DNA from: Candidatus Saccharimonadota bacterium
GTDB taxonomy: Bacteria > Patescibacteriota > Saccharimonadia > Saccharimonadales > UBA4665
Length of the DNA stretch: 32,000 nt
Assembly (NCBI GenBank): GCA_002952755.1
Contig: CP025011.1
Coordinates: forward strand, 30,001-62,000
Reading direction: 5' to 3'
Part shown: piece after piece, positions 1 to 32,000 of the stretch
How the letters are laid out: each line of letters opens with the position of its first letter
Position numbering within the stretch: position 1 is the stretch's first letter
Notes under the pieces: generated by a model
The model's input: the letters and a program-made list of their open reading frames with translations, nothing else
Told to the model about the DNA's origin: nothing
Databases searched by the model: none
Position numbers and translations under genes: made by a program

Positions 1-1095
1 GAGCGCCGCAATGGTGTCAGCGGTTTCGCCCGATTGCGAGATAGCCAGCAGGGCGGTGCTACGCGAGAATGGTTCGTTGCGATACTTAAATTCGGATGCC
101 AGCTGTACTTCTACCGGAATGCCGGTAATCTCTTCTAGCAAATACTCACCTACCAGGCCGGCGTAGTAAGAGGTGCCGCAGGCGACAATGACGATACGGT
201 CGATATAGCGCAGTTGGTCGGCCACGCTTTCCAGGCCGCCAAGTTTGACTGTCCCCGTACTGGCGTTGCTCCGACCGAGCGAGGCCAGACGGATAGTCTG
301 CGGCGCTTCAAAAATCTCTTTGAGCATAAAATGCGGGAAATCACCCAAATTAGCTTGATTGATGTCGAAATCAAGATGTTCGGTTTCGCGTTGCACCTGT
401 TTGTCGTGAGCAAGATCAACGAGACGATAGCTGCCCTTCTCGATCACCGCCATTTCGTTGTCCTGTACGTATACCACTTCTTTGGTGTGCTGCAGGATGG
501 CTGAAGGGTCGGAAGCGACGATGCATTCGTCCTTGTTCACGCCGATAACCATCGGGCTGCTCAACCGGGCAGCAAACAATTTGTCTGGCGCCATAGTGCT
601 GCACGCCAAAATGGCGTAGGCGCCGCGAATCTCTTTAATGGCACTCACAAATGCTTCTTCAAAGTTGCTGGTTTTTTTGTAGTAGTAATCGATGAGATGG
701 GGGATGGTCTCGGTGTCGGTTTCCGACGCAAAGTGGTAACCCTCTTTGCCGAGCCATTCTCTGAGCTCGACATAATTTTCGATGATGCCGTTATGCACTA
801 CAAAAATTGTCTGGTCGGCATTGCTGTGGGGATGAGCGTTGACGACCGACGGTTTGCCGTGTGTAGCCCAGCGAGTATGGCCGATGGCGAGCGGTGTTTT
901 TTGAAGCGTTGTTTCGTCTATCAGTTTTTGGAGGCCAGCTACACGGCCGAGTTGCTTGAGAAGGGTAGCCTCGCCTGTCTCGTCAAGGAGTGCGATACCA
1001 GCAGAGTCGTATCCACGGTATTCCAACGCCGAGAGACCGGACAGCACAATGTCAGCACCGTTGCGTCTTCCGATATAACCGACAATGCCGCACAT
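1..1095 (-). CDS. glmS: glutamine--fructose-6-phosphate aminotransferase (isomerizing), N-terminal ~365 aa; the 3' end runs off the left window edge
   Basis: I translated the minus strand from the ATG (complement of 1093-1095). It reads MCGIVGYIGRRNGADIVLSGLSALEYRGYDSAGIALL..GHTRWATHG..VVHNGIIENY..LAISQSGETADT, giving a Cys2 class-II amidotransferase domain plus the start of a SIS domain. It is absent from the ORF track because it has no in-window stop. Confidence 0.95.
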   Translation of the reverse strand, partial: MCGIVGYIGRRNGADIVLSGLSALEYRGYDSAGIALLDETGEATLLKQLGRVAGLQKLIDETTLQKTPLAIGHTRWATHGKPSVVNAHPHSNADQTIFVVHNGIIENYVELREWLGKEGYHFASETDTETIPHLIDYYYKKTSNFEEAFVSAIKEIRGAYAILACSTMAPDKLFAARLSSPMVIGVNKDECIVASDPSAILQHTKEVVYVQDNEMAVIEKGSYRLVDLAHDKQVQRETEHLDFDINQANLGDFPHFMLKEIFEAPQTIRLASLGRSNASTGTVKLGGLESVADQLRYIDRIVIVACGTSYYAGLVGEYLLEEITGIPVEVQLASEFKYRNEPFSRSTALLAISQSGETADTIAAL

Positions 1096-1113
1096 ATGTT
1101 TAAAATGTACACT

Positions 1114-2232
1114 TTACTTATTTCTTGTCAATGCCTGGTCGATAAATGATTGCATCTTAGCGGTGAACACTTCGGCGGAAAATTGCTGTGCCTCTTTCAT
1201 AATGGCTTTGGACGAAAATTGATTGGAGTTGAATGACTTTAGGACTTTGATAAGTGATTCTGGCGTTTGTTCGTCAAAGAACAACCCGGTCTTACCAGGC
1301 TGCACGTAATCGAGCGCACCGCCTGCCTTGTAGGCGATGAGCGGATTGCCTGCAGCCATCGCTTCTACCGACGCTATACCGAAATCTTCAAAACTGGCAA
1401 ATAAGGAAGCTTCCGCGCTGCTGAGCGCTGCCGGCATGTCTTCGTCGCTAATCCGATTGCCGTCTACCCGGTTAAAAAACGTGACAGTTGGTCCGGCTAG
1501 TTGCTTGAGGCGGGGAAGGTCGGGTCCGTCGCCAATTACCTTGAGCGGCAAGTGGAGTTTGGTACAGGCCTCGACAATAATATCGACTCGTTTGGCGGTG
1601 GCCATGCGTCCCATTGTCACAAACCCGCGGCGCTTGCCTTGTGGTGCGCTTGAGAAGCGTGCCACATCGATCGGAGGGAATATAATTGTTGCGTCGCGCC
1701 CATAGTATTTTTTGATATCTGCTTGAATGTGGGTGGAATTGGCAATGAAATAATCAGGACGCTGGCTGGCACGCAAGTCCCAGCGCCTGAGTGGCCCGAT
1801 GAGCAGACGAAGTCCGACACGGGCGAGGGGATCAAGCATGCCAAAGCCGGGACGTTTCATGTAGTGGTCATAGTGCCGCCAATAATAATGGGTGGGTGTG
1901 TGACAATAGCAGATATGCATTGTGCCTTTAGGAGTACGAATGCCAAATGCTTCACCGTTACCCGAGCTGCTAATCACCAAGTCATATCCCGAGAAATCCA
2001 AATGGGTAAACCACCAGATACGACCTAGGGCCAAGAATTTACGGAGTTTGCCAACATGCTGCAACCAACCAGTGACAACTTTGCCGTCCAAGCGTTCGCG
2101 CCACTCATCGTTGCAGTAGGAGGTGTAAATAGGGGCATTTGGATACATTTTGTGCAGCGCAAGCACCACCCATTCGGCGCCACCGCCTACGAGCCAGTCA
2201 TGGACAATGGCTACTTTGAGCGGTTTGTCCAT
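1114..2232 (-). CDS. glycosyltransferase family 4 (GT-B fold)
   Basis: The 372-aa ORF has a C-terminal EDFGIASVEAMAAGNPLIAYKAGGALDYV..GKTGLFF motif (E-x7-E) typical of GT4. It lies 18 nt upstream of glmS on the same strand. Confidence 0.85.
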   Translation of the reverse strand: MDKPLKVAIVHDWLVGGGAEWVVLALHKMYPNAPIYTSYCNDEWRERLDGKVVTGWLQHVGKLRKFLALGRIWWFTHLDFSGYDLVISSSGNGEAFGIRTPKGTMHICYCHTPTHYYWRHYDHYMKRPGFGMLDPLARVGLRLLIGPLRRWDLRASQRPDYFIANSTHIQADIKKYYGRDATIIFPPIDVARFSSAPQGKRRGFVTMGRMATAKRVDIIVEACTKLHLPLKVIGDGPDLPRLKQLAGPTVTFFNRVDGNRISDEDMPAALSSAEASLFASFEDFGIASVEAMAAGNPLIAYKAGGALDYVQPGKTGLFFDEQTPESLIKVLKSFNSNQFSSKAIMKEAQQFSAEVFTAKMQSFIDQALTRNK

Positions 2233-2237
2233 GATTG

Positions 2238-3704
2238 CTAAATACCTCGCCCACCCAGCACGGCGCGCACGGTTTTGAGTAAGATGACGAAATCGAGCCA
2301 GATGCTCCAGTTCTGCACATAATATAAATCGAGCTTACGCCGCTCTTCAAAGCTAATATCGCGGCGTCCGGAAACTTGGGCCAGGCCGGTGAGCCCGGTT
2401 TTAACGGACAGAATCAGATTCTTCTTTGGGTGTTTCTCTAGCTCGAACGGGTCGAGCGCGCGTGGACCAACCAGGCTAATGTCGCCTTTTACAATATTGA
2501 ATAGTTGTGGCAATTCATCCAGGCTCGTTTTGCGTAGGAAGTTCCCAAAACGGGAGATGCGGGGGTCATTGTCGATGCGGTCGCCTCCTTTGCGATATGC
2601 GGCGATAAGGTCCTTTCGGCCCATTTTGGCAAAGCCCTCTTCCGGGCTCATGTCGGTATAGGCTTGCTTCATACTGCGGAACTTATAGATCGCTATCGTG
2701 CTACCAAAGCGACCTAAACGTTTCGGTTTGTAGAGGATTGGTGCACCCGGTTCGGCGATCTTCTGAATGAGGGCAATAATAAGCAGGAGCGGGGATGCGA
2801 CAACAAGCGCCAGACTGCCTAGCAACAGATCGGAGAGACGCTTCACAACCCGTCCCCAACCAAATAGGGCGGTTTGATGCACAACAATTACCGGGATACT
2901 ACTGCGGAAGAGTTCGACCTCGATATTACCAACAAACAGCTCGGTGTTGCCGGGTACAAAGCGATAGTTGACATGATTTTCCTGGGCATAGGTAAGAATT
3001 TTGGCATTGCGCGCTTCATCGGCATACAGTTCGGTCTGAATAATGCCATGTAACTCGCCGCTTGCCCGCTCCAGATATTGGTCAAAACTGTGATAGAGCG
3101 GGATGTCCTCGTGCCCACTCAGACTCTTTTTACCACCAACCACGCCCACCACCCGGTAACCCGAACGCTTGCTATCGGCCAGCCAACTTACTAGCTCGTG
3201 GGTCATATTAGTGTTGCCTATAAGCAGGACGCGGGTAAGGCCGGAGTCGTGCAGAAACAGCTCAATCCGTACGAAGCGAGCCAGGTTACGAAACACAACT
3301 AGGAAGATAAAGGCAAATGCAAAGCCATATATAGGCACCAAACGTGCGGGGAAAATCGGCTTGCTAGCCAAAAAATTCCAAAAGATTACAAACATCAGGC
3401 CGATAAACGAACCGATGAATAATCTGCCGAGCTCCTTAAAGCGTTTTTCATAAATGCTGTGATTGTATAAACCAAGCAGCGCAAAAATAAGGATCCAAAA
3501 CGGCAGCACAGCTAAAAAGACGTCGATGTAGGTACGTCCGCTTATTGGGCCAAAGGCTTGTTGGGATATACCTACGCCAGCTTTCACCCGGAGCATATAG
3601 GCGACAACGAAAGCTGCCACCAACGCCAAAAAATCTCCCACTACTAAGCACGCGCTATATATCAGTGAAGCATTATTCTTCATGGAATACTTCGATTGTA
3701 TCAT
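2238..3704 (-). CDS. polyprenyl-phosphate glycosylphosphotransferase (WbaP/EpsB-like bacterial sugar transferase)
   Basis: The 488-aa ORF has multiple N-terminal TM segments. Its C-terminus carries the Bac_transf signature [41 protein letters not shown]. It is separated from the GT4 gene by 5 nt. Confidence 0.85.
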
Positions 3705-3810
3705 TTTGTGCTTGCCTTAAGGGTCTGTCAGCGCAAAGTCCTATCTTTCTAAGGACTGGCCTGGAAGCTGAGTATGTCTGAGGTGTTTAAGGTTAATTTA
3801 AGATACTACT

Positions 3811-3819
3811 TGCTATACT
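3811..3819 (+). promoter_or_regulatory. extended -10 promoter TGcTATACT, 9 nt upstream of the GtrA ATG (leaderless candidate)
   Basis: TGCTATACT lies at 3811-3819. The 8-bp palindrome TGTATACA at 3821-3828 fills the gap to the ATG at 3829. Confidence 0.4.
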
Positions 3820-3828
3820 GTGTATACA

Positions 3829-4275
3829 ATGCGTACTTTTCGCCTACGCGCTACGCGGCATGATGTCGTGCAATTTGCCGAATATTTCATCGGCGGTGCG
3901 AGCTATTTTTGGATAGGGTATATCGTATTCGCCGCCTGCTATAGCGGTTTTGGCTGGAGTTGGCTGCCGGCCAAGATGGTCGCCGACGTAATTGGCTGGA
4001 CAGTTAATTATTTCCTGCAGCGCTACTGGGCATTCAATAATCCGCGTTTGCGGCAACACGAAGGTGCCACAGCCAGCAAGTATGCGCTACTTACTGCGGT
4101 TAATTTTGGACTGGACTATCTCATTATTTGGGGCCTCAAAACTATAGGCATTAGCCCCTACGTTGGATTTTTTATCTCAGCCGGCTTTTTTACGGTTTGG
4201 AACTATATTTGGTATCGATTTTGGGTCTTTATTGCGAGGCAGGGTGGCGCTATTAAGGAGGTGGCAAAACTATGA
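3829..4275 (+). CDS. GtrA-family membrane protein
   Basis: It has four predicted TM helices and a GtrA-like pattern (VVQFAEYFIGG..VNYFLQRYWAFN..WNYIWYRFWVF). The track start is a GTG at 3820, which directly abuts a -10 box at 3814-3819, so the ATG at 3829 is preferred. Confidence 0.7.
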   Translation: MRTFRLRATRHDVVQFAEYFIGGASYFWIGYIVFAACYSGFGWSWLPAKMVADVIGWTVNYFLQRYWAFNNPRLRQHEGATASKYALLTAVNFGLDYLIIWGLKTIGISPYVGFFISAGFFTVWNYIWYRFWVFIARQGGAIKEVAKL

Positions 4276-4727
4276 CAGAGACAATTCGTCCAACAAAAAA
4301 ACAACGGGAGTTGCTGACATTCATCGAGCAATTCATTGGCGAGCACGGCTACAGTCCGAGTTATCGGGAAGTAATGACTGGTCTGAACTATACCTCGGTG
4401 GCAACCGTGGCGCTGCATATCAACAACCTTATCCGGCGAGGCCATATTCGTAAACGTGACCATTCGGCCCGCTCACTCGAAGTCGTCACGCCTACGGAAC
4501 AGCCGAAAGTGGTGAGTAATGTCATTGCTCCTGGCGAAGAAAAATGGCTCGTCGAGAAAGTGGAGCATCTTTTTAGCGAATTGGAGCGCTCTGGTAAAGT
4601 GGTGGTTGATCAACTCGATCATCTATATGTGCTAGTTGGTGCGCTGAAGGTACTCGGCTTGGATGGCGCCGCACAGAGCTTTATTCCGCGTTTGTCGGCT
4701 CTTAAACAGCGTTTGCCCGAAGAATAG
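4272..4727 (+). CDS. winged-helix regulator with a LexA-type N-terminal DNA-binding domain and no S24 peptidase domain
   Basis: The N-terminus TKKQRELLTFIEQFIGEHGYSPSYREVMTGLNYTSVATVALHINNLIRRGHIRK resembles the LexA DNA-binding domain. The remaining ~80 aa look helical and have no Ser/Lys dyad motif. The start overlaps the GtrA stop as ATGA. Confidence 0.6.
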   Translation: MTETIRPTKKQRELLTFIEQFIGEHGYSPSYREVMTGLNYTSVATVALHINNLIRRGHIRKRDHSARSLEVVTPTEQPKVVSNVIAPGEEKWLVEKVEHLFSELERSGKVVVDQLDHLYVLVGALKVLGLDGAAQSFIPRLSALKQRLPEE

Positions 4728-4769
4728 TGTTTGTAGGCAAAACTACACCACGCATATAGTGTCCGTGAT

Positions 4770-4778
4770 TGCTATAGT
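4770..4778 (+). promoter_or_regulatory. extended -10 promoter (TGcTATAGT) for the riboswitch leader
   Basis: TGCTATAGT lies at 4770-4778, about 25 nt upstream of the conserved riboswitch core. Confidence 0.4.
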
Positions 4779-4784
4779 TAAAGA

Positions 4785-4952
4785 TAGTTAACAACCAAAA
4801 ATGCTGGAAGCGAGTGAGAATCTCGCACTGTGCCGCAACGGTAATTCTGTATACAGATAAGTCCGATACAGCAATAAACCATTCGTTCCCGAGCAGGAAA
4901 TGGCTATGCTGTAACCGCATACCTGCTCTTTTCGAACAAGAGCAGGTATTTT
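4785..4952 (+). promoter_or_regulatory. cobalamin riboswitch-like leader (short class) with a terminator/antiterminator expression platform
   Basis: Positions 4806-4844 read GGAAGCGAGTGAGAATCTCGCACTGTGCCGCAACGGTAA. This parallels the conserved Cbl core, for example the E. coli btuB leader GGGAAUCCAGUGCGAAUCUGGAGCUGACGCGCAGCGGUAAGGA. A hairpin TCTGTATACAGA follows at 4846-4857. AAGTCCGATACAGCA at 4859-4873 compares with AAGCCCGAAGACCUGCC. GCTG at 4803-4806 pairs with CAGC at 4869-4872. GAGCAGG at 4891-4897 can pair with CCTGCTC at 4922-4928, which is the 5' arm of the terminator. Confidence 0.7.
4921..4952 (+). terminator. rho-independent terminator forming the riboswitch expression platform
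   Basis: A 10-bp perfect stem (ACCTGCTCTT at 4921-4930 with AAGAGCAGGT at 4938-4947) encloses the loop TTCGAAC and is followed by ATTTT. It ends 3 nt before the ATG at 4955. Confidence 0.7.
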
Positions 4953-4954
4953 AG

Positions 4955-6481
4955 ATGAAAGAAGTTCCTCCCGGACCTGTGTTACCTGAGATTGGAGCAG
5001 ATCAACCGCCTTTTGCTCTATTAGCTCGGGATCTGATAAGCGAACAGGCAGCACAGCTGGCTTATAAGACGCGCTTCATAGGCGCGGCCGCCACATCTGA
5101 GATAGTTGAATGTGACACTCCTGCTGATGTTGAAGGAGGCGTGACGCTTGCCGAGGCATTATCGAGCAGTCTTGAGGGTGACGAAGACGCTACAGGAATT
5201 GTACGTCTCGCGGTAAAGACGGCTGTCTTAGAAGCAGTGTTTAAGGATAAACACATTACTCGAGTAGAGCGTGAACGTAATGAAGTAGGACAGATAGTAC
5301 AATATGGACTTACTTCAGAGCAGATGCACTACAATTCGCTTGTCCTGCGACCGGGTAGGCACGAATTACTCCAAGAGCACACCAAAGCCGAGGCGTTGAA
5401 TGGCTATCGTGAAGAGGAGGCTATGCGTGAGGGACTTCTCAAAGAATATGCGATGGTAGTCTGCTCTGGTGTGGCCCAAGATCTGCCCGAGAAACTGCTT
5501 GACCACCGTGGCGAAGGCTACTTTTTGCATGAGATGACCTATTGCATACAAAGCACCACCGACGAGGGCGACATAATGACCGAGACAGCCTTTATGGCAG
5601 GCACCGATGCTCCTGAAGATGCGACTTTTGATGAGCGAATAGCACAGCGTTTTGATATTGAAGTATTTGGGATGGTCTACGAATGGCTGGGGCTTGAGGC
5701 GCCGAAGACGGTTCTCGAGTTCCTACGGAATCCAGTATTCATTCATAAGAGCTTGATGCCGAATGGTGTTGTAGACTTCGTGCGCTGGTGCAACCAAGCC
5801 AAAGATATCTTGCGGGGTCGAGAGGTTGAGCAACCTATCGAACAATATATCCAAATGCTTGCAAAATCTGCGGAGCGTGAGGCCAGTATGGATGTAACCG
5901 TGGATAAGGTTATGCAGAAGTTGTTCAGCTATGCCGGGACGTTTAAGAATCCGAAAGAGGCCAACGATTTGTTATGGGAGCTAGTTAAGGACTATACCGT
6001 TGAAGCATCTGTTACGAATTTGAATATTAACCTAAACGTATTCGGCCCGCAAGCTCAAGTACGACTCGAGAAGGCTCGAAATTATGCAGCCCAGGGCGAT
6101 TTCGTTAATATGGAACGCTGGCTTATAAGCGGACATCGCTTTGCAGTTGTGAGCGGCTGCGGAGGTGGATCGCCAACCGAAATGCAAGATATGCTCGATG
6201 CGCGCCGTGCTGGGAGTGGCGATACGGACGAAACTTGGCATGGTGGGGAAATACACAAAAACGAGAAATGTAACTCTTGCAAGATTGTCAAACCTGAGGT
6301 AGGGAAATGTCATATATGCTGGGACTGTATGCAGCACCCGGCAATAATGGAGGCTACCTATAAGCGCGAGCAAGCCGAAAAGGGGCGTTCTAAGGGCCTA
6401 GTGGCAATTATCGCAGAGCGCGTTAGTAATCTGGCTATAAAAGCGGAGCCTGGCATAAGTGGTAGTCGGCAAATGTTTTAG
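4955..6481 (+). CDS. hypothetical protein, 508 aa, acidic and soluble, with a C-terminal CxxC-x10-CxxCxxC cluster
   Basis: This is a long ORF with no competing frame and no TM segment. The motifs are VVSGCGGGSP and CNSCKIVKPEVGKCHICWDC (codons 6269-6328). I recognise no family. Confidence 0.6.
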   Translation: MKEVPPGPVLPEIGADQPPFALLARDLISEQAAQLAYKTRFIGAAATSEIVECDTPADVEGGVTLAEALSSSLEGDEDATGIVRLAVKTAVLEAVFKDKHITRVERERNEVGQIVQYGLTSEQMHYNSLVLRPGRHELLQEHTKAEALNGYREEEAMREGLLKEYAMVVCSGVAQDLPEKLLDHRGEGYFLHEMTYCIQSTTDEGDIMTETAFMAGTDAPEDATFDERIAQRFDIEVFGMVYEWLGLEAPKTVLEFLRNPVFIHKSLMPNGVVDFVRWCNQAKDILRGREVEQPIEQYIQMLAKSAEREASMDVTVDKVMQKLFSYAGTFKNPKEANDLLWELVKDYTVEASVTNLNINLNVFGPQAQVRLEKARNYAAQGDFVNMERWLISGHRFAVVSGCGGGSPTEMQDMLDARRAGSGDTDETWHGGEIHKNEKCNSCKIVKPEVGKCHICWDCMQHPAIMEATYKREQAEKGRSKGLVAIIAERVSNLAIKAEPGISGSRQMF

Positions 6482-6511
6482 TTGACAAGCATAAGCTTGG
6501 GCTGATATCAT
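6482..6511 (+). promoter_or_regulatory. candidate sigma70-type promoter with no downstream CDS
   Basis: TTGACA (6482-6487), an 18-nt spacer and TATCAT (6506-6511) begin 1 nt after the stop of the 508-aa gene. The promoter points into the 880-bp non-coding region. Confidence 0.4.
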
Positions 6512-6760
6512 TTCCGTTACTTCTGTGGGTGACCACTGAAAGACAAACATGTGTGAATAAAAAACAAAAATAAAGCAAGTATAGTGTTGGCTTTTGAGAG
6601 ACCGCCTTTTACTGCTTTTAGGGAGACAAAACATGTCCGTCAAAATAAAAATTGTACCTTCCAGGCCAGCCCGGGTGCCAGTTACCGTGCGGCGGCCGTC
6701 CTGGCGCGAGTTTCTAAACTACTAACTTCGTCTCATCCAACTGTTTATAAAGACCTACTC

Positions 6761-7010
6761 TCGTATCCTCACTCTCCTCAATAATTCCCAACCGTGGCCC
6801 GCGATCTCTATACGTCACTTTTTGTCCCGCAAAAAGGAACCAAAAACTCCCCAAGGCAAACGTAAAACACTACTGGAAAATACCCCGCACAGCATCTTCG
6901 CTGCGGAACTCGCCCTTGATTGGGCTCAAACAGTCCTCGCTCTTAATCGGCTGCGCTCTGGCATTTTCGAATCAGTTTTACTACAGGCCCCGAACCCCGT
7001 CGGAGATGGA
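6761..7010. repeat. left arm of a ~560-bp imperfect palindrome
   Basis: The arm is collinear with the reverse complement of 7067-7320. Block matches are 6774-6787 vs 7287-7300 (13/14), 6826-6847 vs 7224-7247, 6901-6914 vs 7154-7167 (14/14), 6923-6939 vs 7134-7150 (17/17) and 6973-6995 vs 7079-7100. It contains the hairpin CTTTTTG-tcccg-CAAAAAG at 6818-6836. Confidence 0.8.
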
Positions 7011-7066
7011 ATGCTAGAAACTAAAGTCCTTGAGTGTTTACTGAGCAAGCTTCAATCGCAGGATTA

Positions 7067-7320
7067 GATATCCGAGTAGTTCGGCCGTAATGGAAAACCG
7101 ATTAGCTGCAGGGCATTCCTGATCGGATACAGCCGAGGACTGTTTGAGCCGAAGGCGAGTTCCGCAGGCTCGTTCAGGAATGCCCTGCAGCTAGTAGGCT
7201 TTTTCATTTCCCCAGGCCGAGAGGTTTTTCGGTTCCTTTTTTGTGGGAAAAAAGGAACATTGAAGAGATTGCAATTCGCGGCCACAGAATTACTGAGGAG
7301 ATCTGGTATACAGGATCGTT
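7067..7320. repeat. right arm of the ~560-bp imperfect palindrome
   Basis: See the left arm for the block matches. This arm contains the hairpin GTTCCTTTTTT-gtggg-AAAAAAGGAAC (7232-7258, 11 bp perfect) and the long hairpin at 7105-7191. Confidence 0.8.
7105..7191. repeat. long hairpin E3: 18-bp perfect stem around a 51-nt loop
   Basis: GCTGCAGGGCATTCCTGA (7105-7122) pairs with TCAGGAATGCCCTGCAGC (7174-7191). The loop TCGGATACAGCCGAGGACTGTTTGAGCCGAAGGCGAGTTCCGCAGGCTCGT loosely resembles the E1/E2 core in layout. The left-arm counterpart has a degenerate stem. Confidence 0.75.
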
Positions 7321-7360
7321 CATGACTTTTGGAGTCAAGGTGGGAGGACAAGGACGGAAG

Positions 7361-7996
7361 CTAGCTCTGTGACTTAGCCTTCAACTCGGCATCAATATAC
7401 TTACTGAATGTATCTATAGTGAAATCTGGCGTGATCTTTTTGCCATCAAGCAAAAAGGTTGGTGTTGATTCTTCATTGCCGGTTTTTAAGAAGTCGGCAA
7501 TGTCTTTGTTGATGGCGTCGTTTACTTGGCTGGATGCGGCATCGATTTTAAATTGATTTACATTCAGTTTAAGTGCCGAGGCGTATTGGTTGAAGACATC
7601 TTGGGCATTGCTGCTTTCGCTCCAGGCTGATTGATTCTCGTACAGCAAATCGTGCATCTGCCAGTACTTGCCTTGCAGACCTGCTGCCTCAGCAACGCGG
7701 GCGGCAGCGAACGCGTTCTGGTGGACCTGACTTAAGGGTAGATTACGGAATTGGAAAACGATCTTATCGTTGTATTTTTGCTGCACCTGCTTAACTACGG
7801 GAGAAAACTGGCCGCAATATGGACACTGATAATCACCGAATTCGACGAGAGTTACCCCGGCCGGGCTGGTACCGATGAGGTGACTGCCAGGCTTGCCGCT
7901 GGCATTCGTCGGTGCATTCGCCCTGCCCTTAAAGAACAAAATACCACCAAAAATAACTATGATAGCGGCGATGATCGCCCAAAAACTTTTACTCAT
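7361..7996 (-). CDS. DsbA-family thiol:disulfide oxidoreductase, membrane-anchored
   Basis: It has the thioredoxin-fold motif GDYQCPYCGQF and an N-terminal anchor MSKSFWAIIAAIIVIFGGILFF. The longer track ORF (to 8257) adds 87 aa of implausible sequence that overlaps the divergent gene. Confidence 0.85.
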   Translation of the reverse strand: MSKSFWAIIAAIIVIFGGILFFKGRANAPTNASGKPGSHLIGTSPAGVTLVEFGDYQCPYCGQFSPVVKQVQQKYNDKIVFQFRNLPLSQVHQNAFAAARVAEAAGLQGKYWQMHDLLYENQSAWSESSNAQDVFNQYASALKLNVNQFKIDAASSQVNDAINKDIADFLKTGNEESTPTFLLDGKKITPDFTIDTFSKYIDAELKAKSQS

Positions 7997-8003
7997 ACGT
8001 CGT

Positions 8004-8009
8004 AGTATA
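8004..8009 (-). promoter_or_regulatory. -10 box TATACT, 7 nt upstream of the DsbA-like ATG (leaderless candidate)
   Basis: The reverse complement of 8004-8009 is TATACT. The spacer is 7997-8003 and no SD is present. Confidence 0.3.
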
Positions 8010-8170
8010 CAATATTCTGCCGCAGTAATATGGTGATGCGAGACATTGACTTTTGACAAACGGATTGATCCGGCCCCCAGCTTTTCCCGGAGTCTACGCC
8101 GGACGAAGGAAAGGGGAAATGACAATAAGCAGTATGGTATGATACGAAATGAACATAAAGCGTAAAAATC

Positions 8171-9490
8171 GTGAAAAAACAAAAAGCCTCCCCTAAGTTG
8201 TCCGTGCATTCTAGGCCTGCACGTAAAAAACATCCTATCAGGCAACGGTCGCTCCATAAACGAGTACTACTCCATCCTTTTAGTGCCATGATCCTTCTCT
8301 GCAGTGGTGTCTTGTTGGCCGGCTCGACATTTCAGGCATGGGCAGCGAGCTATCAGGTAACGGCTACGGTGCCTGCGCCTACACTGCACACGCCGGCAAT
8401 ATTTCTTGCGTCGCTCAATCAGCAGCATTTTTCGACAGCGCTCTTAACAGTTGGAGGTAGCTGTCCGCCGCAGTCTTATGTGAAGGTATACCGAAGCAGC
8501 AGCTTTAGTGGCGTTGCTCAGTGTACTGCCGCCCAGACGTTTCAGATGCAGATCGATTTGGACATAGGCGCCAATCAATTACAGGCCCGCGTTTTTAATG
8601 CGACTGATGTAGAAGGGCCGCCATCTTCCCCCGTTACGGTGTACTACGATCCGACTATTTTGCCGCCCGCGCCAACGCCGAGCGCGACTCCAACAAATAT
8701 ATCGATAGCAAAGGTCGAAACCGGCCAATATTGGCAGGGCACCATGCCCGTTTCGAGTGTTAATCCTACCATCAGTGGCGTTGCACCACCTTTCTCTGTC
8801 GTGACGGTAACGTTTCACTCTGCTGTCGAGACGTGTGTGACAACGGCCGACTGGGCAGGTAACTGGCGTTGTACGCTGGATAGTGCTTTGCCGGTTGGTA
8901 TTCACCATGTGGATGTGGTGGCTACAGCCAGTAACGGGCTGAAATGGACGCTTCCGACTTTCGAAATTGCCGTGTCGGCAAGTCTGGCCTCGCTCCTGCA
9001 TCACCAAACTCGCCCGTCGCTATTGATTGGCTCGGAATATCGCTATCAGACATATCAGGTGAACCAGCCCACATCGTTCCATATTAGCGCAAGCGCGGGT
9101 ACGGGACCGTATGTGGTAACTGTAGATTGGGGCGATGGTATCCATTCGCAGCAAACTGAGCCGAATGCGGCGTTTACGGTGACCCATGCCTATCAGCAGC
9201 CGAACACTTACATCGTTATGGTGAAAATAACCGATAGCGTGGGTACGGTAGCGACCCTGCAGCTGAGCGCAATCGTGAAGGCAAATGTAGTGCCAGTAGC
9301 ATTGGCAAGCACAAACCCAACAAGTACCGGATCATTATTTGGATGGATGAAACACTGGATGTGGGTCGTATGGCCGCTATATATCATAGTTAGCCTTATG
9401 GCGTTGAGCTATTGGATTGGTGAACAAGAAGCCTATCGGCAGGCGATGAGTCGGCGCCGGGTGCCGCGGCGTGCGGGGTATAAAAAATGA
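8171..9490 (+). CDS. cell-surface protein with Ig-like and PKD domains and a C-terminal TM anchor
   Basis: It has a signal-like segment MILLCSGVLLAGSTFQAWA, a PKD signature VTVDWGDGIHS..THAYQQPNTYIVMVKITDSVG and a C-terminal helix WMWVVWPLYIIVSLMALSYWIG followed by a basic tail. The start is uncertain (GTG 8171 or ATG 8288). Confidence 0.75.
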   Translation: MKKQKASPKLSVHSRPARKKHPIRQRSLHKRVLLHPFSAMILLCSGVLLAGSTFQAWAASYQVTATVPAPTLHTPAIFLASLNQQHFSTALLTVGGSCPPQSYVKVYRSSSFSGVAQCTAAQTFQMQIDLDIGANQLQARVFNATDVEGPPSSPVTVYYDPTILPPAPTPSATPTNISIAKVETGQYWQGTMPVSSVNPTISGVAPPFSVVTVTFHSAVETCVTTADWAGNWRCTLDSALPVGIHHVDVVATASNGLKWTLPTFEIAVSASLASLLHHQTRPSLLIGSEYRYQTYQVNQPTSFHISASAGTGPYVVTVDWGDGIHSQQTEPNAAFTVTHAYQQPNTYIVMVKITDSVGTVATLQLSAIVKANVVPVALASTNPTSTGSLFGWMKHWMWVVWPLYIIVSLMALSYWIGEQEAYRQAMSRRRVPRRAGYKK

Positions 9491-9506
9491 GGTACTATAG
9501 AAAGGC

Positions 9507-10559
9507 ATGACTACGGTATTTTTAGGATTGCTATTCATCACACTCGGGCTTGTGGCGCTGGCCTTGCAGCGTTTATATAGCTCGGTGCCGGCCAAAGAAT
9601 TAAAGCGGCTCGCCGCCCGTGGCGATCATCTGGCTGAAGCGTTGTATCGGCCGGTTGCATATGGGGTTAGTATGCGTCTGCTGCTCTGGACCTTCTTTAT
9701 TTTTGGTCTCACCGGCGGCTTTGTGTTGCTCGTAAGTACACTCGTCACTTGGGCGGCTTTTATCGTTATATTTTTGACAGTTACCGTCGGCGTGCTGCTG
9801 CAATCGCTACGCCTCACGGTACGCCGGGCTCATTTTGCCGTACAAATTGCACCGGCCTTGAGTTGGTTGCTTATGCGCACTCATCGTCCATTTGACGCTA
9901 TCAGTGATATGACATCGCGGTTTCGTGAGCATGCTGCCCACAGTGGTCTTTTCGAGAAAGAAGACTTACTCGATTTACTCAATCAACAAACCAAGCAGCC
10001 CGACAATCGCATTGCCGATCACGACCTGCGTATCCTAAGCAACGCCCTGCGTTTTGATGACCGCCATGCCGCCGAAGTGATGCTACCGATGTCGCAAGCC
10101 AGATTAGTGAACAAAAGCGACCATATTGGACCAATTTTGCTTGGCGAGCTGCACGAGAGTCGCCAGCAGAGCTTTATGGTGTATGAAGATACGCCGGACC
10201 ACATCGTTGGCACGCTTCAATTGAGTGATGCAGTTCAGGCGCGTGAAGGTGGCTTGGTGAGTGAGCTTATGCGTAAGCAGGTAGCATATGTGCATGAAGA
10301 TTTTAGTCTGCACCGGGCGCTCGCTGCTTTTACGCTGACTGGCCAGCCTGTGGTGGTAGTTATTAATGCATTTGAAGAGCCAGTTGGGGTGCTATCGCTT
10401 ACCCAGTTACTTACCCAGCTACTCGGCGAAACGAGTGAAGAAGGATTCGATGCCTTTGAGGATCGCGCGGCTGTGGCTGCTTTTGTGCCAGAGTTGCCCG
10501 AGCCAGTTGAGCCTACCGGAGAAGATGCTTCCCCTGAGCCAACAGAGGTGGTAGAATAA
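9507..10559 (+). CDS. CNNM/DUF21 transmembrane domain plus CBS-pair protein (HlyC/CorC-like, without the CorC_HlyC C-terminal domain)
   Basis: N-terminal TM helices carry ELKRLAARGDHLAEAL, typical of DUF21. A CBS-like region follows (AAEVMLPMSQARLV..HIVGTLQLSD..), then an acidic tail. Confidence 0.6.
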   Translation: MTTVFLGLLFITLGLVALALQRLYSSVPAKELKRLAARGDHLAEALYRPVAYGVSMRLLLWTFFIFGLTGGFVLLVSTLVTWAAFIVIFLTVTVGVLLQSLRLTVRRAHFAVQIAPALSWLLMRTHRPFDAISDMTSRFREHAAHSGLFEKEDLLDLLNQQTKQPDNRIADHDLRILSNALRFDDRHAAEVMLPMSQARLVNKSDHIGPILLGELHESRQQSFMVYEDTPDHIVGTLQLSDAVQAREGGLVSELMRKQVAYVHEDFSLHRALAAFTLTGQPVVVVINAFEEPVGVLSLTQLLTQLLGETSEEGFDAFEDRAAVAAFVPELPEPVEPTGEDASPEPTEVVE

Positions 10560-10686
10560 ATGACAATGCAATTAAGAATAGCCAATATGAATCTCCGGGT
10601 CGGCAGCCGCGTCTAAAGGCGAGCGCGGTCTGTGAGCATCGACCCTTATCGAGCCAACTGACCAATCACATAAGGAGATTATAGAT

Positions 10687-11997
10687 ATGCGCGCTTTGAG
10701 TAAAGACCTCCATGCACACATTGGCGAACAAGTACACATTGAGGGCTGGCTGCACAAGAAACGACTGCTCGGCGGCCTCACGTTTATAAACGTCCGCGAC
10801 CGCGGCGGCCTGGCACAAATTGTCATTAAGGACAAAGGCGAAGTAGAAAAGCTGCGCAGCCTGCAAATCGGCACCGTGTTAGAAGTGAACGGCACGGCAG
10901 TCGATGAACCACGTGCCCCTGGTGGCGTCGAAATTCATGACGCTACGCTGACGGTCAGCGTACCGGTTACCGATGAGACACCTATCGAGATCGACAAGCC
11001 TTTAAGCCACGTTTCCGAAAACCTCGACACGCTCTTCGACCATCGGGTAGTCGGCTTGCGTAACTTGCGTGAGCAAGCCATCTTTAAGGTGCAGTCAGAA
11101 ATTAAAGTCGCTATCCGCAAGCACCTGCGCTCACTCGACTTTACCGAATTCAGCTCGCCAAAACTATTGGCCGAGGCCACCGAAGGGGGCGCCGAAGTCT
11201 TTAAAATGGATTACTTTGGCAAGGTCGCCACGCTGGCCCAATCCGCCCAATTTTATAAGCAAATAATGGTCGGCGTGTATGAGCGCGTGTATGAAATTGC
11301 CTCTACGTATCGCGCCGAACCAAGTGCTACCACCCGCCACATGACTGAATTCCAAACTGTCGATGTCGAAATCGGCTTCATCGATTTGGCTGGACTGCTG
11401 AGCTTCACCAGCGGCGTTATGAACGCCATTGTCGATGACGTATGGGAGAATTGTGCTGCCGAGCTTAAGGAATGGAAGGCCGAGAAGCCGATACTCCCTA
11501 AAGAAATCCCCAGCATGACTATGGCCGACATCCATGAGAAATATACCGCCGTAACTGGCACGAACACTGTGGGCGAAAAAGATATGCGCCCGGATGAAGA
11601 GCGCTGGGTGTGCGAGTATGCCAAGGAACACCTGGATAGCGAGGCGGTTTTCGTGACTGAGTGGCCACGTGAAGGCGCCAAATTTTATCACAAATTCAGC
11701 GACGCCAACCCCGATATCGCCGAGCGCGCCGACCTTATTTTTCGGGGAGTAGAGATTGCCACCATCAGCATGCGCGAGCACCGCTATCCAAAACTCGTCG
11801 AGCAGCTGCAAACTATGGCCGGCGGCGACCCGGAAGCTGACGGCTTCCGCTACTTCCTGCAAGCGTTCAAATACGGCATGCCCCCAGAAGGCGGGTTTGG
11901 TTTGGGTCTTGAGCGCCTCACGCAAAAATTACTCGACCTACAAAACGTTAAAGAAGCATCCCTCTTCCCACGCGATATCAACCGCCTCGCCCCGTAG
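10687..11997 (+). CDS. aspS: aspartate--tRNA ligase, archaeal/type-2 (probably non-discriminating)
   Basis: This 436-aa class IIb aaRS has the motifs FINVRDRGGLAQIV (OB fold), QSAQFYKQ, YRAEPSATTRHMTEF, FRGVEIATISMRE and GMPPEGGFGLGLERL. An SD AAGGAG at 10672-10677 lies 9 nt before the ATG. Confidence 0.9.
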   Translation: MRALSKDLHAHIGEQVHIEGWLHKKRLLGGLTFINVRDRGGLAQIVIKDKGEVEKLRSLQIGTVLEVNGTAVDEPRAPGGVEIHDATLTVSVPVTDETPIEIDKPLSHVSENLDTLFDHRVVGLRNLREQAIFKVQSEIKVAIRKHLRSLDFTEFSSPKLLAEATEGGAEVFKMDYFGKVATLAQSAQFYKQIMVGVYERVYEIASTYRAEPSATTRHMTEFQTVDVEIGFIDLAGLLSFTSGVMNAIVDDVWENCAAELKEWKAEKPILPKEIPSMTMADIHEKYTAVTGTNTVGEKDMRPDEERWVCEYAKEHLDSEAVFVTEWPREGAKFYHKFSDANPDIAERADLIFRGVEIATISMREHRYPKLVEQLQTMAGGDPEADGFRYFLQAFKYGMPPEGGFGLGLERLTQKLLDLQNVKEASLFPRDINRLAP

Positions 11998-12072
11998 TAT
12001 CGGTGCGTAAGGAGCAGGTCTTAGGGTGATCTATTCGAATCTCAAAGACGACACAGAGACTAAGGCGCTAGT

Positions 12073-12846
12073 TTATATTGAAGTATCAAACTTGCCAGAA
12101 CTTTGGATTGTCTTTAGAGCATGTGACTCCAATGTCATCTTGATGGGCCATTCGTTTTCCCTAATCCGTCGTTCATCTACCGTAATGCCGAGTATACTTC
12201 CCGCTAGGCGTACGATATCCAGATGATAAGGAAGTAACCCCATTACAACATGCTGCTCACCCGGATCTCTTCTGGAAAGTAATAAACCGGTGGTTTCTAA
12301 TATTCCCCAGTTGAAGGCGTTCGTCGCCAAGGCACCGGCCGCTGCTTGGATGATTTCCTCTCTGTGTATGGCCTCAGAATCAAATGGAGATATTTGTTGA
12401 TGGAATAATTCAGCACTTTGGAAGCGATCATTCACTACTTCAGAAATTTCTGCAATCACATCGCGGGTCCTGGGATTTAGGAAATTTTCAGCACTAAAAA
12501 GCAGTATGTCTTTTTCGGGACTCGCTTTATCACGTCGGGTGAGGTATGTTTGGTCGCTTCCACCTTTTAGGGTGACGCTATGGCCCACTAGTGTCGCACT
12601 TTCTACCAAAGCTTCATATTCGCCAGGGTCACCCAAGTCGCTGCCGGTTCGCTGCATATTGTAGAGTATCGTGAGTTGTATGCTATCTGCATGATCTATT
12701 AAATGTTCGATGCCCGCACACCCTAGCCAAGAAGGGGGGCCGTATGGATCGTACATTTCATCTGTTGGTTCACGCAGCTGTACTTCTGTGGTGCCCTCAA
12801 TAGGATAAAACCATTGATCTATAGGCAACAATTCTATCTCTGACAT
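12073..12846 (-). CDS. hypothetical protein, 257 aa, acidic, with no recognisable domain
   Basis: It is a clean ORF with an SD AAGGAG 6 nt upstream of the ATG. GC in sampled lines is noticeably lower than in its neighbours. Confidence 0.55.
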   Translation of the reverse strand: MSEIELLPIDQWFYPIEGTTEVQLREPTDEMYDPYGPPSWLGCAGIEHLIDHADSIQLTILYNMQRTGSDLGDPGEYEALVESATLVGHSVTLKGGSDQTYLTRRDKASPEKDILLFSAENFLNPRTRDVIAEISEVVNDRFQSAELFHQQISPFDSEAIHREEIIQAAAGALATNAFNWGILETTGLLLSRRDPGEQHVVMGLLPYHLDIVRLAGSILGITVDERRIRENEWPIKMTLESHALKTIQSSGKFDTSI

Positions 12847-12922
12847 GCCAGCTCCTTAAGTAGGCAACTATAGCATATGACCTATCTCAGAGTATGTATG
12901 GGCAAGTGGTAATGTCCGAATA

Positions 12923-13585
12923 TTACACGGGTGTATTGTCCAGAGCGCGCCAGATATACCAACAGGCTAAGGACTCGTAGGGATGCCAATGGTTTTGTTG
13001 GCAGATGCTAGCTACTTCTTGAGATGCTGGGAGGTGATCCAACTGATAGAGTTTTTGGATGCCGCTTCTGATACCTAAATCGCCGTGGGCGAGGACATCT
13101 AGCCGTCCCAAACAGAAAATCAAAAACATATGTGCCGTCCATTCGCCAATGCCTTTTACGGCCGTCAGTTCTTTGATGATCTCGTCATTGCTCATATTTT
13201 CCAGATGATCGAACGTGACAGTACCGTCGACGATATGCTGGGCAAGGTCTCGGACATAGGTCGCTTTGTTCCGGCTGAGGCCGGCCATACGGAGTTCATC
13301 CACATTCTTTGTAAGGATAGCTTCGACCGAAGGGAGGCCGGAGCTATCAAATAACGCGCAAAACCGTTCTCGAATGGTGTGTGCTGCCTTGACGCTCAAT
13401 TGCTGGCCGATAATGCTATCCACTAACTCCTGATAATAGTTGCGATGTGGCCGGATAGTAGCTAGGCCGAAGCGGGCAATAATGGGCGCGAGCACCGGAT
13501 CGTGTGTTGTTAAATGGTCGGCAGCTTGTCGGTAGATTTTACTCACTATGTGGCTATTGTATACGGAAACAGTAAGAAAGTTCAT
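12923..13585 (-). CDS. HhH-GPD DNA glycosylase, AlkA-like (DNA-3-methyladenine glycosylase II family)
   Basis: It has the helix-hairpin-helix motif LTAVKGIGEWTAHMFLIF followed by G/D-rich HGDLGIR. The 220-aa length is typical of short AlkA homologues. Confidence 0.8.
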   Translation of the reverse strand: MNFLTVSVYNSHIVSKIYRQAADHLTTHDPVLAPIIARFGLATIRPHRNYYQELVDSIIGQQLSVKAAHTIRERFCALFDSSGLPSVEAILTKNVDELRMAGLSRNKATYVRDLAQHIVDGTVTFDHLENMSNDEIIKELTAVKGIGEWTAHMFLIFCLGRLDVLAHGDLGIRSGIQKLYQLDHLPASQEVASICQQNHWHPYESLACWYIWRALDNTPV

Positions 13586-13606
13586 AGGTAGTACACAATT
13601 AGGCCC

Positions 13607-13612
13607 TATAGT
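13607..13612 (+). promoter_or_regulatory. -10 box TATAGT, 9 nt upstream of the ATG at 13622 (leaderless candidate)
   Basis: TATAGT lies at 13607-13612 and no SD is present in 13613-13621. Confidence 0.3.
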
Positions 13613-13621
13613 TACTCGAGT

Positions 13622-14623
13622 ATGATCACAACAATTCCACCCAACCTACAAACTAACAGCACCAGCCAAGCGTCGGCTCAGGTCGTGGCGAACGAGGAGC
13701 AGAATCTGCAGAATAGCAACCTCCAGCAGGTCGTGAAAGAGATCATTCTACGCCATCTGGTTAACCGCTCTATCAGACAAGACGAAGCTTTAGGCACGGT
13801 GACCGGTGTGCAGATTATGGATTTGCACGATAGTCATCTGATTGTAAATCATGATCAAGATACAGAACAATTTGCGGCCAGTATCAATAAATTGCCCGTA
13901 AGCCTGTTAGTGCTGCAGGATTTGCGTAGCGGCAAACTGAAGATGAATCAAACTTTGACCTGGCTGCCGAGTGACGTTCGCGGTGGTTACGGTGTATATG
14001 ACCAGCCGGGCGCACCAACTTCAGCTAGCTTGCAAGATGTACTCTTCGATTTGCTCAATCACTCTGGCAACACTGCAGTACGAGCGCTGGTCAACTACGG
14101 TTTGGGCGGCGCTGCGGCAGTCAACGCCCGGTGGGCTCAGATTCCCGAATTAAGTCACACATATTTGCAGCCGCTTGATGCCAGCAGATTTTATCTCGGC
14201 AATTCGACACCGCACGATTCGCTCTGGACGCTTGGCCAGCTAATGGCTACACAAGATAATTATGCTGTATTCATGAAAAATGCCATGGCCACCAATATTT
14301 TTACCGATTATGGCGTGCGCAGTCAGTTAGCGGGCAACGACTGGATCGTGCTCGTGAACAAGGTCGGTATTTTGGATGACCCTACTGGCGATAACCGCCA
14401 CGACGTCGGCATTATCTACAATCAGCATACCCATCAGTCGTTCGGCTATTCGTTCATGACCACTGCGCCCGAAGCCAATGCGGCGGCAACACCGCAAGCT
14501 GAACAATCACTCAAGGATATGGGCCGCTACACCCTGCGCTTTGCTGGCGATATACCAGCCCCAGTGATGCACCCGCTAGCTCAGCTCCACGCTGTAGCGC
14601 CAGAGCGTAAGATCTTGTACTAA
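13622..14623 (+). CDS. class A beta-lactamase-fold serine hydrolase homologue
   Basis: SxxK appears as FAASINKLP, an SDN-like motif as HSGNTA, and a KTG-like motif as NKVGIL. No signal peptide is present, and the N-terminus is Q/N-rich. Confidence 0.65.
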   Translation: MITTIPPNLQTNSTSQASAQVVANEEQNLQNSNLQQVVKEIILRHLVNRSIRQDEALGTVTGVQIMDLHDSHLIVNHDQDTEQFAASINKLPVSLLVLQDLRSGKLKMNQTLTWLPSDVRGGYGVYDQPGAPTSASLQDVLFDLLNHSGNTAVRALVNYGLGGAAAVNARWAQIPELSHTYLQPLDASRFYLGNSTPHDSLWTLGQLMATQDNYAVFMKNAMATNIFTDYGVRSQLAGNDWIVLVNKVGILDDPTGDNRHDVGIIYNQHTHQSFGYSFMTTAPEANAAATPQAEQSLKDMGRYTLRFAGDIPAPVMHPLAQLHAVAPERKILY

Positions 14624-14841
14624 TCGTTTTTTACTGTATCTCCCCCGATCTCCTTTGGCATCCAATGGTAGGTAAGATAATCTGGCCTACCCCACTTCAG
14701 TACCCATGAATAGTCTAGTTGTTTAGATATTCTGTATGGACTCTGAAATGAATGCAGGGCGACAAGAGGTTATGATGGGCTACATAAAACCGAAGGCGCA
14801 TGTTTTTCTGCTAGACTGGAAATAGTAAAAGGATAAACAGT

Positions 14842-16680
14842 ATGGCAGAAACGCAGGATGATGTGCATGATTCAGCAGAAACAGTAAAGGGCGAGCACGA
14901 GGCGGCCCAGGACGTGCATACCGCGCGCCACGTGCATCACAATGAGGAGTCTGAGGCCGAGAGCGACTCAGAAACGTCTGCAGCAGGCGCAAAGCCGGCT
15001 GCAACGAATAGTCGTTGGGTATGGCTCGTGCAACAAAAAAGGTGGACGATTCCAGCTGGCGTGGTGCTGCTTGTGCTACTGCTCACGGCCATTCCCTTTA
15101 CGCGCTATACACTCGCTGGGACAGTACTGCGCCGATCGTTTTCGATAGTAGTGACTGATTCGCAGACGGGCAAGCCGGTTTCGAGCGCTTCGGTGGCCCT
15201 GGGCGGCAAAAAAGCGACTACTGATAATCAAGGTAAAGTGTATATTCGTGCCAAGGTTGGCACTAATCGGCTGATTATTGAGAAAACATACTACAAAAGC
15301 AGTACTGCGTCAGTGCTCGTTCCCATTGGTAAACAAAGACAGCCAGAACAGCTACAATTAGTCGCCACCGGCCGGCAGGTGCCGATTACGGTTGTTAATA
15401 AGCTGACTGGCAAGCCCATAGAAAATGCGGTTGTATCGGCACTAAAAACACAGGCCAAGACTGACAAAAAAGGTCAGGTCACATTGGTGTTGCCCGCCGA
15501 CGCCAGCAATGTACCGCTCACTATCGCACTGGACGGCTACAATACGCTGACGGGCGCCAAGGTGAAGGTGACCGCTCAAGTTGACCCGGTTAATACGTTC
15601 CAGGTGACGCCCAGTGGCAAATTGTACTTTTTGTCGAACTTAAGCGGCAAAGTTGATGTTGTTAAGACTGATCTCGATGGGGCCAACCGCCAGATGGTGC
15701 TAGCCGGCACTGGCAGTGAAGATCCGACTAACACATCATTGTTGGCTTCCACTGATTGGAAATATCTGGCCTTATTGTCCAAACGTGATGGCGGCGACAA
15801 CGCTAAGCTCTTTCTGATTGATACTTCGAATGATCAACTTACTACCATGGACGAGGGTAGCGCAGCCTTTAAACTTGCCGGTTGGGACAATCATCACTTT
15901 GTCTACGAGGTGGATCGTTTAGGTATGGCTCTCTGGCAGCCAAAACAGCAGGCAATCAAGAGCTTTGATGCTACAAGCAAAAACCTCGTAACGTTGGACG
16001 AAACAACAGCAACCGGGAGCAGCAACGCTGATTATCTAAAAGAAAATTACGGAAATGTTTTCGTGCTTACGAATGGTGTTGTGTACACCAAAGGTTGGCA
16101 AGCAGGTCATGGCTACAACGATTGGAATGCAGACCCGGGCAAGCAGGCTACGCTGAATATCGTACAACCCGATAACAGTGGCAAGAAAACAGTCCAGAGC
16201 TTTTCGTATACACCAGGTACGCAGACTGCCGACATCAACATACAAGCACGATCCTACGAGGCAAATGGGCTGTATCTACAGTTTATTAACGGTCAAGCAG
16301 ATACTTTTTATACCTATGAGGATGGGGCGATTGCGCAGAATAAAACATTGACCAACGAAAGTTTTTATCAGGCATACTCTACGTATCTTACGTCGCCGAG
16401 CGGCAAGTTGACTTTTTGGAATGAGCCGCGTGATGGTAAAAATGCTTTATTTGTCGGCGATAGCAATGGCGAACACGGCAAGCAGATTGCTGCCAGCAGC
16501 ACGTACCAGGTATATGGTTGGTACACCGATAACTATCTGCTGGTGTCAAAAGACGCCAGTGAGCTATATGTCATGCCAGCGAGTGGCATTGTCAGCGACG
16601 CCACTGCGCTTAAAATCAGCAACTACTATCGGCCCCCTGTTAGCTACTATGGCTACGGCAAGGGGTATGGCGGTCTCTAA
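14842..16680 (+). CDS. N-terminally anchored surface protein with carboxypeptidase-regulatory-like repeats and a probable beta-propeller
   Basis: An acidic, His-rich N-terminus is followed by the TM helix WTIPAGVVLLVLLLTAIPF. Two repeats of the form VTDSQTGKPVSSASVALGGKKATTDNQGKVYI and VVNKLTGKPIENAVVSALKTQAKTDKKGQVTLVL follow, then a long beta-rich region. Confidence 0.65.
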   Translation: MAETQDDVHDSAETVKGEHEAAQDVHTARHVHHNEESEAESDSETSAAGAKPAATNSRWVWLVQQKRWTIPAGVVLLVLLLTAIPFTRYTLAGTVLRRSFSIVVTDSQTGKPVSSASVALGGKKATTDNQGKVYIRAKVGTNRLIIEKTYYKSSTASVLVPIGKQRQPEQLQLVATGRQVPITVVNKLTGKPIENAVVSALKTQAKTDKKGQVTLVLPADASNVPLTIALDGYNTLTGAKVKVTAQVDPVNTFQVTPSGKLYFLSNLSGKVDVVKTDLDGANRQMVLAGTGSEDPTNTSLLASTDWKYLALLSKRDGGDNAKLFLIDTSNDQLTTMDEGSAAFKLAGWDNHHFVYEVDRLGMALWQPKQQAIKSFDATSKNLVTLDETTATGSSNADYLKENYGNVFVLTNGVVYTKGWQAGHGYNDWNADPGKQATLNIVQPDNSGKKTVQSFSYTPGTQTADINIQARSYEANGLYLQFINGQADTFYTYEDGAIAQNKTLTNESFYQAYSTYLTSPSGKLTFWNEPRDGKNALFVGDSNGEHGKQIAASSTYQVYGWYTDNYLLVSKDASELYVMPASGIVSDATALKISNYYRPPVSYYGYGKGYGGL

Positions 16681-16749
16681 GGTAGACGTATCTTTTGATC
16701 TGGTATGCTGGACGTACGGCCAGATAACATCTGATTATCAGCGAGTAGC

Positions 16750-17586
16750 GTGTATATGGCACCAGAGGAAATAGCTAATTTTACAAAGATTGTTCTTGCG
16801 CACTACGCTGCGCATGGGCGACATGATTTGCCGTGGCGTCGTCCCGAGGGGGACGGCTCGTTCGACCCATACAAGATCTTGGTGTCGGAGCTGATGCTCC
16901 AGCAGACGCAAGTGCCTCGTGTTATTCCAAAGTTCCAGAGCTTTATAGAACAGTTTCCTACAGTAAATGATTTGGCTCAGGCACCATTGGCTGACGTTCT
17001 GCAGACCTGGAGTGGTTTGGGTTATAACCGCCGAGCGAAGTTTTTATGGCAGAGCGCCGGAGTGATTCACGCTTCGTATGACGGCCAGCTGCCAGAGATG
17101 GTAGACGAGCTGGTGCGTCTGCCTGGCGTTGGTCTAAACACCGCAGGCGCCATTGTTGCCTATGCCTTTAATCGGCCAGTGGTGTTCATCGAAACCAATA
17201 TCCGGACAGTTTTTATCTATCACTTTTTTGCTGGCCACCAAGCAGTGAAAGATCGGGCAATTCTCGACCTTCTAGCTACTGTGCTGCCTAATGACGTCCG
17301 CACATGGTACTGGGCGCTTATGGACTACGGCACCCAGCTCAAACAGACGACCGGCAACCTTAACACGTTAAGCAAACACTACACTAAGCAGTCGACGTTT
17401 GTGGGTTCGCGACGCCAGGTCCGCGGACAAGTACTTCGGTTGCTCGGCCAGGGAATATCTACGCTTGAAGGTCTCCGGCAGCAAATAGATGACACAAGGC
17501 TGTTCGGCGTTTTAGAAGATTTGGCCGCTGAAGGTATGATTCAAAAACGCGGCGATTATTTTGCGCTCGGAAACGACGTACCGTGA
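16750..17586 (+). CDS. MutY/Nth-like HhH-GPD adenine glycosylase homologue lacking Fe-S cluster cysteines
   Basis: YKILVSELMLQQTQV, WSGLGYNRRAKFL and LPGVGLNTAGAIVAYAF match the MutY N-terminal domain. The segment where the C-x6-C-x2-C-x5-C motif is expected (WYWALMDYGTQLKQTTGNLNTLSKHY) has no Cys. The start is GTG 16750 or ATG 16756. Confidence 0.8.
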   Translation: MYMAPEEIANFTKIVLAHYAAHGRHDLPWRRPEGDGSFDPYKILVSELMLQQTQVPRVIPKFQSFIEQFPTVNDLAQAPLADVLQTWSGLGYNRRAKFLWQSAGVIHASYDGQLPEMVDELVRLPGVGLNTAGAIVAYAFNRPVVFIETNIRTVFIYHFFAGHQAVKDRAILDLLATVLPNDVRTWYWALMDYGTQLKQTTGNLNTLSKHYTKQSTFVGSRRQVRGQVLRLLGQGISTLEGLRQQIDDTRLFGVLEDLAAEGMIQKRGDYFALGNDVP

Positions 17587-17607
17587 TATATACTGAAGAT
17601 ACTATCT

Positions 17608-17952
17608 ATGCATCCACAATCAGCGCCAGCCAAACCTGTGATGGACGTTATGGCACCGTCCAAGCAGTCCCGACCGATCGCCCCTGCGGGCACGCAGCCT
17701 GAATTGTCGGCCCCAGATCGACTGGTGTCTACGCAAGGAAATTTGACAGTTGCACAGGCGCCCGCTACAGATAGCGAAACTTCAGATACTACAAAAGATA
17801 GCAGCAAGCAGATCTCAGCTCAGCATACGCCTCCGAAGAAGAGGAACGCTGGAGCGCATACGCCAATCGCTCTCATTTCGATAACGTTTTTTATGATGTT
17901 TTTGCTGATCGGCCTGGCAATTATTATGTACCTAACATCACGAGGGGGTTAG
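17608..17952 (+). CDS. small tail-anchored membrane protein, hypothetical
   Basis: The 114-aa product has a P/S/T/A-rich N-terminal part and a single C-terminal TM helix IALISITFFMMFLLIGLAIIMYL. Confidence 0.4.
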   Translation: MHPQSAPAKPVMDVMAPSKQSRPIAPAGTQPELSAPDRLVSTQGNLTVAQAPATDSETSDTTKDSSKQISAQHTPPKKRNAGAHTPIALISITFFMMFLLIGLAIIMYLTSRGG

Positions 17953-18068
17953 CTCTACATGACTGCAGGTGGGCGGCGGCTAGAGAAGGCAGATAAGTCA
18001 TACTATTGTTCTAAACTCTTTCAAGGTATAATACAAATAGAACGTTGTATCAAAACGTATAGAAGAGT

Positions 18069-19964
18069 ATGAGAAGTAACGAGTGGTTTACTAGTGGTGA
18101 CTCAAATGACAAGCGTCGCAGCAGTAAGAGCGAGACTTCTTCAACTCCCCTTGGCACCGAATCGGCAGAAGAAGCCTTGCCGCCTGAAATGCTTAGACGT
18201 GGTGAGCGCGCCCACGAACTAGACCCTTCCCGCCCTTCTGCCTTTCTTTTAAAGGAAATCCTGGAAGATAGAAGCGAACGGCCTGTTCGTACCACGCCTA
18301 CGTCGCCGTCAGACGAGGCAGAGATCCCTTTGCGCACTCGTATGCCCGACATGGTCATCGATGGACGGCAGGTTCGGCTACATGACGGGCGCTACCAGCA
18401 CGATAGAGCGACAGAAATTATAGAAAAGGCAGACTCGGCGGAAAAAGGTGACGAGGATGCCGAAGGCGACGACAATGAAGAAGACGGCGGCGAGGCGCCA
18501 ACTCAAACTAAAAAGGTCGTTACCCCCCCAACTCAGCCGCGCCGCGAGGCAGCACAGGTATCGGTTGCTCAGCAAATTATCGATCGGCTCGACGCTGACA
18601 CCCATGAAGCATTTGCCGAAACAGAAGAAAGGATAGATGCACTCGTCGACGCCAACGTGTCTGAGCCGACGGAGCCATCGGAAACTGTGCACGCAGCAGA
18701 ACCTCCGCGATCTGCAGAGCGTCCGCTTATATTGCCGCCTGTGCCTGAAGTGTCAGGGTTTGGTCCTGATTTCTCTACACCACTGCCTCCGCCGCCTGGC
18801 GGCGGACCGCCACGACCACCGATCCCTCCAATAGAAGGTGACGCATTCTATCCTCCAGAACCAGAGCCTACACCGTTTTCGTATGACGATGAAATATACT
18901 CACGCCACCCAGCATTTGCATCATCCGAACCGTCCGCTGACCGCTATGCGGCCATGCCCCCTGGCAATCCTAACTACATAAGCGTAGAGCAGCATCAGGC
19001 TGCTGTGCACGAAGCAGCGTACCGTGCTGAAAGGTATGGTGTGCGCCGTGGTGTAGTGGCTGGGTTTATCACCGGCTGGGTGGTGAAGCAGCATCTATCT
19101 AATCGTAAGTTGCATCGCATACAACAAGAGCATAGGCAAGCGTTACGGGAGCAACAGCACCACATTGCTGAGCTCGACGCTGCTCAAGCTCATTTAGATG
19201 AGCGGGTACGCACACAGGAGCAGCAGATCGATCGCTATCGGTACCAGCCGCAAACACGAATTGAGCAACCTGCACTACTGTCGCCGGCAACCCCGTTCGA
19301 GCAAGCTGCCGCGCAGGCCATGTTCCCCTCGCAGGGCAAACAGCCTATGGTGCCTGCCGTCGAGACTCTCTCACCGATAGTGTCACGGCCAAATAACCTG
19401 CCAGGTGAGGCAACGCAGTTGCAGGCGACTACGCAGACTGAGTTACCGTCCACGCAACCATCGGTATACAAGGAGACTGTCCCTCTTATTCAGGAGATAG
19501 ATAGGCAACCTCCTCCTGATAATCGGGCCGATCAGCAAGTTGTACAAGAACCGGGCCAGCATCTTGAACGCAGTGGTTGGTATAGTGCGGTCGTCGATGA
19601 ACATGGCCGCGAAATACCAGGCGCTATACGCTATGGCGAAGCACACCAGCGCGAACAACGTCAGGAACGCTCACCTCACGGTGTAACTGGCCAACAGCAA
19701 ACCAAACCGGGCGTTCCATCCCAACGTTACGCCGGGGGTGGTAGCTCGTTTGTTGGCGGAAGTACACAGCACCCCCAGCAGATGATTTCCAGCGGCCAGA
19801 CAGGACCAAGCCACCAATTGCCAACTGGGTACGATTATGCCGATGCACAACACCGGTTGCCGGCAAAATCTGTGCATTCGATCGCTAGTGCGATTTCAAG
19901 CCCGTGGCTATGGGCAGGCGTCGTTATATTGTTGCTCACTTTCTTTATTACCGCTTTGGCATAG
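18069..19964 (+). CDS. large low-complexity Pro/Gln/Glu-rich protein with a coiled-coil segment and a C-terminal TM anchor
   Basis: The 631-aa product contains PPPPGGGPPRPPIPP, the coiled-coil-like RKLHRIQQEHRQALREQQHHIAELDAAQAHLDERVRTQEQQIDRYR and the C-terminal helix WLWAGVVILLLTFFITALA. Confidence 0.55.
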   Translation: MRSNEWFTSGDSNDKRRSSKSETSSTPLGTESAEEALPPEMLRRGERAHELDPSRPSAFLLKEILEDRSERPVRTTPTSPSDEAEIPLRTRMPDMVIDGRQVRLHDGRYQHDRATEIIEKADSAEKGDEDAEGDDNEEDGGEAPTQTKKVVTPPTQPRREAAQVSVAQQIIDRLDADTHEAFAETEERIDALVDANVSEPTEPSETVHAAEPPRSAERPLILPPVPEVSGFGPDFSTPLPPPPGGGPPRPPIPPIEGDAFYPPEPEPTPFSYDDEIYSRHPAFASSEPSADRYAAMPPGNPNYISVEQHQAAVHEAAYRAERYGVRRGVVAGFITGWVVKQHLSNRKLHRIQQEHRQALREQQHHIAELDAAQAHLDERVRTQEQQIDRYRYQPQTRIEQPALLSPATPFEQAAAQAMFPSQGKQPMVPAVETLSPIVSRPNNLPGEATQLQATTQTELPSTQPSVYKETVPLIQEIDRQPPPDNRADQQVVQEPGQHLERSGWYSAVVDEHGREIPGAIRYGEAHQREQRQERSPHGVTGQQQTKPGVPSQRYAGGGSSFVGGSTQHPQQMISSGQTGPSHQLPTGYDYADAQHRLPAKSVHSIASAISSPWLWAGVVILLLTFFITALA

Positions 19965-20008
19965 CGGGCCTATAACTTCACTCACGTGTAAATACAGCTA
20001 GCTGATAC

Positions 20009-20611
20009 TTAGCGGGTAACTTTTTTGAGGATAATTCCGAGCCCTAAGCGAAGCAGCGTAAGTGCGCCGAAAAGTATACTCAAGGCTATGCCGAAACCAG
20101 CCGTATCCATCGACCAATTGGCCGAAGCAAAGTCGAATTTATACATGGCGTCGGGGATCGAACGTGGCGAAGTACCGTGATCTTTGACGTATTGTTCGAT
20201 GCACGGTACACGTGGACCCCCGGAAAAACTATTGGGATATTTTGCTTCGCAGGTATGTTGCGCATCAGTGTAGATAGCAGAATTGACACTATCAACACGT
20301 GCTTTTTCAGCTTGCTGGAGCCTCTCGTAAGTGTATTTTAGTTGAATTGGTGGGTACACGCCATCGGCGCTGGCGAGTGAGGTGTTCATATGGGAGCCGA
20401 CGAACGCTCTAAGGTTTTGCAAGGCGTGCTCGACGTCACCGTTATGTTGATCGGTGGTGTATACGGCTTGACGAAGTACCGCCATATGCTGATAATTGGC
20501 ACGCATACCAAAGATACCTATGAGCGCAAAAACTATCGTTACTGCAAGCAGGTACCAGACTTTAATAGGACGGATACGCGTCCATAGATGATGAAGGTAG
20601 CTTTTATACAT
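20009..20611 (-). CDS. hypothetical two-TM membrane protein with a Cys-containing ectodomain
   Basis: The 200-aa product has the TM helix VWYLLAVTIVFALIGIFG near the N-terminus and GFGIALSILFGALTLLRLGL near the C-terminus. Confidence 0.55.
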   Translation of the reverse strand: MYKSYLHHLWTRIRPIKVWYLLAVTIVFALIGIFGMRANYQHMAVLRQAVYTTDQHNGDVEHALQNLRAFVGSHMNTSLASADGVYPPIQLKYTYERLQQAEKARVDSVNSAIYTDAQHTCEAKYPNSFSGGPRVPCIEQYVKDHGTSPRSIPDAMYKFDFASANWSMDTAGFGIALSILFGALTLLRLGLGIILKKVTR

Positions 20612-20663
20612 AAGAGTTACTGCTATTGTAGCGTAAAGTTCCTACCCAGGACTAGGTAGTTAC

Positions 20664-20770
20664 GATACCCCGCTCTCTCACTCCGAGCAGAGTCAGGCGT
20701 AGTGCAGCCAGACCGACTTTTAGTCGGCCTGCGCGAAAACGCTCTGCTCGGAGTGAGAGAGCGGGGTATC
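20664..20770. repeat. hairpin element E1: 29-bp perfect stem around a conserved 49-nt core
   Basis: GATACCCCGCTCTCTCACTCCGAGCAGAG (20664-20692) pairs with CTCTGCTCGGAGTGAGAGAGCGGGGTATC (20742-20770). The core is TCAGGCGTAGTGCAGCCAGACCGACTTTTAGTCGGCCTGCGCGAAAACG. Confidence 0.9.
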
Positions 20771-20790
20771 CGCCGCCTGTATTGTTAAGT

Positions 20791-20827
20791 ATAAAAATCA
20801 ACCCTCTGGCAATGCCAGAGGGTTGAT
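20791..20827 (-). terminator. rho-independent terminator of the 20849-21454 gene
   Basis: On the minus strand, ATCAACCCTCTGGC..GCCAGAGGGTTGAT forms a 13-14 bp stem followed by TTTTTAT. Confidence 0.7.
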
Positions 20828-20848
20828 GAAGGTTCTTAAGTTTTTATA

Positions 20849-21454
20849 TTAGGGCTTGGTAGTAGTGGTCGGCGTACTGGTGGCCGTTGAACACTGCTGA
20901 CCCTTGGGGTTTTGCTGGACCCATTGGCTGATAGCTTTACTTACCTGGCCATCGGTCTTGAGGTTTTCCCAGAAGGTAACTTGATCGCGGTTGATGATCA
21001 TTTGATCTAGCGGACCGTGCAATTCACAACCCAGCTTCACTAGTGAAACACTCTGGTTACTGTTGGCGGCGTTGGTGGTGGCATCTTTTTGGTTTGGCTG
21101 TACTTGCTGGTTCACGTTTAAGTAGTACACGCCTTGCAGGTCAACAAAGCGACTATTGATGGCCGTGACCCTACCAAAGTAAACCTGGCCGTTCGTAAGG
21201 AAAACCGCCTGCTCGGTTTTGGTATTAACGTAGGATACCTCTTTTGTGCCACCATAATGCAGCAAAAAGACCATGGATATAGCTAAACATGTGATAGCGA
21301 AGAGCAATACGACCCACATAACGCGCAACCAACTTGGACTACTATTCCAGCTTTTGCTCACGCTCGGCCTGCTACTTGCACTCGATGTAGTGCCCGCAGC
21401 GCTTGCAGCGCGTGCCGGAGTAGGCTGGGCACCACGGTTCGTATTAAATTCCAT
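20849..21454 (-). CDS. hypothetical N-terminally anchored membrane protein
   Basis: The start is placed at MEFNTNRG, with an SD AAGGGGGA 8 nt upstream. It has the TM helix WLRVMWVVLLFAITCLAISMVFLL, a beta-rich ectodomain and a Thr-rich tail. Confidence 0.6.
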   Translation of the reverse strand: MEFNTNRGAQPTPARAASAAGTTSSASSRPSVSKSWNSSPSWLRVMWVVLLFAITCLAISMVFLLHYGGTKEVSYVNTKTEQAVFLTNGQVYFGRVTAINSRFVDLQGVYYLNVNQQVQPNQKDATTNAANSNQSVSLVKLGCELHGPLDQMIINRDQVTFWENLKTDGQVSKAISQWVQQNPKGQQCSTATSTPTTTTKP

Positions 21455-21586
21455 TAGAAAAATCCCCCTTTTATAGACACTAGTGTAATACATGTCCTTT
21501 ATAGGCCGCAAGTAGCTTATGGCTATTCTTATCCCTCATATGGCACATTTCTGCAGCTTAAGAGGTCGTCATCTGGAGCATAACTG

Positions 21587-21616
21587 TTGACAAAGGAAAA
21601 ACGATCAGAGTATGTT
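21587..21616 (+). promoter_or_regulatory. sigma70-type promoter for the 67-aa gene
   Basis: TTGACA (21587-21592), an 18-nt spacer and TATGTT (21611-21616). Confidence 0.45.
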
Positions 21617-21658
21617 AGGGATACCACTACTAAATGCTAAGAAGGGGATATTAAGCAA

Positions 21659-21862
21659 ATGGCATTTACGCAAACCAACCCTAAAGGTATCACGTACTAC
21701 CTGAACTCTAAGATGGTCGTACTGCGCGGCGGCAAAGAGCAGAAGATTTATTACTTCAGTAAAGACCTCCGCCCAGAGACTGCTGTCGATGAGCTCCCAG
21801 AAGGCATGGAAGTAAACGTTAACCCACGTAATGGATTCATGACTGTTAAGCGCAAGAAATAG
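21659..21862 (+). CDS. small conserved-looking hypothetical protein, 67 aa
   Basis: It has an SD GAAGGGGA upstream, basic beta-rich sequence (GITYYLNSKMVVLRGGKEQKIYYFSKD) and a strong terminator immediately downstream. Confidence 0.6.
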   Translation: MAFTQTNPKGITYYLNSKMVVLRGGKEQKIYYFSKDLRPETAVDELPEGMEVNVNPRNGFMTVKRKK

Positions 21863-21880
21863 CTTTTTTATATCTTCGCC

Positions 21881-21929
21881 AAACGACCGCCACCAATAGT
21901 CTAGGAGGGGCGGTCGTTTTAATTTTTTG
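21881..21929 (+). terminator. rho-independent terminator
   Basis: AAACGACCGCC (21881-21891) pairs with GGCGGTCGTTT (21909-21919), followed by TAATTTTTT. Confidence 0.75.
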
Positions 21930-21939
21930 CAATCTGTGG

Positions 21940-22047
21940 GCGGCAACCCATCCCCTTGGCTGAGTAGAGTCAGGCATAGTGCAGCCAGACCGACTTTGGT
22001 CGGCCTGCGCGAAAACGCTCTACTCAGCCAAGGGGATGGGTTGCCGC
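21940..22047. repeat. hairpin element E2: 30-bp perfect stem around a conserved 48-nt core
   Basis: GCGGCAACCCATCCCCTTGGCTGAGTAGAG (21940-21969) pairs with CTCTACTCAGCCAAGGGGATGGGTTGCCGC (22018-22047). The core is TCAGGCATAGTGCAGCCAGACCGACTTTGGTCGGCCTGCGCGAAAACG. Confidence 0.9.
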
Positions 22048-22075
22048 TTGGCATTTCCTTAACAAGTTTAGATTA

Positions 22076-22083
22076 TGTATAGT
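22076..22083 (+). promoter_or_regulatory. -10 box TG-TATAGT, 7 nt upstream of the ATG at 22091 (leaderless candidate)
   Basis: TATAGT lies at 22078-22083, preceded by TG. No SD is present in 22084-22090. Confidence 0.3.
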
Positions 22084-22090
22084 TATAGAT

Positions 22091-22846
22091 ATGACAGCAA
22101 TTGTAAAAGTAAAAGATCTCCGCAAGAAGTATGGTGACCGCGAGGTCGTGAAAGGCATTAGTTTTGAAGTAGAAAAGGGCGAAATCTTCGGTATCCTCGG
22201 CCCCAACGGCGCGGGGAAAACTACCACCCTGGAGATGATCGAAGCTGTCCGGCCTATTGATGGCGGCACCGCAACCATTGCGGGTGTAGACGTGGGCGGC
22301 AGCCCATGGGAGATTCGGCGTCTCATTGGTGTCCAACCGCAGTCGTCGGCGTTTCAGGATAAAACAAAATTGACCGAGGTGATCGAACTATTCGCCGCCG
22401 CTTACGGCGAGCGGGTCGACCCCATGGAGTTCTTAGAAGATGTGAAGCTGGCCGAAAAAGCGAATAGCTACGTCGAGAATTTGTCTGGCGGGCAGCGGCA
22501 ACGCTTAAGTATCGCCGCGGCGCTCGTGCATAGCCCCAAAGTATTCTTTATGGACGAGCCCACAACAGGTCTCGACCCCCAGGCTCGCCGTAATTTGTGG
22601 GAGCTGGTGGAGCATGTACGTAGCAAAGGTGTCACGGTTATTCTCACTACACACTACATGGACGAGGCCCAATTGCTCTGCGACCGCGTGGCGGTTATGG
22701 ACAATGGCGTTATCATTGCCTTGGATTCGCCCAAAGCTCTAATTAAGCAGCTTCTAGCCAAGGGCTTCACCAAGAAGCAACAAGTAGAGCAGGCCGATTT
22801 GGAAGACGTGTTTATTGATCTGACGGGAAAGGGCTTGAGGGATTAG
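22091..22846 (+). CDS. ABC transporter ATP-binding protein (ABC-2/DrrA-like exporter)
   Basis: It has Walker A GPNGAGKTT, the signature LSGGQRQRL, Walker B VFFMDEPTTGLD and the H-loop TTHYMDE. Confidence 0.9.
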   Translation: MTAIVKVKDLRKKYGDREVVKGISFEVEKGEIFGILGPNGAGKTTTLEMIEAVRPIDGGTATIAGVDVGGSPWEIRRLIGVQPQSSAFQDKTKLTEVIELFAAAYGERVDPMEFLEDVKLAEKANSYVENLSGGQRQRLSIAAALVHSPKVFFMDEPTTGLDPQARRNLWELVEHVRSKGVTVILTTHYMDEAQLLCDRVAVMDNGVIIALDSPKALIKQLLAKGFTKKQQVEQADLEDVFIDLTGKGLRD

Positions 22847-23003
22847 CTTATGACCCCATCTCAAATCTCCCCTCCGCCCCAAACCACCCAGTTTCGGCCA
22901 AGATCTGCCCAGGCTGCGTCAGCGTACCCGTCGGTACACTTCCTTACCCTGAACAAATCTTGCCTCGAAACTGGACAATTTGACATCGAAGAGGAGGTTT
23001 GAG

Positions 23004-24131
23004 ATGGGGTCAATGAGTACATTCAAAAAGCAGTGGTTTACCGTGGGCGTTTTTGCGCGGCAAAGCACACGCCGCTTTTTCCGTGATCGTCTGGCGATCT
23101 TTTTTGGCATCTTGTTTCCGCTTATCTTCCTATTTGTATTCGGTGGAATTTTTGGCAAGGCGAGCGGCACCTCATTTAAGGTAGCGCTGTTGAATCAATC
23201 CAACACTGCGTCGGCACACAGCTTTGTAAGTGAAGCCGGCCATAGCAAGTTACTCAAAATAGACAAAACGATCACGACTATGGATAAGGCACAGGCCAAG
23301 ATGGTTCGCTCCCAGATTGACGCCACTATCGTGCTACCGCCAGATTTCGGCACCGTTAAGAAAGGACAAGCTTACCCTTCTGGTACGGCGTTGGTGGAAT
23401 ATACCCAAAATGGTCAGCAGGCCGGCCAAACGCTCACCTCAATTCTCGATGCCGAGTTTGTCGGTATGAACGGCAAGTATGTTTCAACCGTGACGCCCTT
23501 TAAGGCAGCGGGCAAACAGACGGTTAATAAAAGCCTGAGTCAGTTTGACTACACTTTTGCCGGGTTACTCGGTTTTTCGATCATCGGCATGGGCATTTTT
23601 GGTCCGATCAACGTATTCCCAGAGCTAAAGAAGCAGGGTATCTTGCGCCGCTTGCACACCACGCCGTTGCGCGTGTGGCAGTATTTTACGGCAACCATGA
23701 TTTCGCAAGCGATTGTCGGCTTAGTATCTCTGAGCGTGATGTTCGCGGTGGCGATCGGTGTCTTTCATCTGCATGTGGTGGGCAACTGGCTACTGATCGC
23801 TGCGTGGTTGGTCTTTAGTATTGTGATGATTCTCGGGATTGGCTTATCGATTGGCGGTTGGGCCAAGAATGAACGTCAGGCAGCGCCGTTGTCAAACATC
23901 ATCGTATTTCCAATGCTGTTCTTAAGCGGTACCTTCTTCCCGCGTTTCTTGATGCCCGAATGGCTGCAGAATGCCACCGCGTACCTGCCCCTTACTCCAG
24001 TGATTGATGGGATCCGATTGATCACCACTGAAGGTAAAGGTGTTATGGATTTGCTCTCTCAGCTCGGAATTATGGCCGGCTGGACAGTCATCATTTACCT
24101 CATCGCGTTCCGTGTATTCCGTTGGGAGTAA
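23004..24131 (+). CDS. ABC-2 type transporter permease
   Basis: It has six or so TM helices and a large first extracytoplasmic loop. An SD GAGGAGG lies 6 nt before the ATG at 23004; the track's TTG at 22980 is less likely. Confidence 0.8.
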   Translation: MGSMSTFKKQWFTVGVFARQSTRRFFRDRLAIFFGILFPLIFLFVFGGIFGKASGTSFKVALLNQSNTASAHSFVSEAGHSKLLKIDKTITTMDKAQAKMVRSQIDATIVLPPDFGTVKKGQAYPSGTALVEYTQNGQQAGQTLTSILDAEFVGMNGKYVSTVTPFKAAGKQTVNKSLSQFDYTFAGLLGFSIIGMGIFGPINVFPELKKQGILRRLHTTPLRVWQYFTATMISQAIVGLVSLSVMFAVAIGVFHLHVVGNWLLIAAWLVFSIVMILGIGLSIGGWAKNERQAAPLSNIIVFPMLFLSGTFFPRFLMPEWLQNATAYLPLTPVIDGIRLITTEGKGVMDLLSQLGIMAGWTVIIYLIAFRVFRWE

Positions 24132-24135
24132 GCTG

Positions 24136-24417
24136 TTGAAACACTTAACTTTAGACGAACTAGATGAGAGATTACATGTCGCCGCTCAAAATGTAGTGGT
24201 GGGCGGACGATATCGTCATTATAAAGGCAACTATTACACGGTAACTCAGCTGGCGATTTTAGAAGCCACGAATGAGCCGGTGGTTATCTATCGGGCAGAC
24301 TACGATGCACGAATCTCATTTGTTCGACCAGTAACTTCCTGGCTGGAGAAGGTTGATATTGAGGGTGTAGCAGTTACTCGTTTTACCCTCGAAGAAGATG
24401 CCGCCACCCTAGACTAG
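24136..24417 (+). CDS. DUF1653-like small protein
   Basis: GRYRHYKGNYYTVTQLAILEATNEPVVIYRADYD..FVRP matches my recollection of the DUF1653 signature. The portion of the track ORF upstream of 24131 overlaps the permease, so a TTG start at 24136 is inferred. Confidence 0.55.
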   Translation: MKHLTLDELDERLHVAAQNVVVGGRYRHYKGNYYTVTQLAILEATNEPVVIYRADYDARISFVRPVTSWLEKVDIEGVAVTRFTLEEDAATLD

Positions 24418-24437
24418 TTCTGGGGAGGTGAAAAAGA

Positions 24438-24446
24438 TGTTATAAT
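24438..24446 (+). promoter_or_regulatory. extended -10 promoter TGtTATAAT, 8 nt upstream of the dus ATG (leaderless candidate)
   Basis: TGTTATAAT lies at 24438-24446 and the ATG at 24455, with no SD between them. Confidence 0.45.
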
Positions 24447-24454
24447 TAGTTTTA

Positions 24455-25408
24455 ATGAATTTCTATCACCTACCGACGCCTTTTTTTGTGTTGGCCCCGA
24501 TGGATGATGTGACCGATACGGTGTTCCGCCGCATGGTCGCCTCTACTGCCGCACCTGATCTGTTTTTCACTGAATTTGTAAACGTAGACGGGCTGCAAAG
24601 CATGGGGCGGGAACGGGTGATCAATAAGCTCAGGTTTACCACACAGGAGCAGCCACTTGTGGCCCAGATTTGGGGCAAAGAACCGGAAAATTATCGTAAG
24701 ACCGCTCATGAGCTAGTAGAAATGGGATACGCTGGTATTGATATCAATATGGGCTGTCCTATTAAGGCTGTGGTACATAATGGCTGCTGCAGCGCATTGA
24801 TTAATAATCGCGATCATGCGGTGGCGATCATTAAAGCGACCCAGGAGGGGGCTGCCGGCCGGGTGCCCGTAAGCGTCAAAACCCGTCTTGGCTTCAACGA
24901 GATCGACCTAACCTGGCACGAAACGCTGTTGCAACAAAACCTCTCGATGCTCACCATTCACGGCCGCACCCGCAAGGAAATGAGCGAAGCGCCAGTACAC
25001 TGGGATGCGGTAGACGAAATACGCAAATTACGAGATAAGATCGCACCGCAGACCCTTTTTGTGGGCAACGGGGACGTTCTAAGCCGCCCACAGGGTGAGG
25101 AATTGGCGACAAAATACCATTTAGATGGTGTGATGATCGGCCGAGGCATATTTCACAATCCTTTTGTGTTTTCAAAGGACCGGCCTTGGGAGAGGTATAG
25201 CAAGAGCCAGAGGCTGGGGTTGTACGCTGAGCATGTCAAAATGTTTGCGGCTACCTGGATGAAAGGCGAGCGGCGGATTGCGACGCTCAATCGGTTTTGT
25301 AAGGTATACGTGAACGGCTTCGACGGCGCCAAAGAGCTACGCGAGCGTTTAATGGAGGCTGAAAGCACCGACCAGTTGCTTGAGATGATTGCTGAAGCAG
25401 CCGTCTAG
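24455..25408 (+). CDS. dus: tRNA-dihydrouridine synthase
   Basis: FVLAPMDDVTDTVFRRM, GIDINMGCP and HGRTR are typical Dus family motifs in a TIM-barrel flavoenzyme. Confidence 0.9.
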   Translation: MNFYHLPTPFFVLAPMDDVTDTVFRRMVASTAAPDLFFTEFVNVDGLQSMGRERVINKLRFTTQEQPLVAQIWGKEPENYRKTAHELVEMGYAGIDINMGCPIKAVVHNGCCSALINNRDHAVAIIKATQEGAAGRVPVSVKTRLGFNEIDLTWHETLLQQNLSMLTIHGRTRKEMSEAPVHWDAVDEIRKLRDKIAPQTLFVGNGDVLSRPQGEELATKYHLDGVMIGRGIFHNPFVFSKDRPWERYSKSQRLGLYAEHVKMFAATWMKGERRIATLNRFCKVYVNGFDGAKELRERLMEAESTDQLLEMIAEAAV

Positions 25409-25410
25409 GA

Positions 25411-25439
25411 TTGTGAAATTGGCGAGAGGTGGGTATACT
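25411..25439 (+). promoter_or_regulatory. promoter TTGTGA-17-TATACT, 7 nt upstream of the ATG at 25447 (leaderless candidate)
   Basis: TTGTGA lies at 25411-25416 and TATACT at 25434-25439. Confidence 0.5.
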
Positions 25440-25446
25440 GCGAGGC

Positions 25447-26361
25447 ATGATTGATGTCTCTAAACTGGGCAAAAAATACCGTAAGAAGATCGCCGTTGAT
25501 AATCTTTCGTTCAAAGTAGAAACCGGTAAAGTAACCGGCTTTTTGGGCCCGAATGGTGCGGGCAAGTCGACCACGATGCGCCTGATGCTCGGACTCGATA
25601 ACGGATCTGGCTGCACCACCTATGATGGCAAGAATCTGCATGACTATACCCGGCCGTCCAGTGTCGTGGGAGTCTTGCTCGAAGCCAAGGCTTTTCATCC
25701 TACCCGTAGCGCCCGTAACCACTTGCGTATTCTGGCCGCAGCCGGAGGTATCGCCGACTCCCGTGTTGACGAGGTGCTTGATATTGTTGGTCTCACCGAA
25801 GTTGCCCGTAAAAAACCAGGTAAATTCAGCTTAGGTATGAGCCAGCGTCTCGGCATTGCTGCCGCCCTTTTAGGGAAGCCAAAGTATCTGATGCTCGACG
25901 AACCAGCCAATGGTCTAGATCCCGAAGGCATCGCCTGGCTGCGCGAATTTATCAAGAACTACGCCGACGAGGGCAACGCTGTTTTCGTCTCCAGCCACCT
26001 GCTGAGCGAAATGTCACAAATGGCAGATAACGTGGTCGTAATCGGCAAAGGCAAGCTAATCGCCGAAACATCGATTACACAGTTAATCTCTGGTAGCGCC
26101 CACTCCGGCGTGTTTGTACGTGCGAGCAACATGAGCAAGCTCGAAAAGGAGTTGTCTGGCAAAAACTGGACATACGAAAAAGTAGACGGTGGCGGCCTGA
26201 ATATCTCAGGTGTGAAGTCGGATGAAGTGGGCAAACTGGCTTTTGCCGCCGGCATCATCGTGCTTGAACTGTCTAACCGCACCGCATCGCTCGAAGAAGC
26301 ATTTTTGGAGCTGACCGCCGGAAGTGAAGAGTTCCAAGCCAAAACGGAGGGTAAAAAATGA
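25447..26361 (+). CDS. ABC transporter ATP-binding protein
   Basis: It has Walker A GPNGAGKST, the signature FSLGMSQRLGIA and Walker B YLMLDEPANGLD. ATG 25447 (MIDVSKLGKKY) is preferred over the GTG at 25429, which would overlap the predicted -10 box. Confidence 0.9.
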   Translation: MIDVSKLGKKYRKKIAVDNLSFKVETGKVTGFLGPNGAGKSTTMRLMLGLDNGSGCTTYDGKNLHDYTRPSSVVGVLLEAKAFHPTRSARNHLRILAAAGGIADSRVDEVLDIVGLTEVARKKPGKFSLGMSQRLGIAAALLGKPKYLMLDEPANGLDPEGIAWLREFIKNYADEGNAVFVSSHLLSEMSQMADNVVVIGKGKLIAETSITQLISGSAHSGVFVRASNMSKLEKELSGKNWTYEKVDGGGLNISGVKSDEVGKLAFAAGIIVLELSNRTASLEEAFLELTAGSEEFQAKTEGKK

Positions 26362-27104
26362 TGTTATCTTCACTCAAAGCAGAGTTTCGCAAGCTACTTA
26401 CTGTGCGCTCAACGTACATCATTTTCGGCATCACCGTACTGCTGGTCATTTTCTTTGCTTTTTATGCCGAAGGTATAAAGGCGACAACCGAGGCCTTGTA
26501 CAACCCTGGACTACTCGTCAGCGAAAGTAAGCAGGCGATTATGGCTGTTGGCTTACTGGGTGCCATGGTAGGCGTTTTGCTCGTCACACACGAGTATCGC
26601 TATAACACAGTGATGTACACGCTCACTGCGTCCAATAGCCGTACCAAAGTTATTCTAGCTAAATTACTGACCGTAAGCGCCTTTGCGGTCGTTTTTTCGC
26701 TGGTCGTGGGCTCGCTATCCCCAGCGCTTACCTATCTAGGTATTCATCTAAAGGGTCACGCACTGGTACATCAGGTATTCCCAGTGTGGGACGTTCTGTG
26801 GCGGGTTGTATTTGTTGGCTGGGGCTATGCCATGCTCGGCTTTATCTTTGCCTCAGCCATCCGTATACAGGTGGGAGCAATCTCGGCTATGTTCCTCGTT
26901 CCCGCTATGGTTGAGCCGCTCGTCGGACTGCTTCTTAAGCAAAATGCCGTCTATCTGCCATTTAACGATTTGCAGACAGTGCTTATGCACCAAGGCACGC
27001 TTAAGACCATTTCAGTTGCAAACGCTGCTTGGCTGTTCGTGATCTATGTAGTCGGGGGCATGCTCATCACCTGGCAACTCTTTGTCCGCCGCGACGCTAA
27101 CTAG
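26358..27104 (+). CDS. ABC-2 family permease
   Basis: The 248-aa product has six predicted TM helices. Its start overlaps the ATPase stop as ATGA. Confidence 0.7.
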   Translation: MMLSSLKAEFRKLLTVRSTYIIFGITVLLVIFFAFYAEGIKATTEALYNPGLLVSESKQAIMAVGLLGAMVGVLLVTHEYRYNTVMYTLTASNSRTKVILAKLLTVSAFAVVFSLVVGSLSPALTYLGIHLKGHALVHQVFPVWDVLWRVVFVGWGYAMLGFIFASAIRIQVGAISAMFLVPAMVEPLVGLLLKQNAVYLPFNDLQTVLMHQGTLKTISVANAAWLFVIYVVGGMLITWQLFVRRDAN

Positions 27105-27889
27105 ATTCGTCCAAGGGTGTCTACGGCAGTTTGTACCAGCGGTTGCAATTCTTCGGTGGCGATATTGGTGATTAAGTGACGTGCCGGCGTGTCCATATCT
27201 TCTGTAGGCCAGTCAGCAATTTGACGCTGGGACGGTGAAACGGCAAAGCTGCTTAATCGCGCAAAGCTTATCCCCGTAATGTCGGAAAGGGGTCGAACTC
27301 TCCATCCTGGCGGTAAGGCGAAGTAGTCTTGATAATGCTCCTTGGTATCTACATAATAGAGTGATCCAGGGTTGAAAGTTACATCTCCAATACGAACTTC
27401 TGTAACTCCCAGCCCCGACGAATAGCCGGTTCCCTTGACGACGATTGAAGCAGCGCCATTCTCGTCGACGAATATCTCCCCGCCATAGCCCGACAAACTA
27501 TGTACTACGCCTTCCTGGATCGAATGAAGTGTAGAGGCAAATCCATATTCTGCGGCGCTACAAGTATTTGCGGTTTGACGTGCCTGCCTTGGGAATCTAA
27601 TCGGAGTGTCTAGGTTTGGGGGTTCCACGCTCTGATTAATGATGTGTTGCATAATGCGAGAGACGTCGTCTTCCGAGTACACTGGCCATTCAATAACTCT
27701 ATTCGCTAAAGTCGCTGCATCTCCTTCCCGCAGTATCTCAGCAGCAGCCGAAGCAAGCATATGTGCGGGCCAACTTGGGCAATCTCTGGCGACTCTTCTT
27801 AGGCGTGTTTCTAGATCGACGCCCTGTTGTGCGCAGGCGTCAACGAACTGTTTTGTTGTAACTGGAACGTACTGTTCAGAGATCCCCAT
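27101..27889 (-). CDS. hypothetical protein, 262 aa
   Basis: It is a clean ORF with no recognisable domain. Its stop overlaps the convergent permease stop by 4 nt. A TAGAAT box (complement of 27899-27904) lies 9 nt upstream of the ATG. Confidence 0.5.
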   Translation of the reverse strand: MGISEQYVPVTTKQFVDACAQQGVDLETRLRRVARDCPSWPAHMLASAAAEILREGDAATLANRVIEWPVYSEDDVSRIMQHIINQSVEPPNLDTPIRFPRQARQTANTCSAAEYGFASTLHSIQEGVVHSLSGYGGEIFVDENGAASIVVKGTGYSSGLGVTEVRIGDVTFNPGSLYYVDTKEHYQDYFALPPGWRVRPLSDITGISFARLSSFAVSPSQRQIADWPTEDMDTPARHLITNIATEELQPLVQTAVDTLGRI

Positions 27890-28073
27890 ATTCTATATAT
27901 TCTACTGCGATTTAAAATAAGTCACTAATTGCCAACGGGGAGATGTACGAAACTGTGGATCGGGTTGACAAATGGAATCGCATCAAGGCTGAACGGATGG
28001 AGAAGTATCAGATCGTAGCCACTAGTAAATAGTAATATTCCAGTATCTAAGGGGACTGCCCTAGAACCACTGA

Positions 28074-28886
28074 CTAATGGTGTGTCTGTCGAGAATACTC
28101 GTAAAGGCTAATAGCTGCAGAAGATGCTGCGTTTAGAGAGCTAGCAGTGCCGTGCATGGGTATGCTAGCGAGGTTGGTGCATGCTTCTTTCCACTGCTTG
28201 CTCAAGCCCCATGTCTCGTTACCGACAATAATAGCGGTTGGTTTTGTGAGGTCATAATCCCAGAGTATTTGACCAGCATCCTTGGACAACCCAACTATAC
28301 TGAAGTTCGTCTTTTGTTGGGATAGCCAGGCCTTGAAGTCAGCAGGGCTAGCGGCCAGCGTTACGGAGAGGGCAAATAGCGAACCCCTGCTGGCGCGTAT
28401 TGCCTTCGGGTCGTATATGTCAGCAGAATGGCCGGTGATTACGACCATACTCGCACCTAGAGCATCAGCCGATCGAACGACGGCGCCAATGTTGCCGGGG
28501 TTCTGAGGTCTGTCTAGGACCAAGACCATTTTGCTCCGCAGGTTGCTGAGTTTTATCTTTGATAGCGAAGTATCACGACTCTTAACGATTGCAATTAGCT
28601 CAGGTACTGACTCGTTCTTTTCGCCCAGTTCTTTCATGATTTCTGGCGATAGTTCGTAATACTTACATTTCATGCCTTGCGAAATAATGCCTTTTGCCCA
28701 GTCTGATAGCTTGCCAGACAAGAATAATAACGACTCGATCTCCCAGTTTTGAGCAATGACGGCATTAATTGGGCGCACGCCTTGCACTATGAACTTCCCG
28801 CTTTGCGTGCGTTTAGTGCGGTTGGTTAATAACGACTGCCATTGCATTGAAAGACCGCTAGGTCTAGTGACTTTAATTGCGTCCAT
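28074..28886 (-). CDS. TrmH/SpoU-family RNA 2'-O-methyltransferase
   Basis: The SpoU motifs are LVLDRPQNPGNIGAVVRSADALGA, IVGNETWGLS and IPMHGTASSLNAASSAAISLYE. An N-terminal substrate-binding-like domain is present. Confidence 0.85.
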   Translation of the reverse strand: MDAIKVTRPSGLSMQWQSLLTNRTKRTQSGKFIVQGVRPINAVIAQNWEIESLLFLSGKLSDWAKGIISQGMKCKYYELSPEIMKELGEKNESVPELIAIVKSRDTSLSKIKLSNLRSKMVLVLDRPQNPGNIGAVVRSADALGASMVVITGHSADIYDPKAIRASRGSLFALSVTLAASPADFKAWLSQQKTNFSIVGLSKDAGQILWDYDLTKPTAIIVGNETWGLSKQWKEACTNLASIPMHGTASSLNAASSAAISLYEYSRQTHH

Positions 28887-28893
28887 GAGAATC

Positions 28894-28902
28894 AGTTTAA
28901 CA
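28894..28902 (-). promoter_or_regulatory. extended -10 promoter TGtTAAACT, 7 nt upstream of the TrmH-family ATG (leaderless candidate)
   Basis: The reverse complement of 28894-28902 is TGTTAAACT, and the spacer is 28887-28893. Confidence 0.35.
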
Positions 28903-29165
28903 GATTAGAGTTGCTATTTTATACAGATAGTACCGATAGTTGGCGTGGTGTCGAGCGACTTACCATGTTGCACGCCAGGCGTACTTCGAGAGTGACGAGA
29001 TGGTCAAAAAGTCCCTGCCAGCATTGGCCTATTCTGGGACCACTCGGGGTTAGGTATTGAAAAACGAGGCCAAGACTCGATATTTCCCGCAGGTTTGAAA
29101 CCGCTAGAATGGCAGCGTCCCAGTGATTTAACAAATTGCCGATAATTCGGCCAAAAATTTTAACT

Positions 29166-29241
29166 TGGTGGGGGCGGTTGGAGTTGAACCAACCACCAAG
29201 CGGTTATGAGCCGCCTGCTCTAACCGATGAGCTACGCCCCC
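29166..29241 (-). tRNA. tRNA with CAU anticodon, elongator type (tRNA-Met, or tRNA-Ile2 if lysidinylated), CCA encoded
   Basis: The reverse complement reads GGGGGCG-TA-GCTC-ATCGGTTA-GAGC-A-GGCGG-CTCATAA-CCGCT-TGGTG-GTTGG-TTCAACT-CCAAC-CGCCCCC-ACCA. This is a full cloverleaf with a paired 1:72. Confidence 0.9.
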
Positions 29242-29341
29242 TTGTGTTTTACGCGACCCTCCGTGCGGAAGGGTCCACTTGCGAACCGGCTAACAGAGTG
29301 AGTATAGCAGATTTTAAACAGCGGTTATATAATGATATACG

Positions 29342-29797
29342 GTGTTAACAAAAATCAAACAATATCAAAAAAAGCTCGAAGGGGTGGGCAACAGTCTGCG
29401 GGATACCCGGGTGCTTGGCATGCTCCTATTTTTGGTAATTGCTTTAATGGTGAGTTGGAGCAGCGTAAAGGCTATAGATACTAACTACGGTTTGCAAAAG
29501 CAAATTTCTGAGATCCAACAGCAAAATGCGGTGCAGCAGCTGGCAAACGAGAATCAGAAGCTGGAGAACGAGTATTTTAATACACCCCAATACCTGGACA
29601 TAGCTGCTCGCCAAGATTTCGGCCTCGCCCTACCCGGAGAAAAGATATTACTGGTGCCACAAACGGTAGCAATGACTCACACTGTTATGCTGCCTCAAGA
29701 TATGGCGAAACCACCAAGCATACCTAAGTCCAAGCCAGCCTACCAGCGGCATTTCCAGGCCTGGATGGACTTCTTTTTCCATAGTAGCAATGGCTAA
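29342..29797 (+). CDS. ftsB: septum formation initiator family protein (FtsB/DivIC-like)
   Basis: A short basic N-terminus is followed by the single TM helix VLGMLLFLVIALMVSW, a coiled coil (LQKQISEIQQQNAVQQLANENQKLENEY) and then YLDIAARQDFGLALPGEKILLVP. The GTG start is uncertain. Confidence 0.65.
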   Translation: MLTKIKQYQKKLEGVGNSLRDTRVLGMLLFLVIALMVSWSSVKAIDTNYGLQKQISEIQQQNAVQQLANENQKLENEYFNTPQYLDIAARQDFGLALPGEKILLVPQTVAMTHTVMLPQDMAKPPSIPKSKPAYQRHFQAWMDFFFHSSNG

Positions 29798-29826
29798 TTG
29801 ACACTCGTACCCCTGTTTGGTATGAT
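29798..29826 (+). promoter_or_regulatory. consensus-like promoter for tRNA-fMet
   Basis: TTGACA (29798-29803), a 17-nt spacer and TATGAT (29821-29826) preceded by TGg. It lies 46 nt upstream of the tRNA 5' end. Confidence 0.6.
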
Positions 29827-29872
29827 ATATGCAGATGAGACATTCTATGTGTTTGTCTCATTACTAACATAT

Positions 29873-29947
29873 CGCGGGGTGGAGCAGCGGCAGCTCGCGT
29901 GGCTCATAACCACGAGGTCAGAGGTTCGAGTCCTCTCCCCGCAACCA
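29873..29947 (+). tRNA. initiator tRNA-fMet (CAU), CCA encoded
   Basis: The sequence reads CGCGGGG-TG-GAGC-AGCGGCA-GCTC-G-CGTGG-CTCATAA-CCACG-AGGTC-AGAGG-TTCGAGT-CCTCT-CCCCGCA-A-CCA. The C1/A72 mismatch and A11:U24 pair are bacterial initiator hallmarks. The anticodon stem has U29:A41 instead of the first of the three G:C pairs. Confidence 0.9.
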
Positions 29948-30033
29948 AGTTGAAATAACAAATAGAGATTCGTCATATGACGAATCTCTATTTCTTGTCG
30001 CCTCTGTACATTAGGTTTCAGTCCTGTTAGGTC
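29946..30033 (+). repeat. direct repeat copy A (terminator plus conserved 28-mer)
   Basis: CAAGTTGAAATAACAAATAGAGATTCG..CGCCTCTGTACATTAGGTTTCAGTCCTGTTAGGTC aligns with 31164-31247. It starts inside the CCA end of tRNA-fMet. Confidence 0.85.
29960..29997 (+). terminator. rho-independent terminator downstream of tRNA-fMet
   Basis: A 14-bp stem (AAATAGAGATTCGT / ACGAATCTCTATTT) encloses the loop CATATG and runs into TTTCTT. Confidence 0.7.
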
Positions 30034-30046
30034 TTATTATTCTCCT

Positions 30047-30523
30047 ATGACGCGCGATTATTACCATGTCCAAGAATGGACTCCAAAACTCAAAGCCACA
30101 GGGGACGAACTGGTGGCCAAGATTCATGAAGCAACGCCAGAGCTCGAGGTGCTGTTTATGGGCGCAGCTGCCCTCGGGTTGCCCGGTAAGAACGACATAG
30201 ATCTGGATATTCTATGTAGCCAAAATAATTTAAAGCGATATGTGGAGGTGTTAACGCCAGTGCTAGGTGCTCCGCAAGGGCTGAAAGAAAATATGGCTGC
30301 CTGGAGCTATATGGATGGCGATATCGAAATCGATTGCATCTTGTCAGATCCTACACTGCCGGCATCCCATATTCCGAAGCAAAAGAAAATGTTTGAAACG
30401 CTCAAAGCGAGTCCGGAACTCCAATCACGCTATGCGCAGCTAAAGCGTGATTGTGATGGGCTGCCATATGCGGATTATGAAGCCAAGAAAAAAGCATTCT
30501 TTGAGGAAGTCGAGGCTTTATAG
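30047..30523 (+). CDS. GrpB-like / nucleotidyltransferase-fold protein
   Basis: FMGAAALGLPGKNDIDLDIL is a G-x-D-x-D NTase-type motif. The C-terminal YAQLKRDCDGLPYADYEAKKKAFFEEV resembles GrpB family tails. Confidence 0.55.
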   Translation: MTRDYYHVQEWTPKLKATGDELVAKIHEATPELEVLFMGAAALGLPGKNDIDLDILCSQNNLKRYVEVLTPVLGAPQGLKENMAAWSYMDGDIEIDCILSDPTLPASHIPKQKKMFETLKASPELQSRYAQLKRDCDGLPYADYEAKKKAFFEEVEAL

Positions 30524-31086
30524 TGCGCCAATCAAAAGTCATCTTATTACATGGTAAAGACAAAGACTCTAGTTTTATCTGGTACCCTTGGCTCAAACAG
30601 GAGTTGGCAAACAAGGGCATTCAGTGCGATATTCCAGATTTGCCACAGGCCGATAACCCAAAAATAAATGAGTGGTTGAGTGTGATTGACTCGCTAAAAC
30701 CTGATGCTGATACAACTTTAGTAGGTCACTCAAGAGGTGGAATGGCAATACTGAGGTGGGTTGAAAGTCGGCAGCAGCATGTACGGCGGGTGATATTGGT
30801 TGCGGCCAACAGCGCCACCATTACGGACGATAACACAAGCGATTTTTATTCTGGCCTGTATGATTTTGCCACGATTCGAGACTGCTGTGACGAGTTTGTG
30901 GTTATGCATTCTAAGGATGATGAATGGGTGCCGTATGCTGCTGGGCTCGAAAATACAGAAGGTCTTAACGCTAGATTGATTAGCTTCGAAAACCGTGCTC
31001 ACTTCGGGAAGCAAGCCGATGGCACTATGATGACTACGTTCCCCGAGCTTCTAAACGAGATATCAGGTTCTAGCGTGGAGCGGTAG
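30523..31086 (+). CDS. alpha/beta serine hydrolase (YdeN/RBBP9-like family)
   Basis: It has VILLHGKD, the nucleophile elbow VGHSRGG and later D and H residues (HSKDDEWVP, RAHFG). The GTG start overlaps the upstream stop as TAGTG. Confidence 0.7.
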   Translation: MRQSKVILLHGKDKDSSFIWYPWLKQELANKGIQCDIPDLPQADNPKINEWLSVIDSLKPDADTTLVGHSRGGMAILRWVESRQQHVRRVILVAANSATITDDNTSDFYSGLYDFATIRDCCDEFVVMHSKDDEWVPYAAGLENTEGLNARLISFENRAHFGKQADGTMMTTFPELLNEISGSSVER

Positions 31087-31163
31087 AGCAATTGACCGAT
31101 AGCCTGCCTCTGTAGAGTGTCGTTTCCAACGATATGGTTCCGATTCGATTATACTTGGGCGAT

Positions 31164-31247
31164 CAAGTTGAAATAACAGATAGAGATTCGCTTTACGGCG
31201 AGTCTCTTTTTTCGCCTCTGTACATTAGGTTTCAGTCCTGCTTGGCC
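31164..31247 (+). repeat. direct repeat copy B
   Basis: CAAGTTGAAATAACAGATAGAGATTCG..CGCCTCTGTACATTAGGTTTCAGTCCTGCTTGGCC. The 28-mer CGCCTCTGTACATTAGGTTTCAGTCCTG is identical to copy A. The terminator stem differs by compensatory changes. Confidence 0.85.
31182..31212 (+). terminator. rho-independent terminator downstream of the hydrolase gene
   Basis: AGAGATTCGC pairs with GCGAGTCTCT (10 bp, one G-T) around the loop TTTACG, followed by TTTTTT. Confidence 0.7.
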
Positions 31248-31249
31248 TT

Positions 31250-31258
31250 TGCTATGAT
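31250..31258 (+). promoter_or_regulatory. extended -10 promoter TGcTATGAT, 6 nt upstream of the SDR ATG (leaderless candidate)
   Basis: TGCTATGAT lies at 31250-31258 and the ATG at 31265, with no SD. Confidence 0.45.
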
Positions 31259-31264
31259 ACCCTT

Positions 31265-31999
31265 ATGAAAGATAAGATTGTTCTAATCACTGGCTCGTCA
31301 AGGAATGGAATGGGCACGGCAGCGGCACGAGTAGCGGCTGCAAGAGGCGCTAAGGTCGTTCTGCATGGCCACACAGAAGACCAAGAGTTAAAAGATATCG
31401 CACAAGAACTCAAATGTGATTACGTTGTATGTGATGTAGCCGACAAAACAGCTGTCGAGGCTGCTGTTACTGAAGTTATAGAGAAGATGGGGCATATCGA
31501 TGCGCTTATTAACTGTGCCGGGATGGCAGAAGCAGCCCCTTTCCTAGAATCGGACGACGATCACTGGATGCGCGTATTCAGGGTGAATGTCCTGGGCACG
31601 GTCCATTTTATCCAAGCTGTTGCACCACATATGCTTAAGGATAAGGGCGGCCGCATCGTTAACGTTTCGTCTATTCGCGGTATAGAGAATATGGCATCAA
31701 ACCGTATTACTGCTTATTCGGCCAGCAAGGCTGCAGTCAATAACTTAACTGCAGCGCTTGCGAAAGAATTTGCACCACATATCGCTGTAAATGCCGTAGC
31801 CCCTGGTTTTACTATGACCAAATTAAGCGCGGGCTGGACCGATGCCGTGCACGCCCAGCTAAAAACCGCGTTGCTACAAAGAGCCGCTCAACCAGAAGAG
31901 ATGGCAGAAACTATGGTATTTTTGGCGAGTGACGAGGCTAGGTTTATTACAGGTCAGGTGCTAGTGGTGGACGGTGGCTATAGTATCGCCGGGAAGTAA
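31265..31999 (+). CDS. short-chain dehydrogenase/reductase (FabG-like SDR)
   Basis: It has the cofactor motif ITGSSRNGMG, NCAG, the catalytic triad context S..YSASKAA and a PG motif. The stop TAA is at 31997-31999. Confidence 0.9.
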   Translation: MKDKIVLITGSSRNGMGTAAARVAAARGAKVVLHGHTEDQELKDIAQELKCDYVVCDVADKTAVEAAVTEVIEKMGHIDALINCAGMAEAAPFLESDDDHWMRVFRVNVLGTVHFIQAVAPHMLKDKGGRIVNVSSIRGIENMASNRITAYSASKAAVNNLTAALAKEFAPHIAVNAVAPGFTMTKLSAGWTDAVHAQLKTALLQRAAQPEEMAETMVFLASDEARFITGQVLVVDGGYSIAGK

Positions 32000-32000
32000 G

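Follow-up and report, generated by a model that had tools for sequence, protein, structure and literature searches.

Cobalamin (B12) riboswitches control btuB/btuFCD, cbrT, pduO, metE and nrdD/nrdAB, the members of a well-described regulon. The Saccharimonadales, which belong to the CPR, are host-dependent bacteria with tiny, reduced genomes. Full-text searches of the literature gave no paper in which cobalamin riboswitches or enzymes dependent on B12 were connected with Saccharibacteria, Patescibacteria or CPR.

In cobalamin riboswitches, loop L5 of the aptamer forms a kissing loop with L13, which belongs to the expression-platform stem-loop, and at least one unpaired nucleotide interrupts the contact (PMC5028336, PMC7367189). 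Members of the Cbl-II class do not have the P2 loop-stem-loop, and a P6 loop or short hairpin replaces P7–P11. Within this class, the IIb type is selective for AdoCbl and combines a short P6 hairpin with a short J1/3 that is either paired or mismatched, while the IIa type has a P6 loop, a bulged J1/3 and selectivity for HOCbl/MeCbl; a correlation between peripheral elements and the ligand preferred has been proposed (PMC7367189). The env8 riboswitch is translational and its L13 contains the RBS (PMC5028336).

Here we analyse a stretch of 32,000 nucleotides (the window), in which a first-pass annotation had proposed a cobalamin-class leader in front of a gene without a known function. Our analysis indicates that positions 4802–4952 very probably hold a cobalamin riboswitch of Cbl-II architecture, predicted to be functional, in which bound cobalamin would repress the downstream gene for a 508-aa protein.

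Results

Architecture and identity of the aptamer

The elements of the locus are given below; the –10 element, GGAAG, CCGCAACGGUAA and AAGUCCGAUACAGCA were read directly from the letters.

4770–4778, + strand: putative extended –10 element TGCTATAGT (TGn + TATAGT)
4788–4794, + strand: 5′ leader box UUAACAA, conserved as UUAAYAA in orthologous leaders
4802–4873, + strand: aptamer core (RF00174, RF01482, R1 model, covariation)
4802–4806/4869–4873, + strand: P3, with J3/4 = GAA
4806–4810, + strand: GGAAG
4810–4814/4822–4826, + strand: P4 (GCGAG / L4 UGAGAAU / CUCGC, span 4810–4826)
4829–4831/4835–4837, + strand: P5, with L5 GCC at 4832–4834
4833–4844, + strand: CCGCAACGGUAA
4839–4841/4863–4865, + strand: P6, with J6/3 AUA at 4866–4868
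4846–4857, + strand: UCUGUAUACAGA, short hairpin UCUG-UAUA-CAGA within L6, extending P6 (12 nt; orthologs compared)
4859–4873, + strand: AAGUCCGAUACAGCA
4879–4903, + strand: P13-type hairpin (CCAU/AUGG + UUCC/GGAA), with L13 CGAGCA at 4890–4895, proposed partner of L5
4891–4897, + strand: GAGCAGG, antiterminator strand, which pairs with CCUGCUC 4922–4928 once P13 is open
4919–4952, + strand: putative terminator/SD-sequestering hairpin plus UUUU (stem 4919–4930/4938–4949, 12 bp, loop UUCGAAC)
4955–6481, + strand: regulated gene, coding for a 508-aa protein of no recognised family (ATG at 4955)

The whole 32-kb window was compared with 4227 Rfam families, in which the cobalamin riboswitches form clan CL00101. 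RF00174 matched positions 4753–4889 with 32.0 bits (E = 1.2e-4), only 0.5 bit over its gathering score of 31.5. The first-pass annotation had proposed a search of 4700–4960 with RF00174 and the AdoCbl-variant models; in a local scan RF01482 (AdoCbl) reached 43 bits (E = 1.2e-6), which is under its gathering score of 50. The gathering score of RF01689 (36.5) is reached by three orthologous leaders, L004, L005 and L008 (38.3–41.4 bits). Our custom model R1 scores the window element at 114.4 bits, and the fold of the leader beats 200 of 200 shuffles (z = –3.3). The core matches AdoCbl-II, and the short hairpin on P6 recalls Cbl-IIb. The earlier description of a short cobalamin-class aptamer is borne out by RF00174 above its gathering score, by the RF01689 matches in the three orthologous leaders and by the covariation described below; all the sequence features that it listed are present, displaced by 1–2 nt at most.

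The core is organised as a four-way junction of P3–P6, with a T-loop-like L4 GUGAGAAUC and a B12-box-like AAGUCCGAUAC. A minimal hairpin occupies the position of the P7–P11 of Cbl-I; in the RF00174 alignment the 60-nt P7–P11 insert of the model is replaced by 5 nt. This feature, together with the missing P2 loop-stem-loop, places the window element in Cbl-II as defined in PMC7367189. Judged on the P6 feature alone, P1 and J1/3 not being identifiable, the window's short hairpin is IIb-like, while L004, L005 and L008, which have only a loop, are IIa-like. No pairing corresponding to a P1 helix was detectable in the orthologous-leader subgroup, and no covarying P2 was found in the aligned leaders. 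The P1/P2 helices proposed by the RF00174 alignment (4753–4800) were rejected: their pairs are flagged as non-canonical, their 5′ strand shares nucleotides with the putative –10 element, and conservation in this region is by sequence, not by covariation.

Upstream of the core, a counterpart of the –10 element (TGCTAcACT) occupies the equivalent site in L004, L005, L006, L011 and L012. The element is no more than an inference, because a consensus promoter scan of the window reported no promoter. No pairing partner was found for the UUAACAA box.

Conservation and covariation of the leader

The same leader is present in 11 of 11 loci retrieved solely through homology of the 508-aa protein; in 10 of these the aptamer was detected by an exact core motif, and in L012 by the model. 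Core nucleotides are near-invariant across these orthologs, whose proteins are only 31–58% identical. When 48 examples were aligned with the custom model, 95.0% of the cells were paired as compared to 68.5% in shuffles and at most 47% in slid controls, the covariation score was 0.638 against 0.156 in shuffles, and compensatory changes were seen in 15 of the 20 pairs. Double changes affect 5/5 pairs of P3, 4/5 of P4, 1/3 of P5 and 1/3 of P6, the rest being invariant in the 48 sequences, whose alignment was fitted to the model; in the P13 stem they affect all four pairs. P3, P4, P6, P7 and P13 covary. RNAalifold, applied to 10 leaders, recovered P3, P4 and P13, whereas the P5/P6 pairing that it proposed is non-canonical; the Cbl-II architecture was imposed in its place and then tested by pair counting.

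The P6 hairpin is conserved as a structure, not as a sequence. Orthologous leaders carry at this site hairpins that are unrelated in sequence (UCCU/AGGA, GCUGG/CCAGC, CUCUU/AAGAG, AGUAAA/UUUACU and CCCU/AGGG), and the hairpin is absent in L004, L005 and L008. Overall, the P6 periphery ranges from a bare loop to a short hairpin or a long hairpin with 48-nt arms.

The expression platform and a proposed switching mechanism

Two competing pairings exist downstream of the core and are conserved. GAGCAGG (4891–4897) is made up of loop L13 and the P13 3′ arm, and the P13 hairpin is weak on its own (–4.9 kcal/mol); a second copy of the motif lies at 4940–4946. The duplex of 4891–4897 with CCUGCUC was calculated at –13.8 to –15.1 kcal/mol, with z = –2.5 relative to shuffles. 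The L13 region is likewise complementary to sequence downstream of it in L007 and L010 (z = –5.2 and –5.5), L009 (–3.1), L118 (–2.65) and L125 (–2.5). Among the 48 leaders this complementarity is not general, many non-orthologous ones being without it; it holds in the orthologous subgroup. L13 is itself conserved, CGAGCA being present in 39 of the 48 aligned leaders by text search. In the proposed L5/L13 duplex, UGCCG (4831–4835) pairs with CG(A)GCA, leaving one A bulged. As L5 was held constant by the pattern of the metagenome search, covariation of this contact is seen only once: in L119 (3120–3229), which lies outside the ascertainment of the search pattern, an L5 U->A change is compensated by L13 A->U (AGCCG / CGAGCU).

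The second pairing is the hairpin that directly precedes the gene. It was analysed by direct folding (–16.7 kcal/mol) and is followed by the U-tract UUUU (4949–4952), which is reduced to 3 U if A4919 pairs with U4949. The only SD-like sequence, AGGU (4944–4947), is located within its 3′ arm; in orthologs AGGU, or GGGU, is always in the 3′ arm, 6–8 nt upstream of the start codon. Equivalent hairpins in the orthologous leaders run into 4–7 U, with the start codon immediately behind, and in L007, L009, L010, L011 and L013 the stem is GC-rich, 8–12 bp long, and is followed by 5–7 U.

These results agree in most points with the first-pass annotation, which had placed a terminator and a U-tract before the ATG at 4955 and the only SD-like AGG under the terminator 3′ arm. 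Its stem has to be extended from 10 to 12 bp, and the gap between U-tract and ATG shortened from 3 to 2 nt. The mutually exclusive pairing that it had seen between GAGCAGG and the terminator 5′ arm exists and, like the aptamer pairings, recurs in the orthologous leaders. What does not hold is the picture of a plain antiterminator: GAGCAGG sits in the conserved P13/L13 hairpin, which had been missed, and a relay through a kissing loop would describe the switch better.

Since the orthologous leaders preserve the GAGCAGG relay, the element is most likely an OFF switch, repressed by B12, that controls termination as well as access to the SD. In the folding order that we propose, a corrinoid, presumably cobalamin in one of its forms, would bind to the P3–P6 four-way junction and stabilise the kiss between L5 (5′-UGCCG, 4831–4835) and L13 (4890–4895, A bulged). 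The kiss would lock the weak P13 hairpin, making GAGCAGG (4891–4897) unavailable, so that the 12-bp hairpin (4919–4949) could form and, with UUUU, stop the polymerase 2 nt short of the ATG; in read-through transcripts the same hairpin would bury the SD-like AGGU (4944–4947). Without ligand, CCUGCUC (4922–4928) emerging from the polymerase would invade P13 and pair with GAGCAGG, leaving the 3′ arm and the SD free, and the gene would be expressed. Calculated without ligand, the OFF fold has –23.1 kcal/mol as compared to –18.4 kcal/mol for the forced ON fold. Since OFF is about 5 kcal/mol more stable at equilibrium even without ligand, the ON state would need kinetic, co-transcriptional control. 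When the platform is folded in isolation, the minimum-energy structure is the antiterminator in some orthologs, and P13 plus terminator in others.

It is less likely that the cobalamin riboswitch is essentially translational, the hairpin at 4919–4949 being an SD sequestor and the U run only a spacer between SD and AUG. The U-tract of the window is limited to UUUU and a generic terminator scan did not pick up the hairpin, presumably due to its T-run criterion; for these reasons termination may be inefficient. The constant position of AGGU/GGGU in the 3′ arm, 6–8 nt before the start codon, fits this reading as well, and so do L105, whose sequestor-like hairpin has no U-tract, and several other leaders of the riboswitch type in which the P13 3′ arm reads GGAG and an ORF follows within a few nt, an arrangement similar to that of the translational env8. 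However, most orthologs have 5–7 U after a GC-rich stem of 8–12 bp, which is the classic form of a terminator. Moreover, control of termination and control of translation are not mutually exclusive, and in the OFF switch that we favour the two would share the repression.

The riboswitch in its B12 context

On other contigs, the same riboswitch type is found upstream of the genes for the PduO adenosyltransferase (Cob_adeno_trans match, E = 1e-57), DUF4430, DUF6580 and NrdD. Transcobalamin-type B12 binders have DUF4430 as their C-terminal domain (PMC4350170), and the DUF6580 protein has a weak match to an ECF S-component. In L067 and L119, NrdJ (NrdJ_Z, TIGR02504; 588–590 bits against a cutoff of 400) adjoins the riboswitch operons, the cluster reading nrdJ - riboswitch - pduO (followed in L119 by DUF4430 and DUF6580) - riboswitch - X. 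The X gene of these two loci codes for a look-alike family of the 508-aa protein, and relatives of the L067 type are labelled Patescibacteria by one source. In the 32-kb window, neither NrdJ nor other B12 genes were found elsewhere. Cobalamin sensing had been considered unexpected in a genome of this kind. This expectation is contradicted by the occurrence of the same riboswitch type before B12 genes on other contigs (of Patescibacteria, where named) and beside NrdJ, so that B12 sensing is not out of place here.

This context also bears on the nature of the ligand. The marginal Rfam scores, the missing P1 and the variable P6 periphery, a region proposed to correlate with selectivity (PMC7367189), might suggest a cobalamin-class fold that senses another corrinoid/cobamide or some other ligand, or a relic that has lost its switching function. 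We regard this as improbable: the core is near-invariant despite the divergence of the proteins (31–58% identity), a relic would not preserve the observed covariation, and a regulon of PduO, DUF4430, DUF6580 and NrdD beside NrdJ suits cobalamin and nothing else. Finally, a chance resemblance within a 72-aa minus-strand gene (4702–4920), which the gene caller of a public assembly places over the element (at 5551–5769 in the identical contig L001), is next to impossible, since this ORF has no recorded Pfam match, conservation tracks RNA pairing through compensatory changes and not codons, the Rfam match is above its gathering score, and the element keeps the same intergenic position in 11 of 11 orthologous loci.

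The regulated 508-aa protein

The 508-aa protein belongs to a family of 449 representative clusters. It has an invariant G401-C402-G403-G404-G405, zinc-ribbon-like C-terminal Cys pairs and a flexible linker. Sequence-profile searches gave no match in Pfam, NCBIfam or PDB, in keeping with the earlier statement that the regulated gene is no known transporter, cobalamin biosynthesis gene or isozyme. Likewise, Foldseek found no match for its fold in PDB using an AF2 model with a pLDDT of 79.5, the best TM being about 0.1. Because of the Cys-Gly loop and the zinc ribbon, we considered a new ribonucleotide reductase or glycyl-radical enzyme. This candidate was rejected: the fold search gave no RNR or glycyl-radical structure, and no radical-SAM family is listed nearby in the orthologous loci with recorded gene calls.

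A second family with the same C-terminal layout (a small-residue-Cys motif, then CxxC...CxxC) is found under the same riboswitch type. Comparing these Cys and zinc-ribbon targets with hhalign gave probabilities of 95% for A1-A6 and 97% for A4-A5; between the two pairs the values were 58% (A1-A4), 33% (A1-A5) and 0.1% (A6-A4). A single superfamily comprising all of them would therefore be only partly supported.

Discussion

The riboswitch described here is a further representative of an established class, and its presence is not surprising; what is new may lie less in the RNA than in the gene that it controls. As a reliable functional label, the riboswitch attaches the B12 economy to an unannotated protein family without a recognisable fold. 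Most likely, the 508-aa protein belongs to this economy, acting in uptake, processing or delivery of the cofactor for the AdoCbl-dependent NrdJ, or in a B12-sparing role. Going further, we tentatively suggest that the protein could be an unrecognised cobalamin-handling component of Saccharimonadales and other CPR, possibly a thiolate-based B12 processing and delivery chaperone for NrdJ, a role filled elsewhere by chemistry of the CblC or BtuM type; less likely than such a chaperone is a B12-independent substitute for a B12-dependent function. The leader would indicate that the reduced, host-dependent Saccharimonadales sense B12. Bacteria that are unable to make B12, yet apparently depend on NrdJ, must import, process and deliver the cofactor, and the 508-aa gene is a concrete candidate for such a task.

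With respect to the known B12 regulon, the likeness lies in the PduO, DUF4430 binder-like, DUF6580 and NrdD genes found under the same riboswitch type on other contigs, whereas the window's own 508-aa target, with its GCGGG motif and zinc ribbon, matches no member and no solved fold.

Concerning the RNA, the 'atypical' yvrC riboswitch of B. subtilis (PMC7367189) also has a small P6 hairpin replacing P7–P11 and a terminator platform after P13; unlike the window element, it has a P2 arm and controls a known B12 transport operon. With Cbl-I (RF00174; E. coli btuB; T. tengcongensis, PDB 4GMA) the window shares the conserved core, which passes the RF00174 gathering score, and, as proposed here, the OFF logic with an L5-L13 kissing loop coupled to a terminator or RBS-sequestering platform. 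It differs in having neither the large P7–P11 extension nor the P2 loop-stem-loop, and the P1/P2 pairs proposed by RF00174 are non-canonical and map to sequence 5′ of the putative promoter.

Closest is Cbl-II (RF01689 AdoCbl-II, formerly AdoCbl-variant; env8 HyCbl, PDB 4FRN; divided into IIa and IIb in PMC7367189). Compared with this class, the window subgroup has no detectable P1 or J1/3 and the P6 periphery varies among orthologs. In env8 the RBS is L13 itself, whereas in the window L13 and the P13 3′ arm would be relayed to a separate terminator/sequestor hairpin. The elements in common are the P3–P6 junction without a P2 arm, the 7-nt L4 UGAGAAU, the J6/3 and B12-box-like AAGUCCGAUAC, an L5 that faces a downstream P13/L13, and the absence of P7–P11. 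In addition, RF01689 attains its gathering score in those orthologous leaders that lack a hairpin on P6, and the short P6 hairpin of the window is the architectural mark given for Cbl-IIb (PMC7367189).

Identification and conservation of the leader

The leader of the 508-aa gene is a real cobalamin riboswitch, one more case of an already known class. The reading given in the first-pass annotation holds up, apart from its view of cobalamin sensing as unexpected. Reading of positions 4500-5300 located all the motifs listed in the first-pass annotation; these are given here with the neighbouring features.

4722-4800: region between the LexA-like gene and the aptamer with three conserved blocks, the first being TATATCTAGCG (window version CATATAGTG)
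4770-4778: extended -10-like TGCTAcACT (TGCTATAGT in the window)
4788-4794: UUAACAA box, for which no pairing partner was found
4806-4810: GGAAG, read from sequence
4810-4826: hairpin GCGAG-UGAGAAU-CUCGC, read from sequence
4833-4844: CCGCAACGGUAA, read from sequence
4846-4857: palindromic UCUGUAUACAGA, read from sequence
4859-4873: AAGUCCGAUACAGCA, read from sequence
4891-4897: GAGCAGG, read from sequence
4919-4949: inverted repeat, followed by UUUU (4949-4952), AG and the ATG at 4955
4955-6481 (+): open reading frame of 508 aa

The terminator hairpin described in the first-pass annotation is present, but its stem has 12 bp instead of 10; likewise, the ATG is correctly placed at 4955 but follows the U run after 2 nt, not 3. 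Scanning the whole window with Rfam 15 gave only three matches at gathering score, namely two tRNAs and RF00174 Cobalamin, the latter at 4753-4889 with 32.0 bits against a threshold of 31.5 (E=1.2e-4). A sensitive local scan with RF01482 (AdoCbl) yielded 43 bits at 4789-4908 (E=1.2e-6), below the threshold of 50. The identification would be marginal on the Rfam scores alone. None of 200 dinucleotide shuffles folds as stably as the leader (z=-3.3).

A 72-aa minus-strand ORF lies over the riboswitch (window 4702-4920) and has been annotated as a gene in the public assembly (5551-5769 (-) of L001, the contig identical to that of the window). No Pfam match is recorded for this ORF, and the gene call is almost certainly false, an effect of the structured leader.

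Eleven loci were collected solely through homology of the protein, three of them from genomes (L003-L005) and eight from metagenome assemblies (L006-L013). The exact core CUGUGCCGCAAC is found 5′ of the gene in 10 of them, while in the eleventh (L012) the riboswitch was recovered by the covariance model (53.6 bits). In L006-L013, the loci with recorded gene calls, the order sugar transferase, LexA-like gene, intergenic leader and ~500-aa gene is kept; GtrA is located between the first two in most of these loci, and the ~500-aa gene is followed on the opposite strand by a DsbA-like gene in every one and then, in most, by the CBS gene and the synthetase. Directly 3′ of the homologue, a CTP_transf_like gene is found in L006 (5577-6173), L008 (5774-6391), L011 (5473-6078) and L012 (5537-6184), and is absent at the equivalent place in the window. 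A small ORF of 58-62 aa without Pfam match occupies this position in L007 (5512-5700), L008 (5596-5784) and L010 (5430-5606).

All three upstream blocks show plain sequence conservation in the upstream regions of L003-L006, L011 and L012 (alignment A7). The TATATCTAGCG block may serve as an operator, perhaps one bound by the LexA-like protein encoded next to it, or may represent an unusual -35 element.

Fold and architecture

The Cbl-II architecture was imposed on ten orthologous leaders to build a covariance model (R1; 122 positions, 20 pairs), which was searched against the orthologous loci plus 120 metagenomic stretches retrieved with a 15-nt core pattern. In the 48 best matches, standard pairs occupy 95.0% of pair cells compared to 68.5% in shuffles, and the covariation score is 0.638 vs 0.156, figures inflated by the fitting of the alignment to the model. 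Changes on both sides occur in 15/20 pairs (double changes in 5/5 pairs of P3, 4/5 of P4 and 4/4 of the P13 stem), and sliding the partners by 1-3 columns lowers the pairing to 33-47%. Despite the model-fitted alignment, the fold is convincing in view of the variety of pair types and of the slid controls.

By published definitions, the architecture is that of Cbl-II, without the P2 arm and without P7-P11 (PMC7367189). Within this class, Cbl-IIb has a short P6 hairpin and binds AdoCbl, while Cbl-IIa has a bare loop and binds HOCbl or MeCbl (PMC7367189). The window element bears the mark of Cbl-IIb, its L6 insert being a UCUG-UAUA-CAGA hairpin. The orthologous leaders contain hairpins of unrelated sequence at this place, or none, those with a bare loop resembling Cbl-IIa; P6 of L004, L005 and L008 lacks any insertion, and with RF01689 AdoCbl-II these leaders score 38-41 bits against a gathering score of 36.5. 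Therefore, the ligand preference cannot be read from the sequence. L003 (2212-2312) has, in place of the short P6 hairpin, an inverted repeat whose 48-nt arms are 83% complementary and lie 5 nt apart; the aptamer core and the platform around it are intact. This repeat may have been inserted into the periphery of the aptamer, or it may be a P6 extension of unusual length.

Expression platform

A hairpin with the loop CGAGCA, matching P13/L13 in position and form, is located 3′ of P3 in every orthologous leader except L012, and the loop is found in 39/48 aligned leaders. L13 is the partner of L5 in a kissing loop that every class of cobalamin riboswitch shares (PMC7367189). Here, the predicted pairing of L5 (5′-UGCCG) with L13 (5′-CG(A)GCA) leaves one bulged A, and at least one unpaired nucleotide has always been reported in cobalamin kissing loops (PMC5028336). 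In L119 (3120-3229), a riboswitch outside the search-pattern selection, L5 AGCCG faces L13 CGAGCU; this matched double change, a single case, is suggestive of the L5-L13 contact.

P13 alone is weak in the window (-4.9 kcal/mol) and the downstream 12-bp hairpin has -16.7 kcal/mol. A second exact copy of GAGCAGG lies at 4940-4946, inside the 3′ arm of this hairpin, so that the two copies are rivals for pairing with CCUGCUC (4922-4928); these are the mutually exclusive terminator and antiterminator pairings of the first-pass annotation. The enforced folds have -23.1 kcal/mol (P13 + terminator) and -18.4 kcal/mol (antiterminator). Among the orthologs, the minimum-energy fold of the platform taken by itself is the antiterminator in L007, L004, L043, L105, L125 and L118, and P13 + terminator in others. 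Complementarity of the L13 region to downstream sequence exceeds that of shuffles in the window (z=-2.5), L007, L010, L009, L118 and L125. In nearly all orthologous leaders, the only SD-like AGGU or GGGU is located in the 3′ arm of the hairpin, and a run of 4-7 U leads from the hairpin directly into the start codon. Thus, the hairpin is probably both terminator and SD sequestor, with the U-tract also serving as the SD-to-AUG spacer.

We propose, as the most likely mechanism, that cobalamin binding would stabilise the L5-L13 contact and lock P13; GAGCAGG would then be unavailable, and the terminator/sequestor would form, turning the gene off. When the ligand is absent, the emerging CCUGCUC would invade the weak P13, leaving the SD-bearing 3′ arm single-stranded and the gene on. 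Since the equilibrium favours the OFF fold, we infer that the ON state needs kinetic control. This relay is neat but conventional. In several non-orthologous leaders of this riboswitch type, the P13 3′ arm reads GGAG and an ORF starts within a few nucleotides, which suggests the direct design seen in env8; the relay is thus a trait of the window's subgroup and not of the whole riboswitch type.

The same riboswitch type at B12 genes

Cobalamin sensing had been regarded as unexpected in this genome, a view that does not hold, since on other contigs the same riboswitch type, with the same L5 and L13, precedes a number of known B12 genes. Its targets include a PduO-type cobalamin adenosyltransferase (Pfam E=1e-57), the B12-independent reductase NrdD, DUF6580 (weak ECF S-component match in one of the members tested) and DUF4430, which forms the C-terminal domain in binders of the transcobalamin type (PMC4350170). 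The riboswitch of L008 heads a three-gene operon consisting of DUF4430, DUF6580 and the homologue of the 508-aa gene. Two cobalamin riboswitches (RS) each are present in L067 (5455-10495 (-)), L119 (529-5088 (+)) and L103 (265-2125 (+)), in the following orders.

L067: nrdJ - RS - pduO - RS - Cys/Zn-ribbon protein
L119: nrdJ - RS - pduO - DUF4430 + DUF6580 - RS - Cys/Zn-ribbon protein
L103: RS - DUF6580 - pduO - RS - Cys/Zn-ribbon protein

The reductases of L067 and L119 score 588-590 bits on TIGR02504 (AdoCbl-dependent NrdJ; cutoff 400), and relatives of the L067 Cys/Zn-ribbon protein are annotated "Patescibacteria group bacterium". Taken together, the three loci resemble a compact B12-utilisation island. 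It thus seems that AdoCbl serves ribonucleotide reduction in these organisms and that its salvage is regulated.

Two further loci are worth recording. In L109, a CTP_transf_like gene (1783-2358) follows DUF6580 and passes the NCBIfam cutoff of TIGR00482 (nicotinate/nicotinamide-nucleotide adenylyltransferase). In L055 (16-1175 (-)), a riboswitch variant that has the same core but no CGAGCA loop stands before the gene of a 304-aa protein carrying a Cys_rich_CWC domain, a further uncharacterised Cys-rich target.

The window itself is cellular DNA of ~50% GC, in which a search for B12 genes over the 32 kb found none. It encodes glycosyltransferases, a Bac_transf sugar transferase, GtrA, LexA-like DNA-binding, DsbA-like and CBS proteins, a D/K/N-type class II aminoacyl-tRNA synthetase, base-excision glycosylases, ABC-2 transporters, Dus and SpoU. 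A 151-aa ORF lies between two divergent tRNA genes (29169-29241 (-) and 29873-29944 (+)); the Rfam alignment places CAU at the anticodon of both (Met, fMet or Ile2 type). Sizeable ORFs (631, 257, 200, 220 and 262 aa) without Pfam match, as is typical of CPR genomes, lie at 18069-19964 (+), 12073-12846 (-), 20009-21511 (-) and 27101-27889 (-).

The regulated protein

The 508-aa protein has no match in Pfam or NCBIfam, nor in a profile search of PDB sequences, in agreement with the first-pass view that it is not a known transporter, cobalamin biosynthesis gene or B12-independent isozyme. Its AF2 model is confident (pLDDT 79.5, pTM 0.75, core >90), and Foldseek with this model found no match in the PDB at E<=1e-3 (TM ~0.1). 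The closest named relative is a hypothetical protein of "Candidatus Saccharimonadales bacterium", and an identical protein is encoded on a 1.45-Mb contig; the genome is accordingly Saccharimonadales-like and belongs to the CPR/Patescibacteria. The family is large, with 449 representative clusters found at E<=1e-3, almost all of them 430-580 aa long. Many polar residues and G401-C402-G403-G404-G405 are invariant; a low-confidence linker and CxxC...CxxC follow. A group of divergent riboswitch-regulated proteins (L022, L043, L125, L118, L038) shows homology to it (hhalign 95%, E=2e-8). L067, L092, L053, L036, L039 and others constitute a second family (97%), which shares the C-terminal layout but is only weakly linked to the first (58% and 33%). 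Through the riboswitch, an unannotated, fold-novel and widespread CPR protein family gains a firm link to cobalamin.

The riboswitch logic allows two roles for the 508-aa protein. It may be a feedback-repressed factor of salvage, processing or delivery, in the manner of PduO and the DUF4430/DUF6580 pair, or a B12-sparing alternative, as NrdD is. Of these, the salvage, processing or delivery role is favoured by the gene neighbourhoods.

Follow-up and report, generated by a model that had tools for sequence, protein, structure and literature searches.

A 635-bp palindromic non-coding insertion between convergent genes of a Saccharibacteria genome belongs to a multi-copy, cross-phylum repeat family

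Organization of the locus

The window analysed here, a stretch of 32,000 nucleotides from contig CP025011.1 of Candidatus Saccharimonadota bacterium, contains at positions 6482-7360 two unrelated parts: a small transcription unit (6482-6725) and a palindromic insertion (6726-7360). The insertion consists of two inverted arms of about 300 bp and a centre, each arm being one copy of a structured module. The following features have been distinguished:

6482-6511, plus strand: sigma-70-like promoter TTGACA-18-TATCAT, TG-extended, serving the small ORF and lying outside the palindrome
6633-6725, plus strand: 30-aa ORF MSVKIKIVPSRPARVPVTVRRPSWREFLNY, preceded by the ribosome-binding site AGGGAGA (6620-6626)
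6726-7360, no strand assigned: whole composite palindromic element, two inverted arms and centre
6726-7040, plus strand: left arm, with the forward strand of the module on plus; decayed, the long hairpin no longer forms
6818-6848, plus strand: left H2 hairpin CTTTTTG/CAAAAAG, then A-rich linker GGAACCAAAAAC (nhmmer match 6818-6846)
6881-6960, plus strand: left core domain, with CTGCGGAACTCGCC at 6901-6914, mini-hairpin GCCC-TTGATT-GGGC at 6912-6925 and GGCTCAAACAGTCCTCG at 6923-6939
7041-7093, no strand assigned: right-hand portion of the centre, which is poorly palindromic and surrounds the point of symmetry, with AAGCTT at 7047-7052
7094-7202, minus strand: long hairpin P1 of the right arm, 32-nt stems at 88%, core at the apex
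7113-7187, minus strand: right core domain, with CTGCGGAACTCGCC at 7167-7154, TTC, and GGCTCAAACAGTCCTCG at 7150-7134
7203-7360, minus strand: outer part of the right arm, with block GAATTACTGAGGAGA at 7287-7301 pairing with 6773-6787 (93%) and terminus ...GACGGAAG
7217-7258, minus strand: right H2 hairpin GTTCCTTTTTT/AAAAAAGGAAC (7232-7258, 11/11 complementary) with linker CGAAAAACC
7361-7996, minus strand: dsbA-like thioredoxin-fold gene of 211 aa, flanking context, its stop codon adjoining the element

The first part is an ordinary small transcription unit composed of (i) a promoter with 11 of 12 matches in a pattern scan, inside a block (6482-6568) which is shared by relative L003, with TTGACA...TGATATCAT at the equivalent place in L135; (ii) a ribosome-binding site; (iii) a conserved ORF of 30 residues, with in-frame homologues at the syntenic position in four relatives (L003, L005, L007 and L135) and 71% conservation of 6633-6726 in blastn. 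Pfam and NCBIfam searches gave no family match for this ORF. The original prediction, made from the nucleotide letters alone, held that the 880 bp contain no credible CDS; this is contradicted by the ORF, its ribosome-binding site and the frame kept in four relatives. The promoter had been described correctly in sequence and position but as an orphan, which it is not, because the conserved 30-aa ORF lies downstream. A conserved gene, likely missed by gene callers, is thereby added to the 32-kb window. The 211-aa dsbA-like product is already on record (Pfam Thioredoxin_4, 7e-27; DSBA, 1e-13), and its C-terminus can be aligned with the relatives as far as the stop.

The second part is a non-coding insertion of 635 bp, which exactly spans the gap from the TAA of the small ORF to the TAG of the convergent dsbA-like gene. 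The gene order GtrA – LexA-like – 508 aa – small ORF – dsbA is kept in relatives L003/4, L005/6, L007, L135 and L136, where only 6482-6568 and 6633-6726 have counterparts within 6482-7360. At the syntenic locus the element is absent in five relatives (L003, L005, L007, L135, L136): in L003 the stop codons of the small ORF and dsbA share bases (TTACTGA), and in L135, the closest relative, 2 nt separate them (empty site TAA-TA-TTA). Covariance model R1 detected no arm in L003, L005 and L007, and an nhmmer arm profile detected none in any of the five. The sequence ACTA/A...C/TAGC, with slashes at the junctions, would permit duplication of TA or CTAR. The junctions of the window, of Saccharibacteria contig L063 and of Zoogloea did not, however, agree on any clear target-site duplication. 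The 32-kb window holds no transposase, and no further copy was found in it by blastn, covariance model or nhmmer; with one copy in 32 kb of this genome, mobility in this lineage has to be read from the relatives.

The palindrome reported originally is real, with inverted homology at z = 16.8 against dinucleotide shuffles (z = 9.6 with both core blocks masked); the local alignment of 6726-7040 with the reverse complement of 7041-7360 scores 64, compared with 19.4 +/- 2.7 for the shuffles. Its limits, set at 6761-7320, proved too narrow, as the homology reaches both termini at 6726 (CTTCGTC...) and 7360 (reverse complement CTTCCGTC...). When 6726-7360 is aligned end to end in inverted orientation, 80% of the aligned columns are identical and 81 columns are gaps. 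The internal landmarks were recovered as described: the 14/14 block (6901-6914 / 7154-7167), the 17/17 block (6923-6939 / 7134-7150), the A/T hairpins at 6818-6836 and 7232-7258, the AAGCTT, and the perfect 18-bp stem of the right arm (7105-7122 / 7174-7191) around a 51-nt loop, which is nested in a 32-nt stem of 88% complementarity (7094-7125 / 7171-7202).

The left arm shows homology over its full length both with the right arm and with the arms that L129-L134 carry in Saccharimonadales, and the right H2 hairpin (nhmmer match 7258-7217) can be aligned with the H2b of L129-L134. The decay noted earlier for the left stem was borne out by folding: the left arm folds no better than shuffles (z = +0.28 on the plus and -0.87 on the minus strand), the right arm far better (z = -6.3 on one strand and -6.9 on the other). 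Both core domains match model R1 (left 58.7 bits, E = 4.5e-16; right 62.5 bits, E = 3.1e-17) as well as the exact pattern. The two cores of this locus are identical in 31 of 31 positions, compared with 80% identity and many indels in the rest of the arms (P ~1e-3), which suggests purifying selection in place, unexpected for a dead relic.

The repeat family and its architecture

Together, the 14/14 and 17/17 blocks make up a single asymmetric core, CTGC-GGAACTCGCC-(mini-hairpin)-GGCTCAAACAG-TCCTCG, located at the apex of a long hairpin. This core of about 40 bases is near-invariant and identical in bacteria of at least eight phyla. A scan of 596 Gb of GTDB genomes with the pattern GGAACTCGCC-N(1-12)-GGCTCAAACAG gave at least 120 loci, against about three expected by chance; some seven of the matches listed look like chance. 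Carriers among the matches listed include Pseudomonadota, Actinomycetota, Bacteroidota, Thermodesulfobacteriota, Omnitrophota, Patescibacteria and others. Zoogloea dura carries at least 14 copies in its genome, a Thermodesulfobacteriota MAG (MAG169) at least 11 and an Omnitrophota MAG at least five; on contig L063 two pairs lie within 8 kb. The Zoogloea copies share more than 90% identity over about 650 bp, possess clear terminal inverted repeats (TGTGCCTTTGCTGG...) and have an equivalent centre of about 100 bp that is found in either orientation. Arms akin to those of the window occur, at visibly high identity, in seven further places on six metagenome stretches (L129-L134), the aligned parts of L133 and L134 being identical; terminal inverted repeats are missing from solo arms (L129-L134, MAG169). 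The element of the window is thus a member of a multi-copy, cross-phylum family.

This family is apparently undescribed. The region was scanned against Rfam, as had been proposed, and no family matched: there was no match in the window at the gathering score of Rfam 15, only miRNA-like hairpin noise on 6400-7450 at E up to 10, and no model overlapping the motif in ten other loci at E up to 10. Literature searches with core sequence strings and with MITE and structured-repeat keywords returned only primers and unrelated papers; PMC9012009 and PMC3733652 treat other subjects and not this element. No carrier was found among phages (no exact match in the phage collection), plasmids (no blastn match in the plasmid collection) or the E. 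coli collection. All-against-all clustering of 1504 ORFs from the 120 listed loci revealed no partner gene; the largest cluster comprises spurious ORFs running across the repeat itself, and the clusters of real proteins belong to ABC ATPases, two-component, LysR and similar common families. Among these loci no transposase recurs beside or between arms, and the arms of L132, 2.1 kb apart, enclose genes for DUF5652 and HTH proteins and no transposase.

The arm module has four parts: the hairpin H2, with perfectly matched pyrimidine and purine strands, a linker rich in A, a closing helix and the long hairpin with the core at its apex. The common arm fold has been identified in Patescibacteria, Thermodesulfobacteriota and beta/gamma-Proteobacteria, and the hairpin-plus-linker unit in arms from Saccharibacteria, Thermodesulfobacteriota and Proteobacteria. 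A triple helix of H2 and linker was rejected, as the linker repeats the purine strand directly and not in mirror form. The helices adjoining the core show covariation, with 74% of cells paired against 59.5% in shuffles; none of 500 shuffles was as high, and slide 0 was the best. Oppositely oriented copies pair exclusively convergently: R1 pairs less than 1 kb apart are arranged (+,-) at 28 or more places, which represent 12 or more independent lineages with the window included; none is (-,+), and six lie on the same strand. Such (+,-) pairing fits a unit with termini at the outer arm ends.

Isolated stem mismatches show no wobble excess, either in the strict count (22 G:T, 26 A:C, 63 other) or in the loose one (154 G:T against 151 A:C); an RNA-type wobble signature was thus not found, which points to stem upkeep at the DNA level. 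The Eggerthellaceae copies carry perfect inverted repeats of 28-56 bp, which differ from copy to copy and take in stop codons and the 3' ends of genes. An assembly artefact was rejected as the origin of these flank-derived stems, since the palindrome ends after 28-56 bp with different genes on each side. Of 57 sequences, 41 retain a G.U at model pair 23:61, a feature confined to the forward strand, and solo hairpins in small CPR genomes have the orientation of the downstream gene in 11 of 12 cases, as between rpsH and rplF in L126.

Comparison with known systems and possible explanations

Bacterial MITEs with long hairpins include Correia/NEMIS of Neisseria, ERIC/IRU of enterobacteria, RUP and Nezha; they are often situated between convergent genes and are possible terminators or RNA-processing sites. 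The element resembles them in being non-coding, of a few hundred bp (635 bp, below about 700, its arm ORFs without family match) and intergenic, in belonging to a multi-copy family, with terminal inverted homology, self-folding of either strand and a possible TA-type target. In contrast to MITEs, (i) its inverted "ends" are whole structured arms of about 200-300 bp; (ii) the best-conserved part is an internal asymmetric core of about 40 nt and not the termini; (iii) the core is identical across at least eight phyla, whereas the known MITEs are confined to a genus or family; (iv) no cognate IS was found among the 120 listed loci; (v) solo arms without terminal inverted repeats exist.

Integron attC sites, recognised as folded single strands, have complementary R'' (RYYYAAC) and R' (GTTRRRY) boxes at the hairpin base. 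The imperfect palindrome, the variable terminal hairpin, the unpaired or extrahelical bases and a conserved AAC triplet are shared with them. However, GGAAC here has no GTT partner (the 3' side is CAGTCC) and cassette arrays are missing, the sites being single or in convergent pairs within 8-kb loci, which rules out identity with attC. The conserved sequence is also far longer than in attC, the outer stems are long and copy-specific, and no intI/integrase cluster was found near the element in the 120 listed loci. REP, BIME and REPIN sequences are likewise multi-copy extragenic palindromes, often in inverted doublets; they are recognised as ssDNA hairpins, mobilised in trans by a single-copy RAYT (IS200/IS605-like HUH transposase) gene located elsewhere, and have roles in termination and mRNA stability. 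REPs measure 20-40 nt and have a GTAG or CGTC head (PMC3733652). Neither such a palindrome nor such a head is present in the core or stems, and REP sequences are species-specific, unlike the cross-phylum core. PATE, derived from IS200/IS605, has end hairpins on the same strand and no terminal inverted repeats, whereas composite copies of the present family carry their arms on opposite strands; solo arms might still be of the PATE kind.

The same window contains two hairpins, E1 (20664-20770) and E2 (21940-22047), to which the arms had been thought related. The design is alike, a conserved asymmetric apex with a mini-hairpin inside copy-specific stems, which are perfect and of 29-30 bp in E1/E2. 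The apex sequences are unrelated, though, and E1 and E2 are single hairpins lacking H2, linker and arm structure, each directly following an intrinsic terminator. The arms and E1/E2 have the design alone in common and are not sequence relatives.

With somewhat better than even confidence, the element is read as a non-autonomous palindromic repeat of the MITE or foldback kind, inserted between convergent stop codons; this copy would be old and in part decayed, the left arm having lost its hairpin. The original suggestion of a head-to-head pair of non-autonomous elements is retained in this respect, as the module is multi-copy, dispersed and present in convergent pairs and as the 635 bp are missing in five relatives; the kinship with E1/E2 is not. 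The family would be selfish DNA that multiplies inside genomes and has passed from phylum to phylum, with an enzyme encoded elsewhere acting on it in trans; the window copy would itself have been mobile in this way. The core exposed on a single-stranded hairpin, more likely of DNA than of RNA, would be the part recognised by a protein. The long stems may be kept complementary by intrastrand template switching (quasi-palindrome correction) and not by RNA selection. On the plus strand, hairpin 7094-7202 is directly followed by CTTTTTCATT, an arrangement which pattern-based analysis reports as terminator-like (7184-7208; scan stem 7184-7198). This hairpin and T-run of the right arm probably now terminate the plus-strand transcript from the 508-aa gene and the small ORF; no equivalent terminator was found on the minus strand for dsbA.

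Several observations run against the non-autonomous repeat: neither an autonomous element nor a mobilising enzyme was found near the listed loci or in the window, a clear target-site duplication is missing, and the cores are identical in otherwise diverged arms. The strand-specific G.U pair and the co-oriented solo hairpins are as expected of a transcribed RNA element, and the element was not found in the collections of phages and plasmids, the obvious vehicles for cross-phylum transfer.

In the strongest alternative, the arms are two convergent (read outward, divergent) genes for a structured ncRNA of a new, widespread family. The internal loop of the core would then serve as the site at which a conserved cellular partner acts, with multi-copy bursts as a secondary effect. 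This proposal, already part of the original prediction, is possible but rather doubtful, being less supported than the pair of non-autonomous elements and ranking below it. It draws on the covariation in core-adjacent helices, the perfect conservation of the window cores despite arm divergence, the strand-specific G.U pair, the orientation of the operon solo hairpins with the downstream gene (11/12), an architecture kept across phyla while stem sequence has turned over completely, and the sRNA-like end of the right arm on the plus strand, a hairpin and U-run. It is weakened by a pattern scan that revealed no sigma-70-like promoter into either arm or in the centre, by the Rfam result at E up to 10, by stem mismatches without G:U excess (22 vs 26) and by a left arm folding no better than shuffles. 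Moreover, the locus is missing in five relatives, the closest included, the Zoogloea and L129-L134 copies resemble a recent amplification, and flank-derived perfect stems with stop codons are incompatible with compensatory RNA evolution. ARAGORN found no tRNA or tmRNA in the region. Hammerhead, twister, pistol, hatchet and HDV-like ribozymes do not fit the core in either orientation (for the hammerhead, the reverse complement CUGUUUGAG...CGAGUU lacks the invariant A6 and GAAA), nor do segments of SRP, 6S, Y RNA and RNase P, nor parS, dif, IHF and sigma-54 sites.

A more speculative and, in our judgement, unlikely reading is that the core is a new single-stranded nucleic-acid motif acting via a universally conserved machine, with stems derived from the flanks by inverted duplication tied to the motif. 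The motif would combine the mini-hairpin with a bulged GGAAC and an internal loop of 2 nt against 7 nt (UC / UCAAACA), and its stems would be built from local flanks by fold-back or template-switch. It could be a self-cleaving or otherwise catalytic RNA, an anti-polarity signal of NusB/NusE type (boxA-like GGCUC...AACA) or an ssDNA site for a housekeeping enzyme. If this were true, a conserved partner would let a protein-less module spread across phyla.

A host cis-acting site in double-stranded DNA, such as a cruciform site for recombination, replication or segregation or a topological barrier, is very improbable. A long palindrome with nested palindromes, stems maintained at the DNA level and the inverted central segment by which the Zoogloea copies differ would suit it. 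As a site specific to this locus, which was the original suggestion, it is not supported, since the module is found between genes in many unrelated settings and, in one genome, in at least 14 copies; in addition, a mini-hairpin of 4-13 nt between the half-cores is unfit for a fixed duplex binding site, and relatives dispense with the locus.

That the arms encode small proteins, of 81 aa (6822-7067, plus strand) and 95 aa (7064-7351, minus strand), is effectively refuted. Both ORFs are open, AELA stands in the same frame in both, and a similar 63-aa ORF runs across the arms in L130 and L132. Neither ORF has a Pfam match, however, the left-arm frame changes between the core blocks, and close copies differ by indels of 1 nt and of other lengths not divisible by three, which disrupt the 63-aa frame. 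Indels between the arms and between copies are not multiples of three, the half-cores being 4, 6, 7, 8, 10, 12 or 13 nt apart across the family as the mini-hairpin varies in length; the peptide likeness is accounted for by the conserved nucleotides of H2 and core. The element is without coding capacity, and conservation at the nucleotide and not the protein level, as originally claimed, is upheld. A one-off local inverted duplication unrelated to anything elsewhere, to which the single copy visible in the window might point, is refuted by the family, with more than 110 structured copies elsewhere that are alike in core and arm architecture.

Significance of the family

The element accounts for assembly breaks, many copies being situated where contigs end; in this strain, short-read (Logan) contigs break off inside both arms. 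It also accounts for spurious ORFs and false N-terminal extensions, for example that of the HisRS ORF in L132. Experiments are made feasible by cultured carriers: Zoogloea dura (strain G-4-1-14), Azospira oryzae (DSM 21223), Spongiibacter marinus (DSM 17750), Geofilum rhodophaeum and Sulfuriferula multivorans.

The finding raises the questions of how a protein-less module passes between phyla, given that none was found in the phage and plasmid collections searched, and of how a conserved apex comes to be surrounded by long palindromes that are perfect and specific to each copy, a question posed equally by E1/E2. If the family is indeed undescribed, it would possess a functional core that is identical from Saccharibacteria to Zoogloea and Eggerthellaceae, a breadth which is otherwise known only from ribozymes, introns and a few IS ends, and which directs attention to the conserved partner that reads the core.

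Genomic context of the 635-bp gap

Five relatives, recovered through homologues of a 508-aa protein without Pfam domains, share the gene order of the window, itself part of a Saccharimonadales (Patescibacteria/CPR) genome: GtrA, LexA-like protein, 508-aa protein, a gap and a convergent dsbA-like gene. Within 6482-7360, only the blocks 6482-6568 and 6633-6726 have been matched in these relatives. The original prediction saw no convincing gene in 6482-7360; this is contradicted by a conserved 30-aa ORF, probably overlooked by gene callers, which is in frame in L003, L005, L007 and L135, always ends in ...WREFL(N/T/H)Y* and matches no Pfam or NCBIfam family. The predicted promoter TTGACA-18-TATCAT is present but is not an orphan: its position falls within the first conserved block, and it is the promoter of the 30-aa ORF. 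The relevant features are:

6482-6511: TTGACA-18-TATCAT, promoter of the 30-aa ORF
6633-6725: 30-aa ORF downstream of the 508-aa gene, with an AGGGAGA ribosome-binding site; product MSVKIKIVPSRPARVPVTVRRPSWREFLNY
6726-7360: palindromic element centred near 7040; left arm 6726-7040 (plus strand), right arm towards 7360 (minus strand)

L003 has overlapping stop codons for the small ORF and dsbA (TTACTGA); the closest relative, L135, has 2 nt between them, and in L005 a short terminator separates the two. In the window the same two codons are 635 bp apart, and the palindrome is exactly that gap. By this comparison, 6726-7360 is an insertion. The arms were not detected by the covariance model of their core (R1) in L003, L005 and L007, nor by an nhmmer arm profile in any of the five relatives.

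Logan short-read contigs of the same strain (L001, L002 and L128), identical to the window, end at 6867 and 6836 on the left side and at ~7217 on the right, just inside both arms and past H2, the pyrimidine/purine hairpin of the arm; the interior of the element is unassembled. These breaks fit repeats or heterogeneity in the sample.

A cobalamin riboswitch (4753-4889; 32.0 bits, gathering score 31.5) is located immediately upstream of the 508-aa gene (4955-6481), and sub-threshold AdoCbl matches occupy the equivalent place in L005 (4820-4976) and L007 (4976-5067). The encoded protein, for which only 18 homologues were found, carries a C-terminal CxxC...CxxC. The gene could be under B12 regulation.

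Inverted arms and their conserved core

The inverted homology of the arms is far above chance, the local alignment scoring 64 against 19.4 +/- 2.7 in dinucleotide shuffles (z = 16.8), and it persists after masking of the two core blocks (z = 9.6, dinucleotide shuffles). Its predicted extent, 6761-7320, was too short: the global inverted alignment starts at 6726 (CTTCGTC...) and reaches 7360 (reverse complement CTTCCGTC...); its aligned columns are 80% identical, and a further 81 columns are gaps. The other predicted elements were recovered, namely (i) the exact inverted blocks 6901-6914 / 7154-7167 (14/14) and 6923-6939 / 7134-7150 (17/17); (ii) the A/T hairpins at 6818-6836 and 7232-7258; (iii) AAGCTT at 7047-7052; (iv) the 18-bp perfect stem with a 51-nt loop in the right arm. 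This stem is nested in a 32-nt stem of 88% complementarity (7094-7125 / 7171-7202), and shuffled sequences fold far less well than the right arm (z = -6.3 and -6.9). The left arm, whose stem had been described as decayed, folds no better than shuffles (z = +0.3 and -0.9).

Together, the 14-mer and 17-mer make up a single asymmetric core, CTGC-GGAACTCGCC-(short G+C hairpin)-GGCTCAAACAG-TCCTCG, each being one half of it, and a long hairpin carries this core at its apex. One genome per GTDB species was scanned with GGAACTCGCC-N(1-12)-GGCTCAAACAG, a pattern which demands an intact core and thereby under-samples core divergence; at least 120 loci matched, with ~3 expected by chance (own calculation). 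Among the matches listed, ~7 have no hairpin and are chance-like. Carriers in this list include Zoogloea, Thauera, Azospira, Comamonadaceae, Gallionella, Sulfuriferula and Cellvibrionales; further carriers are Eggerthellaceae/Coriobacteriaceae, Bacteroidales (Geofilum, Parabacteroides), Thermodesulfobacteriota, Omnitrophota, Polyangiaceae, Gastranaerophilales, Parcubacteria and Saccharibacteria. Multiple copies within one genome are common, frequently at contig ends. The core had no match in the 2.9 million viral contigs, 72,556 plasmids and 5,426 E. coli genomes searched, no Rfam model matched the element or the motif in ten other loci, and a literature search with core sequence strings and related keywords returned nothing relevant.

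The flanking stems are wholly different between lineages, with complementarity kept. In an alignment of 57 sequences, covariation was found at seven pairs beside the core and the mini-hairpin extension; paired cells amount to 74% against 59.5% in shuffles, a value reached by 0/500 shuffles, and the signal is maximal at slide 0. Model R1, built from this alignment, finds exactly two copies in the 32-kb window:

6881-6960, plus strand: core of the left arm, 58.7 bits
7113-7187, minus strand: core of the right arm, 62.5 bits

The element had also been linked to two other hairpins, E1/E2, which are probably those at 20664-20770 and 21940-22047; the design is the same, but the core sequence is unrelated. 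Both have perfect stems of 29-30 bp, completely different between the copies, and an apex of ~65 nt, 94% identical (GAGCAGAG-TCAGGCRTAGTGCAGCCAGA-CCGACTTTTAGTCGG-CCTGCGCGAAAACG-CTCTGCTC). Each directly follows an intrinsic terminator and has no Rfam match. A third long inverted repeat (22851-22876 / 22987-23012; 26 nt, 88%, 110-nt loop) lies between ABC ATPase and permease genes, and its stem contains ATCTCAAATCTC, similar to the AATCTCA repeats that close the metagenomic arms L129-L134 on their 3' side. Direct repeats of ~95 nt (29941-30035 / 31159-31249; 81-90% identical, 1.2 kb apart) begin at the tRNA-Met (29873-29947) 3' end and bracket the small ORFs 30047-30523 and 30523-31086; they look like att repeats bordering a small island that has integrated at this tRNA gene.

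Arm architecture and pairing

One arm architecture is common to the window, two other Saccharibacteria-type contigs (L063 and L018), a Thermodesulfobacteriota MAG, and beta- and gamma-Proteobacteria. It consists successively of:

Part 1: H2, a perfect hairpin whose 5' strand is rich in pyrimidines and whose 3' strand is rich in purines and ends in GGAAC or GTAAC
Part 2: C, then an A-rich linker
Part 3: closing helix
Part 4: small G+C hairpin, in some arms
Part 5: long core hairpin

Model matches at most 1 kb apart were counted as pairs:

(+,-), convergent: at least 28 places, at least 12 independent lineages including the window
(-,+), divergent: 0 places
Same strand: 6 places (Geofilum-type tandem arrays, L030 and L117)

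The convergent pair of arms is the unit. Zoogloea dura possesses at least 14 copies of a ~650-bp element with over 90% identity, each formed from two inverted arms with clear terminal inverted repeats. Paired arms are often of two kinds, with core A (...GCC..GGCTCAAACAG) and core B (...GTC/ACTC..CTCAGACAG), as in Zoogloea and L063; both window cores are A-type.

The ~100-bp centre of the Zoogloea copies, otherwise more than 90% identical, occurs in both orientations (e.g. L008 vs L019), which is flip-flop inversion between the inverted arms. In the Bacteroidota isolate Geofilum rhodophaeum (L081, L057, L020) core-bearing units, their cores partly degenerate, form same-strand tandem arrays with ~120-360 bp spacing, not convergent pairs.

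A metagenome scan with the window-specific H2 and core matched six stretches (L129-L134; L133 equals L134 in the aligned stretch), ~290-nt solo arms whose high identity between different loci shows an apparently recent amplification in a related lineage. In L132 (3691-6100), two convergent arms 2.1 kb apart lie between a SpoU methylase gene and hisS, enclosing three small genes, whose products are a DUF5652 membrane protein, a protein of 132 aa and an HTH protein of 210 aa; the arrangement may represent a composite unit with cargo. Arm sequence in L132 also produces a false N-terminal extension of the HisRS ORF.

Nature of the element

The 635 bp are rather likely a palindromic, non-autonomous repeat of the MITE/foldback kind, present here as an old copy. 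It would have inserted between the two convergent stop codons, possibly at TA or CTAG. A trans-acting enzyme whose gene lies elsewhere would recognise the arms as folded single strands via the invariant core, and the stems would be kept or perfected through intrastrand template switching. The left arm of this copy is decayed. The transcript that spans the 508-aa gene and the small ORF could plausibly be terminated by the right-arm hairpin with CTTTTTCATT (7184-7208, plus strand). Among simple ORF calls around the copies, clusters common to many loci were spurious repeat-spanning ORFs or ubiquitous families, and no partner gene was found; the window encodes no transposase, nor are the DUF5652 and HTH proteins between the L132 arms transposases.

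That the arms are instead a genuine pair of ncRNA genes is less likely. In favour of RNA, a G.U pair is kept on the forward strand in 41/57 sequences, solo hairpins in small CPR genomes are co-oriented with the downstream gene in 11/12 cases (one between rpsH and rplF), and the window cores are 31/31 identical while the remainder of the arms drifted (P about 1e-3). The orientation bias, however, is otherwise explicable, since reversed hairpins with U-runs would terminate transcription within operons. Promoter-like sites directed into the arms, or located in the centre of the window's element, were not found. Stem upkeep at the RNA level is opposed by the isolated mismatches (G:T 22, A:C 26, other 63), by a looser count (154 vs 151) and by Eggerthellaceae MAGs (L012, L015, L035, L036), where a conserved ~135-nt inner element is bordered on either side by perfect, copy-unique inverted repeats of 28-56 bp. 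These repeats take in the last codons and stop codon of adjacent genes, a pattern that can arise only where local DNA is duplicated in inverted form or corrected by template, never by compensatory substitution.

A DNA site, a coding function or a one-off duplication share the small probability that is left. Coding capacity of the arms is excluded on sequence grounds, the half-core spacing of 4-13 nt having no 3n periodicity; conservation is, as predicted, at the nucleotide level, the peptides KRNRKT, AELA and GSNSPR being conserved H2/core nucleotides read in one frame. The frame of a 63-aa arm ORF is broken by 1-nt indels between close copies.

The element, read as a MITE/foldback-like repeat, acts like hairpin-forming MITEs (Correia, ERIC) and REP/REPIN doublets. 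In contrast to these, no cognate IS was found, neither a GTAG nor a CGTC head is present, and the conserved part is internal rather than terminal. Ribozyme, attC and boxA consensus sequences served for comparison; relative to the attC consensus, the element has neither paired AAC/GTT boxes nor arrays. A role of the core as a new functional motif of RNA or ssDNA, recognised by some universal cellular machine, is rather unlikely. The element stands out by a ~40-nt core that has the same sequence in at least eight phyla; the module around it keeps its architecture but not its stems.

Follow-up and report, generated by a model that had tools for sequence, protein, structure and literature searches.

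Dispersed non-coding hairpins of Saccharimonadales with a conserved structured core and site-specific stalks

The hairpins E1 and E2 belong to an undescribed family of dispersed non-coding elements of Saccharimonadales, which is present in several copies per genome and at loci that differ between genomes. The layout of these elements is the mirror image of that of described bacterial hairpin repeats, with a conserved, structured tip carried on a site-specific stalk of fixed length that is free of wobble pairs. The host is a Saccharimonadales bacterium (Saccharibacteria, CPR); the genomes of Saccharibacteria and other CPR bacteria are tiny and leave scant room for repeats, and a non-coding element that proliferates in them would be notable. 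We give a probability of roughly 40% to the reading that the element is a non-autonomous, proliferating hairpin, recognised through its structured core, whose stalk is made or kept at the DNA level. The direct evidence consists of three complete copies and one partial copy, and additional copies are deduced from contig ends.

The hairpins and their copies

In the window (the whole stretch of 32,000 nt that was analysed), E1 occupies positions 20664–20770 (107 nt; a 29-bp stalk and a 49-nt core) and E2 positions 21940–22047 (108 nt; a 30-bp stalk and a 48-nt core). The folding sense of both is the minus strand, on which the covariance model R1 scores them at 77.8 and 73.5 bits, respectively. 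The left stalk arm of E1 (20664–20692, GATACCCCGCTCTCTCACTCCGAGCAGAG) is 100% complementary to the right arm (20742–20770), with 29 of 29 pairs being Watson–Crick and none G-T. The left arm of E2 (21940–21969, GCGGCAACCCATCCCCTTGGCTGAGTAGAG) is likewise 100% complementary to its right arm (22018–22047; 30/30 Watson–Crick). The TTGGCA -35 hexamer of an ABC-transporter gene begins at 22048, one base past the end of this right arm. No strand is assigned to the arms. The coordinates and the mismatch-free stems given in the first-pass annotation were reproduced exactly. The folding energies are -80 kcal/mol for E1 and -86 kcal/mol for E2 (z-scores of -11.7 and -14.2 against dinucleotide shuffles), and none of 200 such shuffles folded as well; the two hairpins are confirmed as real, far beyond chance. 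A 16-mer search with three mismatches, blastn-short and the unfiltered covariance model agree that the window holds only these two copies. Another hairpin, at 7094–7202, gave no match to the covariance model and was rejected as a distant family member.

The E1 core (20693–20741; minus-strand sequence CGUUUUCGCGCAGGCCGACUAAAAGUCGGUCUGGCUGCACUACGCCUGA) and the E2 core (21970–22017) differ by two substitutions and one indel, located at 20699/21976 (G/A) and in the loop (TTTTA versus TTTG). They are ~94% identical, and this identity includes P3 positions that vary freely between genomes. Among the 10 core-proximal stalk positions, 8 are identical between E1 and E2, and both differences are compensated on the other arm (C:G to T:A, twice). 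Beyond these positions, the outer 19–20 bp resemble each other only at chance level at any offset. All three comparisons agree with what had been noticed on first reading. Since cores this similar point to a recent common ancestor, the stalks did not drift apart gradually by point mutation.

The family extends beyond the window, both in the source genome and in a distant relative, as the suspicion of a real family had anticipated. A complete homologue with 30-nt arms and a 52-nt core lies at L072:14702–14813 in the distant relative (GCA_040383985.1), and a partial fourth copy, E4, lies at L065:7660–7716, about 0.8 kb to the left of the window; the core of E4 is a distinct subtype within the source genome. 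The complete copies measure about 107–112 nt. An R1 scan of 258 kb of Saccharimonadales DNA matched only E1, E2, E4 and the L072 copy, and the syntenic ~20-kb regions of five further Saccharimonadales contained no copies. The L072 copy stands at a non-orthologous site, downstream of mutY; the corresponding spacer in the window measures 21 nt. Its insertion into the mutY coding sequence was ruled out, as mutY is full length. The closest MutY found for GCA_040383985.1 is only 66% identical, so that no orthologous copies are comparable.

Assembly graphs point to additional copies. Logan k=31 contigs terminate at the elements, and a de Bruijn simulation reproduces the contig ends at 22006, 21993 and 22022 if another copy shares 21977–22022, and those at 20693 and 20741 if a second copy of the entire E1 hairpin is present with different flanking sequence. 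The k=31 assumption was calibrated on the palindrome at 29960–29993, for which predicted and observed ends coincide. Under this model, the break points imply that copies exist beyond those directly seen, and they suggest that the whole E1 hairpin, arms included, is present at a second place. At least three copies have been seen directly in the source genome, with more deduced in this way. A practical consequence is that the elements break short-read assemblies of their host genomes at predictable places.

Core fold and strand

Across copies the core is 48–52 nt long and folds on one strand only, the minus strand of the window. The fold comprises a 4-bp helix, P2 (GCGU/ACGC), which leads into an internal loop with an invariant UGCACU and then into the hairpin P3, of 9–10 bp, with a bulged G and an invariant G·U. 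On the minus strand of E1, P2 pairs 20739–20742 with 20697–20700 and P3 pairs 20723–20733 with 20708–20717 (both, like the core itself, from alignment A4, pair counts and RNAalifold), the UGCACU occupies 20701–20706 (alignment A4), and the G·U is at 20728/20712 (alignment A4 and pair counts). The E2 core is supported by alignment, pair counts and RNAalifold; its P2 (22015–22018 with 21974–21977) holds a G·U that arises from the G-to-A change at 21976, and its P3 pairs 21999–22009 with 21985–21994 (pair counts and RNAalifold), again on the minus strand. The blocks GCGUU, CGC and GG-UGCACUACGC are invariant across genomes.

In the core alignment, 42 of 42 helix cells are paired in the minus sense, against 38 of 42 for the identical helices in the plus sense, where an A·C mismatch falls at the position of the invariant G·U. 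Five pairs of P3 have changed on both sides between genomes with pairing kept, E4 contributes two further compensated P3 pairs inside the source genome, and the G·U is invariant at alignment columns 15/31. None of 500 shuffles reached the observed pairing score, and RNAalifold independently predicts identical P2 and P3 helices. The core is a covarying, strand-specific structure of two helices, a finding that goes beyond the first-pass annotation. Because the core is fully paired on the minus strand only, we conclude that it acts single-stranded, as RNA or as ssDNA.

The same features make a purely double-stranded DNA role unlikely. Such a role could take the form of a cruciform, a protein-binding site or an invertible switch in which recombination between the arms flips the core, and in its favour are the tendency of long perfect inverted repeats to extrude as cruciforms and a core orientation that is independent of the neighbouring genes. 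However, the invariant G·U and the strand-asymmetric pairing argue for a single-stranded fold, and the core contains no promoter-like site. A flipping core predicts contig ends at 20692 and 20742, whereas those observed, at 20693 and 20741, are better explained by a second full copy, and 48 nt is a very small segment for inversion by a recombinase. We therefore consider this the most improbable of the explanations discussed here.

Database searches returned no further relative of the core. No Rfam 15 family, ribozymes and riboswitches included, reached its gathering score on the elements, and the only matches at E<=10 were to generic, hairpin-like models of microRNA precursors, far below their thresholds. 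Known self-cleaving ribozymes, a k-turn or C/D-box-like reading of the CUGA bulge, and domain V of group II introns were each rejected, as the sequence does not fit on inspection and Rfam is silent. An exact core 18-mer gave 17 matches in the GTDB species genomes (a set without the source genome), all in unrelated sequence and attributable to chance, with about 17 expected, and a 21-base core pattern with a variable loop gave 42 matches in JGI metagenomes (also without the source genome), all in high-GC coding sequence with no flanking core. Four exact patterns (two from the core and one per stalk) and one degenerate family motif yielded zero or two chance matches in IMG/VR. Joined six-frame core peptides, which would detect spurious ORFs over other copies, matched nothing in the protein database at E<=10, and no description of the element was found in the literature on repeats and structured RNAs of Saccharibacteria and Patescibacteria. 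The initial impression that the architecture matches no familiar family therefore stands, with no Rfam, phage, plasmid or viral-contig match. A unique core, mismatched or absent stems and a match to a known family had been listed at the outset as outcomes that would remove the novelty; none of them was encountered outright.

Stalks, loci and possible origins

The stalk arms of E1, E2 and the L072 copy are 29, 30 and 30 bp long, and 87 of the 89 stalk pairs in these three complete copies are Watson–Crick, with no G·T pair among them. The L072 stalk is paired at 28 of 30 positions and carries a 2x2 mismatch. Apart from composition, the outer arms of all four copies (E1, E2, E4 and L072) have no similarity to one another, and no motif common to the stalks was significant. 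The 5' arms are rich in C (48, against 25 G; p about 0.01). The question raised in the first-pass annotation, whether stems are always perfect and always different, thus receives a mixed answer. E1 and E2 are perfect and the L072 copy is not, and the second E1 hairpin indicated by the assembly break points, arms included, means that stalks would not invariably differ between copies. The arms of E1 and E2 had no match among exact 21-mers in IMG/VR, and no arm had a second match elsewhere in the window or in 282 kb of fetched loci; in BLAST searches of phage and plasmid collections with the whole of E2, no match covered the arms and none was meaningful. These searches give no support to a spacer-like version of the shRNA-like transcript that had been suggested earlier.

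The two window copies occupy comparable positions, as first described. E1 lies 16 nt past the T-run of a minus-strand terminator (20827–20797) and 52 nt before the ATG at 20611, while E2 lies about 12 nt past a terminator tail, with the ATG at 22091 following after 43 nt; their cores share one absolute orientation, and the neighbouring genes are on opposite strands. Terminator scans found the true terminator at 20827–20797 and none at the elements. No T-run follows any stalk, and no promoter or T-run belonging to the element was found. Three of the four copies (E1, E4 and the L072 copy) are in sense orientation just downstream of a gene. E4 follows glmS at a distance of 54 nt and the L072 copy follows mutY at 10 nt, and neither has another recognisable terminator. 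E2 is antisense to both neighbouring genes and sits between a terminator and a promoter. No transposase, HUH protein, reverse transcriptase or recombinase is encoded in ~41 kb (the window and about 9 kb of same-genome flanks), and no direct repeat is visible at the stalk base in the flanks of E1, E2 or the L072 copy.

The main rival to a DNA-level element is a functional structured RNA, which we regard as possible, though on balance doubtful. The core would then be a small RNA or a cis-acting protein-binding module, and the stalk a double-stranded RNA feature, such as an RNase III processing stem that releases a core RNA of roughly 70 nt, a barrier to 3' exonucleases or a surrogate terminator of the upstream mRNA; copies would be numerous because the function is required at many loci. 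The fold on a single strand, the covariation, and the invariant G·U and loop bases that persist across genera all favour such a role, as do the three sense-oriented copies just downstream of genes and the lack of another recognisable terminator at two of them. Furthermore, the core-proximal stalk is conserved with compensated changes, as if the mature RNA retained a stem of about 10 bp. However, E2 is placed antisense to its neighbours, the element has neither promoter nor T-run of its own, and Rfam, ribozymes included, is silent. The absence of G·U from 87 stalk pairs would be unusual under selection at the RNA level, given that the core helices tolerate G·U, and divergence under a pairing constraint cannot yield both near-identical E1 and E2 cores and unrelated outer stalks. 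Were the core an RNA, it would represent a new class of structured RNA with an unusual processing stalk. Under either reading the core implies a protein partner in CPR bacteria that is worth finding.

The E2 locus allows a comparison of orthologous intergenic regions, which had also been suggested. In the window, 228 nt separate the 67-aa gene from the ABC gene; the corresponding spacer is 86–104 nt in five relatives with the same gene order, where the site holds a terminator and a promoter only, with no palindrome besides the ordinary terminator. The E2 site is thus empty in these relatives, although they are distant (about 50–65% amino-acid identity) and intergenic turnover alone could explain the absence.

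This comparison bears on a model in which only the core and a ~10-bp terminal inverted repeat are mobile (about 68 bp, C[C/T]GAG[C/T]AGAG...CTCT[G/A]CTC[G/A]G) and insert at the dyad centre of pre-existing long palindromes, the outer 19–25 bp of the stalk being host sequence. The sharp fall in E1/E2 similarity 10 bp outside the core speaks for it, and the genome does contain loop-less perfect palindromes, such as the one at 29960–29993 (17+17 bp). The C-rich 5' arms look like local terminator stems, and the TC/TC mismatch of the L072 copy, 3 bp away from its core, may represent a direct target duplication of 2 bp in the middle of a palindrome with 25-bp arms, although this is ambiguous. Against it, the E2 site in the five relatives offers no such palindrome, no T-run follows the stalks, a target duplication is not visible at E1 or E2, and the E1 contig ends fit a second copy with its whole stalk. 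The constant total stalk length of 29/30/30 bp is also unexpected for arbitrary host palindromes, and we consider this model quite unlikely.

Even less probable, in our view, is that the hairpins are ancient at their loci, with gene conversion keeping the cores alike and with stalks whose sequences are saturated by drift and whose pairing is kept perfect by template switching within the hairpin. Cores that are near-identical within a genome and clearly diverged between genomes would fit this, as would the sharp boundary of similarity, and quasi-palindrome correction by template switching is, from the work of Ripley and Lovett, reportedly an established mutational mechanism. Yet the copies occupy non-orthologous positions and are absent at the syntenic sites of five relatives, and the distinct core subtype of E4 in the same genome means that homogenisation would be incomplete.

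Taken at the DNA level, the preferred reading may work as follows. In single-stranded or transcribed DNA, the element would snap into one long hairpin with the core at its tip. A putative trans-acting enzyme, comparable to RAYT or to the IS200/IS605-type handling of folded single strands, would read the shape and invariant bases of the core and copy the whole hairpin into new intergenic sites. The stalk would be produced, or kept perfect, at the DNA level by one arm templating the other, either by fold-back synthesis as the element is copied or by template switching within the hairpin as the DNA replicates. Such templating would explain the wobble-free stalk, its constant length and a turnover much faster than that of the core, and a self-templated stalk would expose a DNA-copying mechanism (fold-back or template switching) in natural populations. 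Several observations weigh against this DNA-level hairpin. The 41 kb examined contain no candidate enzyme, target-site duplications are not visible, and the distance of the empty-site relatives weakens that comparison. If the whole hairpin is mobile, as the E1 twin suggests, unrelated stalks on near-identical cores are left unexplained. An RNA role fits the sense-downstream placement and the missing terminators of E4 and the L072 copy equally well, and C-rich 5' arms are predicted by neither fold-back copying nor random target capture.

A more specific proposal is that the stalk is rewritten at every copying, with the core and one arm (or captured adjacent sequence) travelling single-stranded and fold-back priming making the second arm to a fixed length of ~30 bp. 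In a variant of this proposal, the ~30-bp duplexes would be acquired sequences that are expressed as hairpin RNAs, forming a guide or memory library unrelated to CRISPR. We judge this unlikely, although rewriting, if true, would be a new self-templating mode of bacterial DNA mobility.

Relation to known hairpin elements

The element fits no known family. Its conserved centre and long, copy-specific stalks are the inverse of the layouts of REP/REPIN elements, MITEs and attC sites, as first remarked, and it is also unlike CRISPR in having no tandem direct repeats with unique spacers, since the cores are 1277 nt apart with genes between them. Integron attC sites are likewise imperfect-to-perfect palindromes (57–141 nt) of copy-variable sequence that are recognised as folded single strands, with bulged bases marking the active strand. 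In attC, however, conservation lies at the base (R''/R' boxes, RYYYAAC...GTTRRRY) and the tip varies, the reverse of the arrangement here. That consensus is not matched by the stalk ends (GATACCC..., GCGGCAA..., TCTGCCC...), and the gene lists around the elements contain no integrase or cassette array. Retron msr-msd regions, which have flanking a1/a2 inverted repeats and lie beside a reverse-transcriptase gene, are about twice the size of the element, and no reverse-transcriptase domain occurs in the neighbour genes of any copy. Intrinsic terminators require a G+C-rich stem directly followed by a T-run, which the elements lack.

A long non-conserved helix enclosing a conserved structured RNA is also found in RNase III processing stalks, for instance those of rRNA precursors and of some phage and small RNAs, and a length of about 30 bp suits RNase III. 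Known stalks of this type are mismatched, wobble-paired and confined to a single locus, unlike the dispersed, Watson–Crick-only stalks described here, one copy of which is antisense. The BIME-1/RIP (RIB) elements of E. coli consist of two inverted REPs around a conserved IHF-binding centre, and they share with the hairpins a pair of inverted arms flanking a conserved central module of ~30–50 nt that is a candidate protein-binding site. In BIME-1, arms and centre are both conserved and the centre is double-stranded, whereas here the arms vary and the centre folds strand-specifically with covariation.

REPINs and the elements described here are both intergenic, non-coding, multi-copy hairpins of about 100 nt that often lie downstream of genes, and for both, movement as a folded single strand has been proposed. 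REPIN stems contain G·T pairs and compensatory changes, as the elements here also do (PMC3116915, PMC3733652). REPINs conserve their REP arms around a variable spacer, in contrast to the copy-specific arms and conserved centre seen here. No RAYT (Y1/HUH) gene, which REPs usually flank, is seen in the 41 kb of the 1.45-Mb source genome. REP sequences carry an unpaired terminal GTAG (or CGTC) tag directly beside a stem-loop of 6–13 bp (PMC3733652). A GTAG is present in an invariant core block on the plus strand at 20699–20702 (GCGTAGTGCA), although a tetranucleotide could occur by chance; unlike the terminal, unpaired and stem-adjacent GTAG of REP, this one has its GT within the P2 helix and is separated from P3 by 7 nt. 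The invariant ACTACG is similar to the nick sequence of pMV158 RepB, perhaps by coincidence.

Bacterial MITEs such as Correia/NEMIS, ERIC and RUP resemble the elements in being small, non-autonomous and intergenic, in forming a long hairpin and in varying in presence between genomes. They differ in their conserved terminal inverted repeats and flanking direct target duplications, neither of which is seen here; instead, the inner ~10 bp of the stalk are common (8/10) and the outer 19–20 bp unrelated. Multiple copies and insertion polymorphism, by which MITEs are recognised, are both observed, with at least three copies, an E2 site that is empty in five relatives and an L072 copy located elsewhere.

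Architecture and copies of the E hairpins

E1 (20664–20770) consists of two 29-nt arms (20664–20692 and 20742–20770) separated by 49 nt, and E2 (21940–22047) of two 30-nt arms (21940–21969 and 22018–22047) separated by 48 nt. The arms of each hairpin are 100% complementary. These coordinates reproduce exactly those of the first-pass annotation, which had also described stems free of mismatches and G-T pairs: all 59 stalk pairs of E1 and E2 are Watson–Crick, with no G-T pair. As single strands, E1 and E2 fold with energies of -80 and -86 kcal/mol (z-scores of -11.7 and -14.2), a stability that no shuffle out of 200 reached. As had been noted, two substitutions and a 1-nt indel separate the two cores: one substitution lies near one end, the other and the indel in the inner loop. 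Of the ten stalk positions nearest the core, 8/10 agree, each of the two differences being compensated on the opposite arm; the outer 19–20 bp show only chance-level similarity at every offset compared. The proposed context also held: a terminator lies upstream, a promoter and start codon lie downstream, and the two cores share one absolute orientation with oppositely oriented neighbors. These are the only two copies in the window.

A match to a known Rfam family, which the first-pass annotation had named as grounds against novelty, was absent for E1 and E2 even at E ≤ 10. In GTDB genomes and JGI metagenomes, collections that do not include the source genome, exact-pattern scans returned chance matches only; searches of the IMG/VR, phage and plasmid collections gave nothing, and spurious open reading frames overlying other copies were looked for and not found. 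Walking the syntenic loci of relatives revealed a complete homologue in GCA_040383985.1 (the L072 copy, L072:14702–14813), with 30-nt arms, a 52-nt core and the same architecture as E1 and E2. A search with R1, a covariance model built on the cores of E1, E2 and the L072 copy, yielded E4 (L065:7660–7716), a partial copy in which Logan contigs L065 and L066 both end. E4 belongs to the genome of E1 and E2 and shares their strand, about 0.8 kb beyond the left edge of the window. Five further Saccharimonadales regions, each of about 20 kb, contained no copies. The family extends beyond the window, through E4 in the same genome and the L072 copy in a relative. As to whether stems are always perfect, those of E1 and E2 are (100%) and that of the L072 copy is not: 28 of 30 positions pair, and a 2×2 TC/TC mismatch lies three pairs from the core. 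The copies seen directly are three complete ones and one partial.

Additional copies are suggested by contig ends, not by reads. Logan contigs (k=31) from four samples match the window at 100% identity and end at E1 and E2; the value of k was confirmed at the palindrome 29960–29993, where predicted and observed ends coincide (29989 and 29964). The ends at 22006, 21993 and 22022 are reproduced exactly if another copy in the sample shares 21977–22022, covering the core and five stalk bases, and diverges beyond it, and those at 20693 and 20741 if E1 also occurs as an entire hairpin between other flanks. For the E1 ends, a flipped core, an empty-site allele and a copy sharing only the core each predict other positions. 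The common end of L065 and L066 inside E4 likewise implies a second E4-type copy, diverging four bases into the stalk. A break predicted at the 30-nt arm of E2 is absent from the contigs, so the assembler departs from pure unitig building.

Host and genomic positions

Beyond a 100% match, the nearest relatives of a 612-aa protein of the window share at most 54% identity and are annotated as Candidatus Saccharimonadales, and MutY gives the same picture (at most 66%). The host is thus a Saccharibacteria (CPR) bacterium without a close sequenced relative.

Relatives keep the gene order seen around E1 and E2. E2 lies in the spacer that separates the 67-aa gene from the ABC-transporter gene. This spacer measures 228 nt in the window versus 86–104 nt in five relatives, where it contains only a terminator and a promoter. 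The comparison of empty sites proposed earlier thus gave element-free spacers, which are weak "empty sites" because the relatives are distant. The L072 copy lies 10 nt after a full-length mutY, a position at which the window has a 21-nt spacer. Together, the element-free E2 spacers and the L072 copy at mutY show that the copies are not orthologous.

The folding sense corresponds to the strand of the gene just upstream for E1, E4 and the L072 copy, while E2 is antisense to both neighbors; no other terminator was found at E4 or the L072 copy. For E1, E2 and E4 the folding sense lies on the window minus strand, and GC skew of the plus strand is positive throughout, three copies being too few to carry weight. 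The 200-aa gene beside E1 (20009–20611) has orthologues in all relatives examined (51–57% identity). Four relatives carry it on the opposite strand (BLASTP confirmed the orthology in three of them) and one on the same strand. The Mur ligase gene found ahead of it in relatives is missing here, so the locus adjoining E1 has been inverted or rearranged.

Folding of the core and origin of the stalk

Aligned with the minus strand of E1 and E2, the L072 core gives the conserved layout GCGUU, 3–4 nt, CGC, a 9–10-bp hairpin, GG, Y, UGCACUA(C/U)GC and YKGAC. The hairpin, P3, differs wholly in sequence between the two genomes with its pairing kept, five pairs having changed on both sides, and E4 adds two further compensated P3 pairs within the same genome. 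The second helix, P2, is a 4-bp pairing (GCGU/ACGC) closing an internal loop. The 3' strand of that loop, UGCACU, is invariant, as are one G·U pair and one bulged G. In the folding sense all 42 of 42 cells pair, a result that no shuffle or slid register approaches, and RNAalifold predicts the same helices unaided. On the opposite strand only 38/42 cells pair, the invariant G·U becoming an A·C mismatch and the G-to-A change of E2 a second one. Set beside this asymmetry, a double-stranded DNA site or invertible switch is very improbable. From P3 covariation and strand-asymmetric pairing it follows that the core is under selection as a folded single strand, RNA or single-stranded DNA, between which sequence alone cannot choose. 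A functional RNA, with the stalk as an RNase III or exonuclease-barrier helix, is a tenable if somewhat unlikely reading of such a core; the stalks are Watson–Crick at 87 of 89 pairs without any wobble, whereas the core helices tolerate G·U.

The three complete copies have stalks of 29, 30 and 30 bp, and stalk sequences are unrelated between copies. Alongside these figures, a 68-bp mobile core inserting at the centre of pre-existing palindromes seems improbable. A spacer-like nature of the arms, which the proposed arm search could have revealed, has no support: no matches occur elsewhere in 282 kb of fetched DNA or, for exact 21-mers only, in IMG/VR. In the 5' arms C outnumbers G (48 C versus 25 G), a weak, unexplained bias. 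The E1 and E2 cores are about 94% identical, even at P3 positions where genomes differ freely, so E1 and E2 share a recent ancestor. Ancient hairpins with cores kept alike by gene conversion are a more than doubtful alternative. Given such an ancestor, point mutation cannot have made the outer stalks unrelated, and the stalk must be replaced, captured or generated as a block.

For the observed architecture, fold, copy-specific stalks, multi-copy state and non-orthologous positions, we favor, at a probability of roughly 40%, a non-autonomous, proliferating hairpin element. A trans-acting enzyme would recognize the structured core in a single-stranded intermediate, and the perfect stalk would be made or maintained at the DNA level, with one arm as template for the other. 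The invariant block CACUACGC (20701–20706 and the L072 core) contains ACTACG, which resembles the TACTACG/AC nick sequence of pMV158-type rolling-circle Rep proteins; this likeness of six bases could be chance, and may point to a possible partner class.

The family resembles REPINs, MITEs, BIME-1/RIP and attC sites in size, intergenic location and single-strand folding, but those conserve the arms or hairpin base. Among the copies examined, the arms are not conserved, neither target duplications nor R boxes were seen, no T-run follows the stalk, no reverse transcriptase or integrase lies next to an element, and no Rfam model scores as a match. The invariant block of the core does contain GTAG, half paired and not adjacent to the stem, whereas in GTAG-tagged REPs it is stem-adjacent (PMC3733652). 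The description that suits the E family best is that of dispersed hairpin repeats whose conservation pattern is inverted; our literature search found no account of such a family.

Other structured sequences nearby

No Logan contig covers 6838–7254, one ending at 6867 and the next beginning at 7225, so this stretch behaves like a repeat or heterogeneous region. It is bracketed by similar terminator-like hairpins (6818–6842 and 7231–7258), shows long-range complementarity (6899–6939 with 7134–7170) and matches no Rfam family. Its hairpin at 7094–7202 (32-nt arms, 28/32 paired; 45-nt centre, then a T-run) may be a second, unrelated long-hairpin element or a novel structured RNA.

Between the ABC ATPase and permease genes, two 26-nt arms (22851–22876 and 22987–23012) are 88% complementary and 110 nt apart. 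The 5' arm is C/T-rich, resembling E-family stalks, and the GAGGAGG ribosome-binding site of the permease gene falls within the 3' arm, so that pairing could hide it. In the L072 sequence, 24-nt arms (79% complementary) flank an AT-rich 55-nt centre, unrelated to the E core, just downstream of a LexA-like gene (L072:738–840), which may be an operator or promoter region. A palindromic terminator-like sequence after the tRNA-Met gene (29946–30026, with a perfect 17+17-bp palindrome at 29960–29993) recurs at 86% identity about 1.2 kb downstream (31164–31240), forming a small separate repeat family that also breaks short-read assemblies. Finally, a cobalamin riboswitch at 4753–4889, whose 32.0 bits only just exceed the gathering score of 31.5 bits, precedes a 508-aa protein without a Pfam domain, which could be an unrecognized B12-related transporter or binding protein.
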